This document shows, piece after piece, positions 1 through 64,000 of a DNA stretch of 64,000 nucleotides (position 1 is its first letter; every line of letters starts with the position of its first letter). The DNA comes from Bdellovibrionales bacterium. GTDB taxonomy: Bacteria; Bdellovibrionota; Bdellovibrionia; Bdellovibrionales; UBA1609. The stretch covers positions 118,027-182,026 of the forward strand of contig JAYUKW010000001.1 of the NCBI GenBank assembly GCA_043764155.1, written 5' to 3'. Both the position numbers and the translations under genes were made by a program. The notes beneath the pieces were generated by a model. It ran no database searches. It was not told where the DNA came from and saw nothing but the letters and a program-made list of their open reading frames with translations.

Positions 1-56
1 AAAAAGTACTATATTTTAAATTCACTAGGTCAGATATTAGCTCAGGGTCAATATAA

Positions 57-737
57 CTAATTAAGATTTAAAAAATCTTTTAGTTTTAATAAAACTTCTA
101 TAGGTATTTCGTGCCCACCTTGAAAAATTTCAAGGTGATGTTTTTTAGATTTAGAAATAGATTTAAAATGATGAGCTCCCTGCACCGGTAAAACAGGATC
201 ATACTTCCCATGAGAATGAAAAATTGGTATCCCGTCTAAGCTGCCAGACATCCATAAATTTTGTCTAATAACTGTTCCAGATAAATGAATCAACCCTCTG
301 GGTTTAAATTTTTTAGAATATATAAAATCTGTCGCAACCATGGCGCCCTGACTGAACCCACCAATAATTATTTCTTTGGGCTCAAGTCTCATGGATTCAA
401 TAAAGGTAAAAATTTTGTCATTAAGCTTATCAAGATTTTCTGGTTCTCTTGAATAGTACTCTTTGAAACGTCCTTCTTGAATTAAAGTTTGGAAGTGACT
501 GATATCGACATTAAACCAAGCTTTTCCACCAAAAGCCGCCACTTCAGGTGGGGCCATGGGTCCATCTAAAAAAATCCAATTGAAATCTAAGTCCTTGATA
601 AAATTTAATTCTGAAATTGAATACAAATCCTGTGCATTAGCTCCATACCCATGAAGCATAATGACCGTCGCATGATCTGGGTTTCCAGGATTAAATAAAT
701 ATTTTAAACCAGATTTTTTATCTTGTTGTAATTTCAT
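57..737 (-). CDS. alpha/beta hydrolase, phospholipase/carboxylesterase family
   Basis: 226 aa; HGYGANAQDL, nucleophile elbow GGFSQGAMVA, C-terminal QGGHEIP; start overlaps the stop of the upstream gene by 4 nt. Confidence 0.75.
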   Translation of the reverse strand: MKLQQDKKSGLKYLFNPGNPDHATVIMLHGYGANAQDLYSISELNFIKDLDFNWIFLDGPMAPPEVAAFGGKAWFNVDISHFQTLIQEGRFKEYYSREPENLDKLNDKIFTFIESMRLEPKEIIIGGFSQGAMVATDFIYSKKFKPRGLIHLSGTVIRQNLWMSGSLDGIPIFHSHGKYDPVLPVQGAHHFKSISKSKKHHLEIFQGGHEIPIEVLLKLKDFLNLN

Positions 738-1663
738 AGGATCACCTTTGCTGCTTTTTCTAAACGATTATGAATGGCGGACCAATTTGAATCCAGTTCG
801 TCATGGGTCCATTCAAATAATAAAATATCAACGTTTTTAGATTCTTCAATTAATGTTTTATATAATACGCGTGCGAATAAAAATGGATTTTCTGGAAATA
901 TAATGGGTTTCACTATTTTATTTTTAAATTCAGGATAATCGTAGCTGATGGGTTTATTTTTAAAAAGATATAAATCAGCCGAGGGCTGGTAGTGCTCTTT
1001 CATTGAACCAGGGCCTTCTAGATTAAAGCTTTCAATGACTTTAATATTTAAATTTTTAGATTTAAAGAAATCAATTAGATTTTGTCTAGAAATTTGACCA
1101 GGGCGAAGAATAAGTAAAGTATTTGATTCAGGAACCAATTTCACAATTGTGGATTCAAGGCCAATTTCGCAACTTCCACCGTCTACGATATTTAAGTTTG
1201 GAAAGTACTGCCTGACATGATCAGCTTCAGTAGGACTGGTTTTTTTAAATGGGTTGGCGCTTGGGGCTGCAATAGGTGTATTTAGCTTCGATATAATTTG
1301 TTCTGTCAGTGAATGATCAGGCCATCTTATCGCGACCGTGTCAGTGCCGGAAGTGATAATATCCGAAACTGTGTTTGGATTTTTATCAAAAACAAGAGTT
1401 AAGGGACCTGGCCAAAACTCTTCTGCGAGCTGAATTAATATGGGGTGAGGGTTTAATGTCAGGTTTGAAATCATTTCTAGATTAGAGACATGAACAATCA
1501 GGGGATCAAAAAAGGGTCGTGCTTTGGTTTCAAAGATTTTTTTTAATGCTGATACGTCATTAATTTTTGCGGCTAACCCATAAACGGTTTCCGTAGGTAG
1601 GGCTACAACCCCACCAGAATTTAAAACTTCTACAGCTTTATCAATACTTATAAATTCTTTCAT
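734..1663 (-). CDS. L-threonylcarbamoyladenylate synthase (YrdC/Sua5 family, long form)
   Basis: 309 aa; YrdC-core motifs ALPTETVYGLAA, RPFFDPLIVHV, APSANPFKK, plus a C-terminal Sua5-type extension. Confidence 0.85.
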   Translation of the reverse strand: MKEFISIDKAVEVLNSGGVVALPTETVYGLAAKINDVSALKKIFETKARPFFDPLIVHVSNLEMISNLTLNPHPILIQLAEEFWPGPLTLVFDKNPNTVSDIITSGTDTVAIRWPDHSLTEQIISKLNTPIAAPSANPFKKTSPTEADHVRQYFPNLNIVDGGSCEIGLESTIVKLVPESNTLLILRPGQISRQNLIDFFKSKNLNIKVIESFNLEGPGSMKEHYQPSADLYLFKNKPISYDYPEFKNKIVKPIIFPENPFLFARVLYKTLIEESKNVDILLFEWTHDELDSNWSAIHNRLEKAAKVIL

Positions 1664-1698
1664 GACAGATTGAGAGTTATATAGTTAAAAATAGGCTT

Positions 1699-2175
1699 AT
1701 GAAAGTTTTATTTGTCTGTTTAGGTAATATCTGTCGATCTCCCACCGCGGAGGGTGTTTTTAAGCATTTTGTTGAGTCTGAAGGTTTATCGGGAATTATT
1801 ACTTCAGATTCTGCAGGGACTTCAGGTCATCATGATGGTGGCCAAGCTGACTCTCGTTCAATGCATCATGCTGAACTTCGAGGGTATCAGCTAGCCAGTA
1901 TTTCACGTCAAATAAAAGTTAGTGATTTTTTTGATTTTGATTTGATCTTAACTATGGATGATTCAAATTTTGATAAGGTCATCCGTTTGGCTATTGAAAT
2001 TGATGCCGACACTGAAAAAGTTAAAAAGTTCACAAGCTACTGTCAGATTCATCAAATCAATGAAGTTCCAGATCCGTATTACAAAGGTCATGATGGATTT
2101 GAAGAGGTCTTAGATATTATTGAAGATGGGTGTCAGGCTTTGCTTAATGAAATCAAATTAAACCTAAAAAAATAA
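1699..2175 (+). CDS. low-molecular-weight protein-tyrosine phosphatase
   Basis: 158 aa; N-terminal CLGNICRSP (CX5R) P-loop and DPYY general-acid motif. Confidence 0.9.
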   Translation: MKVLFVCLGNICRSPTAEGVFKHFVESEGLSGIITSDSAGTSGHHDGGQADSRSMHHAELRGYQLASISRQIKVSDFFDFDLILTMDDSNFDKVIRLAIEIDADTEKVKKFTSYCQIHQINEVPDPYYKGHDGFEEVLDIIEDGCQALLNEIKLNLKK

Positions 2176-2194
2176 AAGATTATAAGGATTAAAA

Positions 2195-3190
2195 ATGTTA
2201 AATTTAATTAAATTTCGAATCCTATTTATTCTGTTACTAAATTCCTCTTCTGCGCTTGCAACTAGTCTTGATACTAATCAATTAACAAGTGTAGAAAAAT
2301 GTAGTCATATTCTCACTTTGTATCCTGATGCCATTGAAAGTTTTGATGTTCAGAGCAACACATTAGTTTTTAAAAATGGACATCGTAGTTTTTGTGATGA
2401 TGGACAGGTTTACAATTTAATTCAAAATTTAGATTATCAAAAACAAATGTCCCAAGTCGATTTAAGCGATATTCTTTTACAAGCTTATCCAGATCATTAC
2501 ATGGCTCCAATAACAGAAAAGAATTACTCTCCAGGCCGATTTCGTCACGATCAACTTTTAATAAATACATATTTAAATATAAACGCCCTTTCTAAAACAG
2601 ATCTTCTAAAATCGGCCAAAGATGATCTTACAATTGACGATGTAAAAATCCTAGCTCGCTACTTACAAATGGAAATCGTAAAAGTTAAATTTCTTGGTTT
2701 TGATATTAACATGAATCAAAGAAATGGGGCTGCTGAAGCCCTTGCACGAGTAGGGCGGCGGTTAGAAAAAGATTTTCCCCAGGGGGCTAAATGGCTTATT
2801 TCAAATCGAAATATGTCTGGGGGATTTAACATGCGATTTATCAGCGGAACTAAAAGACTATCTTCTCATTCATGGGGGATTGCGGTCGATTTCACATTAA
2901 AAAATGCGACTCCAAATTTAAAATGGTTTGATTCCTACTGGAAGTGGATTGCCGTATGTGCACCAAACTTAAAATGTTCACCAGCAAGAACTGACGAAGG
3001 GGCCAAATATCGAAGAGATTTAAGTGAAGAACTTTTAGATGTTCAGATCTATCCCCTAAACTTCGACCACTTCCCCCCAGAAATTGTTCAAGTCTTTGCC
3101 GACGAAGGTTACATCTGGGGCGGTCACTGGCACCACTTTGATACAATGCACTTCGAGTACCGTCCCGAATTCTTCACCCATCAAAAATAG
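2195..3190 (+). CDS. secreted M15-family (LAS-type) zinc peptidase, probable peptidoglycan peptidase
   Basis: 331 aa; signal peptide; SSHSWGIAVDF and GGHWHHFDTMHFEY metal-ligand motifs; last codons and stop lie inside the palindrome arm. Confidence 0.7.
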   Translation: MLNLIKFRILFILLLNSSSALATSLDTNQLTSVEKCSHILTLYPDAIESFDVQSNTLVFKNGHRSFCDDGQVYNLIQNLDYQKQMSQVDLSDILLQAYPDHYMAPITEKNYSPGRFRHDQLLINTYLNINALSKTDLLKSAKDDLTIDDVKILARYLQMEIVKVKFLGFDINMNQRNGAAEALARVGRRLEKDFPQGAKWLISNRNMSGGFNMRFISGTKRLSSHSWGIAVDFTLKNATPNLKWFDSYWKWIAVCAPNLKCSPARTDEGAKYRRDLSEELLDVQIYPLNFDHFPPEIVQVFADEGYIWGGHWHHFDTMHFEYRPEFFTHQK

Positions 3191-3642
3191 TCCTACACTT
3201 ACTAATTCTTAAAAAAACTTATTTAAAGTCTATTTTGATTATAAATATAATTTTCATCATAGAATTTAAAATAGGCTCGTTGGCGTGAAGCCTTGCTCGA
3301 AATCTATTCTGGTTTTTATATAAATTTAAAGATCATTGGGACATTTAAAACAGGGCAGACCTTGTCATTCGCTTTGCAGATTAATTTTGTTCTCTAGACA
3401 TTGCTTAACAAACTATAATGGTTGTTTTAACTTATCCAGCAGAGCAAAGCTTCACGCCAACGAGCCTATTTTAAATGTCCTAATGATCTTTAAATTTATA
3501 TAAAAACCAGAATAGATTTCGAATGCAAGGCGAATGACAAGGTCTGTCCTATTTTAAATTCTATGATGAAAATTATATTTATAATCAAAATAGACTTTAA
3601 ATAAGTTTTTTTAAGAATTAGTAAGTGTAGGACTATTTTTGA
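3181..3642. repeat. nested quasi-palindrome E1 (modules A-B-C-D-loop-B'-C'-D'-A')
   Basis: Outer arms 3181-3275 vs 3548-3642 are exact reverse complements (95/95). Inner arms 3301-3354 vs 3465-3518 match 52/54. Cassette B ctcgttggcgtgaagc is at 3276-3291, rc copy at 3449-3464. Cassette D gcagaccttgtcattcgc is at 3355-3372, rc copy at 3530-3547 (17/18). Apical segment is 3380-3442. Confidence 0.95.
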
Positions 3643-4427
3643 CAGGTGGGGCAGAAGTAGCTGGATCGGTTGGACTGGGTGATTTTTTTAATTGTTGTTT
3701 GGCAGATATTGCATTTGGAATTTTCTTGGCCATAGACTTGCCAATGATTTTGCATATCGCCTTGTTCGCCGGCAACGTTTTTATAATCTCGAAGTGAGCT
3801 TCCACCTTTTTTAATGGCTTCATTTAACACATTCTTGGTTTCTGTAATGATATTAATCCAATCATTAAATTTTAATTTCGATGTTATTTTTGTGGGTTTG
3901 ATTTTTGTTTTAAAAAGAATTTCAGAGGCATAAATGTTACCTACGCCTAAAATATTTTTTTGATTTAAAATCCATGATTTTATTGGTGTGTTTGATTTTT
4001 TTGCTTTTGAATAAAAATCATTTGAATCAAGCTGGTCATGAATGGGATCGGGGCCAAAATTTTTAAATGTATTCTGATCAAATTTTAAAATATATCCAAA
4101 ACGTCTAGGATCATTGTAAATTAAATTTATATTACTCCATTCAATTACAACATGATCGTGTTTTATTGGTGCGTAAGTAGCTTCATATCGCCAGTGACCA
4201 GTCATACCTAAGTGTGAAATAAAATGATGAGTATTAGTTTTTAAAATTAAAAATTTACCACGACGATCAACAGATAAAATACTTTTATTTTTCAAGTCCT
4301 TTAATTCTCTTAAAGGTAGTGGGAAGCGCAAATCTTTTCTTAGGAGCTTAATTTCTTTGATTGCCTCTTTGGGCAACTGGTTTTGAATACCTAGTTTTAT
4401 AATTTCGACTTCAGGGAGTTCTGGCAT
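3633..4427 (-). CDS. mutM: formamidopyrimidine-DNA glycosylase
   Basis: 264 aa; MPELPEVE N-terminus; C-terminal zinc finger CNICQ...FCPTCQK; stop codon lies inside the E1 arm. Confidence 0.9.
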   Translation of the reverse strand: MPELPEVEIIKLGIQNQLPKEAIKEIKLLRKDLRFPLPLRELKDLKNKSILSVDRRGKFLILKTNTHHFISHLGMTGHWRYEATYAPIKHDHVVIEWSNINLIYNDPRRFGYILKFDQNTFKNFGPDPIHDQLDSNDFYSKAKKSNTPIKSWILNQKNILGVGNIYASEILFKTKIKPTKITSKLKFNDWINIITETKNVLNEAIKKGGSSLRDYKNVAGEQGDMQNHWQVYGQENSKCNICQTTIKKITQSNRSSYFCPTCQK

Positions 4428-4644
4428 TAAGCACTCATAGCTTTTCGGTATTTAAAGTCAATAGTTGATCGTGTAATATGAAGCATTCTAATGTGTGATT
4501 GATAAAGTAAGGCCTAATAGGCTGTAATATAATCGACCACTTATAATCTGAATGTTTTATAATAAATTAGTTTAGCTATTTTAGACATTAGTCTCTTTCA
4601 TTATCGTTCAACCAAAATTAGAATAAGTAAGGAGAAAACAGTCT

Positions 4645-6360
4645 ATGTTTCATTCTTTAAATAAATACTTACGTTTTATTATTATTAATATACCTATCCT
4701 GGGACTTATATTTTTATTTCAGAATGCAATAAATGTGACCTCTGATGGAGCTATAATTCAAATGGCAATCTATCAAGATCTTTATCCAAAAAGTTTTTCT
4801 TTATTCCCAGGACAATCATCCGCCGTCGTTTTAAATCCAAAGGCGTTATTAGCTATTCATGAAAGTATGGAGTTGGGGGCAAATTCAGTATGTATCGGTG
4901 TTAACTGTAGTTTGGCGTCAACTCCTGTTAGTGCCTGTGTGCAATATAATTTTGAAACTTTTGCATCTGTAAATTCACCGGCCTTGGTAGTGCGTTATGC
5001 CCATGTTCCACAAGTAGGGGTTGCACATTGTGCAGGAACATATTGTGGATCTTCTCCAGGTTTAGTTTTATTCGGTCGGGATAATATAAATCAAAGCTGG
5101 TTACGCCTAGGTTATGCAGAACTTAATGGTGAGATCAATAAAACAAGCATAAGTGAATCCAAAATTTTAGAATTAAATAAAATCTACACACAGGTGGCTT
5201 TATGTAGAGCTGGCGGAGGATCAAGTCGAGATCATTTAAAAATAAGCAGTCTTGTGCAAAGATATGTTCAAAAAAGCACTAATTCGGCCCCTGATAAAAA
5301 TCAATGTGTGGCTCAGGTTCCTTCCAGCGTAGATAGCCTACGTTGGAAAATTCTTTCTGATTTTACACCTAAGTATAAAAATCTTATTTTAAATATTGCC
5401 ACTTATCCATTTAATAGCATGGCCTATCAGTGTTTATACAAATTAAATGCAGCTCAAAAACTAAATTTGGGTTGTGAAATAAATGAAGCTGAAAGAATTG
5501 GAAAATCCTTAATAGAACAAAGTGATTTAGACGGTGATGGAAAAATGGGTTGGGGGATTAGGTCTAATCTTGAAAATGAAAAGTGTGGTCTCGGTGGTTA
5601 TGATGCTTTAAATGATGGGACCTGTAATCCACCAAATACAGCCTATATGTTTCAAACAGGTTTAGTTTTGGATTGCTTAGGAAAGCTTTACGAAGTCACA
5701 GGAAATCCGGATTATTTAAAAGCTGTAAAAAAGGGTATAGCTGATTCTATGAATTTTGGATCTAGTCAATTGGGTGCTTGTGAAGACTGCTTTGAGTACA
5801 GTTATTCGTATTCGCCAAATGAAGTGGGTCGCTTTGTTCGCAATACTAGTTTAGAAATGGCTGTGCCACTGGCTTTTTTATATAAACATACAGGTGCACT
5901 AAAATATCGTGACCGACTTTTTCAAGTGTTAAAATCAGAACAGTTTAATTACACCAATGGAAACAAAGGCTACTTAAGTATTTATGATCCTAAATACAGC
6001 AGCTCCGAAAAATGGCGAAATGAAGACCATATGCCCTCACACATTAGATATTTAAGTCGCGTTTCAAGTGAGTTAAAAATAAATAACTTAAATCTGCTAA
6101 GTGATAATTTGCAAAAAGATTGGCGTTTTTGTTCAGGCAATCCTTGGTGTGCTAAGCAAAGAACCCAACAAGACCCAACAAATCCATATCAAAGTGGTGA
6201 TATTGATGTGTTTACAAACACATACACCACTTTAAGTTGTTCAGCTTATGGAATGTCTGCACAGCTTAGAAATGACTGTATTCATGAAATGAATGATTTT
6301 TATTTGCAAAAGAAAACGCCGACATCAGATATGCTAACTTTTATTCTTGAAAGCTTGTAA
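4645..6360 (+). CDS. hypothetical secreted protein (possible alpha/alpha-toroid fold)
   Basis: 571 aa; N-terminal hydrophobic signal/anchor; GGAG RBS; Cys-rich; helical-repeat-like segment QTGLVLDCLGKLYEVTGNPDYLKAVKKG; no family recognised with certainty. Confidence 0.5.
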   Translation: MFHSLNKYLRFIIINIPILGLIFLFQNAINVTSDGAIIQMAIYQDLYPKSFSLFPGQSSAVVLNPKALLAIHESMELGANSVCIGVNCSLASTPVSACVQYNFETFASVNSPALVVRYAHVPQVGVAHCAGTYCGSSPGLVLFGRDNINQSWLRLGYAELNGEINKTSISESKILELNKIYTQVALCRAGGGSSRDHLKISSLVQRYVQKSTNSAPDKNQCVAQVPSSVDSLRWKILSDFTPKYKNLILNIATYPFNSMAYQCLYKLNAAQKLNLGCEINEAERIGKSLIEQSDLDGDGKMGWGIRSNLENEKCGLGGYDALNDGTCNPPNTAYMFQTGLVLDCLGKLYEVTGNPDYLKAVKKGIADSMNFGSSQLGACEDCFEYSYSYSPNEVGRFVRNTSLEMAVPLAFLYKHTGALKYRDRLFQVLKSEQFNYTNGNKGYLSIYDPKYSSSEKWRNEDHMPSHIRYLSRVSSELKINNLNLLSDNLQKDWRFCSGNPWCAKQRTQQDPTNPYQSGDIDVFTNTYTTLSCSAYGMSAQLRNDCIHEMNDFYLQKKTPTSDMLTFILESL

Positions 6361-6419
6361 CTTTAAAATTAATTTCTATATAAATTTTTTGGTGAAAGAT
6401 GACTAATTTTTTTAAATTT

Positions 6420-6713
6420 TTAGTTGTAGGATTTTTTAATTATTTTAGTTAAATCTGTAAGCTTGACGGTTTTTTCTAAAGGATGTCGTAAGGTTTTATC
6501 TGCTTCGACAATATATTTGTTAGTTCTGCCAATTTTCTCTCTTTTTATATAGCCAGCATCTTCAAGATCTTGAATTATGGTTAATACAGCCCTTTCTGTA
6601 AGGCCGACTTTCGATGCGATTTCTCTAACTACGACATCGTTTTCAAGCGCTAAAATAAAATAGACATGTCCGTGATTGCTAAAAAAAGTCCAATTATCTC
6701 TGACCATATCCAT
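6420..6713 (-). CDS. winged helix-turn-helix transcriptional regulator (MarR/ArsR-like)
   Basis: 97 aa; HTH segment REIASKVGLTERAVLTIIQDLEDAGYIKRE; divergent from dabB. Confidence 0.6.
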   Translation of the reverse strand: MDMVRDNWTFFSNHGHVYFILALENDVVVREIASKVGLTERAVLTIIQDLEDAGYIKREKIGRTNKYIVEADKTLRHPLEKTVKLTDLTKIIKKSYN

Positions 6714-6736
6714 ACATTAATCTATTATGATGCATT

Positions 6737-6763
6737 ATAATACATGAAATATAATACATGAAA
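6737..6763. promoter_or_regulatory. two 13-bp direct repeats ATAATACATGAAA in the regulator/dabB divergent promoter region
   Basis: Identical copies at 6737-6749 and 6751-6763, between the wHTH start (6713) and the dabB start (6817); candidate operator. Confidence 0.35.
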
Positions 6764-6816
6764 ATATTTGCATATATAAAATGATTTTGTTATGTTTTTT
6801 TAAAAAGGAGAGCTTT

Positions 6817-8307
6817 ATGTCATCGAATTTATTAAATTTTGCATTAATTTGTCTTGTTTTAAGTCCACTAAGTCTACCATATTTAGTTTCTCAAAATTCT
6901 AAATCTACATTAAGTTTTGGAATTTACTTCGGCCCTATTTTAGCCCTTATTCTTTCAATTCAATCCTATGCTATAAATACACCGCTTATTTTAAATTCAA
7001 GAGCAGTTTTTTTACCTAATGAAAATTTAGGTTTTTACTTGGATATTTTGTCAGGATTTGTATTAAGCTTTGTTTTATTAATTGGCGCTGTGACTACAAA
7101 ATTTTCGTTCAGATACTTAGAAATAGATAAAAATAGAAATCTTTTTTTAAAATCAATATCATATGTCCTTTTTTCAGTTACGGTTATGCTTTTATCAGAT
7201 AACTTTATTCAATTTTTTGTATTTTGGGTTTTAACATCTTACTTTCTTCATAAGCTTTTGACTCATGTTAAAAATGATTCAGAGGCAGAAAGTGCGGCTC
7301 GTCAAAAGTTTTGGACTAGCAGATTAGGCGATCTATTTTTATTAATTTCAATATCTTGTTTTTATGTAATTTTTCGAAGTTTTAATTTTTCAGAATTAGT
7401 AAGAACTGATTTAATTCACAACTGGAATAATAAATGGTTACTAGATGTCGGATGCATATTTTTGGTTTTAGGTTCCATTACTAAGTCTGCACAATGGCCA
7501 TTCCAATCTTGGTTACCACTTACGATGAACACGCCCACGCCTGTTTCAGCTATTATGCATGCAGGGGTTATAAATTCTGGTGGTTATTTATTAATCAGAC
7601 TAAGTCCCCTCATGAATCAATCACATTTAAGTTTAGTATTTTTGACTCTAATAGGTGCTTTAACAGCAATTATTGGCGTCATGGTGATGTGGACCCAAAC
7701 TGATGTTAAAAAAAGTTTGGCCTATTCTACTATTTCACAGATGGGTTTTATGATGCTTCAAATTGGAGTTGGAGCCTATTCTTTAGCTTTGATTCATATG
7801 ATGGGCCATGCATTTTATAAAGCCTATTCATTTTTAACTATAGGACAGGTTGTAGATTATGGACGACTGAATCGTATTTTTGCATCTGAAAAATTGAAGT
7901 ATAATTTCAATTTTGCGTTTTCTATCCTCTTTGCTATACTGATGACAGGTGTTCTGTATTTAATTATTGATCCAAACTTTTCAAATAAGAACCAAGGCTT
8001 AGTGCTTTTAGGTATCTTAAGTCTTTCACTGTCACAAGTTCTACAAAATTCAAAAAATATATTAACGGGTTTAATAACTTGTGCTGCCATTTGTGTTCTT
8101 TACGGATTGATTTATAAAATTTCGATATTTACTTTTTTAGATGTTTTAAATCTCCCCAAGGGAATGGACTCAAGTATGTCCTTACTTATTGATTTTGTAT
8201 TAATCTTTGCTTTTTTAACTTTGTTGTTAATGCAAAGTCACTTTGTGTATCTAAATCAGCATCGTTTTTTTAGAAAAATCTATGTCAAATTATTAAATGG
8301 ATTTTAA
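6817..8307 (+). CDS. dabB: DabB, proton-conducting membrane subunit (NuoL/MrpA-like) of DAB inorganic-carbon pump
   Basis: Polytopic membrane protein; AQWPFQSWLPLTMNTPTPVSAIMHAGVINSGGYLL matches the NuoL/Mrp antiporter core; directly upstream of dabA. Start moved to the ATG at 6817 with a GGAG RBS (track ORF starts at 6781). Confidence 0.8.
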   Translation: MSSNLLNFALICLVLSPLSLPYLVSQNSKSTLSFGIYFGPILALILSIQSYAINTPLILNSRAVFLPNENLGFYLDILSGFVLSFVLLIGAVTTKFSFRYLEIDKNRNLFLKSISYVLFSVTVMLLSDNFIQFFVFWVLTSYFLHKLLTHVKNDSEAESAARQKFWTSRLGDLFLLISISCFYVIFRSFNFSELVRTDLIHNWNNKWLLDVGCIFLVLGSITKSAQWPFQSWLPLTMNTPTPVSAIMHAGVINSGGYLLIRLSPLMNQSHLSLVFLTLIGALTAIIGVMVMWTQTDVKKSLAYSTISQMGFMMLQIGVGAYSLALIHMMGHAFYKAYSFLTIGQVVDYGRLNRIFASEKLKYNFNFAFSILFAILMTGVLYLIIDPNFSNKNQGLVLLGILSLSLSQVLQNSKNILTGLITCAAICVLYGLIYKISIFTFLDVLNLPKGMDSSMSLLIDFVLIFAFLTLLLMQSHFVYLNQHRFFRKIYVKLLNGF

Positions 8308-8331
8308 TTTAAATCATCTAAAGGAGAAATT

Positions 8332-10827
8332 ATGATTCAAATACAATTTGATTCTAAAACTAAGAATTTTGATTCGAACATCCAGAATTTATTAAAAAAA
8401 TCGAATATTGTAGATGTAAAGCACTGTGTTCAATCTGTTAAGCAAAGATTAACTCCGGTATGGGATCTAAGAGATAATGTGGCAGTAAACCCTTTTTTTG
8501 GATTTAGGGATAAAAATTTTTTAGATACTTTATGTTTTCATGAGAGCTTAACTGGTAATAGTCTTTTACCTTCATATAAATATTTTAATTCCCTTTACAG
8601 ATCAGGAAAAATTACTGATGCAGATTTAAATCTAGCATTAATTGAATATAATAATAATTTCGCTAACACTGACAAAATAAGTCTACATGATCTTAAAGTG
8701 GCACTTGAGATAGGTCTTGAATCTGATATTGTTAAAATTAATTCAGGATCTGATGTTTATGATTTGCAAAATAAAACACAATGGACCCCTAAAGTTAAAA
8801 AACATATTTCTAAGTGGTTAAGTGCATACTTTGACGAAGGTCAATCTTTGTGGTCAATGCCAACTAAAAATCTTCGCCTTTTCACCGCTTGGAAAGAATT
8901 AGTGATTTACGACAAATCATTTAAAAAATTAGGATCTAAATTCAATAGTACTTTTTTTGGTTTGTCGGATCAGCCGTCAGAAGTAATTGAAAATTTATCT
9001 GAAAAGTTAATACAAAAATTTGATTTAAGTTCAGAACAACTTGAAATATATTTTTTTAAACTAATAAGTCAAATTCAAGGTTGGGCTTCTTTTGTTCAAA
9101 AGTTTGAATTCGAAGCGGCTCGAAAAAATCAAAATGATGATTTAATTAGAATCGGTGGATTTGAAGATATTTTAGCGATATGTCTCTGTTATGATTACAG
9201 TTTTCTTAATTTAGTAAATTTTGGACCTAAATTCATTTTAATAAATACTTCTTTTGATGAAATCATGACGAACGACAATGTAAAAAAAAATATTCTTCTT
9301 AAGGCTAGTGAAGATAATTATCGCAGCCAGCTATTATCAAAAATTAATGTTAATACTTTAACTGAAAAAAATAATTTTCCTGAAGCTCAAATGGCGTTCT
9401 GTATAGATGTTCGTAGCGAATTGATTCGACGTCATATTGAAAATTTATGTCCTCAGATTCAGACGATAGGTTTCGCGGGATTTTTCGGTATTTCGATGTC
9501 GCATAGGACTTTGGGCGCTTCTCATGCAGAACAACAGTGCCCGGTTTTACTAAATCCAGTTTGCGAGATTCAAGAAATATCTAAATCTAAACATTTAGGA
9601 ATAAAAATTAAAAATAAAATCAAAAATATTAATTTTTTAAAATTTTTAAAATCTGGTGTTAATTCAAGTTTCACTTTTGTAGAGACTTTTGGCTGGACAT
9701 ACATTTTTAAAATGATTAAGTCTAACCATTTCAAATGTAAGATAAATTTAAGTTTTGAACCACTTATTATTAAATCATCGAAAGATAATCAAAGAAGACC
9801 TGATCTAACATCCTTATCTTTAGATCAAAAAACTAAATTAGCTTTCGGAGCTTTAAAAAATATGGGACTCACATCAAATTTTGCTCCCTTTGTTTTTTTT
9901 ATGGGACATAAAAGTAAAACAGAAAACAACCCTCAATCTTCGGCTTTAGACTGTGGCGCTTGCGCAGGTCATAGCGGTTTGTCTAATGCTAGAACTTTAG
10001 CGGGCCTGTTAAATGATCTAGGATTGCGTGAAGAATTAAAAATGAACTATAAAATTGATATTCCATTAAACAGTTGTTTCATATCTGGAGTTCATATCAC
10101 AACAACAGATGATTTTGAATTTGATGAATATCATATTACAGACGCATCAACTTTAAAGTCTTTTTATAGTCTAAAAAATAAACTTAAATTTGCTCAAATT
10201 AAAACACTTAAAGAAAGATCAAAAAATTTTAATTATTGTGAAAATTTAAGCGACAAAGATTTAATTGAACAGATCCAAAATAAATCTAATGACTGGTCAG
10301 AGGTTCAGCCCGAATGGGCCTTAGCAAATAATGCGGCTTTTATTGCTGCACGACGAGAGCTAACTCGAGGTCTAGATTTGAACGGGCGTACTTTCCTTCA
10401 TAATTATGATGCCAAAAAAGATTTGGATCTAAGTATTTTAGAATTAATTATGACAGCCCCTATGATTGTCGCTAACTGGATTAATATGCAATATTACGTT
10501 TCCGCAGTAAATCCTAAGGATTATGGCAGTGATGATAAAACCTTACACAACATTGTAGGACAAATCGGATTAATCAGAGGAAATGGCAGCGACCTTTTGA
10601 TGGGTTTAAGTTTACAGTCCTTATTTAGAAATGGTCAGCTGATGCATCAACCTTTAAGGCTACAAGTTATATTAGAAGCGGCTACAAAAGATATGGATCA
10701 AATTATTTTAAAACATAAAATGGTCAAAGATTTAGTCGAGAATGAATGGTTAAATTTAATTTCAATATGTCCCGACTTTGGATCAAAAAAAATATACTGT
10801 AAGGGCGAATGGGTGCAATTAAATTAA
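8332..10827 (+). CDS. dabA: DabA (DUF2309), beta-carbonic-anhydrase-like subunit of DAB inorganic-carbon pump
   Basis: 831 aa; FCIDVRSE (CxDxR) and ALDCGACAGHSG Zn-site-like motifs typical of DUF2309; AGGAG RBS; paired with dabB. Confidence 0.85.
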   Translation: MIQIQFDSKTKNFDSNIQNLLKKSNIVDVKHCVQSVKQRLTPVWDLRDNVAVNPFFGFRDKNFLDTLCFHESLTGNSLLPSYKYFNSLYRSGKITDADLNLALIEYNNNFANTDKISLHDLKVALEIGLESDIVKINSGSDVYDLQNKTQWTPKVKKHISKWLSAYFDEGQSLWSMPTKNLRLFTAWKELVIYDKSFKKLGSKFNSTFFGLSDQPSEVIENLSEKLIQKFDLSSEQLEIYFFKLISQIQGWASFVQKFEFEAARKNQNDDLIRIGGFEDILAICLCYDYSFLNLVNFGPKFILINTSFDEIMTNDNVKKNILLKASEDNYRSQLLSKINVNTLTEKNNFPEAQMAFCIDVRSELIRRHIENLCPQIQTIGFAGFFGISMSHRTLGASHAEQQCPVLLNPVCEIQEISKSKHLGIKIKNKIKNINFLKFLKSGVNSSFTFVETFGWTYIFKMIKSNHFKCKINLSFEPLIIKSSKDNQRRPDLTSLSLDQKTKLAFGALKNMGLTSNFAPFVFFMGHKSKTENNPQSSALDCGACAGHSGLSNARTLAGLLNDLGLREELKMNYKIDIPLNSCFISGVHITTTDDFEFDEYHITDASTLKSFYSLKNKLKFAQIKTLKERSKNFNYCENLSDKDLIEQIQNKSNDWSEVQPEWALANNAAFIAARRELTRGLDLNGRTFLHNYDAKKDLDLSILELIMTAPMIVANWINMQYYVSAVNPKDYGSDDKTLHNIVGQIGLIRGNGSDLLMGLSLQSLFRNGQLMHQPLRLQVILEAATKDMDQIILKHKMVKDLVENEWLNLISICPDFGSKKIYCKGEWVQLN

Positions 10828-10830
10828 AAA

Positions 10831-11052
10831 TTACTCTTCAAATAAATGGTACTGTTGGTCTAAGGCATCGAAGTACAGGGTGACGTCTTTACCATCTTTA
10901 CCTAAGGCTTTAATGATATTTCTGCCGCGGGTGTTGTCCCAGGGATCAAAATAATCTTGTGTGATGGCATGGGTGAACGAAGACGTAGATTCCAATTCAT
11001 CAAACAGATCTATTTGTTCATAATCTTGATTTTTTAAAGCTAAATTTTTCAT
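10831..11052 (-). CDS. small acidic hypothetical protein co-transcribed with lexA
   Basis: 73 aa; GGAGG RBS 6 nt upstream; starts 12 nt after the lexA stop. Confidence 0.5.
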   Translation of the reverse strand: MKNLALKNQDYEQIDLFDELESTSSFTHAITQDYFDPWDNTRGRNIIKALGKDGKDVTLYFDALDQQYHLFEE

Positions 11053-11064
11053 ATTTTCCTCCAG

Positions 11065-11730
11065 TTATCTTTTTTTTATTTGTGCTTTAGCATAATTTCT
11101 CATCAGACCAATCACTAAACCTTGCAAAGTGATTTCATGGGGTTCGTACCACATGGATTTCATTTTGGAGTTGGCAGGTCTAAGTTCCACCTGACCATTT
11201 TTATAAAATATTCTTTTAACAGTGGCTGATTCATCTTCTGTCGAAACCACGGCAAGACTGCCTTCAGAGGCAAAGGAATTTTTTTCGATAATCACTAAAT
11301 CACCACTGTGAATGCCTTCGTCAATCATAGATTCCCCTTGAACACGAAGGACAAAACTTTCCTTGGGTTTTTGAACTAATGAAAGAGGAACATCGACCCA
11401 CTGGTCAAAGTTTTTTTCTTCTAAAGGGAGGCCGGCCGCCACCTTCCCAAGCAGAGGGAGGGTGACAGCGACGGACGGTTTTTCCATCAGATCGGCAAGG
11501 TAATCTGTGGAAGATTTTAAAAGCTTAAGGGAGCGTTTTTCATTCGAGTTTCCTTTTTGAATATAATTTTTGGACTCGAGCTGTTGAATGTAACGTTGAA
11601 CTGAATTGATGCTGGCAAAACCAAAATGGTTTTTAATTTCAGTAAAAGTCGGAGAGATTCCATGGGTTTTTACATAGGTTTCAATAAATTCCAGTGTCGC
11701 TTTTTCTTTGGATGTTAAGGACTTTGCCAT
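11065..11730 (-). CDS. lexA: LexA repressor (S24 peptidase)
   Basis: 221 aa; N-terminal wHTH; cleavage region VAAGLP; catalytic Ser in GESMIDEGIHSGD and Lys in ATVKRIF. Confidence 0.9.
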   Translation of the reverse strand: MAKSLTSKEKATLEFIETYVKTHGISPTFTEIKNHFGFASINSVQRYIQQLESKNYIQKGNSNEKRSLKLLKSSTDYLADLMEKPSVAVTLPLLGKVAAGLPLEEKNFDQWVDVPLSLVQKPKESFVLRVQGESMIDEGIHSGDLVIIEKNSFASEGSLAVVSTEDESATVKRIFYKNGQVELRPANSKMKSMWYEPHEITLQGLVIGLMRNYAKAQIKKR

Positions 11731-11745
11731 CGTGTAATCTCCCTG

Positions 11746-11784
11746 TGTAAGTTTTATTATAATAGTTGTAAGTTTAGTGTAAGT
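11746..11784 (-). promoter_or_regulatory. three phased direct repeats (ACTTACA on the lexA strand) upstream of lexA
   Basis: TGTAAGT on the + strand at 11746-11752, 11767-11773 and 11778-11784 (spacing 21 and 11 bp), flanking a TATAAT on the lexA strand; candidate SOS operator. Confidence 0.3.
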
Positions 11785-11872
11785 AAAGAAAATATTTAAA
11801 ATTATTTATTTTTTAGACCAAAGGATAATTTTTTATTTTTAAGTCGACATTGTTTTATTCCGAGACATATTA

Positions 11873-12703
11873 ATGCGCATTATTTTTGGGCTTATCTCCC
11901 TGCTTTTTTTTATATCTTCTGCTCAAGAAGTTGGTGACAGTTCAACGGCGGATATTGAGCCCTCGACCCGAATTGAAATGGGTACGATTTTGGGCCTCCC
12001 GATGAAGGAACCAGAAGCGCCGATTGAAACTGGACTAAGGAGTGGAATCCCTTTAAGGGGCGATACTCGAAGACAGTCTTTAGAAAATCGTAGCTTCAAT
12101 ATCGTTGAAATCGACACTTGTAATAAACAGACTACAATTAACTTTGAATTCGGTGGGGGCGAACGTTGTCGCACTGAAAGAGAAATTAATCCTTTAGCCG
12201 TCGATTTTATCAATGCCAATTTATTCGATTGCGCCTTTGAGGGTTTAAAGGCCGTTGGCAATACTAAGAAAATTCGAAGAATTGTAATCGGAAGCCAAGG
12301 GGCTTATGCACGAAGGGCTATTTGTGAAGGTTGCGTGTGGAGCACCCACTCCTTAGGTACAAGTATAGACATGAACCATTTGCAAATCGAGTTCACTGAC
12401 GGATCAAAAGGTATTTTTCCAACAGCCGCTACTGATTTATCAGGCAACATTTATCCTGGATTTTCGAGATGTCGAAGTGAGTGCGGAGAGCGAAGATTTA
12501 ATAAAAGGGGTTCGGCTCGATTCTTTGTTGATTTTCGAAAATGTATGAATGATCGCATTTACATTTTAAAAACTGAACTTCAAAGGACTCAAGGCGATTG
12601 CACTGGCGGTCTTTTAGACTGTGATACAAATGCGGATCACAATAATCACATTCATCTTTCTGTTCCGTTTTGCCCTCAACCTAAAAACACGGGTGAGATA
12701 TGA
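11873..12703 (+). CDS. secreted LAS-superfamily zinc peptidase-like protein
   Basis: 276 aa; signal peptide; WSTHSLGTSIDM and DHNNHIHLSV (H..D / HxH ligand pattern). Confidence 0.55.
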   Translation: MRIIFGLISLLFFISSAQEVGDSSTADIEPSTRIEMGTILGLPMKEPEAPIETGLRSGIPLRGDTRRQSLENRSFNIVEIDTCNKQTTINFEFGGGERCRTEREINPLAVDFINANLFDCAFEGLKAVGNTKKIRRIVIGSQGAYARRAICEGCVWSTHSLGTSIDMNHLQIEFTDGSKGIFPTAATDLSGNIYPGFSRCRSECGERRFNKRGSARFFVDFRKCMNDRIYILKTELQRTQGDCTGGLLDCDTNADHNNHIHLSVPFCPQPKNTGEI

Positions 12704-12810
12704 TATTTCGGCTTCTGTTGGATTTAGATTCGGGCAGTAATTGTGGGTGTAAAACAAAAGCTGAATTTTTATCTATTGATTTAAAAGATATCTGTTCGGT
12801 AAAGTAAACC

Positions 12811-13509
12811 ATGAACGTTTTATTATCCGACTTAAAAAATCTCAAAGGGTCTTGGAAAGAAAAACTAAATTCTGAAGTCAGCAGGCCTTACATGCTGAAA
12901 TTATTTAATTTTTTAGAAACTGAAAGTCAAAATGGTAAAATCATTTATCCTGAAAAAAAAAACTACTTTAAGGCTCTAGAGCTATGTCCTTTTGAAAAAA
13001 CAAAAGTCATTATTTTAGGTCAAGATCCTTATCACGGTGAAGGCCAAGCTCACGGCTTAAGTTTTTCGGTCTCTAGCGATACAAAATTACCTCCATCTTT
13101 AAAAAATATTTTTAAAGAATTACAATCAGATCTGGGTTCTGGTTGGAAGGCCCCACGGACCGGGGATCTTTCAACATGGGCTAAATCAGGGGTCTTATTA
13201 CTAAACACAACTATGACAGTTGAAAAATCAAAGCCAGGCTCTCACCAAAAAAAGGGCTGGGAGATTTTTACAGATTTTTTATTAACTGAATTATCTCAAG
13301 ATTCTAGACCCAAAGTGTTTATTCTTTGGGGGGCGCCGGCATTAAAAAAAGTAGGACTTATTGACCCTAATACTCATTTCATCATTCAGTCGTCACATCC
13401 GTCGCCGCTTTCAAGTTACCGAGGATTTTTTGGGAGCCGTCCCTTCTCTAAAGCCAATGAATTTTTAACAAGAACTGATCAAAGTGCCATTGATTGGTCT
13501 TTGGTTTGA
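12811..13509 (+). CDS. ung: uracil-DNA glycosylase
   Basis: 232 aa; GQDPYHGEGQAHGLSFS and HPSPLS family-1 UDG motifs. Confidence 0.9.
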   Translation: MNVLLSDLKNLKGSWKEKLNSEVSRPYMLKLFNFLETESQNGKIIYPEKKNYFKALELCPFEKTKVIILGQDPYHGEGQAHGLSFSVSSDTKLPPSLKNIFKELQSDLGSGWKAPRTGDLSTWAKSGVLLLNTTMTVEKSKPGSHQKKGWEIFTDFLLTELSQDSRPKVFILWGAPALKKVGLIDPNTHFIIQSSHPSPLSSYRGFFGSRPFSKANEFLTRTDQSAIDWSLV

Positions 13510-13627
13510 TTGAAATTTAAGTTAAATTAGCTCTAACTTAGATTTAAGTTAAAATACGCTTTGTGTGAGTAGTCCAGAAAAAAGCGCTATTCGTGAATTG
13601 ATTCTTAGCATATAATTTAATTAAATT

Positions 13628-14659
13628 ATGATAAAAAAATTCTTTGGTCCGTTTAAAGAAAAAATCCTTATCGTTGATCAACTCACTCCAAAAAACTTTG
13701 AACCAAAACACAGCCTGTTGTTTATTGATGAGAATTTAAAAGAATTTCCAGAAATCAAAAAGTTGGAATCTAAATTTCAAATTTTATTTTTAAAAGCGGG
13801 CGAAGATTTAAAATCTATCGACGGATTAAAATCAGTTTTAATAAAGATCGAACCCCTGCTTGAAAACATCCAACCCCCATATTGTTTTGTGGCTATCGGC
13901 GGGGGAAGTATGGGTGATTTTTGTGGATTTTTAGCTAGTATCTATCATCGTGGTGTCGATTTTATACAGTGCCCAAGTACTTGGCTTGCAGCCATTGATT
14001 CGTCACATGGGGGTAAAACTGCACTAAATGTTTTAAGTTTTAAAAATCAAATTGGAACTTTTTATCCAGCAAAACAAATAATAGTTTCTAAATCCTTGCT
14101 TCAACATCAAAGCCCAACAAAAGCCATGGGCGAGATCACTAAAACTATTTTGCTTTCTAGCCAAAATTCGAAACTTAGAAATTTTATAAATAAAAATTGG
14201 CCGGCTGATTTTGATACAGTTTGGTCTTCGATCACAGACTTTATTAATGTTAAAAATTCTTATGTTAAAAAAGACCCTAAAGAAAAAAAGAAAGAAAGGT
14301 TTAAATTAAATTTAGGTCATACGGTGGGACACGCCTTAGAAAAAATTTATGGTTTACCCCATTCAGAAGCTGTTCTAAGAGGTGTTATTTTTGCTGTCAC
14401 GTGGAGTGTTAAAAAGAAATACTCACATATAAAGCTGCTTCAAGTTTTAATTCATTATCTAGAGATCAATCAATTTTTCCTTGGCGACCTACCCAAAAAG
14501 TCTGAAGTTGAATTCGAAAAGGCTTTACTAAAAGATAAAAAACGAAGTGGTGAAGATATTAATTTTGTTTTTTTAAAAAACTTCAGAGCTGTAATTAAAA
14601 AAGTCACTGTTCCAGAAATTATTAAGGAACTTAAAAATCAAGGCTTAATTGCCAAATGA
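13628..14659 (+). CDS. aroB: 3-dehydroquinate synthase
   Basis: 343 aa; GGGSMGDFCGF, DSSHGGKTALN, LNLGHTVGHALE. Confidence 0.8.
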   Translation: MIKKFFGPFKEKILIVDQLTPKNFEPKHSLLFIDENLKEFPEIKKLESKFQILFLKAGEDLKSIDGLKSVLIKIEPLLENIQPPYCFVAIGGGSMGDFCGFLASIYHRGVDFIQCPSTWLAAIDSSHGGKTALNVLSFKNQIGTFYPAKQIIVSKSLLQHQSPTKAMGEITKTILLSSQNSKLRNFINKNWPADFDTVWSSITDFINVKNSYVKKDPKEKKKERFKLNLGHTVGHALEKIYGLPHSEAVLRGVIFAVTWSVKKKYSHIKLLQVLIHYLEINQFFLGDLPKKSEVEFEKALLKDKKRSGEDINFVFLKNFRAVIKKVTVPEIIKELKNQGLIAK

Positions 14660-15927
14660 AATTTAAATATTCAGGCCCAATTGAAAGTTCAAAGTCGATA
14701 GTCAACCGTGCTCTGATTTTAAGTGCGACGTTTCCAAATTTAAAAATAAGTTATGAAAGTAAAGCTAAAGATATTTTAGAGTTAAAAAAATCTTTAGATG
14801 AATTCAATAAGTCTCAACATACGAATTTAAATACTGAATCTTTAAAAGACAGCTTTGGCCCTTCGGTTTTTGATTTGGGAAGTGGCGGCACAACATTTAG
14901 ATTCTTTGCAATTTATGTTTCAAAATTTAAAGGTCAGTGGGTCCTAGAAATTAGTCCTCAATTGGCGAAAAGACCACATGATGGAATAGTTGAAATTTTA
15001 AGCCAATTGGGGGTTAAGTCCAATAGCTATTTTAATAAAAAAAAACCTTATTTTATAATTGATTCTGAGGGTTGGGCAGGACATCAGGTCGATGTCGACT
15101 TCATTAAATCGTCTCAGTTTTTTTCTGGACTAGCTTTGGCCGCAGCAGATAGTAAAAACGATTTTAAAATAAACTGTTTAAACAGAGATCAAAGTTCTGG
15201 ATATGAGGCCATCACTCTAAAGTTATTAAAGGATATTGGCTGTCAGGTGAAGGACCAAAATAATGTGGTTGTAATTAAATCAACCCAAAAATTAGAAAAA
15301 CCTGTGGAATTGAACATTGGTGCGGATTGGTCTTCCGTCATCTATTTACTTAGTTTTTGTTTTTCAGGATCTGAAATTGAAATTACAAATTTAGATTTGA
15401 ATTCAGCTGAGCCTGATCGTAAAGGTTTGGAATTTTTAAAAGAATTGGGTCTGAATTTTGAACTTAAACAAGGTATTCACTTTTATAATGTTAAAACTAA
15501 GCCTAGTGAATTTAAAAAGTACTTAAAAATTATGAACCTAAAATATAATCCGGATTTATTTCCAGTGATGGCGATTTTACTTAGCCAGATAGCACTAGTA
15601 CACAATATTGAAGTGGCCATAGAATATCCGGAACAGCTTATATATAAAGAATCTGACAGATTAAAACATATGATTATAGTTCTGGGTCGTATCGGATTTC
15701 AAATTGATTCAGATTTAAATACCAAAAGACTAATTTTAAAAATAAAATCCAGTCCGAAATGTGATCAATTAAAAAAAGATGAAAAATTTGATTTTGACTC
15801 AGATTCAGATCACAGGCTTGTTATGAGCTATGAGCTTCTAAAGTCCTTTGGTTATAATATTAGTTACGACAAACCAGAATCAGTTAAAAAAAGTTTTTCA
15901 AATTTTTTTGAGATCGTAAATGGATAA
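14656..15927 (+). CDS. aroA: 3-phosphoshikimate 1-carboxyvinyltransferase (EPSP synthase)
   Basis: 423 aa; KSIVNRALIL, GSGGTTFRF, KESDRL, DHRLVMSY; ATGA overlap with aroB. Confidence 0.8.
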   Translation: MKFKYSGPIESSKSIVNRALILSATFPNLKISYESKAKDILELKKSLDEFNKSQHTNLNTESLKDSFGPSVFDLGSGGTTFRFFAIYVSKFKGQWVLEISPQLAKRPHDGIVEILSQLGVKSNSYFNKKKPYFIIDSEGWAGHQVDVDFIKSSQFFSGLALAAADSKNDFKINCLNRDQSSGYEAITLKLLKDIGCQVKDQNNVVVIKSTQKLEKPVELNIGADWSSVIYLLSFCFSGSEIEITNLDLNSAEPDRKGLEFLKELGLNFELKQGIHFYNVKTKPSEFKKYLKIMNLKYNPDLFPVMAILLSQIALVHNIEVAIEYPEQLIYKESDRLKHMIIVLGRIGFQIDSDLNTKRLILKIKSSPKCDQLKKDEKFDFDSDSDHRLVMSYELLKSFGYNISYDKPESVKKSFSNFFEIVNG

Positions 15928-17920
15928 AATATTCTTAATAGGTCACAGAGGTGTTGGCAAAACAACCTTACTTCAAGATTTAAAACTAAAATCAAAAAAA
16001 TATATTTGCTATGATTTAGACCAAGAGATTGAATCTAGGGGGCAAATTAAAATTCAAGATTTATTTGAAGACGGTCAAGAAAAAAAATTTCGTAATTTGG
16101 AAATTAAAATTTTGAATGAAATAATAAAAGAATTTACATTAAAAAAAATTAAATCTGAACATAAGACATCTTTGAGTCATAATAAAAAATTAAAATCAGA
16201 CAAGATTTCAAATAGGGCGTCATTGCAATTGGTTGTATCTGTTGGAGCCGGTTTTCAATTAGAAAAATTTAAATTTCCGAAGCAAGCTATGGTTTTATGG
16301 CTCAGACGAGTGACGGATTCTAAAGGTAGAATTTTTTTAAATCGCCCAGTATTAACTAAACATAGTGATCCTCTAAAAGAATGGTCTGAACTATTTCCTG
16401 CTCGTGAAAAAAAATACATGTCGTATTCTAATGCTCAAGTCTTTATTCCAGAATATTTTGACCCTAAATTTAATGCTCTTTATGAGTATTTAAATTTTAA
16501 ATCCCCTAAGCATGGATTTGTAACTTATTTGCCGAAAGAAAATGATTTGATTTTAAATTTAAATCCGAGTTCCATGGAATTAAGGTCAGATTTAATTGAA
16601 GAAAATCAAATTTTTAAAATTTTAAAATCTAATCCGAAGGTTCTGCACATAGTATCAATTCGAAATTTAAAATCTAATATTTTAAAAAAGCTATCATGTA
16701 TAAAAGCTAAGTTTTTAGTCGACTGGGATATTGCTTTAGGTTTACCGACAAAAGAGCAGCTTAAATATATTGATATTTATTCTAGTCACAGCGAACGTGC
16801 TGTTGAAGAGATTTTAAATTTTAATTTTGAATTATTAAATTTATATTCATCAGAAATTAAAAAGCTTAACTACGATCCCCATTTTAAGATCTGTCCTTTG
16901 GTTTCGTCCCATGAAGACGCTTTAAATCTAGATTTAAAATTGAGTCAGATTTTTGATCAGTTAAGTTACTCATTTCTGCCTAGATCTGTTGGTGCAAGTC
17001 AGTCCGCTAATAGCTCCGCTTCCACCGTAATTAAAGATTCGGCTAATAATAGTCTATCTTATGATTTGTCTTACTTAAGACAATTAAAATCTTATCAACA
17101 AAAAATTGGATTCTATAGATTTGGTGAAGGATCTTCTTGGGATCAACCTTTGTGGTGGCAGTGGCCTAAAGACAAGCCTAAAGGTTTTTATGGAATCTAT
17201 GGGCAAAATATAAGTCATAGTTACACCCCTAGTTTTCATTTTAATTTTTTTAAATATAAAAATTTTTGGCCTTTATCCATAGATTCATTAGATCAGCTTT
17301 TGAGTCACAAAGATCAGTTTATAAAAAATGACCTTAAGGCTTTGGCTGTCACAGCACCTTACAAATCTGAAGTCTATTCTGCGTCTAATTTTAACAAAAT
17401 AAATGATGTATCAAAGGTAATAAAGCACAATTTTGATCAAGATAAAAATTTAGATTTCAAAACTGCGAATACTTTAATTCTAAGTCCAAAATTAGTTAAT
17501 AAGGTAGACTCTTTTAATACAGATTATTTTGCATTAAAGAATTTTTTGAAGATTCATTTTGATACTAATCAAAAGACTTTTGTTTGGGGCGGTGGTGCTC
17601 TTTTAGAGCAACTAAAAAAAATTAATCCAAACGCTTTTTTTTATTCTGCTCGAACAGGAAAGCCTAGAACTTTGTCTGGTGTTGATTCTTCGCTAACTAA
17701 AAAAGTTCAGCTGATTTGGGCCAGTGGTGAAAAGGGTCTTAATCCAGATGTTCTTAATCAAAAATATACAATTACTAAAATTATAGATTTAGATTACAGA
17801 GATAATTCCAAAGCAAAGCTTTACAGTTTCATAAATAAAATTGAATATGTGAGTGGATTAGAGTTTTTTGTACAACAAGCCCAAGCTCAGCAATCCATAT
17901 GGGATAATTATGAGTTTTAG
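15920..17920 (+). CDS. trifunctional shikimate kinase / type I 3-dehydroquinate dehydratase-like / shikimate dehydrogenase fusion
   Basis: 666 aa. N-terminal GHRGVGKTT Walker A with SK-like DLDQEIE..FR. Middle ELRSDL, VDWDIAL, SSHSE, HFKICPLV resemble type I DHQase. C-terminal YGIYGQNISHSYTPSFH and AVTAPYKSEV match AroE. 8-nt overlap with aroA. Confidence 0.7.
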   Translation: MDKIFLIGHRGVGKTTLLQDLKLKSKKYICYDLDQEIESRGQIKIQDLFEDGQEKKFRNLEIKILNEIIKEFTLKKIKSEHKTSLSHNKKLKSDKISNRASLQLVVSVGAGFQLEKFKFPKQAMVLWLRRVTDSKGRIFLNRPVLTKHSDPLKEWSELFPAREKKYMSYSNAQVFIPEYFDPKFNALYEYLNFKSPKHGFVTYLPKENDLILNLNPSSMELRSDLIEENQIFKILKSNPKVLHIVSIRNLKSNILKKLSCIKAKFLVDWDIALGLPTKEQLKYIDIYSSHSERAVEEILNFNFELLNLYSSEIKKLNYDPHFKICPLVSSHEDALNLDLKLSQIFDQLSYSFLPRSVGASQSANSSASTVIKDSANNSLSYDLSYLRQLKSYQQKIGFYRFGEGSSWDQPLWWQWPKDKPKGFYGIYGQNISHSYTPSFHFNFFKYKNFWPLSIDSLDQLLSHKDQFIKNDLKALAVTAPYKSEVYSASNFNKINDVSKVIKHNFDQDKNLDFKTANTLILSPKLVNKVDSFNTDYFALKNFLKIHFDTNQKTFVWGGGALLEQLKKINPNAFFYSARTGKPRTLSGVDSSLTKKVQLIWASGEKGLNPDVLNQKYTITKIIDLDYRDNSKAKLYSFINKIEYVSGLEFFVQQAQAQQSIWDNYEF

Positions 17921-18932
17921 AAATACGTTTGGTCATATGTTTCAATTGCACACTTTTGGTGAAAGTCATGGTCCATCTATGGGACTTGTGATTGATGGTT
18001 GTCCGTCAGGTCTAAAAATTGATGAAGCTAAAATTGTGAAGTATTTAAATCGAAGACGTCCTGGTCAAAATGCTTTCGTGACGGCAAGAAATGAAAGCGA
18101 TGATTTTAAAATTTTAAGTGGCATTTATGAATCTAAAACATTAGGAACACCAATTGCTGTTGAAATTTTAAATCAAGATCAGAAATCGGCTGATTATGCT
18201 GAAGTTAAACCCAGAAAGGGACATGCGGATCAAGCATGGAAAGATAAATTTGAACACGTGGATTTGCGGGGTGGCGGAAGAGCCTCAGGGCGTGAAACTG
18301 TCAGCCGTGTTTTTGCCGGAGCCATTGCTAGACAGGCTTTAGAAGTTTTAAATCCCGAACTTAAAATTTATGTGTGGATAGAAAGTGTAGGACCAATTAA
18401 AAGTAAAGCTCAGTTTAAAGACTTTAGACTTCAATTTGATAATTACTTAGGACTTAAAACGGATTTAGGCTTTGCAGATGACTCCCAATTAGATGTTTTA
18501 AAAACCATGCTTGAAGACGCCAAATCTAATGGTGAAAGCTATGGTGGGGTTATCAAGGTTAAAATTAAAGGCCCCAATGCTGGATTAGGTCAACCTGTGT
18601 TTTCAAAATTAAAATCTGACTTGGCTTCAGCTTTATTTTCGATTGGGGCTGTTCAAGGAATTAATTTAGGCGATTCAAATGTCAGTTTAAAGGGCAGTGA
18701 ATTTCATAAATTAGATCAGCCCTACGGCGGTATTCAGGGTGGGATTTCTACAGGACAAGATATTGAGCTAGAGGTTTTATTTAAACCCACGTCAAGTATT
18801 CAAGATGTAGCAAAAACTGGAAGACATGATCCTTGCATTATGCCTCGGGCCTTGGTTGTTGTAGAATCGATGATCGCTATGGTGCTCCTTGATCATACAC
18901 TGCTTAAGCGTTTAGATCGTTTAAATATATGA
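17910..18932 (+). CDS. aroC: chorismate synthase
   Basis: HTFGESHGP, RGGGRASGRET. Start set at the ATG at 17910 (MSFRNTFG...), overlapping the upstream stop; the track ORF start at 17868 is an upstream extension. Confidence 0.85.
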   Translation: MSFRNTFGHMFQLHTFGESHGPSMGLVIDGCPSGLKIDEAKIVKYLNRRRPGQNAFVTARNESDDFKILSGIYESKTLGTPIAVEILNQDQKSADYAEVKPRKGHADQAWKDKFEHVDLRGGGRASGRETVSRVFAGAIARQALEVLNPELKIYVWIESVGPIKSKAQFKDFRLQFDNYLGLKTDLGFADDSQLDVLKTMLEDAKSNGESYGGVIKVKIKGPNAGLGQPVFSKLKSDLASALFSIGAVQGINLGDSNVSLKGSEFHKLDQPYGGIQGGISTGQDIELEVLFKPTSSIQDVAKTGRHDPCIMPRALVVVESMIAMVLLDHTLLKRLDRLNI

Positions 18933-20308
18933 GAAACTTTTATTATATCTTATTTTTATTTCTCACGAACTGCACATTTTTAGGTTTGATCCCTGAGCTA
19001 AACCAGGTCACAAATGATCCTAAAATTGAAGCTCAGATTTTAGAAGAAACAAATCTTCATCCTTTTGCTATTTGGCAGGGTTTAACGACTAGCTCTACGA
19101 CAAACATAAAAATTTTAGCAAAAAAAATGGACAAGATTTATTTTAAAGTTTTTGAAAATGAAAAAGAAATTAAAACTATAAATCAAGAGCGTGTTGACGC
19201 TGGAACTACAGACTATGCTGTTTACAAATTAGAGATTTCAAAACTGTCTATTAATACAAATTATACGTTTCAAGTTTTTAAAGATTTACAAATTATTGAT
19301 CAGCGAAATTTTCAAACTGTGGATTTAAAATCCAAAACTGCTAAAATCGGTGTTTTGTCCTGCACTCATGATATCTACAGGGATATTCAATTTAAAATGT
19401 GGAATGATTATTTAAAGCAAGACCCTACATACACCTTCATGATTGGGGATAATGTTTACGCGGATACTCTTCTGCCGTCTAAGGATAAAATTTTTAATTT
19501 TAAACATGCCACCGAGCCCATGTTATGGAAAAGGTATGTTGAGACCTTTAATATTCTTTCTTATTACAGAATAGCAAGATTGGTTCCCACTTTAGCCATT
19601 TGGGATGATCACGATTACGGATTTAATAATGGGGATCAATCTTATCCTTATAAAAAAGAATCTTTAAAAGTTTTTGAAACATTTTACGGTTCTAGATCTG
19701 TGCCACAAATCACTGAAAAATTAGCAGGTGCAGGGTATATATTTAATGCCTTTGACCAAAGATTTATTTTTTCAGATGGACGCACGTTTAGATCTGAACC
19801 AAAAAAGATAAAACAAATGGCTAGTAAAACGCCTGATAAGGAATCAGAATCTCATTGGGGCAAAGATCAAACTTCTAAAATATTAAGATCGATGACTATT
19901 GAAAAACCTACTTGGATTATTAAAGGAGATCAATTTTTTGGTAAGTATCACACTTTTGAATCTTTTGAAGTGAATCACCCCAATGATTTCAAAAACTTTT
20001 TAGCTGAATTAAAAAAAGTTAAATCTAAAGCTTTTTTTGTAAGTGGGGATCGACACTTAAATGAACTGATGAAAATTGATTCAAATGAGACCGGCTACGA
20101 GACCTACGAACTGACTTCAAGTGCTATGCACGCGGCTGTTTTTCCTAACGCATGGAAAAAAAACCCAAATCCAAGACAAATTTTTGGTGCCTCTGGGGTT
20201 CATAACTACTCTATTGTTGAAATTAAAAGTTCTTCGCCTTGGCAGATGAAGGTGCTTTCTTACGGACCAAAAATGAAAATCCTTTATCAGCAAGACTTAA
20301 ACTTTTAA
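18929..20308 (+). CDS. PhoD-like metallophosphatase, probable lipoprotein
   Basis: 459 aa; LTNC lipobox-like signal; WDDHDYGFNNGD and SGDRHLNEL; ATGA overlap with aroC. Confidence 0.7.
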   Translation: MRNFYYILFLFLTNCTFLGLIPELNQVTNDPKIEAQILEETNLHPFAIWQGLTTSSTTNIKILAKKMDKIYFKVFENEKEIKTINQERVDAGTTDYAVYKLEISKLSINTNYTFQVFKDLQIIDQRNFQTVDLKSKTAKIGVLSCTHDIYRDIQFKMWNDYLKQDPTYTFMIGDNVYADTLLPSKDKIFNFKHATEPMLWKRYVETFNILSYYRIARLVPTLAIWDDHDYGFNNGDQSYPYKKESLKVFETFYGSRSVPQITEKLAGAGYIFNAFDQRFIFSDGRTFRSEPKKIKQMASKTPDKESESHWGKDQTSKILRSMTIEKPTWIIKGDQFFGKYHTFESFEVNHPNDFKNFLAELKKVKSKAFFVSGDRHLNELMKIDSNETGYETYELTSSAMHAAVFPNAWKKNPNPRQIFGASGVHNYSIVEIKSSSPWQMKVLSYGPKMKILYQQDLNF

Positions 20309-20319
20309 AGGATCTATGT

Positions 20320-20709
20320 ATGGCTAGTGTATTTACAAAAATTTTAAGTCATGAGCTTCCGTCTTATAAACTTTATGAAGACGAGCACACACTTGCTATT
20401 TTAGCTTTAAATCAGATTCAATTAGGTCACACACTTATTATTTCTAAACGTGAAGAGAATCATTTTTTTGATCTAAATGATGTGGAATATACGGCATTAA
20501 TGAACACCACAAAAAAGTTAGCTAAGGCGATTAAAAAAGCTACGGGTTGTAATCGTGTGTGCACCTTTTTTCAAGGCTTTGAAGTCCAGCATGTTCATCA
20601 TCACCTAGTTCCAACCCAATCATCTAAAGACTTTAATTTAGCAGTTCAAACACCCAGGTCTGTAGAAGATATGAAGTCTATTCAAGCCAAGATCATTGAT
20701 GCATTATAG
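20320..20709 (+). CDS. HIT-family nucleotide hydrolase
   Basis: HVHHHLVP histidine triad. Start set at the ATG at 20320 (MASVFTKIL...); the track ORF start at 20239 overlaps the previous gene. Confidence 0.85.
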   Translation: MASVFTKILSHELPSYKLYEDEHTLAILALNQIQLGHTLIISKREENHFFDLNDVEYTALMNTTKKLAKAIKKATGCNRVCTFFQGFEVQHVHHHLVPTQSSKDFNLAVQTPRSVEDMKSIQAKIIDAL

Positions 20710-20733
20710 ACTTTATTGCTATGAGGTTGATAA

Positions 20734-21231
20734 ATGAATTTGAATGAATTTACTAAGATAACTTATAAAATAGTTGGGATTTTTTTAAGCCTCATTTTGA
20801 TAAATTCATCAGCCTTAGCCGAAATTGTATTTAAGCCGTCCTTGGGTATTGGGGCGGGGGAGTACTTAAATGATAAGTTCACCGAAATCAGACTTGGTGG
20901 ATCACTCCATTTGGTTGAAGCCCCCCTTGCTTTTGAACTGCATGGATTTCAAAGAGTTATTCACGAGAAAGAAGATTTTTATGGCTTAGATTTAGAAATG
21001 AAACTTAAAAGACAATTTAAAATTTCCGATCAGTACATGATAGGAACTTACATTGGTCCGGGATATAGATTTGCGACAAATGATTTAGATGCTCCACTTC
21101 TAGATTTTTCACTTGTGGTGTCCAAATCAAATGCATTTAGTTTACACCTTGGATACAAAATTATTTTATTGGATTGGGGCAGCCAAGATTATAAAAATGA
21201 TAGTCTGGCCTATTTTGGATTACAGCTATAA
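20734..21231 (+). CDS. hypothetical exported protein (possible small outer-membrane beta-barrel)
   Basis: 165 aa; signal peptide ending ALA; alternating hydrophobic pattern. Confidence 0.4.
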   Translation: MNLNEFTKITYKIVGIFLSLILINSSALAEIVFKPSLGIGAGEYLNDKFTEIRLGGSLHLVEAPLAFELHGFQRVIHEKEDFYGLDLEMKLKRQFKISDQYMIGTYIGPGYRFATNDLDAPLLDFSLVVSKSNAFSLHLGYKIILLDWGSQDYKNDSLAYFGLQL

Positions 21232-21276
21232 AACGTAAATTATTATAATTATAAAATCTAAAAGGACAAAAGTTAT

Positions 21277-21828
21277 ATGTTACATATTATTGTAGGTACG
21301 GACCGAGTGGGCTCAAATTCAGCGAAAGTGGCTAAAATCGCTCAAAAAAGATTTCAACAGCTTGGCGTAGAAACAGAATTAATTGAACTTGAGAAATTGC
21401 CCCTGTCGGAATTGAACGGCACGATGTACGGAGCTAAAGATAAAATGCCACTTGGTATTTCAAAAGTAATCAATTCATTAAACGAAAGTGATGGCCTTTA
21501 TATCGTTTGTCCCGAATACAATGGTTCAATGCCTGGGGCTTTAAAATATTTTATTGATTTTTGGGAGTACCCAACGACGTTTGAAAATAAACCAGTGGCT
21601 TTTGTTGGATTAGGCGGAAAATTCGGTGGGCTAAGACCTGTAGAGCACTTACAGCAAGTTTTTGGATACAGAAATGCGTATTTATTTCCAGAAAGAATTT
21701 TTATTACTAACGTATGGAATGGATTGGGTCCAGATGGACTTTTGGATGAAACATTAGATAAGCTTTGGATTAAGCAGATTCAAAGATTTTCTAAATTTGT
21801 TGGTGTTAGAAGATTAGTAGATCTTTAG
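21277..21828 (+). CDS. NAD(P)H-dependent FMN reductase family protein
   Basis: 183 aa; flavodoxin-like; IVCPEYNGSMPGALK motif. Confidence 0.7.
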   Translation: MLHIIVGTDRVGSNSAKVAKIAQKRFQQLGVETELIELEKLPLSELNGTMYGAKDKMPLGISKVINSLNESDGLYIVCPEYNGSMPGALKYFIDFWEYPTTFENKPVAFVGLGGKFGGLRPVEHLQQVFGYRNAYLFPERIFITNVWNGLGPDGLLDETLDKLWIKQIQRFSKFVGVRRLVDL

Positions 21829-21923
21829 TGATTACCGATAAAACATTAGAATAATAGTTTTATTTAAAATTGTTTATTGAAATTAAAAATAAAATATATG
21901 TATTAAGAAATAAGAAGGCACAA

Positions 21924-22727
21924 ATGAAAATTGAAAGTTTTTTTGAACAGATATGGAATCAGTACACAAATCTAAATCCAGAGGCTTTAAAAATTCACCA
22001 GCTTTTAAAAAAACAAGGTGATGAAATTTTTAATGATCATATTGCTTACAGAACTTTGAAACATCCCAAGTTAGGTATTGAATCTTTGGCTAAGTTTTTT
22101 AAAGATTTTGGATATGTTGAAAAATCAGATTATCATTTTGAAGTTAAAAAACTTTATGCAATTCATTTAGAAAATATAAAAAGCCCAGAATTACCAAAAA
22201 TTTTTATTAGCGAACTTTTAACGGATAAGTTTTCGCCTGAATTACAAAAAACTATGAATCAATTAGTAGATCAAATTCCAGCAAAAACACTTTCGGACCC
22301 ATCTTTGTGTATGGCCGGGCGTTTGTGGACGGCGAATCATAAAACATATCAATCCCTTTATAAAGAAAGCGAATATGCGGCTTGGTTTTATGCCTATGGT
22401 TTTTGTGCGAATCATTTCACGGTAAATATTAATAATTTGAAAGCCTTTAAAGAAGTTCAAGATTTAAATGAATTTTTAATGAAACATGGGTTTCAAATGA
22501 ATGAAAGTGGGGGATTGGTAAAGGGAACACCAGACGATCACTTAGAACAAAGCTCAACTATGGCTTACGAAAAAGAATTAAAATTTGATGATGGTGTTTT
22601 CAAAGTTCCTTCTTGTTACTACGAATTTGCAAAAAGATACCCAATGAAAGACGGAAAAATGTACCAGGGATTTGTAGCCAAATCTGCTGATAAAATTTTT
22701 GAAAGTACGAATCAAAGAGGTCATTAA
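21924..22727 (+). CDS. DUF1338 / 2-oxoadipate dioxygenase-decarboxylase (HglS-like) family protein
   Basis: NDHIAYRT and CYYEFAKR motifs; start set at the internal ATG at 21924 (the track ORF begins at a TTG at 21870). Confidence 0.65.
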   Translation: MKIESFFEQIWNQYTNLNPEALKIHQLLKKQGDEIFNDHIAYRTLKHPKLGIESLAKFFKDFGYVEKSDYHFEVKKLYAIHLENIKSPELPKIFISELLTDKFSPELQKTMNQLVDQIPAKTLSDPSLCMAGRLWTANHKTYQSLYKESEYAAWFYAYGFCANHFTVNINNLKAFKEVQDLNEFLMKHGFQMNESGGLVKGTPDDHLEQSSTMAYEKELKFDDGVFKVPSCYYEFAKRYPMKDGKMYQGFVAKSADKIFESTNQRGH

Positions 22728-22728
22728 T

Positions 22729-23415
22729 ATGAAATTATACATATCTTTTATGTTATTACTGTTTTCAGTTAGTTCATATGCAGGACTAGCAGAGTTTGGA
22801 ACTATTAATTCTACTTCACCAGGTGTTGTTGTCTTTACTTTGCATGATGGAAATCCAATTAAGAAATATTGTGTGATTGAACTAACTGTATCCGAAAAAA
22901 AAATAAAATGGATCAGTCATCCCTTAGAAGAAGCTTATGTTAAGCGTGACCCACGTTTTTTGTATAACTTTAACGATAAACAACTTTTAATTGGTTCGAT
23001 TGGAAAAGATAAGAAAGATAATATTACAGCTCAAGTGCACTTCTACACAAAGGGTTTGCAAACTCTTGATCTTTTGGCTGAAGCAGAATGCACTGACCGT
23101 GCCGAGATCACAGTTGAAAACAAAGCGATTGATTTTTCGTGTGGCAATAAAGTTAAAACAGTGAAGTTAGAGCAAGATTTAAAATCAAAAGTAACAAGTG
23201 GTTTTCCAACAGAATCCATCGAGTTTAAAGGTAAAGTCTCAGAAGTCAAAAATGATGATTGGCGGTTCGAAATTGCTGAAACAGACAATTATTTTAAAGA
23301 TAGATTTCTAGTTTTTCAAGGCAATCAACTTTTAAAAGAGTACAAATCCAAAGACTTTATGCGTTGCTTTGAGTATGAAACCTTGAAGGGCTCACAAGAT
23401 AAGTTTTCAGAATAA
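22729..23415 (+). CDS. hypothetical secreted protein
   Basis: Signal peptide MKLYISFMLLLFSVSSYAG from the ATG at 22729, with an AGAGG RBS. Confidence 0.5.
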   Translation: MKLYISFMLLLFSVSSYAGLAEFGTINSTSPGVVVFTLHDGNPIKKYCVIELTVSEKKIKWISHPLEEAYVKRDPRFLYNFNDKQLLIGSIGKDKKDNITAQVHFYTKGLQTLDLLAEAECTDRAEITVENKAIDFSCGNKVKTVKLEQDLKSKVTSGFPTESIEFKGKVSEVKNDDWRFEIAETDNYFKDRFLVFQGNQLLKEYKSKDFMRCFEYETLKGSQDKFSE

Positions 23416-23554
23416 TATTTTTTAGATAAATAAATCTAGTTTCTAAATTTATTGAATTACTAGATTAAATTAATATAGTAATTAAGCTGACCATTATACG
23501 TAAGGTCATGTAGGAATTATTTGTATTTTAATATTAGTGTCCTACTCTAATTGT

Positions 23555-23866
23555 ATGAACCTAAAAAAAATATTTTCTGTGCTAGTAGTCTTATATTTTG
23601 GAATTTCTTTTGTCAGTGCAGAGGTTTCTAAACCTCGAACTTTGATTCCTGTTCCAGCTAAATTTAAAAACTGTAAAGTGGACTCAGACTGTCAGCTTGT
23701 CGGAACTCTGTGTGGCTGTTGCGATTATGATGTTATCAACTCTTCAAAGGTTGAAGCTTACACGAAGATGGAAAAGCAATGCAAAGTGGTGCCACCACCA
23801 TGTGATTGCCCTAAGTCTGATAAAACCTTTAAGTGTGTAGCTCAGATGTGTAAAGTCACTAACTAG
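23555..23866 (+). CDS. small cysteine-rich secreted protein
   Basis: About 103 aa from the ATG at 23555; signal peptide; 12 Cys in the mature part, including CGCC and CDC. Confidence 0.5.
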   Translation: MNLKKIFSVLVVLYFGISFVSAEVSKPRTLIPVPAKFKNCKVDSDCQLVGTLCGCCDYDVINSSKVEAYTKMEKQCKVVPPPCDCPKSDKTFKCVAQMCKVTN

Positions 23867-24330
23867 AAAAGAGATCTAGGTATAATTCTTGGAACTTGTT
23901 TTAAATATTTTTTATAGGGTTCGCCAAATTGCTGAGTTAAAAATTTTTCCTCTAAACTTACTTTAATAAGTAAAATTATAATTAGAAGGACAGAGCTCAT
24001 GAAGGCATACAAAGACAAGAAAAATAGCGACCAACCAAAACTTAAAAAAACTCCGGATAAATAAATTGGATTTCTGACCCAAGAAAAAGGCCATTTGGTC
24101 ACAAGTTCTGATGTAGATCTTTGTTTCGCTCGAACTTCAAAATTTGTACTCATTGTAAATATCGAAGCCAAAAATAAAAAAGCACCTAAAAAAATTGAAA
24201 TTAATCCTATAATAAAATGTACACTTAAAGGTTCTAAGTCTAAATTAGAATATTCAAATTCATAAAATGGAGCATAAAAAATTAAACCGATAGTTAAGAG
24301 CTGCGCGGTTAAAACTAAGTTTGCTTTCAC
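23863..24330 (-). CDS. isoprenylcysteine carboxyl / phospholipid methyltransferase-family membrane protein
   Basis: 155 aa; 4 TM segments; VRNPIYLSGVFLSFGW motif; GTG start with a GAGGA RBS. Confidence 0.6.
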   Translation of the reverse strand: MKANLVLTAQLLTIGLIFYAPFYEFEYSNLDLEPLSVHFIIGLISIFLGAFLFLASIFTMSTNFEVRAKQRSTSELVTKWPFSWVRNPIYLSGVFLSFGWSLFFLSLYAFMSSVLLIIILLIKVSLEEKFLTQQFGEPYKKYLKQVPRIIPRSLF

Positions 24331-24333
24331 AGA

Positions 24334-25029
24334 TTAATCCTCAATTGAATATTCGAACGGATAATCCATTCGAGGGATAAGGGCTTGTTTCACTTCTGAG
24401 AACCAATGTCTTTTTTGTGGGTCCCAGCGAAATCCAATTCGACGGGCTTTATCTCGGTCATCAAATCCAACGTGAGCAAAGACCTTAACAAGAGGGGACT
24501 GTTGAATCATCACAATCTCTTCAATGTCATACTTAGATAAAAGCTTTAAAGTGGTCAAAACATCAAAAAGGGCGCGGTGGGCAAATGGATTTAAAAAACC
24601 GTGCTCAGCGGCAAGGTAGGACAGCTTTCTGGTTTTAATTTCTTGGGCGTAAGGAATATCAGTTAAGGTGTCGATCCAAGGTTTTTTAAGCTTAGGCATT
24701 TGGTAACTTAAATAGGCTTGATTTAAAAACTCAGAATCAAAGCTAATGGCGTTGTGGCCCACTAAGTATTCAGCTTGGTTAGCGAGTTCAGTTAATGTTT
24801 TAAGAGCGTCACTTAAAGGGATCCCGTACGTCTTCAAATCTTCAGATGATATTCCAGTGATACTTTGAACTTCGTTCGAAAGATCTATGTTATCGAAATA
24901 GATAAGTTCGTTAAAAATCTTTTTGGGTGCTTGTCCTTCGGTGTCCCAAAGCACAGCCCCAATTTCAATGATTTGGTCTTTTTCAAAACTTAATCCAGAG
25001 GTTTCTAAATCGACTCCTAAAACTAACAT
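24334..25029 (-). CDS. DEDDh 3'-5' exonuclease (DnaQ-like) with C-terminal DUF5710-like domain
   Basis: LGVDLETSGL, VGHNAISFDSEFL, HRALFDV; C-terminal RRIGFRWDPQKRHWF. Start moved to the ATG at 25029 (AAAGGA RBS), because 25030-25146 of the track ORF covers the rnpB terminator and rnpB 3' end. Confidence 0.75.
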   Translation of the reverse strand: MLVLGVDLETSGLSFEKDQIIEIGAVLWDTEGQAPKKIFNELIYFDNIDLSNEVQSITGISSEDLKTYGIPLSDALKTLTELANQAEYLVGHNAISFDSEFLNQAYLSYQMPKLKKPWIDTLTDIPYAQEIKTRKLSYLAAEHGFLNPFAHRALFDVLTTLKLLSKYDIEEIVMIQQSPLVKVFAHVGFDDRDKARRIGFRWDPQKRHWFSEVKQALIPRMDYPFEYSIED

Positions 25030-25061
25030 GTGATGTCCTTTTGTTGGAACTTTTCTTTTTA

Positions 25062-25088
25062 TAAAATGGCGGGGGTCTTTCGACCCCC
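25062..25088 (-). terminator. intrinsic terminator of rnpB
   Basis: On the - strand: GGGGGTC-GAAA-GACCCCC (7-bp GC stem, GNRA loop), followed by GCCATTTTAT. Confidence 0.7.
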
Positions 25089-25100
25089 ATTGACGAACCT

Positions 25101-25467
25101 GTAAGTTTCTCTTTAAGCCGGATTCTGTAACTTTAAAAATCGTCACAATTTTTAAAATCTAACCATCATTCCTCTAGGATTAAAGTTACCTTTAACCTCA
25201 AGCAATCTACCCGAAAACTGGTGCGAGCCGCACTCATAGCGTTTCCCTATTTGACCTTGCTTCGCGCAGAGTTTTGCTGTTTTCACTCCAACAGCTCCCC
25301 GAAGATCTCCCGTTCCCGATCTAAGGATCATAGCCTTGGACATTCTCTCTGTTCCACTGTTCCTCATCTTACGATGGAGGGGCGTTACCCCATGCGCTGC
25401 TCTACGAAGTCCGGACTTTCCTCCAAAATGGTTTAACCCATTTCAGCGATGGTCTTTCAAAACTTAC
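25101..25467 (-). ncRNA. rnpB: RNase P RNA (bacterial type A-like)
   Basis: The - strand contains GGAGGAAAGUCCGGAC (CR-I/P4 5'), GGUAACGCC, CAGUGGAACAGAGAG, GCAAGGUCAAAUAGGG, GGGUAGAUUGCUUGAG, CCUAGAGGAAUGA and ACAGAAUCCGGCUUA (P4 3'). P1 pairs GUAAGUUU with AAACUUAC; P2 pairs GACCAUC with GAUGGUU. Confidence 0.93.
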
Positions 25468-25490
25468 ATTATAATGGATATTGAATTTTA

Positions 25491-25518
25491 GACCGAATGA
25501 CAAGGACTGATTTCCTAT
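25491..25518. repeat. solitary degenerate copy of cassette D (rc orientation)
   Basis: gaccgaatgacaaggactgatttcctat shares the 12-mer cgaatgacaagg plus ctg..tcctat with the D' regions of E1 (3530-3553) and E2 (39979-40000). Confidence 0.5.
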
Positions 25519-25558
25519 ATCTGAATAAGATAGGTTTAAACTGTTTCGGTTGCAGTTT

Positions 25559-27526
25559 TTAAGCAGCTATTTTATCAAAAAGCTGGTGTTCAGTACGATC
25601 TATAATCATATTTATGTCTTCTTTAGAACCTTTAAAATTTTGTTGAACAAGGGTTTCTAATTTAGCAATTGATAATTTTCGTTCTAATAATAGTTCATTT
25701 TGAATGGCGTTAAACAATTTAGCTTGCTCGCCAAGAACTTTTTTAGCTTTGACCAAGGCTTCATTGAGCCACTTTTCTTTCAATAAATCGTCTTCAAATT
25801 TTAATGAGCTTAAGTTATGAGGCAGGTCATTATGTTTTAAGGATTGACCTATATGAGACCCCATTCCGACTTCAGAAATCATGTGAGAAACAAGATCTGT
25901 AGCCATTTTTAAATCTTCATATGCACCACTACTAAGTCCCGATTTTGTAAAAAGCATTTCTTCAATGGCATAGCCAGATAAAATCATTGCTAAATTAGAT
26001 TCGGCGATTTCTTTAGTTATAACTTTGATTTCTTTAAATCTAACTTGTGGATTTACATTTTGAGCATATCCTTCTTCGAAAATTATGCGTTCTGGAAGCT
26101 GACCAAATAAGGTGACACCGACAACGATATGGGCGGCCTCGTGATTCGAAATATATTTTAGTTGTACGTTTGAAAATGTTACTTTTTTGTTTTCGGAAGA
26201 TTTATCAAAAACGAGTTGATCTTGATAAATTATTTTATCATCAGAAATTAAACTAAAACTATTTTTAAAATCATCAAAATCAACCACCGCAAGCTTAGCG
26301 TTTATTTTATAAAGCTCTAAGATCCACGTTGGGACTCTGACGTCAATTACTTCACCAATTGTGGAAATTATAGGTCGTACACCTTGGGATGGAATTAAAC
26401 CATTCTTTAAAATAATTTTTTTAACGTTATTAGTAAATTGAATTTTAAGTAAAAAATTATCCTCAATGTTTTTTGAAATTTCGGTTAACTTTTTTTCAAC
26501 AATTCGTTCATAATCATGCTCTTTTAAATTTTTAAAAATAACAAATGAAGTGCCCATCCGTGCTACTTGCTCGGCTCTAAATCTTTTGAACAAACCTTCT
26601 TTAATATTTGAAGTCGTAATTTTTGAAACTTTGTCAGCAAGTTCATCTGGAGTTAAACTAACAGGCGAGACAGTTTTAATATTGCTAAAGGATTCATCAA
26701 TATTGCCTGACAGAATAATTAAGCACTTGGTAAAATCTAAACACAAAGTTTCTTTTTCATTTTTCTCTAATTTTGATAAAATCCATAAAATAACATCAAC
26801 GGGATTAGTCTCAAGAGCTGTTAAAAGTAATTTTTGTGATGCATTTGAAATATTTAGATATGGAATTAAAAAACTAATTTCAAACTCAGATGGACTGTAA
26901 GTATAACCCTGTTGTTGCATATTTAAATTTTTTAAAATATTTTTTATTTGGCCTATATTACTTTTAAACATGGAACTTGAGACTTCTACCTTACCAGTGT
27001 CTAACAGAGCCCAAAAATTTCTTAAACCAATCCTGTCAATTTCTTGTCCTCCGTCGCTTATAGTTCTGGCTATTTGAATCTCATCAAAAAGTAGGACTCC
27101 GCACTGGCCAGATAAATTAATAAAACTTTGAATTAATGCCCCTTCGTCTCGCTCTGCATAACTGTCCACGTATTTGCCCATGTCATTGCCAGTATAGAGA
27201 CTTCTTTTATCTAGTTTTGAAATTAGGCTTTGAACTAAGCTGGTTTTTCCAACCCCAGTCATTCCCCAAAGTGAAACAATGACAGGTCGTCTTAACGATT
27301 CTGGAATTAGAAACCAAGGTCGTATATACATTATAAGTTGATCAATTTGATTATCAATTCCAATAAATTCAGTTTTAATTTGTCGACATGCATTTTGAAG
27401 TAAGGCTTCTTTTTCTTTAATAATTTTTAAATCGTAATTTATTTGTTTATTTTTATCTTCAATTTTTTCCAATGATTGAACAAATAGATTAAAATTAGAT
27501 TTTTCATTAACTTTAAGATCTTCCAT
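25559..27526 (-). CDS. soluble Clp/Hsp100-D2-type AAA+ ATPase fused to FtsH-type M41 peptidase-like domain
   Basis: 655 aa; no TM. WGMTGVGKTS (Walker A), VLLFDEIQ (Walker B), LIILSGNIDES, FRAEQVARMG and QGVRPIIS resemble ClpB/ClpA D2. C-terminal NHEAAHIVVG (HEXXH) and GAYEDLKMATDLVSHMISEVGMG resemble FtsH M41. Confidence 0.65.
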   Translation of the reverse strand: MEDLKVNEKSNFNLFVQSLEKIEDKNKQINYDLKIIKEKEALLQNACRQIKTEFIGIDNQIDQLIMYIRPWFLIPESLRRPVIVSLWGMTGVGKTSLVQSLISKLDKRSLYTGNDMGKYVDSYAERDEGALIQSFINLSGQCGVLLFDEIQIARTISDGGQEIDRIGLRNFWALLDTGKVEVSSSMFKSNIGQIKNILKNLNMQQQGYTYSPSEFEISFLIPYLNISNASQKLLLTALETNPVDVILWILSKLEKNEKETLCLDFTKCLIILSGNIDESFSNIKTVSPVSLTPDELADKVSKITTSNIKEGLFKRFRAEQVARMGTSFVIFKNLKEHDYERIVEKKLTEISKNIEDNFLLKIQFTNNVKKIILKNGLIPSQGVRPIISTIGEVIDVRVPTWILELYKINAKLAVVDFDDFKNSFSLISDDKIIYQDQLVFDKSSENKKVTFSNVQLKYISNHEAAHIVVGVTLFGQLPERIIFEEGYAQNVNPQVRFKEIKVITKEIAESNLAMILSGYAIEEMLFTKSGLSSGAYEDLKMATDLVSHMISEVGMGSHIGQSLKHNDLPHNLSSLKFEDDLLKEKWLNEALVKAKKVLGEQAKLFNAIQNELLLERKLSIAKLETLVQQNFKGSKEDINMIIDRTEHQLFDKIAA

Positions 27527-27769
27527 GTTCTGTTTTTCGGAAAAAAGGGGTTTTTAGTACATGTGTATTGAGCTAAATTTTATAAACTGGACCTAAATCT
27601 TAATTGCCTTAGAGATCTATTATAACAAAATGTGTCCTGGTTTAGATGCACAGCTCCGTGGATCATCCCTGGACCTCAATAAATTATCTGGGTAGCCTTT
27701 TCTTACAGTTTGGATTTGGAACTTTGAGTCTTTAAAGTCCAATTCATAAATTTAATTTAGGCGGGGTTT

Positions 27770-28771
27770 ATGTTTAAAATAATAATTATATTTTTAACTT
27801 TTTGGTTGTCTATTGGATCAATTTCCGCCGAACTAAATATCAAATCAGAAGAAAAATCTTGGGCTGAACTGTCTCCTTCAAAAGAATTCTTATATCAAAA
27901 TGCTAAAACAATTTTAATTAGTCTGTCAGACTATTTAGAAATTGATATCAATTCTATTCATTCAAATGATCCTCTATTTAATGAAACATTAAAAAATAAA
28001 AATTGCTTAGTTAGATCTAAATCTTTAATTTTAGATTCTAGATGTTTAAGACTTATTAATACTGAATTTCCAGATGCATTTGAACAAATGGTTTATGATC
28101 TTGTTAGCTTTTATGATCAAGACACACCTTCTTTTGATGTTAAACTTTCTGCATCTGAATATTCAAAACTAGATAAAAATGAAGTTTTTGAAAGATTAAA
28201 AAGTAAGATTGATAGCTCAGTTAATGAAATCAACCCAATTTCAATTCTTTCATCTCAAGTCTATAATGTACTTTGGACTGTGCCGGGCTATGATGCGAAT
28301 TGTTTTGGTACGGCGTACACAGCTGTGACCCCAAATGTTCCTTTAAAGTACCGCGATTTATTATGGAGCAATTATAATCCCGCGGGATATGACCGCTATA
28401 AAATCAATGATGAATTAGTTTTTGGTGATATCATTGAGTTTGAAATTCCTGGTGATGGTCACGCTATTGTTTATGTTGGTACAGATCAAGAGGGTGAACA
28501 ATTAGTTTTAACTAAAAATGGATTTATGCCTTCTGTACTTCAAGTGATGAAGTACAAAGATGTGTATAGAATTTATGAAGTCTACAGCATTACAAAAGTA
28601 AATGTCTGGCGCTATAATTCAAAAAAAGTGGGTGGGTCTTCAACGATTTTATCAAATTCGAATGTGCCAAACATATTTAATCCCAGAAGTGGTTACGTCA
28701 AATTGTCAGTCGATGAATTGATGGCTAAAGATTTTGCTTTCAGATTTAAAAAGTGGATGACTTCAAACTAA
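27770..28771 (+). CDS. secreted protein with possible papain-like (NlpC/P60-type) Cys-His domain
   Basis: 333 aa; signal peptide; DANCFGTAY and, about 45 aa later, GDGHAIVYVG. Confidence 0.4.
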   Translation: MFKIIIIFLTFWLSIGSISAELNIKSEEKSWAELSPSKEFLYQNAKTILISLSDYLEIDINSIHSNDPLFNETLKNKNCLVRSKSLILDSRCLRLINTEFPDAFEQMVYDLVSFYDQDTPSFDVKLSASEYSKLDKNEVFERLKSKIDSSVNEINPISILSSQVYNVLWTVPGYDANCFGTAYTAVTPNVPLKYRDLLWSNYNPAGYDRYKINDELVFGDIIEFEIPGDGHAIVYVGTDQEGEQLVLTKNGFMPSVLQVMKYKDVYRIYEVYSITKVNVWRYNSKKVGGSSTILSNSNVPNIFNPRSGYVKLSVDELMAKDFAFRFKKWMTSN

Positions 28772-31014
28772 AACCAACCCTTATCTTCCACCACAAGTTC
28801 AATGTCATCTTCAGGTAAAGGAATATAAAGCTCTTTGGCGTCTTCAGTCAGTTTGTAACTTGAGAAGGATTCTGACGACACGCCTTCGGGCCAATCAAAG
28901 TCAGATGCCACCTGACCTAGGTTTTCTACCCCGCGCATATAATCCGCCCACACAGGTAAGGGTTGGCCAGCGCCAGATAATTTGCTTCCAGTGCCTTCGT
29001 CATAGCCGACCCAAGCTATAGCGACGTGGTCTTTTGAAAATCCAGCAAACCAAGAATCTTTGTGAAAACTAGTGGTCCCCGTTTTTCCTGCATAGACCCC
29101 TTGAAGATTCCAATGGCTAGCTGATTTTGCAGTTCCATACTTTAAAGTATTTTTTAACATTCCAATGACTTCAGCTGTTTGAATTTTATGTTCAAAGTCT
29201 TTTGAGGGTTCTGGAATAAATTCGTACACCACATCCCCATCAAATTTTTCAATTTTTTTAATAAAGTGAATTTTCTGATAGTCCCCAAATTGTGAAAGAG
29301 AACTATAAATTTGCAAAGCTTCTAAAGGGTAAAATTCAAAAGTTCCCAAAATCAAAGCTGGATAAGGTTTAAGTCTATCTTTAACTCCAAACTCTTCAAC
29401 AACATCAATGACATGATTTAAATCCGTGTGCTCTAGACCGATCCTAGCTGTAGGAATATTTAAAGATAACATCAAGGCTTGAAACAAATAAACCTGTCCG
29501 CCAAAGGCAGATTTGTCATAGTTAGATGGGGACCAGGTTTTTAATCCATCTTTAAAATCAAACGTATCATTACTGATTAAGCTTTTTGGATTTAATTCTT
29601 TGTCATCTATTAAAGCAGATAAATATACAAAGGGTTTCATTAATGAACCGATTGGTCTAAAATTTAATAGAGCCCTGTTGTAGGGACTTTTTCTAAAGTC
29701 GGATCCGCCAACTAAAGCCAAGACTTCCCCGGTTCTAGGATTAGCTGAAACAATTAAATTTTCTAATTTCCCTGGATTTTCTAATTTAGCTTTGAATTCT
29801 TTAATCTTTTTTTGTGCTACGCTTTCTGCAATTTTTTGATGATCAGGCGAAAGTGTGGTGTAAACTTTTAGCCCTTCGGAAGGGTCAATACCTTCGGCGG
29901 CTATAAATGAATTCACTGCATTTACAAAATACGGCGCTAAAAAAGAATCACTGCTTTTAGATCGAACGTCTAAAGTCTCTTGGGTGGCTAATTTAAAATC
30001 CTTTTTAGTGATCCAATCTAATGCCAGCATTCGATCTAATACGGCTTTAATTCGTAATTCATTTTTTTCTTGCTTGTGTGGGCCGTAAATTCCAGGACCT
30101 TTCACCGACCCAGCAAGAGACGCGCACTCTTTCAAAGACAATTGATTTATATTTTTATTAAAATAAAATTCAGCTGCCGCCGGAAAGCCTCGTACTTCAA
30201 AAGGACCATCTTGGCCCATATAAATAATATTTAAGTAATTTTCTAGAATTTTATTTTTGTCGGCCGTGATCTCAATTAAAATAGCCATCAAAGCTTCGCG
30301 CGCTTTTCGGATTAAAGTTTTTTGACTGTCTAAAAATTTATTTTTTATTAACTGTTGGGTGATGGTGCTTCCGCCTTCAGATAATCGACCGGCTTTGATA
30401 TTTCTAAAAAAGGCGCGACCTATGGCTTTAGGGCTAATTCCTTTGTGTTCTAAAAATCGATCATCTTCAATAGCTAAAATAGATTCCAAACAATAGTCAG
30501 GCATTTGCGAAATAGAAGTGAAGGTTTGTCTGACCGCTTTTTCGTCAATGAACTGGGCAAAAAGTTTACCGCCAAGTGAAAAGCTTTCGATAGATTCCAT
30601 TTTGCTGTCTTCAAATATTAAAATCTCTAAAATTTGATCAGGGCTTAAAACCAGAAGGCCACTTTGAGTTTCGCCTTGAAAAACAAGGCAGCTTGATCCT
30701 GATTTAGGAAGCTCGGTGTCAATACGTTCCTCACAAAGATTAACCGGTAAAAGTGTAAATTCCTTTTTTATGATGGGTTGATCTAACCCACGTTCTGTCC
30801 AGCCGCTCGCCTTGAATCTATTGACTAAAACAGTGGCAGAAATTTTTTGTAGACGCCGAAGTTCTTGGCTTCCAGTGTAAATTTGTACTGGTTGACTAAA
30901 CCAACCCTCATCTAAGCTGGCTTTAATGTCAGAATTGACTTTTAAGGCCCAGATAAAAATCAAGCCGAAAAGAAAACAGCCAAGGGATAATGCAAGGACT
31001 AAATACTTCTTCAT
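28768..31014 (-). CDS. class A penicillin-binding protein (PBP1A-type transglycosylase/transpeptidase)
   Basis: 748 aa; EDDRFLEHKGI and GGSTITQQL (GT51); GSLMKPF (SxxK), SLN, KTGTT (transpeptidase). Confidence 0.9.
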   Translation of the reverse strand: MKKYLVLALSLGCFLFGLIFIWALKVNSDIKASLDEGWFSQPVQIYTGSQELRRLQKISATVLVNRFKASGWTERGLDQPIIKKEFTLLPVNLCEERIDTELPKSGSSCLVFQGETQSGLLVLSPDQILEILIFEDSKMESIESFSLGGKLFAQFIDEKAVRQTFTSISQMPDYCLESILAIEDDRFLEHKGISPKAIGRAFFRNIKAGRLSEGGSTITQQLIKNKFLDSQKTLIRKAREALMAILIEITADKNKILENYLNIIYMGQDGPFEVRGFPAAAEFYFNKNINQLSLKECASLAGSVKGPGIYGPHKQEKNELRIKAVLDRMLALDWITKKDFKLATQETLDVRSKSSDSFLAPYFVNAVNSFIAAEGIDPSEGLKVYTTLSPDHQKIAESVAQKKIKEFKAKLENPGKLENLIVSANPRTGEVLALVGGSDFRKSPYNRALLNFRPIGSLMKPFVYLSALIDDKELNPKSLISNDTFDFKDGLKTWSPSNYDKSAFGGQVYLFQALMLSLNIPTARIGLEHTDLNHVIDVVEEFGVKDRLKPYPALILGTFEFYPLEALQIYSSLSQFGDYQKIHFIKKIEKFDGDVVYEFIPEPSKDFEHKIQTAEVIGMLKNTLKYGTAKSASHWNLQGVYAGKTGTTSFHKDSWFAGFSKDHVAIAWVGYDEGTGSKLSGAGQPLPVWADYMRGVENLGQVASDFDWPEGVSSESFSSYKLTEDAKELYIPLPEDDIELVVEDKGWF

Positions 31015-31114
31015 AATTCTTCCTAATGTGTTCTTTTAATATTTTAAATTTTCTTAAAAACCAACTATTTCAAGGTCTTGACAGAATTGGCTTGGACTCG
31101 TTTAGTGTTTATCT

Positions 31115-31390
31115 ATGAAACTATCTCAAAATCAAATTCAAAGATTAGTACAGCACCTTTTTACTGAAATAAAAAGTTCACCAGCGGTAGAGTTTAAGGT
31201 CGACGATGCCGTGATTAAATCTAAAATTTTAGCGGTGATTCAAAATAATATTGAAGAAGAAAGTAAAATTGATCAGCTTGTTGATGGCATGATGGATCAG
31301 CTTGAACGACAAAATGCGGACTTTCAAAGATACAAAATGTTTCCACTCTTAAAAAAGAAGCTGGCAGAACAAAGAGGATTTATTTTATGA
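31115..31390 (+). CDS. DUF507-family small protein
   Basis: 91 aa; paralogous to the next ORF; 4-nt overlap. Confidence 0.55.
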   Translation: MKLSQNQIQRLVQHLFTEIKSSPAVEFKVDDAVIKSKILAVIQNNIEEESKIDQLVDGMMDQLERQNADFQRYKMFPLLKKKLAEQRGFIL

Positions 31391-31659
31391 TTTCTGAAAA
31401 TAGAGCTTCTCATTTAAGTCATTTAATTTTTGAAAAATTATGGAATGATGATGTTGTTGAATACTCTGATGAAGGTGCGGCCCTAAAAGATTATAAACGT
31501 GGTTTAGATAAGTTTTTAAAAGAACACACGGATGTCGATAAAAAAGCAAAAAGCATGATTTCGTCGCAAAGCCGAAGTATTCTTGAAGGAACGGCTGAGT
31601 GGGAGACTCTTTATAAAAAATATTACGAAACTGAACTTAAAAGAAAGGGTATAGATTAA
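31387..31659 (+). CDS. DUF507-family small protein
   Basis: 90 aa; EGTAEWETLYKKYYETELKRKG, as I recall for DUF507. Confidence 0.6.
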   Translation: MISENRASHLSHLIFEKLWNDDVVEYSDEGAALKDYKRGLDKFLKEHTDVDKKAKSMISSQSRSILEGTAEWETLYKKYYETELKRKGID

Positions 31660-33122
31660 TGATCAAATTTGTATTCGCCGTATTTTTATCCTTAAGTGCT
31701 TTAAATAGTTTTTTGAATGTGGCCCAAGCTGATATTTCTTGGCAAGGTCGCTACAGAGCCTCTTACAATTATATTACTGATCCTAGTTTAAGTGGTGATG
31801 GTTCAGATAAAAATTATTTTTTACATCACTTGGTTTTAACACCTAAAATTATTTTGGCAGATGGGTTTGAACTCATTTCAACTTTAGATATTTTAAACAA
31901 TGGTGATTATGCAGTTGTTGGATCACAGGCAGGACAAAGTCTTGGTTCTGGTGGATCTAAGCCTGCAAATACTTTTTATGGTTCTGATGGATCCCCAGCT
32001 TTAGCAGATAATCAAATTGGTAATGTGCGTGATGCCAATATACGTGAATTTTATTTAGTTTATAAACATGCAGGCGGAAGATTTAAGTTAGGTCGTGCGC
32101 CGCTGCATTTTGGACTTGGAATTAATTTAAATAACGGCCAAGGTGCTTTCGACCATTATTTCGATAACAGAGACATGGTGTCTTACGAAGTTCTATTCGG
32201 TGGAATGAAGTTTCAGCCTTATATTGCAAGAATCACGGACGGGTTTAATAGCTCAGGCAATGCGGCTAATGAGCTTGGTTTGATAGCAGATTGGGATAAA
32301 AAAGATTCAGGACTTAAGCTTGGACTTTTGGGGCTTATTCGTCACGTGCCAGGCAGTTTAAATAATAATCAAGTCTCAACATCTGGAGCCGCTGATTTTC
32401 AACGATATGGTGTTTATGTTGAAAGAGTAAATACAAAAGATTCGGATTTTAGATACGCTCTCGAGCTTGGTTTAAATTCTGGAAAATTGGGATTAAATTC
32501 AACCGGTAAAGAAATCAAGTACAGTGGTTTAGGACTTGCTTTTGAAATGGATTATTTCACACCAGTTCGGGGTTTAAAAATGGGACTCAAGTCAGGTTAT
32601 GCCGCTGGAGCAGATGCATCTAAAGATGATAATTTTTCCGCGTTTGCATTTGATCGAAATTATGATGTAGGTATGCTTTTATTTAATCACCCAATGGGAA
32701 ATAAAAACTTAGACTTGTTTTCGTCGACTGCTTTTGGAAGGCAAGGAGCTAACTTTGGTTCGGGGTATCAACCCAATCAGTCTATTGATTCCGAAACTGT
32801 TGCAAATTCAATTTATGTAGCCCCATATATTTCATACGATGTTGATGCAAAATGGAATATCACTTCGTCTTTACTTTGGGCGCAGTTAGAAAATACAAAT
32901 GTAAATTCACCATTTTTCTCTACAACATCCAATTTAATAGTAGATCGAGATTTGGGTTTTGAAGTTGATTTCGCACTGACTTATAAACCATTCAAACTTT
33001 TAACTTGGGAGACACGTCTTGGTGGATTCTTCCCTGGAAAAGCGTTTGAAGGTGGATCGCAAAACTTTGATACTAAAAATGTGATTGGTGGAGTGTCTCG
33101 TATATCTTTAAGCTTTGAGTAA
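31659..33122 (+). CDS. putative outer-membrane beta-barrel protein
   Basis: 487 aa; signal peptide ending AQA; Gly/aromatic-rich alternating strands; coupled to the DUF507 pair. Confidence 0.55.
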   Translation: MIKFVFAVFLSLSALNSFLNVAQADISWQGRYRASYNYITDPSLSGDGSDKNYFLHHLVLTPKIILADGFELISTLDILNNGDYAVVGSQAGQSLGSGGSKPANTFYGSDGSPALADNQIGNVRDANIREFYLVYKHAGGRFKLGRAPLHFGLGINLNNGQGAFDHYFDNRDMVSYEVLFGGMKFQPYIARITDGFNSSGNAANELGLIADWDKKDSGLKLGLLGLIRHVPGSLNNNQVSTSGAADFQRYGVYVERVNTKDSDFRYALELGLNSGKLGLNSTGKEIKYSGLGLAFEMDYFTPVRGLKMGLKSGYAAGADASKDDNFSAFAFDRNYDVGMLLFNHPMGNKNLDLFSSTAFGRQGANFGSGYQPNQSIDSETVANSIYVAPYISYDVDAKWNITSSLLWAQLENTNVNSPFFSTTSNLIVDRDLGFEVDFALTYKPFKLLTWETRLGGFFPGKAFEGGSQNFDTKNVIGGVSRISLSFE

Positions 33123-33137
33123 TATTTTATTTCTAAG

Positions 33138-33239
33138 CTGTCTAGTTCACTCGTTGGCTTTATGGGCGGCATCGTTCAGTCCGCTTCGCTGGGACTTCCG
33201 TTCGCACGCCCAGCCAACTCGCTGGAACTTTTCTTTATT
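33138..33239 (+). repeat. GC-rich structured module G1
   Basis: Has 5' ctgtctagttcactc and 3' tcgctggaacttttc, identical (15/15 each) to the flanks of the module in the E2 apical loop. Internal stem: gttggct..gggcg / cgccc..agccaac. Confidence 0.85.
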
Positions 33240-33368
33240 GTCTAGTTCACTCACACCCACACGTCGAACTTCGTTCGAATAACGTGGGGCTCGTTGGAAC
33301 CCGCAGAGAGACTTCGTCTCTCGTTTGCGAGCCTAGGCTCGCTCCGGCGGGGAACTTTTCTTTTTATT
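33240..33368 (+). repeat. GC-rich structured module G2 (tandem to G1)
   Basis: Starts gtctagttcactc and ends ggaacttttc. Contains hairpins cgaac-ttc-gttcg, gagagac-ttc-gtctctc and gcgagc-ctag-gctcgc. Abuts the stop codon of the convergent gene. Confidence 0.8.
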
Positions 33369-34848
33369 ACTGTCGAACGGGTCGTCTTGTAGTGACCTGT
33401 TGAAAGCCTGGGCCAGCATCTTGTCCACGCTGAATTCCTTCTGAAGCACGAAGTGCATTTATGTTAACATCCCCACTAACAATGTCACCATTTGGAAATG
33501 CAGTAGGTGGTAATAACATCGCATTGCTTGGATCTAAGTTTGCTGTAGGGGAAGCCAAGTCAGTAAAGATCGAAGGTTGAATTCCAATGGGGTTTTGAGT
33601 TGTTACAGTCGGAACTTGAGTCGTAGACGACGCTTGTAGTGAAGTTATTGGCTGACCTTGCGCTATTTTCACAGACTCTTGGGCCCAGTAGTTAACTGCA
33701 AAATCAATATTTGTATTTGCTGAAGCTAGAGCTGCCGGATCTGCGGCTAAAGCAGTACTGGCTTGAGCTTTTAAACTTGCGCTGATGTTTGTTAATCCTG
33801 ATTGTAGCTCAATTAGTTTTGTACTTAATTGTGTCTGTGATAACTGGTCACTTGGGTTCAATTTTAATTGATTTTGTAATGCTGTGATCTCTGCAAGCTT
33901 AGAACTAATTAAGATCGCGGCCTGTCCATGAGCTTGAGCCCCATACTGTAAACCCAACTGGTTTCCTGTGGCTGCGTCAGCTTGACCAGCAGCTGTGTAA
34001 AAGTCATTGGCTGTTCTTTGTGTTGCATTTGCAGAGCCCATGTTGTCACCTAATTCGTCGGCAAAAATGGGAGCAATGTTCGCATCAAAGTAAGCTTTTT
34101 GATCTGCTTCACTTAAGCCTTCAAGTTCTGCCATATGACAATCTTTAATTTGATTGAATTCGGCTGGAACATCTTTATTTAAAAATGCAGATGTTGATGC
34201 TGGTGCAATTTCAGAATCTAAATCAAGGTTAAATCTTTGATCATCATCAGAGTCTTCAGAATTGGAACGATCACCAAAATCATGATCTAGTAAACCTAGT
34301 GCAATTAGTTTTTCTGAAACCTCAGTAAAAGCCACAGCTTTATCTTCACGACTTCCGCGTTCATTTGCTCTTTTGTATCGGGCGATTAGATCTGTCATTT
34401 GAAGACTGTCTTCTTGGCGAACTAAACACTGATTGCTTTTAGTTTGGTAATTTCTTAATGCCTGTCTGACATCATCAGTTGATGGTAAATTTTCTGGAAT
34501 CAAACCTGTAAATGTTCCGTCGTCAGAGGACTCGGCTTCGCCATCTTCAATATTACTAACTTCATCGCCGGCATTTTCACTTAGTTCATCAGCATCTTGG
34601 ATTCGCATAGGAGGAGTCGCAGCCGGAGGACTATCTTCAAGGTCTTCGGCATTATAAGTGCGCCCATTGATAATCAGTGTATTCCCGGAACCTTCAATTG
34701 ATCCGTCGACAGCGACTTCATTGGCAAGCTCGCGGTGTATTTTATCAGAGTTAAAAGGTTTCATAAAAAAAGAAACCTGAAACACGGCTAAGCTTAAAAC
34801 GGCGGTGGCTTTAAAGATACCCTTAATATACTGACTTATGTTTTTCAT
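33367..34848 (-). CDS. hypothetical membrane-anchored/secreted low-complexity protein (acidic N-half, Ala/Gln-rich C-half)
   Basis: 493 aa; N-terminal hydrophobic anchor; no recognisable domain. Confidence 0.5.
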   Translation of the reverse strand: MKNISQYIKGIFKATAVLSLAVFQVSFFMKPFNSDKIHRELANEVAVDGSIEGSGNTLIINGRTYNAEDLEDSPPAATPPMRIQDADELSENAGDEVSNIEDGEAESSDDGTFTGLIPENLPSTDDVRQALRNYQTKSNQCLVRQEDSLQMTDLIARYKRANERGSREDKAVAFTEVSEKLIALGLLDHDFGDRSNSEDSDDDQRFNLDLDSEIAPASTSAFLNKDVPAEFNQIKDCHMAELEGLSEADQKAYFDANIAPIFADELGDNMGSANATQRTANDFYTAAGQADAATGNQLGLQYGAQAHGQAAILISSKLAEITALQNQLKLNPSDQLSQTQLSTKLIELQSGLTNISASLKAQASTALAADPAALASANTNIDFAVNYWAQESVKIAQGQPITSLQASSTTQVPTVTTQNPIGIQPSIFTDLASPTANLDPSNAMLLPPTAFPNGDIVSGDVNINALRASEGIQRGQDAGPGFQQVTTRRPVRQ

Positions 34849-34902
34849 ACTTTTCCCCCAAGTATTATTTTAATCTTTATTACAAGAATTCTGCCAACTT
34901 AA

Positions 34903-34944
34903 GGCCATGCTGGGGGTTTTGGGTGTAAACACTCTAGACATCTG
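34903..34944 (-). repeat. partial G-like fragment
   Basis: The - strand reads cagatgtctagagtgtttacacccaaaaccccc; compare the G2 start ttgtctagttcactcacaccca. Confidence 0.35.
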
Positions 34945-35090
34945 AAAAACAAATCCAACATGAATCTCAAAATGAGACAGCCTAAAATAAGTGGGTTTAT
35001 TTGGTCGTGAAATTGACTTTATCTGACTGAATATAGATGAATACTACAAAAACAAGTGCCTTTCTGATTAAAAAGAATTAATGGTTTTCC

Positions 35091-36287
35091 ATGGCCTTCA
35101 TATTTCCTAAAATCACACCACCGGATAACACCAATGAAAAAGACTGGCTGGATTGGAAGTGGCAATTAAAAAATGCAATTAAAACAAAAGAAGATTTGGA
35201 AGCTCAAATCCCACTTTTAAAAGAAGAATTAGATTTTTTTAAATCCTATAAATCTTCGGGCTTTAAATTTCAAATCACACCTTACAGTCTTGAAGTTTTG
35301 AAACAAAAAGACACAACCCGTGTTTTAAGAAAAATATTAATTGGGGATTTCTCAGAATACTCAGAACAAAAACAAGCTCAATTAGACCCTTTAAATGAAA
35401 GACAAAATAATCCTGCTCCACGTGTGATTCATAGATACTCTGATAGGGCCTTATTCTTAGTGACTGACTTTTGTAGTGTGTATTGCCGTTACTGCACCCG
35501 AAAGCATTTCACCGCCAAAGACCAAGTGTTTCCATCAGCTTCTGAATACGATCAGGCGATGGACTATTTTAGAACTCACAAAGGGATCAAAGAAGTTATT
35601 TTGTCAGGGGGCGATCCTTTAACTTTATCCGATGATCGAATTATAAAAGTCATTTCAGACTTAAGATCTATTTCTCATATTGAAATCATTCGTATAGGAA
35701 CCAGAATCCCAGTAGTGATGCCGATGCGGATCACTGAGGACTTAGTTAATAAGCTTAAAGCCTTTCATCCGGTTTATATTATGACTCACTTCAATCATCC
35801 AGATGAGCTGACAGAGGATGCAAAGTCGGCTTTAAGTTTATTGGTCGACAATGGTTTTCCTGTATTTAATCAAATGGTGTTTTTGAATGGGGTGAATAAT
35901 GAGGCTTCATTGATTCAAGCCTTAAATCGAAGGCTGACTTATTTAAGGGTTAAACCCTACTATATGTTTCAATGTGACCCTTCTGAGGGAACTGATCACT
36001 TACGAACTTCGATTCAAGATTCTTTGGGTATTCAGAAAGAACTTTGGGGACATATGTCAGGTTTGTCGATGGCTAACTTATCTGTAGATATCCCGAGTGG
36101 TGGGGGAAAGGCGTATTTCGTTCCTAATTTTGTTGAATCTCAAAACGAAAATGAAATTTTATTTAAAGGCTGGGACGGGGTGAGTGAAAAGTATATTAAT
36201 CCCAATTCAATAAATTTAAAAAAACCAGTGGTTGATGATAGTTATAAAAAAGAATGGTCTGAGATTCTAAATTCTAAATTCTTATAG
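35091..36287 (+). CDS. KamA-family radical SAM lysine 2,3-aminomutase
   Basis: 398 aa; CSVYCRYCTRK cluster motif; SGGDPL. Confidence 0.8.
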   Translation: MAFIFPKITPPDNTNEKDWLDWKWQLKNAIKTKEDLEAQIPLLKEELDFFKSYKSSGFKFQITPYSLEVLKQKDTTRVLRKILIGDFSEYSEQKQAQLDPLNERQNNPAPRVIHRYSDRALFLVTDFCSVYCRYCTRKHFTAKDQVFPSASEYDQAMDYFRTHKGIKEVILSGGDPLTLSDDRIIKVISDLRSISHIEIIRIGTRIPVVMPMRITEDLVNKLKAFHPVYIMTHFNHPDELTEDAKSALSLLVDNGFPVFNQMVFLNGVNNEASLIQALNRRLTYLRVKPYYMFQCDPSEGTDHLRTSIQDSLGIQKELWGHMSGLSMANLSVDIPSGGGKAYFVPNFVESQNENEILFKGWDGVSEKYINPNSINLKKPVVDDSYKKEWSEILNSKFL

Positions 36288-36304
36288 GTAAATTCATTTA
36301 TCTT

Positions 36305-37009
36305 TTATTCTATTAGCTTTAAATAGCCATTTTTTGAATCTTCAAAGAAAGGATTCTTTTCTAGAATACCTAGCGTTAATGGAAGAAATGGGAATCCAAG
36401 AGCTTGCATCATTAAAAAAAAATCCGGCGTATCAACAACATATAATTGAAAACCTAATAAAATAGCGCCAGCCATTGTAGATAATTGAAATCTTTTGAGA
36501 TGTTCTTTTTTTAAACGTCTGTAAGGGGGTAGAAATGAATATTTTGACGGTAGTTTTTGGATTTGATAACTATGACCTGTTTCATTTAAAAATCTTAATT
36601 CACCATGCTCATTAAAAACCATATCTTTAATTTTTAATTGTCCATTAATTTGACTGCCTATTTTTTTGACTACATCAGGATTAGAAGAGTCTGTGATAAC
36701 GAAATAGACTTTTCCAGAAAATGAAGTCGTACCTATATAAGTTTTTATATTTGAATTTTCTGAAGATTCCAATAATATCCACTTAGAAAGCGTTAAAGGA
36801 TAAATCTGAGTTTTATTTCTAAAATCGTAAATAGTACCGAATTTAATGGCTGTCTGGTGAATTGTAAACTCGCCGAATGTGATTTCATCAGGATAAAAGT
36901 CATCTGGATTAGTCTCTATGTCTAAATAATCCACACATTGACTATTTTGAGCTCTTGAAAAAGTGCTAAATGTAAACAAAAAGAAACTAGTTATTAAAAT
37001 TGTTTTCAT
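36305..37009 (-). CDS. hypothetical protein with signal peptide and C-terminal membrane segments
   Basis: 234 aa; no recognisable domain. Confidence 0.45.
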   Translation of the reverse strand: MKTILITSFFLFTFSTFSRAQNSQCVDYLDIETNPDDFYPDEITFGEFTIHQTAIKFGTIYDFRNKTQIYPLTLSKWILLESSENSNIKTYIGTTSFSGKVYFVITDSSNPDVVKKIGSQINGQLKIKDMVFNEHGELRFLNETGHSYQIQKLPSKYSFLPPYRRLKKEHLKRFQLSTMAGAILLGFQLYVVDTPDFFLMMQALGFPFLPLTLGILEKNPFFEDSKNGYLKLIE

Positions 37010-37130
37010 TAGGATTTTTATTCAAATGCTATGCCATCGATTAAACTAGATTCAAAATAATATCTAATTGTTATTTAGATATTTTAAGACAGTTTGTGAT
37101 TTTCTTATTTTTTTATAATATTAAAGTTTT

Positions 37131-38969
37131 TTACTTTAAAAGCTTATTTGGCTTAAGCACAATCTGTTGAGTCTCTTCGCTTTTTAAGATGACTTCCTGT
37201 TCATCAAATTTACGACTTTTTCTATTCACAGCGCGGACCACAACCTTTTTGTCGGCGTGATATTTGTAGCCTTTAATTGGCAAACGGTCGTAGATTGGGT
37301 TTCCGTTAATATAAACAATAGATTCCCTTGGCATAACGTCAATGTCTAAATAACCCACTCTGATTTTTTGTAAAGTGCCTTTGTAGTCTGAACTTGAATA
37401 GTTGGATTCAATTTTTGTTTGGTAATCAATATAGTCTTGCTTTTTTAAACCCAATGTAAAGTCCATGTCTGAAGGCACTTTGACTCTGGCTGGTGTTAAT
37501 TGACCTGTGCTGACTCCGTTTACAACCACTTCTGCCCCTTGGGGAAAGCTATTGATGGTGATGTACTTTTCGTTAATTCTTGAGTAAAGAGTTTCTGGAA
37601 GCTTTTCATTCATTGATGCCATTTCATCAACGTTGTTCCCAGGAAAAAGTTGAGACGCTATTAGTGCTAAACCTGCCGCGATTAAAAACATAATGACGTA
37701 TTTAGTGTAATCTCTAATATCAAAATTTTTATTATTGCGTGCTCTTTGCCTATAATTGGTTTGCGAAATACTTCTTTGATTTTGAGATTGGGTGTAGCTC
37801 GGTTTTGACTTGTCCTTGCTAATGGTAATACTTTTTATATCAAAATTTGATTTTTCACTTTTTTCAAAATCACTAAATAGATTAACTTTGCTTTGCTCAA
37901 ACCCTAAATCATCAATGTCTATATCGGTCTTTGTGACTCCAACGATTGTTTTTTCTTGCTCCGAATAGGAAGTACTATTGGCTTCAAACTTAACGCTGGA
38001 ATATTCAATTAATTTTTTTCTATTTTGTAATATTTCATCTGCATACAAAGATTTAATAAATATAGAAAAATCTTGAGAAGAAAATTCGGGATATTGAATA
38101 TTCAAAAATCTGTTTAAATCCTTTTGAAAATCCGCACAAGTTTGATAACGATCTGTTGTCGACTTAGTTAAAGATTTATTTACAATTCTTTCTAGTTCTT
38201 CAGGAACATTAGGATTTAATTTTCTAACAGATGGAATTTTTCCTTCACGGATCTTTTTTAAAGTTCCAATTTCACTTTCAGCAACAAATAGTCTTTCTTT
38301 TGCTAAAAGTTCCCAAAGAACAATACCTAATGAAAAAATATCTGTTCTTAAATCTATACTTTCGCCTGTAGCTTGTTCTGGGGACATGTACGCGAACTTA
38401 CCTTTTAAAGTTCCAGCTTTGGTCGATTCAACTTGGCTTTCCGCTTTTGCAATTCCAAAATCAACAACTTTAACTTCACCTTCAAAACTAACCATGATGT
38501 TTTGTGGACTCATGTCTCTGTGAATAATATTTAAAGGCTTACCTGTTGTTCCATCTAAACATCTATGGGCATGATCTAATCCAGCCGCCACGTCTTTAAT
38601 AATATTTACGATTTGATCAATAGAGAAGTAGGTGTCTAATTCCTTTTGCATACGAGTTAAAATTTGACGTAAATTTTTACCGTTAACATACTCCATAAGA
38701 ATATAGAATTGGCCACTTTCAACGCCAAATTCATATATAGGCACTATGTTACTGTGTGATAAGTTTACATTTATTTTAGCTTCGTCTTTGAACATGTTAA
38801 TAAATTCAGTGTTAGATGAGTACTGAGGCAAAATTCTTTTGATTGCACTGAATTTTGAAATTCCGCCTGTACCTGAGCTTCTAGCCAAAAAAATTTCGGC
38901 CATACCACCCATTGCAATCCTTTCTAAAAGGATATGTTTACCGAAAATTTCAAACTCTTTCTTAGCCAA
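37131..38969 (-). CDS. Ser/Thr protein kinase with TM segment and C-terminal PEGA domain
   Basis: 612 aa; HRDMSPQNIM, DFGIAKA, YMSPEQ; SFPQGAEVVVNG (PEGA). Confidence 0.85.
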   Translation of the reverse strand: MAKKEFEIFGKHILLERIAMGGMAEIFLARSSGTGGISKFSAIKRILPQYSSNTEFINMFKDEAKINVNLSHSNIVPIYEFGVESGQFYILMEYVNGKNLRQILTRMQKELDTYFSIDQIVNIIKDVAAGLDHAHRCLDGTTGKPLNIIHRDMSPQNIMVSFEGEVKVVDFGIAKAESQVESTKAGTLKGKFAYMSPEQATGESIDLRTDIFSLGIVLWELLAKERLFVAESEIGTLKKIREGKIPSVRKLNPNVPEELERIVNKSLTKSTTDRYQTCADFQKDLNRFLNIQYPEFSSQDFSIFIKSLYADEILQNRKKLIEYSSVKFEANSTSYSEQEKTIVGVTKTDIDIDDLGFEQSKVNLFSDFEKSEKSNFDIKSITISKDKSKPSYTQSQNQRSISQTNYRQRARNNKNFDIRDYTKYVIMFLIAAGLALIASQLFPGNNVDEMASMNEKLPETLYSRINEKYITINSFPQGAEVVVNGVSTGQLTPARVKVPSDMDFTLGLKKQDYIDYQTKIESNYSSSDYKGTLQKIRVGYLDIDVMPRESIVYINGNPIYDRLPIKGYKYHADKKVVVRAVNRKSRKFDEQEVILKSEETQQIVLKPNKLLK

Positions 38970-39060
38970 TTAAAACCCCTCGATTCTAATATTTTTCGGC
39001 GTTAAAACTTATTGTCTTAACTGGACTTTGGAAGAGCAGTTGAGATATTCTGTCTATATT

Positions 39061-39654
39061 ATGAAATGGATTGGTTTAACAGGATGTATGGGGTGTGGAA
39101 AATCCACAGTAGCCCAAATTTTAAGGCAAGATCATGATCTTGAAGTCATTTCAGCTGACGATGTGGCACTAGAAATTTTAAAAACGGACCAAGAGCTTCA
39201 GGACTACATATCTAAAAATTTAAATGTTGGCTTTGATCCCGACTTTAGTTTGTATCGATCAAAGATCTCGGCCAAAGTTTTTGGCAATCCAGAGGCCTTA
39301 AAAAAATATGAACAGATTTTTCATCCTAAGGTGAAACAATATGTAGCAGGACTTAAAGAAAAGCTTTCAAAAAATCAAGATCTTGCTTTTTATGATATTC
39401 CTCTCTTGTTTGAAAAAAACATGCAATCAGATTTTAGTGCCATTATCGGTGTCTTTGCTGATCATGATGTGCAAATGGCTCGACTTAAAGAGCGAAACCA
39501 ATGGACAGATGATCAAATTGCAGAACGCTTAAAACATCAGATTCCAAATAAAACCAAAATCGACCAATGTGATTTTATTATTTTTAACAACTCATCCTTA
39601 GATAGTTTGAAAACTCAAATCATCGACATCCTGGCTAAACTCGTCAGTCATTAA
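39061..39654 (+). CDS. coaE: dephospho-CoA kinase
   Basis: GLTGCMGCGKST P-loop right after the ATG at 39061 (the track ORF begins at a TTG at 39028); last 15 nt and stop lie inside the E2 arm. Confidence 0.85.
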   Translation: MKWIGLTGCMGCGKSTVAQILRQDHDLEVISADDVALEILKTDQELQDYISKNLNVGFDPDFSLYRSKISAKVFGNPEALKKYEQIFHPKVKQYVAGLKEKLSKNQDLAFYDIPLLFEKNMQSDFSAIIGVFADHDVQMARLKERNQWTDDQIAERLKHQIPNKTKIDQCDFIIFNNSSLDSLKTQIIDILAKLVSH

Positions 39655-40074
39655 AATCTCATTTACATAATATTTAATTTTTATATTTTAAAGAGATCTT
39701 CACAATTTAAAACAGGCTCGTTGGCATGAGGCCTTGCTCGAAATTCATTCTACATTCTATTTAAATTCAAAGATCCTTAGGACATTTAAAACAGGGCAGA
39801 CCTTGGCATTCGCTTTGCACAAGTTGGAAAAGTTCCAGCGAACTGGCGAGGGTGCGTAGCCCCTCGAAAGCCAGTGAGTGAACTAGACAGTAGCAAAGCT
39901 TCACGCCAACGAGCCTGTTTTAAATGTCCTAAGGATCTTTGAATTTAAATAGAATGTAGAATGAATTTCTAATGCAAGGCGAATGACAAGGTCTGCCCTG
40001 TTTTAAATTGTGAAGATCTCTTTAAAATATAAAAATTAAATATTATGTAAATGAGATTTTAATGGCTGACGAGT
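39639..40074. repeat. nested quasi-palindrome E2 (same architecture as E1)
   Basis: Outer arms 39639-39716 vs 39997-40074 match 77/78. Inner arms 39741-39795 vs 39914-39968 match 55/55. B is at 39717-39732, rc copy at 39898-39913. D is at 39796-39813, rc copy at 39979-39996. The apical segment 39821-39891 is a G module in - orientation. Confidence 0.95.
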
Positions 40075-40103
40075 GGTTGGCCACTCGATGTGAGGGATTA
40101 GTT

Positions 40104-40850
40104 TTACCAGGGTAAAATGGTGTGGTCGTAGTTTAAGAATTGGCCTTGGTTTTCAGGTTTTAAGTTTTCAATGACGTTAAAAATATTTTCTGCAGACTCT
40201 TTTGGTGTATGAATTTTATATTTTTTTTCAGCTGCTTTCATAAAGGGTTCTGACAGACGAGTTTGAGTGGTACCTGGATGAATTGTGACAACATACTTTT
40301 CTGTGCCTAAACGTTTAAATTCTAAGCTTAAATTTTTAATAAACATATTTAAAGCAGTTTTTGAAGCGCGGTACGAATACCAGCCCCCAAGAGAGTTGTC
40401 AGAAAGACTGGCCACCTTTGCAGATATTGCGGCAAACACGGCGTAGTGTTTATGTTTAAAGAACTCTTTTAAATACTTGGCAAAAAGCATTGTGGGAATA
40501 CTATTCACCAAAAAACTTTTTTTCATATTCTCAAGGCTAACCTCTTCGACTCGTCGTTCAGCAACTAAGCCTTCGATTTGTAAAGCGCCAATACAATTAA
40601 TAAATCGGTGAATTTCAGTTATACTTAATTCATGAAGCGTTGATTTCATATTCGAGAAGCCGTCTTCGTTTTCGATATCTAATAAAAACCATATTAAACG
40701 AGTTTGATATTTTGTTTGTAGTTCTTCCATTAGATTTGTGATTGTGCTTCGGTAAGTACCAATCACAATGTTTTCAGAATTTGCTTCTAAATAGGTTTGG
40801 CATAAACTAAGGCCTAACCCTTGACTTGCTCCGGCAATAACAATGTTCAT
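40104..40850 (-). CDS. short-chain dehydrogenase/reductase (CsgA/C-factor-like)
   Basis: 248 aa; IAGASQGLGLSL, YRASKTAL. Confidence 0.8.
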   Translation of the reverse strand: MNIVIAGASQGLGLSLCQTYLEANSENIVIGTYRSTITNLMEELQTKYQTRLIWFLLDIENEDGFSNMKSTLHELSITEIHRFINCIGALQIEGLVAERRVEEVSLENMKKSFLVNSIPTMLFAKYLKEFFKHKHYAVFAAISAKVASLSDNSLGGWYSYRASKTALNMFIKNLSLEFKRLGTEKYVVTIHPGTTQTRLSEPFMKAAEKKYKIHTPKESAENIFNVIENLKPENQGQFLNYDHTILPW

Positions 40851-41061
40851 TTTTTAGCTCCGTAGTTTGAATTTTAGCTTGTATTTAACTTAAATTAATC
40901 TCAAATTTTATTTAATTTATGACTCAAATCAATTGTTTAAATTAAATAGGTTCGAGTGAATGATGCAATTCATTACTGCCTGATATGAATATACATTTAA
41001 ATTTTATTAAAACAGAATAAGGTTCTTTTAATGTTAAGTAAAACCAACAAAGGAATAGATT

Positions 41062-42975
41062 ATGATTCATAATTTCAATATCAATAAGTTTTTTAAAATC
41101 TTAGGTTTATTTGTGGGCTTTTTGTTTATTGGATGCTCTTCGCCTGAAAAAACAAAATTTACTGAGATACCGCTTAAAGATTTTTTTAAAGTTCCTATTG
41201 CTTCTCAGTTTAGGATTAGTCCCAATGGTCAAAAAATTGCGTCTCTTCGACCATACAAAAACAGAATGAATCTTTTTGTGTCTGATTTCGATAAAAGCAA
41301 TTGGAAGCCTTTTACAACTTACAAGGACAGAGGAATTCAAATTGTGGGTTGGAAAGGAAATGAAATTGTTCTTTTCACAAGAGATTTTGGTGGGAATGAA
41401 AATTTCCATCTGTTTTCCGCTAATATCACTTCGGGAAGCGTTAAAGATTTGACTCCTAACCCTGAAGAACGTGCTTTTGTGGTCAATACTTTAGAAGATG
41501 TATCTGACACTAATGTATACGTTTCTTCTAATCGAAGACTTAAAACTGTATCCGATATTTATGAAGTGAATGTTTTTACTGGTGAAGAAAAAATGATTCT
41601 TCAAAATCCTGGTAAGCAAACTGAATGGGTGATTGATCACAAGGGTCAAATTCGAATCGCCATGGAATCAGATGGTGTAAACAAAACATATTTTTATAGA
41701 AAAAATAATGATCAAGCATTTAAAAAAATCAAAACTTATTCTTTTAAAGAAACTGTAAATCCTGTCTTTTTTGATTTCGAAAATAAAGATGTCTATGCAA
41801 TGACCAATGTAGATTCTGATAAAGTTATTGCCGTTTTGATGAATCCAGAAAATTTTAAAACTTCAAAAAAAGTGTATTTCAATGATAGTTACGATGTTGA
41901 TGATCTAACATTATCTAAGCAAAAAAAGGAATTAATTCAGGCTTCATATACAGATTGGAAATTTAGACGAACGATTTTCAGTAAGTACTACAGAGATATT
42001 TTTGAAGATATCGAAAATAAAATTCCGAATAAAGAAATTCATCTGACCTCATCAAGTAAAGACGAAACTCTTTTTACTGTTCATGTTGCCAGTGATCGAA
42101 CTCGTGGAATGTACTACACTTACGACGTAAAAACTAAAAACTTACAATTCTTGATGAATCCAAGTCCATGGATTGATGAAGAAAAAATGGCTTTTGTTAA
42201 ACCTATCAAATATAAATCTAGAGATGGATTAAATATCGAAGGCTACTTAACATTGCCTCCGGGTAAAGAAAACATGAAAGGCTTACCTCTTGTTGTAAAT
42301 CCTCATGGGGGACCCTGGTATCGTGACAGTTGGGGTTATAACCCTGAGATTCAATTTTTAGCTAACCGAGGTTACGCCATTCTTCAAATGAATTTCAGAG
42401 GATCGACAGGATACGGAAAAAAATTCTGGGAAGCTTCATTCAAACAATGGGGTCAAAAAATGCAAGATGACATCACCGATGGTGTGAACTGGGCTATTGA
42501 TCAACAGATCGCGGATAAGAACAATATTTGTATCTACGGTGGAAGTTACGGGGGCTACGCAACGCTAGCGGGTGTTACATACACACCAGATTTATATAAG
42601 TGTGGTGTCGATTATGTCGGTGTATCAAATCTGTTTACATTTCAGGCGACGATTCCTCCTTACTGGGAGCCATTTAAAAAAATGCTTTATGAAATGGTAG
42701 GACACCCAGAAAAAGATAAAGACATGCTGACGAAGTTTTCACCGGTATTTCATGCAGACAAAATCAAAGCGGCCTTGTTTGTTGCACAAGGGGCTAACGA
42801 CCCTCGAGTTAAAAAATCTGAATCAGATCAAATTGTTAAAGCTCTAAAAGATAAAGGAATAGATGTTCCTTACATGGTCAAAGACAATGAAGGTCATGGT
42901 TTTCATAATCAAGAAAATCAATTTGATTTTTATACCGTGATGGAAGCGTTTTTAAATAAACATATTAAAAAGTAG
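41062..42975 (+). CDS. S9-family serine peptidase (prolyl oligopeptidase / dipeptidyl aminopeptidase), lipoprotein-like
   Basis: 637 aa; FIGC lipobox-like signal; beta-propeller N-half; GGSYGGYAT nucleophile, GANDPRV, EGHGF. Confidence 0.85.
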   Translation: MIHNFNINKFFKILGLFVGFLFIGCSSPEKTKFTEIPLKDFFKVPIASQFRISPNGQKIASLRPYKNRMNLFVSDFDKSNWKPFTTYKDRGIQIVGWKGNEIVLFTRDFGGNENFHLFSANITSGSVKDLTPNPEERAFVVNTLEDVSDTNVYVSSNRRLKTVSDIYEVNVFTGEEKMILQNPGKQTEWVIDHKGQIRIAMESDGVNKTYFYRKNNDQAFKKIKTYSFKETVNPVFFDFENKDVYAMTNVDSDKVIAVLMNPENFKTSKKVYFNDSYDVDDLTLSKQKKELIQASYTDWKFRRTIFSKYYRDIFEDIENKIPNKEIHLTSSSKDETLFTVHVASDRTRGMYYTYDVKTKNLQFLMNPSPWIDEEKMAFVKPIKYKSRDGLNIEGYLTLPPGKENMKGLPLVVNPHGGPWYRDSWGYNPEIQFLANRGYAILQMNFRGSTGYGKKFWEASFKQWGQKMQDDITDGVNWAIDQQIADKNNICIYGGSYGGYATLAGVTYTPDLYKCGVDYVGVSNLFTFQATIPPYWEPFKKMLYEMVGHPEKDKDMLTKFSPVFHADKIKAALFVAQGANDPRVKKSESDQIVKALKDKGIDVPYMVKDNEGHGFHNQENQFDFYTVMEAFLNKHIKK

Positions 42976-42986
42976 AAATTTAAAAT

Positions 42987-45017
42987 ATGACTCAAGGTGG
43001 ATTTCTTACTGATATAGGAATTGTGTTAGGTGTGGCTGCGGTCACATCATTTTTAGCTCGAAGATTTAAGCTGCCTACAACTTTAGGTTATCTATTTGCC
43101 GGTATTATAGTTGGTCCCTATGTCCCCCTTCCGCTATTTGCTGATCTTCATCGTGTTGAAACCATGTCTGAATTTGGTGTGATTCTAGTTATGTTTGCAG
43201 TGGGCTTGGAATTTAGAATTAAAAAACTATTTCAAGTTTTACCAAATGCAGGTTTCACCGCGTTCATTGAAATGAGCACCTTGTTCTTAATCGGAACTTT
43301 AGTGGCAGATTTTTTGGGTTGGACTACGACACAAGGAATATTTTTAGGCTCTGCCTTATCGATTTCAAGCACTATGCTTGTGAGCAAAGTGTTTGCAGAT
43401 CAACCTCCGCAGACAGATGTACGAAGGCAAGTTTTTGGTATTTTGATAATTCAAGATATCGCGGCCATTTTAATTTTAGCTTTGTTAGGTACTATTGCTG
43501 CGGGTTTAAATAAAGACAGTCCAAAGCCTGTAGAGGTCATGACTCAGCTGGGAGCTATTTTAATTGCGATTAGTGTCGTTGGACTTTTTGTTATTCCAAA
43601 ATTTGTTCGAAAAGTGTCAAAACTTAAAAGTGAAGAGACTCTGGTCGTGGTCTCTATGGGGATCTGTTTTGGTTTGGCTTTGATAGTTGAAAACTTAGGT
43701 TATTCCGTGGCCCTGGGTGCATTCTTAGCTGGAATGTTAGTTTCTGAAAGTGGTTTAGGAAATAAAATTGAACATTTGATCTTTCCTATTAAGGATATGT
43801 TTGCTGCTATATTTTTTGTTTCTATTGGTATGCAAATCAATCCGGTGCTCGCTATGGACCATTTGCCTTCAATATTTTTATTGTCTTTTTTGGTCGTCTT
43901 TTTTCAATTTTTGAGCGTCAGTGTTTCTGGAGTTTTATCTGGTGTTGGTTTAACAAATTCGATTAACTCTGGTTTTGCCTTAGGACAAATAGGTGAGTTC
44001 GCTTTTATTATTGCGGCTATTGGAACAAAAGCGGGTCTGCTGCAAGATTCTTTTCAAACCATAATTATTGCCGTGGCTGTAGTAACTTCTATCTCAACAC
44101 CATTAATTTGGAAGTCTAAATTTAAATTTATTAGTTTTATTGATAAAAACTTACCTAAAAAAGCAGATGTTTTAATTAACCTTTACGAAGCTTGGTTTAA
44201 GCAACTAAAAAAAACTGCTTTTAATAATATTAACTTACCGCGAAGGATTCTATTTGCAGTATTTATTGATTTGGTACTTTTGGTTACAATCCCCCCCTTA
44301 TTACTTGCAGTAATGCCAAAAGTACAAAATCTTTTAGAAGATTTAGATCTATCATACGGGGCAATTCAACTTGTGATAGCCGCTGCTGTGATGACCTTGT
44401 TTATTCCAATTGTATTCAGTTTAATTTCTAATATAGGTAAGCTTTTGACTGCATTTGTGAACGAAGTCTTTCATTTTGATTCAGAAATTAAATCAGCGTC
44501 TTCAGCGAATGCAATTCAACTTTTTAGATTGGCTTTTCAAATCTTGGTTTTATATGTGATTTGGATTCCACTGATGATTAGTGTAAAGACGTTTATAAGT
44601 AGTGATATTATTTATTACATGGTTTTAATTACAGGCTTATTGGTTACAGTTTATCTTATCTACAAATCAGACTCTGGATTAGATTCTAAGAAAAATCGTA
44701 TTATCGTGAGTGGGGGCGAACGTATCTTAGATGTCCTTTCCAAGCACTCATTTCCCGATAGTGATGAATTGGAATCTATTGGACTTTCTGATTTAATTTC
44801 GATCAAAGTAACAAATCCAGAAGTCATTAATAAAACTCTTTCCGAAATAAATCTTAGGGCGAAAACGGGTTGTAGTATTATTTCTATTAAACGAAATAAA
44901 AACAGAATATTATTCCCCAAACCAACTGACATATTATACCTAGGTGACCACGTTCAAATTTCTGGTGATACCCATGCCGTTTCAAATGCAGTAAAAGCAT
45001 TAAGTATTGAGCACTAG
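42987..45017 (+). CDS. CPA2 cation:proton antiporter (Kef-type) with C-terminal RCK_C/TrkA-C domain
   Basis: 676 aa; about 12 TM; Na/H-exchanger-like core; C-terminal soluble domain. Confidence 0.75.
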   Translation: MTQGGFLTDIGIVLGVAAVTSFLARRFKLPTTLGYLFAGIIVGPYVPLPLFADLHRVETMSEFGVILVMFAVGLEFRIKKLFQVLPNAGFTAFIEMSTLFLIGTLVADFLGWTTTQGIFLGSALSISSTMLVSKVFADQPPQTDVRRQVFGILIIQDIAAILILALLGTIAAGLNKDSPKPVEVMTQLGAILIAISVVGLFVIPKFVRKVSKLKSEETLVVVSMGICFGLALIVENLGYSVALGAFLAGMLVSESGLGNKIEHLIFPIKDMFAAIFFVSIGMQINPVLAMDHLPSIFLLSFLVVFFQFLSVSVSGVLSGVGLTNSINSGFALGQIGEFAFIIAAIGTKAGLLQDSFQTIIIAVAVVTSISTPLIWKSKFKFISFIDKNLPKKADVLINLYEAWFKQLKKTAFNNINLPRRILFAVFIDLVLLVTIPPLLLAVMPKVQNLLEDLDLSYGAIQLVIAAAVMTLFIPIVFSLISNIGKLLTAFVNEVFHFDSEIKSASSANAIQLFRLAFQILVLYVIWIPLMISVKTFISSDIIYYMVLITGLLVTVYLIYKSDSGLDSKKNRIIVSGGERILDVLSKHSFPDSDELESIGLSDLISIKVTNPEVINKTLSEINLRAKTGCSIISIKRNKNRILFPKPTDILYLGDHVQISGDTHAVSNAVKALSIEH

Positions 45018-45062
45018 CCAATTTTTGAATTGTATATTCTTTTATAAAAAATTAATTTTGAA

Positions 45063-45953
45063 TTAAAGATTCTCAACAAAAAAATCTACCACTTTGCTTC
45101 GATTAAAAAGTCCATACCATGCGACCGTGTTCACATGATTTAAATGACTGACCTCAACTGAACTTGCTTTAAAAAAATCATTGGCTTTTTGCTGATTTAA
45201 ATAAGGAACAAGTTCGTCATTAGTAGAAACAATAGAACCTATTTTTTTACCGATCGAATAATTTGCGTGTTGGGTCGTGGGCTCAAATTTAAAAACTTGT
45301 GATAACTCTTTTAAATACTGCTCGTCATTTTTAAGATTATATTTCGTATATCGCTTAGATTTTAATTCTGTCATTGCGGGTTGATTCGAAAAAATAATGA
45401 CTTCAGGTATAGGTAAACCACCAACAATAATAAATCCTGTTTTAATATAAGGGTTTGTAGCCATTGTAACTGAGGCATGAAGAGCCCCTACACTTGTGCC
45501 TAAAACTCCGTAATTTTTTGTAGATGAATATTTTAATACTTTATTTAAGGCAACCTGTGCGGACCCATAAAAAGAATTATGAAGTTCATAATTAATAGTT
45601 TCGATTTCATAGCCAGTCCATTTTTGTAAAATAAAAACTTCATACCCTTTGATAGCAAGTTGTCTTGCGTAAAGTCGATCTACAATATTTTCACCACCCG
45701 TCGGAGGAAAAATAAAAATAGTTCCTTTAAAATTTAAAAGATTTCGTTTGGTTACTTTTCTGTAATTTACAAACCCGTCTTGATCTTTAATCTGATGAAT
45801 TATGTTTGTAGTTCCAATAAAACTTAAAAAAGATTTTGTCGTTGAAAAATCTAATATTAAGATGAGTAGTCCAATTAAAAGTAAAAATATTAAGGTTAAT
45901 TTAATTTTTGAAACGGGGTTTCCTAAAAATAAATTTATAGTTTTGGTTAACAT
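45063..45953 (-). CDS. membrane-anchored alpha/beta hydrolase
   Basis: 296 aa; N-terminal TM; GTSVGALHA nucleophile elbow. Confidence 0.6.
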   Translation of the reverse strand: MLTKTINLFLGNPVSKIKLTLIFLLLIGLLILILDFSTTKSFLSFIGTTNIIHQIKDQDGFVNYRKVTKRNLLNFKGTIFIFPPTGGENIVDRLYARQLAIKGYEVFILQKWTGYEIETINYELHNSFYGSAQVALNKVLKYSSTKNYGVLGTSVGALHASVTMATNPYIKTGFIIVGGLPIPEVIIFSNQPAMTELKSKRYTKYNLKNDEQYLKELSQVFKFEPTTQHANYSIGKKIGSIVSTNDELVPYLNQQKANDFFKASSVEVSHLNHVNTVAWYGLFNRSKVVDFFVENL

Positions 45954-46054
45954 ACTGCTTTAGAGTCTAGCTTTTACTAAGTGTCGTCAATTTGGAATTG
46001 AGCCTGATATAGAATTTAATATTTAATATTTAATTTAATATTTAATTTAAAATT

Positions 46055-46114
46055 GAATCTTAGGCTGAATCTTAGGTTAAATCTTAGGTTAAACCTTGAG
46101 TTAAACCTAAGGTT
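46055..46114. repeat. five tandem 12-bp repeats (consensus RAATCTTAGGTT)
   Basis: Units: gaatcttaggct, gaatcttaggtt, aaatcttaggtt, aaaccttgagtt, aaacctaaggtt. A degenerate copy is near 45993-46006 and an inverted degenerate copy near 46151-46166. Lies in the divergent promoter region. Confidence 0.85.
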
Positions 46115-46195
46115 TAATAAATTAATATTTGAGATGCAAAATAATCTCAAAACCTCTAAGATCTTAAATAATTAGTTATTTAAGGAGTTTTATTT

Positions 46196-46996
46196 ATGGC
46201 TATAAAAAGTACAGCTTTAATCACTGGAGCATCAAGTGGAATTGGTTATGAGTTGGCTAAAATTTTAGCCAACAAGAACTTTGACTTAGTTTTAGTGGCT
46301 CGTTCAAAAGATAAATTAGATAAACTTAAAAAAGAAATTTTATCTACAATTAAAGAAAATAAAGTCGATATTAAAATCAAAAGAATAGTGCTTGATTTGG
46401 CTTTACAAGAAAGCCCTTTAAAACTTTTTGAAATTTTAAAGCAAGAATCAATCTCAATCACCCATTTGATTAATAACGCTGGCGTGGGCGAACTTAATCG
46501 TTTCGATATGACAGATTGGTCTAAGTTGTCCCAAATGATCGATCTAAACATGAAGGCCTTAACTCATTTAAGTCATTTGTTTTTGCCTGAGCTTAAAACT
46601 AAATCTTCAGCCTGTATTTTAAATGTCTCTTCGATTGCTGCTTTTTTACCTGGTCCAAATATGGCCGTATACTATGCAACTAAAGCCTATGTGCAGTCTT
46701 TTTCGGAAGCTTTAGCTGAAGAGCTTTCAAATACAAATTTAAAAGTTATTTCTTTATGCCCTGGACCTACAAAATCGGGTTTTCAAGAAGCGGCCTCTAT
46801 TTCAACTAACAGTCCCTTATTTGCAGGGGTGCCATCGTCATTTGAGGTGGCTTTATATGCTGTGAAGCTGATGGAAAGTAATTCTAGAGTTGGTGTTCAT
46901 GGATTTAAAAATAAAGCTATGGTATTTTCATTAAGGTTTTTGCCTCGCAGATTAATCACCAAAGTGGTGACAAAAATTCAAGCATCAAGAACTTAA
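46196..46996 (+). CDS. short-chain dehydrogenase/reductase
   Basis: 266 aa; TGASSGIGYE, YYATKAYV. Confidence 0.85.
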   Translation: MAIKSTALITGASSGIGYELAKILANKNFDLVLVARSKDKLDKLKKEILSTIKENKVDIKIKRIVLDLALQESPLKLFEILKQESISITHLINNAGVGELNRFDMTDWSKLSQMIDLNMKALTHLSHLFLPELKTKSSACILNVSSIAAFLPGPNMAVYYATKAYVQSFSEALAEELSNTNLKVISLCPGPTKSGFQEAASISTNSPLFAGVPSSFEVALYAVKLMESNSRVGVHGFKNKAMVFSLRFLPRRLITKVVTKIQASRT

Positions 46997-47030
46997 ACTT
47001 AAATTATTAATTATAAAAAAGGAATATGCG

Positions 47031-47906
47031 ATGGTATCTGAAATTTTTAATCCCGAGTTGTGGACTACTGTAGAAGGTTTTAGTTTTTCAGATATCACTT
47101 ATCATCAGGCTAAAAATCAAGGAACAGTTCGAATTGCATTTAACCGCCCTGAGGTTCGAAATGCGTTTCGTCCGCAAACGGTGGATGAGCTTTACACCGC
47201 TTTAGATCACGCTAGACAAAATCCGAGAGTTGGAACTGTAATTTTAACTGGAAATGGGCCTTCCCCAAAAGACGCCGGATGGGCTTTTTGCTCCGGCGGG
47301 GATCAGCGGGTCCGCGGTGAATCTGGCTACCAGTACGATCCCTTATCTAAGGCCGGTCGTCTTCATATTTTAGAAGTGCAGCGCCTTATTCGCTTTATGC
47401 CAAAAGTTGTTGTGTGTGTTGTCCCTGGATGGGCTGTGGGGGGTGGGCATTCACTTCATGTTGTGTGTGACTTAACTTTGGCGAGCGTTGAGCATGCCGT
47501 CTTTAAGCAAACCGATGCTGACGTTGCTAGTTTTGACGGGGGATACGGCTCCGCATATTTAGCTAAAATGGTAGGACAAAAGAAAGCTCGCGAAATTTTC
47601 TTTTTAGGAAAAAGTTATAGCGCACAACAAGCGCTAGAAATGGGAATGGTGAACGCCGTTTTTAATCATAATGAATTAGAATCAGAAGCTTTAAAATGGT
47701 GTGCAGAGATCAATTCAAAAAGTCCAACTTCGATCCGAATGTTGAAGTATGCATTTAACTTAGCCGATGATGGAATGGTGGGGCAGCAACTTTTTGCAGG
47801 CGAAGCCACACGTTTGGCTTATGGAACAGAAGAGGCCAAAGAAGGACGGGATGCGTTCTTAGAAAAACGAGATCAAGATTTTTCTGAATTTCCATATCAT
47901 TTTTAA
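47031..47906 (+). CDS. menB: 1,4-dihydroxy-2-naphthoyl-CoA synthase
   Basis: 291 aa; crotonase fold; FCSGGDQRVRG; C-terminal DFSEFPYHF typical of MenB. Confidence 0.85.
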   Translation: MVSEIFNPELWTTVEGFSFSDITYHQAKNQGTVRIAFNRPEVRNAFRPQTVDELYTALDHARQNPRVGTVILTGNGPSPKDAGWAFCSGGDQRVRGESGYQYDPLSKAGRLHILEVQRLIRFMPKVVVCVVPGWAVGGGHSLHVVCDLTLASVEHAVFKQTDADVASFDGGYGSAYLAKMVGQKKAREIFFLGKSYSAQQALEMGMVNAVFNHNELESEALKWCAEINSKSPTSIRMLKYAFNLADDGMVGQQLFAGEATRLAYGTEEAKEGRDAFLEKRDQDFSEFPYHF

Positions 47907-48009
47907 AAACCCTCTGACCCTTTTTTCTGTCCAATCTGCGTCAAAAATTCATATATATTGGAATAATTTTTGACGCAGTTTGGACAGAAAAAAGGGTCAG
48001 AGGGTTTTT
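47905..48009. terminator. 45-bp-stem hairpin between convergent menB and the hotdog gene (bidirectional terminator candidate)
   Basis: 47905-47949 pairs with 47965-48009 with a single mismatch (47935/47979); 15-nt loop. The left arm starts within the menB stop codon. The right arm covers the last codons and stop of the convergent gene. Confidence 0.7.
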
Positions 48010-48479
48010 ATGCCGCGTTTTTTTAAAGATAAAGTCAGTTCAAAAGTCATGATATGGTCGTTTAAGTTAGAAACTTCGAAGGCTTTTCCACGAATAATTT
48101 TTTCTTCTCTTTCGCCAGAAAGTAAAGCTTTTGAGATCAGATCTTCAACATCTTTAGTTTGTTCGCAAATAAAATGAACATCACCTTCTGCTCGTTTTAA
48201 GAAGTCAGCTTTAAAATCTTTAAATAAAAAATTGATAGGCTTCTTTTTTAAAAAAACCAATTCCACAGCTTTAAGCGCACACGTCAACTCTGCGCCCACA
48301 GTCAAAGCCCCAAAGTACATAGCCCCTAAATGGTTTTTAGTTCTACGTTTAAGTTTAATTTCAACTACAGATCTTTTTTCACTAAGCTCTAAAACTCGTG
48401 GTCTCATAAATGCAATAATTGGAATCTTAAAAAAAGTTAACAAATAAATCATAAAACTTAATTTCGTTTCTGCTTTCAT
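47997..48479 (-). CDS. hotdog-fold thioesterase-like protein (DUF4442/YiiD_C-like)
   Basis: 160 aa from the ATG at 48479 (GGAG RBS). The track ORF extension to 48545 runs through an inverted repeat. Family assignment is by weak recollection only. Confidence 0.45.
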   Translation of the reverse strand: MKAETKLSFMIYLLTFFKIPIIAFMRPRVLELSEKRSVVEIKLKRRTKNHLGAMYFGALTVGAELTCALKAVELVFLKKKPINFLFKDFKADFLKRAEGDVHFICEQTKDVEDLISKALLSGEREEKIIRGKAFEVSNLNDHIMTFELTLSLKKRGIKTL

Positions 48480-48489
48480 ATTTACTCCA

Positions 48490-48606
48490 AAAAGTGCCAG
48501 GTTCCGTTTGCGAATTAATGTTGTTATTATCGATTTGGTATTCAATTTAAATGCATTTCAAACCATAACAAATGCGTTTAATCCACAAACGGAACCTGGC
48601 ACTTTT
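48490..48606. repeat. 21-bp perfect inverted repeat flanking a 75-bp spacer
   Basis: aaaagtgccaggttccgtttg (48490-48510) pairs with caaacggaacctggcactttt (48586-48606). The right arm abuts and overlaps the POT stop codon. Confidence 0.85.
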
Positions 48607-50038
48607 AGGTGGGTTCGGCGAGGTTGTGATCTTGTAGGAATGTTTTTTCTTTGTAGAAGTAGGCGATGATCATAAAGATGATTCCGGCCCAAAAGACCAT
48701 AGCGGTGAAAAACCAAAAGTAGTTCGCGCCGGCGAGGATATTAAAACCAAGGGCTTTGTCTTTGGCCACAAGACCATTGACGTTGGCCGTGACGATATTT
48801 CCTAAAGATATTGAAAACATAAATAAGGCCATAACAAACGACTTCATGCTGTTTGGTGCCTGAGTGTAAGAAAATTCTAAAGCTGTGATTGAAATTAATA
48901 TTTCAGCCGCAGTGATCAATACAAAAGCTAGAACCTGCCAAAGCATAGATGGTGTTGCACCGTTTTGAATCCACTGCTCTGTTATAGCGATAACAGCAAA
49001 TGAAGCTGCTGTTAGAAAAAAGCCAACACTGATTTTTCTAAGTGGAGTTACTTTTACCCTGCGTTCAAAGAAAGGATAAATAATTAAAGTAAAAAGTGGA
49101 ATATAAAGTAAAACTAAAACCGGATTTACTGCTTGAACTTGCGCAGGCAAAATAGTGAAGCTAGCAAAACCTAAATTCACAATACGATCAAGCTTGTCAG
49201 CTTGTAACACCCATGATGAGCCCGTCTGGTCGTAGAGGGCCCAGAATACAGCGATCACTAAATAGATAAGACCGAGTTTTAAAAGAGCAAAAATTCCGTC
49301 TCTGCTTTTTAGATCTTTTAAAAATGTAGCTCCGTCAGCAGGCATAGCTATGAACTCGTGGCGACCCATATAAAATATGACGGTCGCTACGAACATTAAA
49401 ATCCCAGGAATACCAAAGGCGACAGATGGACCATAAATCTCTAACATCCAAGGAATGATTAATATTGAGAAAAATGATCCAAAGTTAATAGACATATAAA
49501 AGTAACTAAACACTTTATCTATTAAATGTTTTTTACTAGCGTCGAACTGATCGCCAACATGCGCAGACACACAGGGCTTGATCCCACCAGAACCAATAGC
49601 GATAAGTCCCAATCCTACAGCAAGTAAAGTTTTGGGTTCAGCAAGAGTTAAAATAAACGGAACTTCCATTAAGGCTAAAACCAGATGTCCAACACAATAA
49701 ACCAGAGACAATCCAATAATCGTTTTATATTTCCCTAAAAATAAATCAGCCAGCAAAGCGCCAAATAGTGGAAAAAAATAAACTGCAGCAACAAAATAAT
49801 GATACCATTCAGAGGCTTCAGAACCGGTAAAAAAAGCATCCTTACCTTGGCTATCTAAAATAAACTTAGTCATAAAAATCATCAGAATAGCTTTCATTCC
49901 ATAAAAACTAAATCTCTCAGCAGCTTCATTCCCGATGATATAAAAAACCCCTTTAGGCATTTTATCTTTTGATGCACTAGTCATTTGATTTTGAGACTGG
50001 TTCGGCGTTTTATTATTGGTGCTACTAATTGAACTCAT
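48605..50038 (-). CDS. POT-family proton-dependent oligopeptide transporter
   Basis: 477 aa; GNEAAERFSFYGM (ExxERFxYYG-type) signature; about 12-14 TM. Confidence 0.85.
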   Translation of the reverse strand: MSSISSTNNKTPNQSQNQMTSASKDKMPKGVFYIIGNEAAERFSFYGMKAILMIFMTKFILDSQGKDAFFTGSEASEWYHYFVAAVYFFPLFGALLADLFLGKYKTIIGLSLVYCVGHLVLALMEVPFILTLAEPKTLLAVGLGLIAIGSGGIKPCVSAHVGDQFDASKKHLIDKVFSYFYMSINFGSFFSILIIPWMLEIYGPSVAFGIPGILMFVATVIFYMGRHEFIAMPADGATFLKDLKSRDGIFALLKLGLIYLVIAVFWALYDQTGSSWVLQADKLDRIVNLGFASFTILPAQVQAVNPVLVLLYIPLFTLIIYPFFERRVKVTPLRKISVGFFLTAASFAVIAITEQWIQNGATPSMLWQVLAFVLITAAEILISITALEFSYTQAPNSMKSFVMALFMFSISLGNIVTANVNGLVAKDKALGFNILAGANYFWFFTAMVFWAGIIFMIIAYFYKEKTFLQDHNLAEPT

Positions 50039-50129
50039 AAATCCCCTTAATTATTTATATTTAATTTTTAAGTTCACTTTGCATTTATACATTTTAATCA
50101 AACTGAAAACTAAAAAATAAATAAACTCG

Positions 50130-50978
50130 TTAAAATGCTAACTTTAAACAAAATACAGATCCGCCAGATTTTAAAAACTCAGACGTATCTACCTTTTTAA
50201 TTTTAAATTTATAATCACCTAATCTAGAAATCGTATCTACATTCTGTTGATCAATAATGACTGTTTTGCCATCGGGGCAAAACAAATTACAAGCTAAAGA
50301 CTTTCTAGCTTCTTCAATTGGAATTTCAATTTTTAATTTAAAGTGCTGATCAAGTTTTTTTAAAGAGTCCTTATCAAAAGCCTCTTTAACGTAAGCGCAC
50401 GTATCTTGGTCTAAAATCGCTAAACAAGTATCTAGATGATAAAAATAAGGACTAATAAGTTTTAAATTGATTACTGGTTTTTGAATTATCTTTTTTAACT
50501 GATTTGCGACATCTTGATGGGTCCGATAACCATGGCCTAAAAAAAGTTTATTATTTTCAAACGACCATAAAGCATCGCCCATACCTTCAAATGGACCAAT
50601 ATTAAGTTGGTACGTTTTGTAGCCTCTTTCATTAGCCCATTGTTTAAAAAATATAACTTCACCTGCCCGTTCTGCCGTTGCCATATGACTTAGAACAAAA
50701 CTTAGCTGGTTATAGTTAGAAGGATCTTTAAATGGTAAAAGCTGATTGGCAGTAAAGACCATATCCGGATGCGTTTCTGAAGCTGTAACTTGAAGAACAT
50801 TAAAGCCTAAATCCAAATAAATTTGCTGCAAAGCATCCCATTGTTGCCGAGCAATTCGTTCATTTACTATTTTCAGCTCACCATCGACGGCCCGCATAAA
50901 AGGATTGATTTCATAGCCTATTTTGAAATATGTCGGTGGCACCATTAATATATTTTGAGTCCGAGATTCTTTATTCAT
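50130..50978 (-). CDS. amidinotransferase / dimethylarginine dimethylaminohydrolase-fold enzyme (guanidino-group modifying superfamily)
   Basis: ILMVPPTYF N-terminus; C-terminal SGGSVFCLKL catalytic-Cys motif; start set at the ATG at 50978 (the track ORF extends to 51053). Confidence 0.65.
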   Translation of the reverse strand: MNKESRTQNILMVPPTYFKIGYEINPFMRAVDGELKIVNERIARQQWDALQQIYLDLGFNVLQVTASETHPDMVFTANQLLPFKDPSNYNQLSFVLSHMATAERAGEVIFFKQWANERGYKTYQLNIGPFEGMGDALWSFENNKLFLGHGYRTHQDVANQLKKIIQKPVINLKLISPYFYHLDTCLAILDQDTCAYVKEAFDKDSLKKLDQHFKLKIEIPIEEARKSLACNLFCPDGKTVIIDQQNVDTISRLGDYKFKIKKVDTSEFLKSGGSVFCLKLAF

Positions 50979-51120
50979 GGCCCACTTTGACAGCCCGTTT
51001 GTCCAAAGTCTAGCATAGACACTGAGCCTACAAATACAAACGCACCTATGCATTTTAAAAATTAATCTTAAAAGCTAAAGTTTCGTTTTAATTTAGGTAT
51101 CAACAACAAAAGGGGATCTT

Positions 51121-52452
51121 ATGCTTCGGAGCAAACTAAACCAATTTATCGGGATATTATTTTTAGGACTTATTACCACGCAGGCATCAGCAGATATTAT
51201 AAATATAAAAAGTTTATCTAAGAAATTAGATCCAGCAAAACAGCAGCTGATTTTAAATCATAATTCTAGTGTGACTCAATCGGGTCAATGGCTTAATTCA
51301 ACATCAACACCTGGCCTTACAGTTAAAAGACCTGTGGCTGAATACGAAGATGCGGGTTATCTACTTTTTTATTCTGAAACTCACTTTAATTCAGCAGATG
51401 TAAAAGCTAAATTGATTCAGAATTTACCTTCTGGTGTTACGGCTGTTATTTATACAGATTCTGATAATAGAAAAGATCAAGAAGCACTTTATAGATACTA
51501 CAGTGAAATGGCGCCTAACAAAGACCAAGTAAAGGTTATTAACATTCCTAATCCTTCTAAAATCATCACTTATAAAGATGAGTCTGGAGATGAACAAGAA
51601 GAAGAAGTTCAACCTGATGGATTTTGGTCAAGAGACACGATTCCAGTTCCTGTAATTCAAACATCAAATGTGAGCCCAATTCGTGCTCTCACAGAAAAAT
51701 TTACTGTTGTAGACGCTAAGTACTACCAAGAGTATGAGCCGGATCAGTATATTTCAGATTATTTCAACGCCAGCCTTTTATCTCATAAATATTACTACGA
51801 AGGTGGGAATTTTATGGCGAATGCAAATGGCGACTGTATTATGATCGACACAGAGGCCGCTCAGCTTATTCCTACCCAAGTCTTAACTAGAAGCTATGGA
51901 TGTAAAAATTTAATGCGTATGCCGTATCTTAAGGGTATTGGGCATGCCGATGAAAGTTTTAAATTTATTTCTGATAATCATGTCTTAACTGACGACACTA
52001 GATATAAAAGGATGCTTGAAGCTAAAGGCTTTAAAGTGTCTTTGCTGCCACGACCGAAGAGAGATTATGAAACGTATGTGAACTCATTAATAATTAACGG
52101 AACAGTTTGGGTCCCAGTTTATCAACAGGCCACAGACCAAACTGCATTAGATGTTTATAGAAACTTAGGCCTCAAAGTGATTGCCGCTGACAGCACCATT
52201 TTATCTAACGAAGGGGCGGGGTCTATTCACTGTATAACTATGACTTATCCTAAAACAACAAACTTTAATGATTTGCTAGCTAATTTCGGAGCCACAGATG
52301 TTGTTGATAGCGCCTCTATTGACTCTTATGTTGAAAAAAAAGTTTTAGTATTTAAGCAAGAATTAAAAGATCAAATTGAAATCTTAAAAGACCCAGGATT
52401 AGATAGATATTTAGATACTCTTTATGAAGAGGAAAAAGAACTGAAAAATTAG
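51121..52452 (+). CDS. secreted agmatine deiminase / Porphyromonas-type peptidyl-arginine deiminase family protein
   Basis: 443 aa; signal peptide ending ASA; FWSRDTIPVPV and GAGSIHCITM catalytic-Cys motif. Confidence 0.65.
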   Translation: MLRSKLNQFIGILFLGLITTQASADIINIKSLSKKLDPAKQQLILNHNSSVTQSGQWLNSTSTPGLTVKRPVAEYEDAGYLLFYSETHFNSADVKAKLIQNLPSGVTAVIYTDSDNRKDQEALYRYYSEMAPNKDQVKVINIPNPSKIITYKDESGDEQEEEVQPDGFWSRDTIPVPVIQTSNVSPIRALTEKFTVVDAKYYQEYEPDQYISDYFNASLLSHKYYYEGGNFMANANGDCIMIDTEAAQLIPTQVLTRSYGCKNLMRMPYLKGIGHADESFKFISDNHVLTDDTRYKRMLEAKGFKVSLLPRPKRDYETYVNSLIINGTVWVPVYQQATDQTALDVYRNLGLKVIAADSTILSNEGAGSIHCITMTYPKTTNFNDLLANFGATDVVDSASIDSYVEKKVLVFKQELKDQIEILKDPGLDRYLDTLYEEEKELKN

Positions 52453-52503
52453 TTTTTTATTTAAACTTGAATCCTTCAGGCGATAGATTATAACCTAAGC
52501 TTG

Positions 52504-53808
52504 ATGGATTTATTTGAAACTCAAGAAAATTTAAATCTAAATCAGCCTTTGTCGGAAAGACTTAGGCCTAAGTCTTTCGAAGACTTTATCAAGCAAGACA
52601 AATCCAAATCTAAATTCGAAAATTTAATTAAACAGTTTAACGAAGGTGTCGTTTATAACTTGATTTTATGGGGTCCACCGGGAAGCGGTAAAACCAGTTT
52701 TGCAAACATTATTAAATTAAACACGAAGGCTTTTTTTATTCAGTCCCACGCAGTTGATCTTTCCACTAAAGTGATTAAAGATTTTTGTGAGCAGTCAAAA
52801 AATAGATTTTTAATGCAAAATCAAAAATCTATTTTATTTATTGATGAAATCCATCGCTTAAATAAATCCCAGCAGGATATATTCCTACAATATATTGAAA
52901 AAGGGTTTATTTATTTAATAGGGGCGACGACCGAAAATCCGAGCTATGAATTAAATAAAGCCATCATGAGCCGTTGTAAGCTATTATTTTTTGAACCTCA
53001 TAGTCCAGATAATTTAAAATCACTATTTTTAAAAGCCTTAGCTAGAGATGACATTTCATCAACAGATTTAATTGAACATGGAACCCTAGAGCTTTTGATT
53101 CAAAGTTGTCAGGGGGACGCAAGACTTTTACTAAATAAAGCTGAAGACTTAATTCAAAGTTTTAAATTTAAAACGCTAAGCTTCCCATTAACTATTGAAG
53201 ACCTAAAAAAATATTTTTTTGAAACTTCAATTGCTTATGATAAATCAGGGGACGAACACTATAATGTAATCTCTGCGTTTATTAAAAGTATACGTGGCAG
53301 TGATCCAGATGCCGCCATTTATTATTTAGCCCGCATGATTTATTCAGGTGAAGATCCAGTATTTATTGCTAGAAGACTTATTATTTTGGCTTCAGAAGAT
53401 ATTGGAAATGCCGATCCCCAAGCCTTAACTTTAGCAGTCTCAACACTTAAAGCCGTTGAAGTGATAGGCTTACCCGAGGCTAGGATTAATTTAGCTCAAT
53501 GTGTAATTTATCTGGCATCTGCACCTAAATCTAATGCATCTTACTTAGCTATTAATAAGGCTATGGATTTAGTTGAGCGAACAAAAAATTTAAAGATTCC
53601 GCTGTATTTAAGATCAGCTCAAACAGAGTTGATGAAAAACTTAGGTTACGGCAAGGACTATAAGTATGCCCATGACTTTCCAAAGCATTGGGTGGGTCAG
53701 AATTATTTACCTACAGAAATATCAAGTGAAAGCTTTTATCAGCCCACCCAGCAAGGTTTTGAAAAACGTATCACTGAGTATTTGAACTGGCTTAAAAAAA
53801 CTGAATAG
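52504..53808 (+). CDS. rarA: replication-associated recombination protein A (MgsA/RarA AAA+ ATPase)
   Basis: WGPPGSGKTS, FIDEIHR, GDARLLLN; MgsA C-terminal domain. Confidence 0.85.
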   Translation: MDLFETQENLNLNQPLSERLRPKSFEDFIKQDKSKSKFENLIKQFNEGVVYNLILWGPPGSGKTSFANIIKLNTKAFFIQSHAVDLSTKVIKDFCEQSKNRFLMQNQKSILFIDEIHRLNKSQQDIFLQYIEKGFIYLIGATTENPSYELNKAIMSRCKLLFFEPHSPDNLKSLFLKALARDDISSTDLIEHGTLELLIQSCQGDARLLLNKAEDLIQSFKFKTLSFPLTIEDLKKYFFETSIAYDKSGDEHYNVISAFIKSIRGSDPDAAIYYLARMIYSGEDPVFIARRLIILASEDIGNADPQALTLAVSTLKAVEVIGLPEARINLAQCVIYLASAPKSNASYLAINKAMDLVERTKNLKIPLYLRSAQTELMKNLGYGKDYKYAHDFPKHWVGQNYLPTEISSESFYQPTQQGFEKRITEYLNWLKKTE

Positions 53809-53855
53809 AAGTGCCGATGGATGACTCGTAACGGCCCCAACTTTAAGTAAAAATC

Positions 53856-55499
53856 TTATCTACACATACGGCGATATTCACTTCTACCAACATCATTATT
53901 GGACCAACGAAGCTCGCGTTTTAATTTTCTGCAACCACATAAGTTTACATACTGTTCGTAAGATATTAAAGTTGAAGTTAAATCTTTATAATATTTAGCG
54001 CCGTCGCCTAAACTCATAGAACACATATATTCTTGATCAAAACTTCCTTGTGTTGCTAAGGGTGTTGTTGAAGCACTAGCTTCGTGGGCTGTAATCATTG
54101 GCACTTCAGTTGTAAAGCCATTCATGAAATCTAACACTGGTCCGACTGGGCGATTATCAAATGCAGTTCTAGTTAAGCAGTCTGTTCCCAAAACACTGGC
54201 CCATGGACCCTGGTATCTGATCGTGTTGTACTTCCCGTTTTTTCGACACCACTCAAAGCGTTCCACTTCTGAAAAGCTAGTTGAATGTTGAACACCAATA
54301 ATTGAAGGATCAACAGCCGCTTTATTTTCTTCACTCAAATAATTTTGATCAGCATAAATGATTCGTTTAAATCCATCATTTAATTTTGGATAGGGATGAT
54401 CTAAAACTGAAAATTCATAAAGGTCGCTATACAAATAAAACGAATTTACAACTTTAACCGGGATCGAAGTTTGTAAACTTTTAAAGACAATGACAGCTAA
54501 TTGATACAAATCTTTGTCCCTGACGCGAATGCAGCCGTGGGATACAAAGCCACGCTTAAGTGCGTCGTTATCAATTTGGTAGTGAAATCCGATCTCTTTA
54601 TATTTAGTTCCGTTATTGTCTAAAACACCTATAAAGGGACGGCCGCGGTAATAATCGGGGTGGTTTCTTTCTTCTTTAATTTGGACATGAGTGGGATCAC
54701 CTGAATCATCAGGCGGCGGGTTTCGAGTAATCACAGCATTATTTTTTAATTCTTCTGTCATTGAACCAACAAAATTATCCATACCGCCTAAAGTTCGAAT
54801 ATCAAAAGATCCAACGCCAACCGGAATAACTTTTGTGATTTGATTTATTTTGTCAGTTAAAATTAACTTTCTGTCTGAAATATCAGTGAACACTTCAAAG
54901 TGGGTGTCTGTAAGTGGTATGTCTTTAATAACTTTAATAACTTTAACACGCTCTAAATTTCCAATTGGAATTTTTGCAGCATCAGTTTGTACTACTAATT
55001 TTCTAAAATAATATTGGCCTTCGGGGCTAGTAGATCTAAGTCGGTCATGAATAAACAAAATAATTTTAGCTTCGTAAACACCTTCTGAGATAAGACGAAT
55101 AGAATTCGGTCCGTCAAATTCAACTGAATAAATAACATCATTTCGCGACCAGCCTTTTTGATCTGTCTGATAAAAAACTTCATTTTCTGAATAGCCATCC
55201 GGACCTAGAGCTCCTTCACGGGTCAGCTCTATATTAGGGTTAGTTGATAGTCTTAAGTTCACATCACAATAATTTAAGTCTGGTTTAGACGTGCTTGGAT
55301 CTATTGGTGCAATAAAATAACAAGGTCTATTTTCAATGGCCACTTGTAGTGTACCTGTAGGCAAATCATTAAAAGTACCAAACTTTATGTGATCCCTCAG
55401 ATCGATATTGTAGTATGGCCCCGCGTACTCTGCAAAAGCAGGTTGGAACAGTGTCAAAAGACTTAACAATGGCATTAATTTTAGACAAATTAGACGCAT
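53856..55499 (-). CDS. secreted L,D-transpeptidase (YkuD) domain protein
   Basis: 547 aa; signal peptide; FVSHGCIRVRDKD catalytic motif. Confidence 0.75.
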   Translation of the reverse strand: MRLICLKLMPLLSLLTLFQPAFAEYAGPYYNIDLRDHIKFGTFNDLPTGTLQVAIENRPCYFIAPIDPSTSKPDLNYCDVNLRLSTNPNIELTREGALGPDGYSENEVFYQTDQKGWSRNDVIYSVEFDGPNSIRLISEGVYEAKIILFIHDRLRSTSPEGQYYFRKLVVQTDAAKIPIGNLERVKVIKVIKDIPLTDTHFEVFTDISDRKLILTDKINQITKVIPVGVGSFDIRTLGGMDNFVGSMTEELKNNAVITRNPPPDDSGDPTHVQIKEERNHPDYYRGRPFIGVLDNNGTKYKEIGFHYQIDNDALKRGFVSHGCIRVRDKDLYQLAVIVFKSLQTSIPVKVVNSFYLYSDLYEFSVLDHPYPKLNDGFKRIIYADQNYLSEENKAAVDPSIIGVQHSTSFSEVERFEWCRKNGKYNTIRYQGPWASVLGTDCLTRTAFDNRPVGPVLDFMNGFTTEVPMITAHEASASTTPLATQGSFDQEYMCSMSLGDGAKYYKDLTSTLISYEQYVNLCGCRKLKRELRWSNNDVGRSEYRRMCR

Positions 55500-55569
55500 A
55501 TAAAGGGACCCCTTCTAAGTTATAATTAAAGAGATCACTTTTCGTGCCAGATTCATTTATAGTGAGTGA

Positions 55570-56931
55570 ATGAAATTAGATCTAAAAAAATGTAAAGAGA
55601 TACTAAAATTAGCGTGGCCGCTTATTATTGCCAACAGCTTTTGGAATCTACAACTCACCATTGACCGGATTTATTTAGGTTCTTATTCAACAGAGTCCTT
55701 AGCGGCTTCAGTTGCAGTCATGAGTATCTTTTGGACCCCAATGGCGTTACTTCAACAGACTGGAAGTTACGTCACGACTTTTATATCCCAATACTTGGGT
55801 TCAAAAAATGAAGATATGGTTGGGCCCTCTTTATGGCACTCAGTCTATGTTAGTTTTATTGGTGGAATTTTATTTATAAGTTTTATATTTATTTCAGATT
55901 CATTTTTTGACTTAATAGGTCACTCTGATTCTGTAAAAAAGCTAGAGATCGAATATTTTAATGTGATTTGTTTTTCAGCCTTACCGATGGCTTTAGTTGC
56001 CAGCTTTAGCGGGTACTTCATAGGAATCTCAAAAACACGTGCTGTGATGTATATCAATGGAGCTGGTTTGGTTGCTCATGGATGTTTAGGCTACGTACTT
56101 ATTTTTGGTAATTTTGGATTTAAATCTTATGGCATGCGCGGAGCAGGCTATGCGACAGTCATTGCAAGCTTTGTGTCAGTGTTTTTGGCTTTGGGACTTA
56201 TCTATTACTCAAATGAAAAAGTAAGATTTAAAATTTTTAACTCTTTCAAGATAAATAAAGATCTTATTTCCAGGTATTTAAAATTTGGTATTCCCAGTGG
56301 ACTGCAATGGTCGCTTGAAGGTTTAGCATTCACTGTGTTTTTGATTATGATAGGTCGATTTGTAAATGGTGAGGCCGCTTTGGCGGCCAGTAGCATCGCG
56401 ATAACTGTAATGATGATTTCAGTATTACCATCCATGGGCGTGGCTCAGGCTGTTATGGTGAAAGTCGGTCAGTATCAGGGTCAGGGAAAACCAGAGCTTT
56501 CAAGACAATACACTTGGGCCGGAGTTCAAGTAGCTGCAATTTATATGGGAACAGCGGGTTTAAGTTTTTTCTTGTTTCCAGAATTTTATATGAATTGGTT
56601 TAAAAATGAAGACAATGCCCAGCTTTGGTCGCAAGTCGCTTTAATCACCCCAACTATTTTAGCTTTCGTAGGGGTGTTTACTGTTTTTGACAGCATGTAT
56701 TTAAACCTATCTTTTGCATTAAAAGGCGCAGGCGACACTAAGTTTGTGTCTTTAGTAGCACTTATTATTCCATGGCCCTTTATGGTTCTGCCAACATTAT
56801 TCTTAGCCAATAATCCTCAGGCCGTCATTTATGCCTGGGGATGTGCCACAGTTTACATTCTTATCACAGCCCTAATTATTTTATTAAGATTTAGAGGTGG
56901 GCGTTGGATGAAGATGAATGTGATTTCTTAA
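55570..56931 (+). CDS. MATE-family efflux transporter
   Basis: 453 aa; 12 TM; N-terminal ILKLAWPLIIAN typical of MATE. Confidence 0.8.
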   Translation: MKLDLKKCKEILKLAWPLIIANSFWNLQLTIDRIYLGSYSTESLAASVAVMSIFWTPMALLQQTGSYVTTFISQYLGSKNEDMVGPSLWHSVYVSFIGGILFISFIFISDSFFDLIGHSDSVKKLEIEYFNVICFSALPMALVASFSGYFIGISKTRAVMYINGAGLVAHGCLGYVLIFGNFGFKSYGMRGAGYATVIASFVSVFLALGLIYYSNEKVRFKIFNSFKINKDLISRYLKFGIPSGLQWSLEGLAFTVFLIMIGRFVNGEAALAASSIAITVMMISVLPSMGVAQAVMVKVGQYQGQGKPELSRQYTWAGVQVAAIYMGTAGLSFFLFPEFYMNWFKNEDNAQLWSQVALITPTILAFVGVFTVFDSMYLNLSFALKGAGDTKFVSLVALIIPWPFMVLPTLFLANNPQAVIYAWGCATVYILITALIILLRFRGGRWMKMNVIS

Positions 56932-56932
56932 T

Positions 56933-58960
56933 TTAATTCGTGTTATTTAATTCTATAACTTCAAAATCAGTCACAGGATGATCAATAAGTCCTTTCGGTG
57001 TTTGAAGATAAGTATGACCACCTAAAATCCCTAGACTTTGATTCATGAATTCAACAACTTGGGGAAAGCCTTTGTTTTTAGATAAGTAAACCCCTGTGTG
57101 GGACCATTTGTTTTTATTAATATCAAAACTATACACATCGTCGACATAATCTAAATCATTATTAGCTTCATCTTTTAAGATCATCCCACCTATTAAATAT
57201 ATTTTATTGTTTATAATACCAGCGCCTGGAGCAAACGTCGCAAATGGAAGTCTTGCTTTTTCTGACCATGATAAATTTTTAGTATTTAAAACGGTGACAT
57301 TATCAATCCAGTCAAAATGACTTACTCCTTGACCAATTCCACCCATCAAATAGATTTCATTATTTACACTTACAGCTGTGAACGCACGCCTCAAGGGGGC
57401 GGGTAGTGTTGTGGGTAATATCGAGACAGTTTCGGATTTTAAATCAAAAACTTCTATAGAGCTGTGAAAGCGACCGTTTTTGTCGCTTTCAAATTGAGGA
57501 GTGCTATCCCAGCCCCCGATTAAATACACTTTGTCATTCACAACAGCCAAGGCATTCGAAGATCTTGGACTTAAAAGCTTAACGGGTAAGATCTGCCACT
57601 GATTTGTTTTAATGTCATATCGTTCGATGGTGTTTACGGATTTCCACTTAGGTTTATGTACAGCACTAAAAGTAAAACCACCGAAGACATATATAAAATT
57701 ATTATAGGCGGCGATTTGGAAGCCATGTTTGGCCTCATTCATTGGCTTAAGCGTGACCCAAGTTTTTGATTTAATAGTGTAGGCCTGCAACAAATTTAAG
57801 AAAGACTCTTTAGGATAGGTGTGTTCAGGTCCCTGGTGACCACCAGCTATGTAGATTGTGTCATTGTATGTAACAGCTCCAAATGATGATCTTTCGGGCT
57901 TAGGTAAACTTGAAAGCACAGTTTTATTTAAATCTTCAGAATTAGAAAAAGAAACAACGTATTCGCTAGAAGCGGCATCATTTAAAAATGCAGTGGGTGC
58001 GCTTGCATTTGGTATAAAGTTTTTAAAATCTAGATCACGAATTGAATAAATATCGATCAGTGGGTTTGATGATGTGATTTCATTCGAATTTCCATTAAGG
58101 TTATCCGTAAATCTTGTAAAATAAATTTCATTATTAGATTTAAAAGTCGGGGTGAATTCCATTTCTACGTCATTGGTGACTTGAATTTTTTTTAGCGTCC
58201 ATAGATCAACAACAAAGATATCCCACTGGCCCCCATCTTGACTGACGAAAGCAACAAAGTGATCGTCTGGAGACAAGGATGGGAACATAGCGTGCTCGTC
58301 TTTAAGAGTCAGCTCCAATTCAGTCTGTGTGCTTCTATTGTAAGATATTAATTGCTTAGGCGCTTTTTTATCACTTTTATTTTCAGTGCGATGATAAATA
58401 ATTGTACTGCCGTCGGAAGAAACAGCGGGGGCATAACAGTCAAAAGGACTTTCTATGATTTCATATTTCGGGTTAAAAATATGGGTGGTTTGGTTTTTAA
58501 CAGTCTGAATAGAGGCAGGACCTAATGCTCTTTCCTTTTCTAAATCGACAACATAAATATTTTGTTTTAAATTTTTTGGATTCGGACCGCTAAAAACTAA
58601 ATACTTTTCATTCCCTGAAAACTCCACATGGATAAATTGATTTGCCTTTGGCGTCCAAACTTCTGTGATATTGTTTTTTAAGTCTTGGATCACTACTTCT
58701 AATTGAGTTTGACCACCAGGTTGAATTTTTCCTCTAGAATAAGCTAAAAATTGGCCTGAGGGACTTAAATCCGGGTGGTAGGTGTCTTCAGCTGGATTAG
58801 AAATCACAGTTTGATTTGTGCCGTCATTGTCTGCAAGAACAATAAGTCTTTGGGTGCCTATTTCTTTTTGAAAAGCTATTTTTGAAGACAGTTTTGCGGA
58901 CGAGGTGCAAGCCACTAAATTAATAGTGAAAGAAAAAATAATAAAAAAACAAAATTTCAT
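56933..58960 (-). CDS. lipoprotein with N-terminal TolB-like (PD40) beta-propeller and C-terminal Kelch-repeat propeller
   Basis: 675 aa; LVAC lipobox. PD40-like repeats: YHPDLSPSGQFLAYS, PAVSSDGSTIIY, FPSLSPDDHFVAFVS. Kelch-like repeats: IYIAGG, IYVFGG, VYLIGG, IYLMGG, IYLIGG. Confidence 0.7.
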   Translation of the reverse strand: MKFCFFIIFSFTINLVACTSSAKLSSKIAFQKEIGTQRLIVLADNDGTNQTVISNPAEDTYHPDLSPSGQFLAYSRGKIQPGGQTQLEVVIQDLKNNITEVWTPKANQFIHVEFSGNEKYLVFSGPNPKNLKQNIYVVDLEKERALGPASIQTVKNQTTHIFNPKYEIIESPFDCYAPAVSSDGSTIIYHRTENKSDKKAPKQLISYNRSTQTELELTLKDEHAMFPSLSPDDHFVAFVSQDGGQWDIFVVDLWTLKKIQVTNDVEMEFTPTFKSNNEIYFTRFTDNLNGNSNEITSSNPLIDIYSIRDLDFKNFIPNASAPTAFLNDAASSEYVVSFSNSEDLNKTVLSSLPKPERSSFGAVTYNDTIYIAGGHQGPEHTYPKESFLNLLQAYTIKSKTWVTLKPMNEAKHGFQIAAYNNFIYVFGGFTFSAVHKPKWKSVNTIERYDIKTNQWQILPVKLLSPRSSNALAVVNDKVYLIGGWDSTPQFESDKNGRFHSSIEVFDLKSETVSILPTTLPAPLRRAFTAVSVNNEIYLMGGIGQGVSHFDWIDNVTVLNTKNLSWSEKARLPFATFAPGAGIINNKIYLIGGMILKDEANNDLDYVDDVYSFDINKNKWSHTGVYLSKNKGFPQVVEFMNQSLGILGGHTYLQTPKGLIDHPVTDFEVIELNNTN

Positions 58961-59112
58961 AAAAATCCTCAGTTAAGTAAAATTAAAAAATTATTATTAA
59001 ACCGGTTAAAAAACGGATTTAATTTAGTCCTGAAATATAGACATAATGTTTAAATGATTTTGTACTAAAGTGAACGTTGCAGAAGGGCAATTGATCATTC
59101 AAAGAGTTTTGT

Positions 59113-60819
59113 ATGGTCTATATAAAAAAACTACTGCACAACGTTAATTGTAGGTTTAATAAAACTATTGTCTATACTCAGATTTTGATGAGTTCTGAAT
59201 ATGATAAGCCCTTCGGTGTTGTTTTAAAAAAATCCCTTTTTGGTATGAAAGAGTACACGTGGTCTCTGGTCATTTACACTGTTGCCATAGGGATTTTAAG
59301 TCTTGCAACACCAATCACTGTGCAGTCTCTAGTTAATACCTTTGCTTTGAGCACAGACGTAAAGCCTTTAGCAAATCTAAGTTTGATGTTACTTGTTCTG
59401 CTTATTTTTTATGGCTTTATTAAATCATTTCAATATATCACTGTAGAACTAATGCAACAGAAGCTGGTTGCACAGCTTTCAGTCGTTATTTCTAAAAAAG
59501 TCATCTTTGGTCCTAGGGCGGAATTCCAAAAGCATAACATCAGAGAAAAAGTAAATCGTTTCTTCGAAATCATCACAATTCAAAAATTAGTCGCGATGTT
59601 AGTAACAGACGGGCTTTCGATTTTAATTCAAACCTTTATTGGCTTAATTCTATTATCTTTGTATCACCCCTTTTTTATTCCGTTTAATATTTTGATTGCA
59701 GTCGTGATTGTTTTTGTATTTAGAACTTATAATTCAAAAGCAAAGATATCATCCATCAAAGAATCAACCGCAAAATTTGCTGTAGCTGGCTTTTTACAAG
59801 ATATTGCGGCGACTGAGTCCAGACTTCAAAATGAGGACATCTCTTTAAAACTAGCAAAGCATTCTGATAGTTTAATTCAAAATTATATTATAGAACGAAA
59901 AGAACATTTTAAAGTGCTCTTCTCTCAGAGTGTTATTTACTTAGCTCTCTACGCCGTTTTAAATGCGGCACTTTTGGGTTTGGGTGGATATCTAATCACT
60001 TTAGGTCAGCTTTCAGTGGGTCAGTTGGTCGCTGCAGAAATTATTATTAATGGAATATCAATACAACTTGTTTATGCGATGAAACACCTGCAGTTAGTTT
60101 ATGATCTTTACTCTAGTTGTGATAAGTTGAATTGGCTTATTGAAATTAAAGAAATTGCATTGTCTTGCGAAAATCAAAATATTAAAACTCTAAAAAATAC
60201 GAATGACATCGCTTTTGAGTTTAAAAATTTAAATATTGGGCTTGAAACTAAAATTCCAGTGAACTTAATGATTTCTCCTTCGTCATATCTAGAATTCAGA
60301 TATCATGACTCTAGACTAAAAGAGCAATTGATTGGCTTACTTCTTAAAAATGAAGAGCTTCGGGGTGGGGACATAAGCGTTGGCGGAATTAGCTACAAGG
60401 ATCTTTCAAGCCTTGAAGTTAGAAATCTTGTTCATAACATCGACGAGCCTATCGTATTTGAAGGCACTGTCAGAGAAAATCTATTGGACTTTGATCAGAC
60501 ATTAGATGTGTCATTTATTTACGAAGTTTTAAGAAAGTTTGATTTGGACGAGCGAATCTTAGCTTTTCCCAATCAATTAGATCAAAAGCTACATGCAGCG
60601 ACTGGGCTTTTAAGTTATAGTCAGAAATACAGATTAAGTTTAGCTCGAATCTATATTCATGAGCCAAGTTTACTAACTTTACAGACCACAAAAGAAATTT
60701 TTTATACTCCAGTCTTTAAGAAGTATATTATGGAATTTAAACAAAAAGGCTGTTCAGTTATAAGTTTCATCAATGATGAATCAATTTCAGAACTTTATGA
60801 TTTTAGAGAGTTAAATTAA
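59113..60819 (+). CDS. ABC-exporter-like protein (type I exporter TMD) with degenerate nucleotide-binding domain
   Basis: 568 aa; six-TM ABC_membrane-like domain. The C-terminal domain aligns by eye to an ABC NBD (FEGTVRENL, LSYSQKYRLSLARIY), but has no GxxGxGK[ST], LSYSQ in place of LSGGQ, and LLTLQT in place of the Walker B hhhhDE. An alternative start is at 59188. Confidence 0.65.
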   Translation: MVYIKKLLHNVNCRFNKTIVYTQILMSSEYDKPFGVVLKKSLFGMKEYTWSLVIYTVAIGILSLATPITVQSLVNTFALSTDVKPLANLSLMLLVLLIFYGFIKSFQYITVELMQQKLVAQLSVVISKKVIFGPRAEFQKHNIREKVNRFFEIITIQKLVAMLVTDGLSILIQTFIGLILLSLYHPFFIPFNILIAVVIVFVFRTYNSKAKISSIKESTAKFAVAGFLQDIAATESRLQNEDISLKLAKHSDSLIQNYIIERKEHFKVLFSQSVIYLALYAVLNAALLGLGGYLITLGQLSVGQLVAAEIIINGISIQLVYAMKHLQLVYDLYSSCDKLNWLIEIKEIALSCENQNIKTLKNTNDIAFEFKNLNIGLETKIPVNLMISPSSYLEFRYHDSRLKEQLIGLLLKNEELRGGDISVGGISYKDLSSLEVRNLVHNIDEPIVFEGTVRENLLDFDQTLDVSFIYEVLRKFDLDERILAFPNQLDQKLHAATGLLSYSQKYRLSLARIYIHEPSLLTLQTTKEIFYTPVFKKYIMEFKQKGCSVISFINDESISELYDFRELN

Positions 60820-61917
60820 ATGTCAAAAAAGCTTGAATCTTACAAAGACTATAAGAATTTTAAATCTGTAAAAATGGTGATAATTCCTCGTCCTGTGGAA
60901 GTATTATCAAAGCTTCTATTTGTATCCATGATTTTTCTTCTAATCTGTTTAGTTATCGTTCCTTGGAGACAGACGTCTAAAGGAACAGGACGAGTTATCG
61001 CTTTTGATCCAAACGAAAGAATTCAAATGATAACGGCCCCAGTATCGGGTGTTTTAGAAGAGTGGCTTATTAACGAAGGTCAAACAGTCAAAAAGGGCGA
61101 GCCCTTAGTTAGAATTGTAGATAACGATCCAAATTATTTAGAACGTTTAAAACTTGAAAGAGATGCTTCAATTAAAAAATATGAAGCGTCTAGATCTGCA
61201 AGTGAAGCCTCAATGTCTAATTACCAACGACAATTGTCTTTAGAAAAAGAAGGTTTAAGTTCAAGAAAAGATGTTGAAGCGGCAAAAATTACCTATCAAA
61301 AATTAATAGCAGAAGAAGCTGAGGCCGCGTCAGTCTTAGCTCAAAAAGAAGTTAAATTTTCAAGATGGCAGACTCAGCTTGTGACCGCACCGGCCGATGG
61401 AACTTTACTTCGAATTATGACCAGCTCGGGTGTGGTTAATATTAGTCAAGGTCAAGATCTAGCTTACTTTGTGCCGGATAGTAACGAACCAGCGGCAGAA
61501 GTTTATGTTGATGCTAACGATTTGCCATTAGTGTCTATGGGCCGCAAAGTCAGGCTGCAGTTCGAAGGCTGGCCGTCGATTCAGTTTAGTGGATTTCCAT
61601 CTGTGGCGATTGGTAGTTTTGGGGGGATAGTTAAGGCCATTGACCCTTCGGTTTCAGATAATGGTTTATTTCGAGTTTTAGTAGTTAAAGATCCTGAATC
61701 TTCTGAGCACTGGCCAAGCCAAATTTATTTAAGACAGGGGACAAGGGTTATTGGTCTAATTCTCCTTGACACAGTGTCCTTGGGTTATGAATTATGGCGC
61801 CAAGTGAATGGGTTTCCTAAATCAATGGATACATCTAAGCAAGATAGTTTTTATTTTAATTTAAAGGGTTCAAGAGTAAAAGATGAAAAACCAGAATCAG
61901 AAACTAAAGAGCAATAA
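60820..61917 (+). CDS. HlyD-family membrane-fusion (periplasmic adaptor) protein
   Basis: 365 aa; N-terminal TM; lipoyl-like GQTVKKGEPLVRI; coiled-coil segment; starts 1 nt after the ABC gene stop. Confidence 0.8.
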   Translation: MSKKLESYKDYKNFKSVKMVIIPRPVEVLSKLLFVSMIFLLICLVIVPWRQTSKGTGRVIAFDPNERIQMITAPVSGVLEEWLINEGQTVKKGEPLVRIVDNDPNYLERLKLERDASIKKYEASRSASEASMSNYQRQLSLEKEGLSSRKDVEAAKITYQKLIAEEAEAASVLAQKEVKFSRWQTQLVTAPADGTLLRIMTSSGVVNISQGQDLAYFVPDSNEPAAEVYVDANDLPLVSMGRKVRLQFEGWPSIQFSGFPSVAIGSFGGIVKAIDPSVSDNGLFRVLVVKDPESSEHWPSQIYLRQGTRVIGLILLDTVSLGYELWRQVNGFPKSMDTSKQDSFYFNLKGSRVKDEKPESETKEQ

Positions 61918-63346
61918 ATATTTCTTTTATACTAATAATATTTTGATATTGAGTTTAATTTTTACAACTCAAGTTTTTGCTTCAAAAACTAGTTTAAATA
62001 ACGGAGCTGATACATTCAGTCTTTATCAAGTCATTGCATCAACGTTTAAACATCATCCGATGATTATGTCTCAAATGAAAGAGTTAGATCAAGCCAAACA
62101 GTATGTAAGGCAAAGTCTTGGGGCATTTGATTTGAATTTAAAATCAGATGCACAAGGCTATACAGACGGCTACTATGATGGCCAGGCTTTTAATGTTTTT
62201 TTAGAGAAACCCTTGTTTTATTTAAATTCGAAAGCCTACGCAGGGTACAGAAAGTCAGATGGGACATTTCCTGTTTATAACGATCAGCTTACAACATTAA
62301 GTGAAGGTGAAGCCTTTGCCGGCGCTATGATTTCGCTTCTCAGGGATCGTTCCATTGACGATAAAAGATTTAAAAATATTATTGCAAGGCAAAATCTCGT
62401 TCAGTCAGAACTAGAATTAAAAAATCAATATGTAGAGCTTCAAACAATGGCTGCCAATGCCTATTATAAATGGCTAAGTCATTTAGAAAAAGTCAGGGTT
62501 CAAATCGAATTGCTAAGTCTAGCTGAAAGCCGCGTACAAAATTTCTCCACTCGAATAAGAAAGGGAGATTTGGCTAAAATTTATGGACTAGAAAACGAAC
62601 AGTATATTTTGAAACGTCAAATAAATCTAAATCAAGATAAGCAAAAACTTTACCAAGCTTCTTTATATCTTTCGCTATTTTATCGGGACTCGAACGGAAG
62701 TCCAATTATTATAAAAGAATCAAATTTAACTAAAATGGGCGAATTAAAAAATAAAAAAGTTAAAGACCCAATTGAGCTTTTAAACTTAGTGAATGCTCAA
62801 GATCTGATGATTCAAAACTTACAAAGCCAAATTCAACAGACTGTAGCGGATCGTAAAATGGGTTATAATGAACTATTACCTAAGTTAGATTTAAAATATG
62901 AAATCAGTGATGACAGCGGGGCTGGAAATACAAATCTTGATCCCTTACAGCAAAGCGTATATTTAAACATGGCCCTACCTATAGAAAGAAGATTGGGTCA
63001 GGGTCGGTTGAATGCAGCCAAAGCCAAGCGTGAGGCACTAGAAATCAAAATAAAATTTAAAAAAGAAAAAAACCAAATAGAAGTGATGTCTTTACTAAAT
63101 AATTTAAAACTTTTTAAACAAAATTATGAACTCACTCAAAAACAAATTGGTCTTGCTGATAAACTTAGGGATTCAGAAATCATTAAATTCAACAAAGGGG
63201 CGAGTGATTTTATCTTAGTGAATCTTAGAGAAGAGAACTTTGCAGAAAGTAAAATTAAAAACATTAAGGCTTATTTAGATTATAATCGCAATTTTGTAGA
63301 ACTTCAGCGCTTAGCCGTCGATTTAATTATTCCAATTCCAAATTAG
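61883..63346 (+). CDS. TolC-family outer-membrane channel protein
   Basis: 487 aa; signal peptide; two-repeat coiled-coil/beta pattern typical of outer-membrane efflux proteins; overlaps the HlyD gene end. Confidence 0.7.
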   Translation: MKNQNQKLKSNKYFFYTNNILILSLIFTTQVFASKTSLNNGADTFSLYQVIASTFKHHPMIMSQMKELDQAKQYVRQSLGAFDLNLKSDAQGYTDGYYDGQAFNVFLEKPLFYLNSKAYAGYRKSDGTFPVYNDQLTTLSEGEAFAGAMISLLRDRSIDDKRFKNIIARQNLVQSELELKNQYVELQTMAANAYYKWLSHLEKVRVQIELLSLAESRVQNFSTRIRKGDLAKIYGLENEQYILKRQINLNQDKQKLYQASLYLSLFYRDSNGSPIIIKESNLTKMGELKNKKVKDPIELLNLVNAQDLMIQNLQSQIQQTVADRKMGYNELLPKLDLKYEISDDSGAGNTNLDPLQQSVYLNMALPIERRLGQGRLNAAKAKREALEIKIKFKKEKNQIEVMSLLNNLKLFKQNYELTQKQIGLADKLRDSEIIKFNKGASDFILVNLREENFAESKIKNIKAYLDYNRNFVELQRLAVDLIIPIPN

Positions 63347-63402
63347 TCAAAATAATTAAAGTTATCGCAAAGAAGTCTAAATTTAAATTAAGGGGCTTGA
63401 GT

Positions 63403-64000
63403 TGAAAGATATATTAAGTCTAAAGCATGATTTTAAATCCTCAGTCGTAGTCTTTTTAGTCGCACTTCCGCTTTGTTTGGGAATCTCTTTGGCCTCAGGA
63501 GCTCCACTTTTTTCTGGAATTCTTTCAGGTATTATTGGTGGTGTGATTGTTGGTTTTATTAGTAATTCTAAAACTAGTGTCTCGGGCCCCGCGGCAGGAT
63601 TAACTGTTATTGTATTGGGCGCGATTAATACACTTGGTGACTTTTATTTATTTACAGTAGCTGTTTTTTTAGCAGGATGTATTCAAATTTTATTGGGTGC
63701 TTTTAAAGCTGGAGAACTTGGTGGATATTTTCCCAACTCGGTGATCAAAGGAATGTTAGCTGCTATTGGGATAATTCTGATTTTAAAACAAATTCCACAC
63801 GCCTTAGGTTTTGATGTGGACTATATGGGGGACGAATCTTTTTTTCAAATAGATGGTGAAAACACATTTTCAGAAATTTTAAAGGCTTTTAAGTATTTAA
63901 ATTTAAGTGCAGTGATGATTTCTTTTTTATCACTGGCTGCTCTTTTTTTATGGGATATAATAAATAAATCTAAGAAATATTCATTTTTTAATAATGTCCC
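63403..64000 (+). CDS. SulP-family inorganic anion transporter (5' part, truncated by the window end)
   Basis: My own translation from the TTG at 63403: [71 protein letters not shown], a typical SulP N-terminus. Open to the window end; not in the supplied track. Confidence 0.7.

Follow-up and report, generated by a model that had tools for sequence, protein, structure and literature searches.

Three tightly packed genes on the + strand encode an ABC-exporter-fold protein (ORF1), a HlyD/MacA-type adaptor (ORF2) and a TolC-type channel (ORF3), and the nucleotide-binding domain (NBD) of ORF1 has kept its fold with every catalytic motif changed. Our preferred reading, to which we assign a probability of about 0.55, is that the trio forms a functional, autonomous tripartite duct that spans the envelope and is independent of ATP hydrolysis in cis. 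NBD catalysis has here been lost naturally, in an ancient and selected change, inside a tripartite export system. New here are relatives that lack the NBD and are fused to the adaptor, further lineages with dead NBDs, cassettes that stand alone, and an Agl-Glt-like cluster adjoining the trio in orthologues.

Gene order and predicted fold

The window (the whole stretch of DNA that was analysed, 64 kb) contains the following features of the locus:

58961..59187, no strand: upstream intergenic/leader region, divergent from a Kelch/PD40 lipoprotein gene
59113..60819, + strand: ORF1, ABC-exporter-fold gene with pseudo-NBD (longest ORF, 568 aa)
59188..60147, + strand: transmembrane domain (TMD) of ORF1, six long helices, type-IV ABC exporter type (DSSP of the AlphaFold2 model)
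59554-59586, + strand: TMD segment NRFFEIITIQK
59812-59835, + strand: coupling-helix-2 region of the TMD, TESRLQNE
60004-60039, + strand: TMD segment GQLSVGQLVAAE
60148..60213, + strand: TMD-NBD linker, poorly conserved (mean pairwise identity 25.9%)
60214..60816, + strand: pseudo-NBD of ORF1 (alignments, Pfam, AlphaFold2 model)
60820..61917, + strand: ORF2, membrane fusion protein (periplasmic adaptor; Pfam and PDB sequence matches)
61883..63346, + strand: ORF3, TolC-type outer-membrane factor with an N-terminal signal-peptide-like segment (Pfam OEP)

The ORF layout and the Pfam domains agree with the original prediction of a tightly coupled, type-I-secretion-like ABC/HlyD/TolC operon. The ATG of ORF2 directly abuts the stop codon (TAA) of ORF1, and the last 35 nt of ORF2 are shared with ORF3. 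Since the orthologues of ORF1 (about 543 aa, two of them with a GTG start) begin at the equivalent of position 59188, the ATG at this position (MSSEYDKP...) is likely to be the true start, giving a putative protein of 543 aa. The promoter of the trio is presumed to lie in 58961..59187, but promoter-like matches in this region were not commoner than in shuffled sequence and no promoter was identified.

The AlphaFold2 model of ORF1 (pLDDT 84.1, pTM 0.74) has a complete type-IV exporter fold including the NBD, and Foldseek aligned it to PCAT1, TM287/288, HlyB, TmrAB and PrtD with TMq values of 0.77-0.87 over about 540 columns. DSSP of the model places the TMD helices at residues 9-38, 40-54, 59-107, 118-159, 163-208, 216-271 and 277-318. 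The pseudo-NBD is predicted to have the beta/alpha secondary structure of an NBD (pLDDT 80-93), with the helix after the P-loop position intact. As TM1 begins about 20 residues past the conserved start, there is no room for a C39 domain at the N-terminus, and none was found in ORF1; nor is any obvious substrate gene adjacent to the trio, both as had been anticipated.

ORF2 consists of an N-terminal cytoplasmic tail, one TM helix, a lipoyl domain, an alpha-hairpin and a beta-barrel. It matches the Pfam families HlyD_3 (5.5e-13), HlyD_D23 and Biotin_lipoyl_2, and a sequence search of the PDB returned MacA (4dk0, 1e-7), EmrA and HlyD (8dck_C). ORF3 begins with MKNQ...ILILSLIFTTQVFA, matches Pfam OEP (79.9 bits, 2.8e-22, split over two stretches) and shares 67% identity with the third gene in an orthologue locus (L009). 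For a complex of the three proteins, the inference rests on gene order and homology alone.

Degenerate motifs of the pseudo-NBD and their conservation

Motif columns were defined by a HMMER alignment to Sav1866 and by MAFFT alignments to relatives with an intact Walker A:

60301-60327, + strand: Walker A remnant, GxxGxGKST replaced by YHDSRLKEQ
60442-60483, + strand: Q-loop region DEPIVFEGTVRENL, Q replaced by E
60610-60654, + strand: signature region LSYSQ..., LSGGQ replaced by LSYSQ
60670-60687, + strand: Walker B remnant, hhhhDE replaced by LLTLQT
60763-60783, + strand: H-loop region SFINDES, H replaced by N

All peptide strings quoted in the original prediction are present in ORF1, and its assignments for the signature, Walker B, Q-loop and H-loop were reproduced in both kinds of alignment, as was the colinearity with canonical NBDs; no hidden intact Walker A or B emerged. 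It had reported that GK[ST] is lacking, and in fact not even the dipeptide GK occurs anywhere in ORF1. Walker A keeps its lysine but has lost all three P-loop glycines as well as the Ser/Thr that coordinates Mg. In ORF1 and its orthologues, Gln or Glu stands in place of the Walker B Asp. ORF1 scores 19.8 bits against Pfam ABC_tran (gathering score 25), and the match covers only profile positions 27-132, past the P-loop. Departures from the canonical Q-loop, signature and H-loop are also seen in most of the Walker-A-intact relatives, and the H-loop position is His in most orthologues. From the sequence alone, without any experiment, it cannot be ruled out that a non-canonical pocket binds ATP, because the Walker A lysine and a conserved D-S-R-x-K-E-Q remain.

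The degenerate pattern, Y[HNIK]DSR[LIV]KEQ / LS[YH]SQ / LL[TMI][ILV][QE]x, is shared by 15 Bdellovibrionales orthologues (57-71% identity, P0013 being the most divergent member). Across 13 orthologues, mean pairwise identity is 74.5% for the TMD and 58.4% for the pseudo-NBD, with only 3 gapped columns, against the 25.9% of the linker. The pseudo-NBD has dN values of 0.125-0.35 with saturated dS, and the linker evolves nearly neutrally (dN 0.22-1.39). Judged from these substitution patterns, the pseudo-NBD is clearly under purifying selection. At face value, the loss of all catalytic motifs would fit a gene in decay, on its way to becoming a pseudogene. The frame is intact, however, both in ORF1 and in every orthologue gene whose DNA was examined, none of which carries a frameshift; the degenerate motifs are themselves conserved, dN is far below saturated dS next to a nearly neutral linker, and the fold is confidently predicted. 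We saw no sign of relaxed selection and rejected the pseudogene, which is effectively refuted.

Several polar and charged TMD residues (E112, D166, H185, E217, K221, R262, H265, E309 and D331) are kept in all three classes, whether dead, fused or Walker-A-intact. TESRLQNE does not vary within the clade, yet it is not preserved in the single NBD-less fusion compared, and the ICL1 motif NR[FY]F[ED] is retained even in such fusions.

NBD-less relatives, genomic neighbourhood and possible energy sources

In a TMD tree (neighbour-joining, midpoint-rooted, no support values), the nearest group comprises proteins in which the NBD is deleted and the TMD is fused directly to the adaptor (at least 45 full-length protein clusters), with a linker of about 25-30 residues in place of the NBD. 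Compared to ORF1 and ORF2, the TMD of the fusion is 42% identical, and its C-terminal half (in P0062) aligns with ORF2 gap-free at 56% identity. The fusion is modelled with 6+1 TM helices followed by the adaptor. All three fusion loci examined consist of the fusion and an OEP gene only, without an adjoining ATPase. Moreover, at least five other lineages carry dead NBDs, each with its own internally conserved motif set and all in the identical three-gene cassette; they include Erythrobacter/Porphyrobacter, Gammaproteobacteria, Myxococcales and Planctomycetes, and their residues at the Walker A and B positions are entirely different from those of the ORF1 clade.

Since the cytoplasmic cassette is catalytically dead, we infer that the pump probably needs no ATP hydrolysis from its ABC subunit. 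ORF1 would sit in the inner membrane as a dimer of type-IV ABC exporter fold, inferred to be a homodimer, and form a duct with the adaptor and the channel; this duct would descend from peptide or protein exporters of the PCAT/T1SS kind. Its cassette would have become a pseudo-NBD that selection keeps as a structural or regulatory module and not as an engine, docked on the coupling helices and probably dimeric. The conserved TMD would be the working part, and adaptor and channel the exit path. The 1:1 ratio of TMD to adaptor in the fusions agrees with the reported three HlyB dimers and six HlyD (PMC11026475; 8dck contains six HlyD chains) and counts for this arrangement. Proton-motive force or a substrate gradient would most likely drive the duct, but energy source and substrate remain speculative: nothing points directly to proton coupling, and the conserved acidic and His residues of the TMD are common to Walker-A-intact relatives.

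The original prediction left three options, a pseudo-ATPase scaffold, a partner encoded elsewhere or a differently energised exporter. Our evidence favours the first and the last over a partner because close relatives have shed the NBD and joined TMD and adaptor in one protein, because almost all of the roughly 50 loci sampled across phyla have a single ABC gene per ABC-MFP-OMF cassette, which in most of them stands alone without a partner ABC gene beside it (further NBD genes in the vicinity are rare and lack conservation), and because a heterodimer would still have no canonical ATP site, one site lacking the P-loop and the other having a Tyr/Ser-substituted signature. In addition, an NBD dimer is impossible for the NBD-less fusions, and no ORF with both a Walker A and an ABC signature was found in the 64-kb window or in the next 10 kb downstream, consistent with the earlier statement that no second ABC gene is adjacent. 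Heterodimerisation of ORF1 with an intact half-transporter, or docking of a separate NBD on its coupling helices, after the model of TM287/288, TmrAB and CFTR with their one degenerate site, is therefore unlikely. It is not excluded, since the genome was inspected only over these 64 kb and 10 kb; moreover, heterodimers with a degenerate site are common among exporters (PMC7756269), conservation extends to the signature-like LS[YH]SQ and the helical subdomain, and the ICL1 motif persists without an NBD. That a pseudo-NBD which binds a nucleotide or other ligand without hydrolysis acts as a switch or sensor opening and closing the duct is improbable. The retained lysine, the polar cluster at the P-loop position and the predicted helix behind it would suit such a role, and degenerate sites of CFTR and ABCC1 hold ATP for minutes (PMC7756269), but the P-loop glycines, the Mg ligand and the Walker B Asp are replaced, other dead lineages have unrelated residues there, and the fusions lack the domain altogether.

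The neighbourhood of the orthologues offers another possible source of energy. At each of the seven other orthologue loci, ExbB-ExbD-ExbD genes lie immediately upstream of the trio in the same orientation, separated from it by a gap of 78-281 bp, so that ExbD of an Agl-Glt-like cluster occupies the position of 58961..59187, and no terminator-like site was found in this gap in the two loci tested. Where the contig reaches further upstream, TPR(~500)-TPR(~1280)-small(~87)-FHA(~740) genes precede these, which fit GltE, GltD, GltF and GltG in size and Pfam domains (Luciano 2011, PMC3169522); downstream neighbours vary. The Bdellovibrionales duct might thus be coupled to, or part of, an Agl-Glt-like proton-driven ExbB/ExbD motor (GltE-GltD-GltF-GltG-AglR-AglQ-AglS homologues) that energises it or uses it as a trans-envelope element. 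We regard this as unlikely: the block is missing from the window, where tblastn finds only the trio, and from the 10 kb downstream; fusion, LWSSQ-type and Walker-A-intact loci stand alone without it; and the adjacency may be inherited synteny of two independent operons. A role outside transport, as an envelope tether or assembly platform whose ABC fold merely anchors the adaptor in the inner membrane, is very improbable. Relatives do dispense with the NBD, and a TMD-adaptor fusion resembles an elaborately anchored adaptor (NCBI names several 'HlyD family efflux transporter periplasmic adaptor subunit'). However, no part is better conserved than the TMD, whose helices bear invariant polar residues along their length; this is unexpected for a simple anchor, and ordinary adaptors are already anchored by one TM helix.

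Comparison with known systems

The ABC-MFP-OMF gene order of the trio is that of the PCAT/T1SS exporters (PCAT1, ComA, HlyB/HlyD/TolC, PrtD), and ORF1 shares the type-IV TMD and NBD fold with PCAT1 (TMq 0.77-0.84), HlyB (8dck, 0.81) and PrtD (0.81). Its best sequence models are NHLM_micro_ABC1, bacteriocin_ABC and type_I_sec_PrtD, with all NCBIfam scores at least 7-fold below the cut-offs. Unlike these exporters, ORF1 has neither catalytic motifs nor a C39 or C39-like domain nor an adjacent substrate gene, and in its whole superfamily conservation is higher in the TMD than in the NBD, the opposite of ordinary ABC transporters. For Agl-Glt gliding or 'core complex' clusters (Myxococcus, Bdellovibrio), which the trio adjoins in the seven orthologue loci and not in the window, no ABC, HlyD or TolC component is described in the literature examined, and 'ABC' has 0 occurrences in PMC3169522.

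The heterodimeric exporters TM287/288, TmrAB, TAP and CFTR have a fold similar to that of ORF1 and likewise keep a non-consensus Walker B, H-loop and signature under selection. In these, degeneracy is confined to one composite site, ATP binding by the P-loop is always retained and the partner supplies a consensus site, whereas in ORF1 the P-loop is gone, no partner gene is linked and a homodimer would have two dead composite sites. A precedent for the proposed duct is LmrA engineered to lack its NBD (LmrA-MD): like ORF1, it is an ABC exporter TMD dimer without a working NBD, and in the absence of ATP it was shown to act as a proton-coupled secondary translocator (PMC2704374). It is, however, a laboratory truncation of an active Gram-positive ATPase without adaptor or channel; the loss in ORF1 arose naturally within a tripartite system, and proton coupling is not shown for it. 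EmrAB-TolC (MFS) and AcrAB-TolC (RND) combine an adaptor and a TolC-type channel as the trio does, and ORF2 is related to EmrA as well as to MacA and HlyD, with sub-threshold similarity to the RND_mfp and EmrA models. Their inner-membrane component works without ATP hydrolysis, as ORF1 would in the proposed duct, but has an MFS or RND fold in place of the ABC exporter fold.

Gene trio and motif columns of ORF1

The ABC-exporter-fold protein ORF1 is encoded together with a HlyD/MacA-type adaptor (MFP, ORF2) and a TolC-type channel (OMF, ORF3), as in a type I secretion system. The ATG of ORF2 immediately follows the stop codon of ORF1, and ORF2 and ORF3 overlap by 35 nt.

Features of the window:
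59113-60819, + strand: ORF1, ABC-exporter-fold protein, co-directional with ORF2 and ORF3
60820-61917, + strand: ORF2, adaptor, Pfam HlyD_3, HlyD_D23 and Biotin_lipoyl_2
61883-63346, + strand: ORF3, channel, Pfam OEP (79.9 bits)
56933-58960, - strand: Kelch/PD40 lipoprotein-like gene (675 aa), divergent, upstream of ORF1
63403-64000, + strand: SulP-family transporter gene, downstream of the trio, TTG start (14290-16057 in L010, a longer contig)
25098-25466, - strand: RNase P RNA, bacterial class A (207.5 bits)

A protein search identified 15 orthologues with 57-71% identity to ORF1. They are about 543 aa long and start at the equivalent of 59188 (with GTG in two cases). Judged from the sequence, the ATG at 59188 is probably the true start of ORF1, and the start set by the ORF caller probably lies too far upstream. 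The first 25 codons of the longest ORF1 (59113-59187) have no conserved counterpart in the orthologues. The protein encoded upstream combines PD40 (TolB-like) repeats with a subsequent Kelch beta-propeller, which is unusual, and its gene is not conserved beside the trio in other loci. In the longer contig L010, a 52-aa fragment weakly similar to carbonic anhydrase comes after the SulP gene, possibly a truncated SulP-associated enzyme of this kind. No tRNA genes were found in the 64-kb window, and scans for promoters and terminators were uninformative, with match counts no higher than in shuffled sequence.

ORF1 scored 19.8 bits against ABC_tran (PF00005), below the Pfam gathering score of 25, and the match was limited to profile positions 27-132, leaving the P-loop end of the model unmatched. 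The best NCBIfam models (NHLM_micro_ABC1, bacteriocin_ABC and type_I_sec_PrtD) all remained far below their cut-offs. There was no Pfam match to PF00664 (ABC_membrane) at E<=1; a precomputed match exists for several orthologues. The motif columns were defined by aligning ORF1 to Sav1866 with HMMER and to P-loop-intact relatives with MAFFT.

Motif columns of ORF1 (motif; canonical form; ORF1)
Walker A; GxxGxGKST; YHDSRLKEQ (Lys kept, three Gly and Ser/Thr lost)
Q-loop; Q; E
Signature; LSGGQ; LSYSQ
Walker B; hhhhDE; LLTLQT
H-loop; H; N

The P-loop pattern G-x(4)-G-K-[ST] is absent from ORF1, which lacks even a GK dipeptide. The original prediction had claimed the loss of any GK[ST] and the same changes in signature, Walker B, Q-loop and H-loop; the aligned columns agree with it in each position, and all peptide strings that it quoted are present in ORF1. 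The proper alignment that it called for likewise revealed no intact Walker A or B. A Walker motif hidden by misalignment can be ruled out, as HMMER against Sav1866, MAFFT and the regex search agree. An ORF1 homodimer would have two sites without P-loop, Walker B aspartate or catalytic glutamate. ATP hydrolysis by the ABC component, which energises export in type I secretion, is not supported here, since the catalytic motifs are absent; this statement rests on sequence only. As predicted, ORF1 also has no C39 peptidase or C39-like domain, as found in PCAT-type exporters: no peptidase match was obtained, and only about 20-45 residues precede TM1.

Conservation and predicted fold of the degenerate cassette

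The orthologues present in GTDB stem from MAGs of Bdellovibrionales/Pseudobdellovibrionaceae. Nearly all orthologues, of which P0013 is the most divergent, keep the same degenerate pattern (Y[HNIK]DSR[LIV]KEQ, LS[YH]SQ and LL[TMI][ILV][QE]x), and most have His at the H-loop position. Mean pairwise identity was 74.5% for the transmembrane domain (TMD), 58.4% for the NBD-like domain (with 3 gapped columns) and 25.9% for the 22-residue linker. For the eight genes with available DNA, dN was 0.10-0.21 in the TMD, 0.125-0.35 in the NBD-like domain and 0.22-1.39 in the linker. Because synonymous sites were saturated in every pair of these genes, even at 84% amino acid identity, we report dN per domain in comparison to the nearly neutral linker and no formal dN/dS. 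The coupling-helix-2 region TESRLQNE is invariant within the orthologue clade. These comparisons show that purifying selection on the dead cassette is strong, and their pattern indicates that the cassette still docks on the TMD. The original prediction had left selection or decay to be decided by the motifs of the orthologues, and the outcome is selection. Conserved motifs, identity per domain and dN relative to the linker rule out pseudogene decay of ORF1, to which we attach next to no weight.

The AlphaFold2 model of ORF1 (65-sequence alignment, mean pLDDT 84.1, pTM 0.74) has six long TM helices and, after them, a beta/alpha domain; the pseudo-NBD reaches pLDDT values of 80-93. In a Foldseek search against the PDB, about 540 of the 543 residues aligned to full-length type-IV ABC exporters (TMq 0.77-0.87), with PCAT1, TM287/288, HlyB in the HlyB/D complex (8dck), TmrAB, PrtD and ComA among the matches. 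Model and fold matches agree with a type-IV TMD, with six long TM helices reaching into the cytoplasm and two coupling helices, to which a RecA-like plus helical subdomain fold is attached via the coupling helices. The structure prediction that had been suggested as a check thus returns an NBD fold for the NBD-like region. Because this exporter fold is predicted with the motifs lost, the cassette of ORF1 is, according to the model, an NBD in shape and not in chemistry.

Relatives with other dead cassettes or without a cassette

A scan of GTDB representative genomes resulted in 53 loci from many phyla, and local HMM annotation gave the order TMD(+/-NBD)-MFP-OEP in nearly all of them. The superfamily is distributed over Bdellovibrionota, Alpha- and Gammaproteobacteria, Myxococcota, Planctomycetota and Verrucomicrobiota. 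A metagenome scan with the single protein P0007 yielded only two distant, irrelevant loci. Motif extraction identified several further lineages without a P-loop, each internally conserved.

Motifs of further lineages without a P-loop (lineage; Walker A; signature; Walker B)
Erythrobacter/Porphyrobacter; ASHHGVQRL; LSAVE; ILVLSRL
'LWSSQ' group, Bdellovibrionales and others; no P-loop; LWSSQ; not canonical
Gammaproteobacteria; DKQYNVKQV; LSVSE; VLILGEM
Myxococcales; GGRGKRL; WSTSM; -
Planctomycetaceae; ADELNGTSL; -; -

The Erythrobacter/Porphyrobacter form carries the NCBI name 'ABC transporter transmembrane domain-containing protein', and the LWSSQ-type locus examined is a stand-alone trio. Other relatives have the Walker A lysine replaced in otherwise good P-loops (GENGAGASA, GDNGAGATA and AAAGYGAST; proteins P0021, P0028, P0030 and P0048, loci L035 and L042), and many show D-G or D-S instead of D-E in Walker B and no H-loop His. 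As far as these motifs indicate, ATPase degeneration is graded across the superfamily.

In ordinary ABC transporters the NBD is normally the best conserved part. In this superfamily the order is reversed: both inside each group and from group to group the TMD exceeds the NBD in conservation, also where Walker A is intact. Its polar residues E112, D166, Y184-H185, E217, K221, R262, H265, E309 and D331 are kept whatever the status of the NBD. A comparison for TMD residues confined to the dead and fused classes, which could have hinted at proton coupling, yielded none; the conserved polar ones are common to the Walker-A-intact classes.

In a further class the same TMD is fused to the adaptor and the NBD is deleted, giving proteins of about 650-685 aa (P0062, P0020, P0045, P0046, P0081, P0089, P0109, P0119 and P0122-P0165). 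There are at least 45 full-length fusion clusters, some of them named Bdellovibrionales. In P0062, residues 8-329 share 42% identity with the TMD of ORF1. A linker of about 25-30 residues follows, and residues 338-663 then align without a gap to ORF2 residues 11-336 (56% identity). The AlphaFold2 model of a fusion (pLDDT 74.6) has six TM helices, a short cytoplasmic linker and a seventh TM helix followed by lipoyl, alpha-hairpin and beta-barrel domains. The three fusion loci examined (L003, L004 and L069) contain only the fusion and an OEP gene; an OEP gene also follows the fusion in two more loci among the GTDB matches (L032 and L047). A neighbour-joining tree of the TMD, without support values, places the fusions as sister group to the window's clade. 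Database names of the fusions vary ('biotin carboxyl carrier protein', 'multidrug resistance efflux pump', 'HlyD family adaptor'). In a Limisphaerales MAG (L034, 9920-11873) the TMD is a separate ORF of about 330 aa without NBD and the adaptor that follows is split over two ORFs, which could reflect either a frameshift in the assembly or a third arrangement. Three HlyB dimers were reported to combine with six HlyD (PMC11026475); the 1:1 fusion of TMD and adaptor fits this ratio and gives independent evolutionary support for the 6:6 HlyB:HlyD stoichiometry.

Proposed energisation and relation to known exporters

We propose that the products of the trio form a complex of ABC-fold dimer, adaptor and TolC-like duct, that the duct may act independently of ATP hydrolysis by the ORF1 subunit, and that the role of the pseudo-NBD may be that of a structural or regulatory clamp. 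The most economical, albeit speculative, energy source would be proton-motive force, used via the TMD; the engineered LmrA-MD, a proton-coupled translocator without ATP, provides a precedent (PMC2704374). The most far-reaching reading, to which we assign a probability of about 35%, is an undescribed, widespread superfamily of ABC-fold/MFP/OMF exporters with a conserved TMD engine and an optional NBD, either dead or deleted in adaptor fusions. These would be natural secondary-active exporters, driven by proton-motive force or otherwise without ATP, and in one Bdellovibrionales clade the duct is perhaps also wired to an ExbB/ExbD motor of the Agl-Glt type.

The duct could instead be energised by an ATPase acting in trans, which we consider unlikely, though the least so of the alternatives. 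As the original prediction had stated, no second ABC gene is adjacent: an ORF with both Walker A and ABC signature was found neither in the 64-kb window nor 10 kb downstream. Heterodimeric exporters with one degenerate site normally have the gene for the consensus half-transporter next to them. No second half-transporter is conserved beside the cassette in about 50 loci, and other NBD genes occur near it only occasionally, never in a conserved position (53 GTDB loci). A partner nearby is rejected on these grounds; the rest of the genome was outside the search. With an intact partner, a heterodimer would, from its motifs, have one site without P-loop and another with a Tyr/Ser-substituted signature. 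Type I systems usually have a linked cognate substrate, either an RTX or C-terminal signal protein or a GG-leader peptide. No obvious substrate gene was recognised next to the trio, as had been claimed: no neighbour is conserved across loci or annotated as candidate substrate, at the level of Pfam gene annotation, which does not exclude a substrate encoded elsewhere.

A link of the duct to Agl-Glt, the gliding motor cluster of Myxococcus and Bdellovibrio, is slightly less probable still. In its favour, MotA/ExbB(227)-ExbD(158)-ExbD(201) lie directly upstream of the trio, on the same strand and with a gap of 78-281 bp, in all seven other orthologue loci (L009 (1-7837), L001, L007, L008, L066, L067 and L068). 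Where the contig reaches further, they are preceded by TPR(about 500)-TPR(about 1280)-small(about 87)-FHA(about 740; FHA/YscD), while the short contig L066 shows only the ExbB-ExbD-ExbD part; downstream neighbours vary. In size and domain content the genes correspond to GltE, GltD, GltF, GltG and AglRQS in the table of Luciano et al. 2011 (PMC3169522), and four such clusters were reported for Bdellovibrio (PMC2797640). Tblastn rules out the block in the window, however, and it is also missing at fusion, LWSSQ and intact-class loci, so that functional coupling remains a minority hypothesis specific to the orthologue clade. The pseudo-NBD could also be a non-hydrolytic ligand switch, an idea we hold to be a little weaker again; a non-transport role of the complex appears very improbable.

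The ORF1 lineage reverses the usual ABC pattern. It has a cassette that is dead yet selected, relatives carry different dead versions, and the closest ones discard the cassette and weld the TMD to the adaptor. If the duct still exports, the membrane domain of an ABC exporter can work in nature without ATP, which bears on the long-running debate on ion coupling in LmrA/MsbA and would define a new energisation class for tripartite efflux and secretion. On the superfamily reading, nature would hold in these exporters an in vivo equivalent of the engineered LmrA-MD, intermediate between primary and secondary transport. The question is open to experiment because carriers such as Porphyrobacter, Erythrobacter and Polymorphobacter are in culture. 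The genes are mislabelled by automated annotation, for example as 'HlyD family adaptor', 'ABC transport system ATP-binding protein' or 'biotin carboxyl carrier protein'.

Literature searches, which also covered the T1SS of Bdellovibrio and the neighbours of gliding clusters, turned up no account of T1SS-like or tripartite systems whose ABC component is ATPase-dead or lacks the NBD. A review of degenerate sites covers only transporters that keep one consensus site (PMC7756269), and the SecA_DEAD/Peptidase_M50/HlyD module (PMC4452313) belongs to another kind of system. What defines an ABC transporter is that its cassette hydrolyses ATP. The trio has architecture and ancestry in common with tripartite exporters of the T1SS/PCAT type, but has lost their defining ATPase; it goes beyond an altered exporter of this type only if a different energisation is demonstrated.
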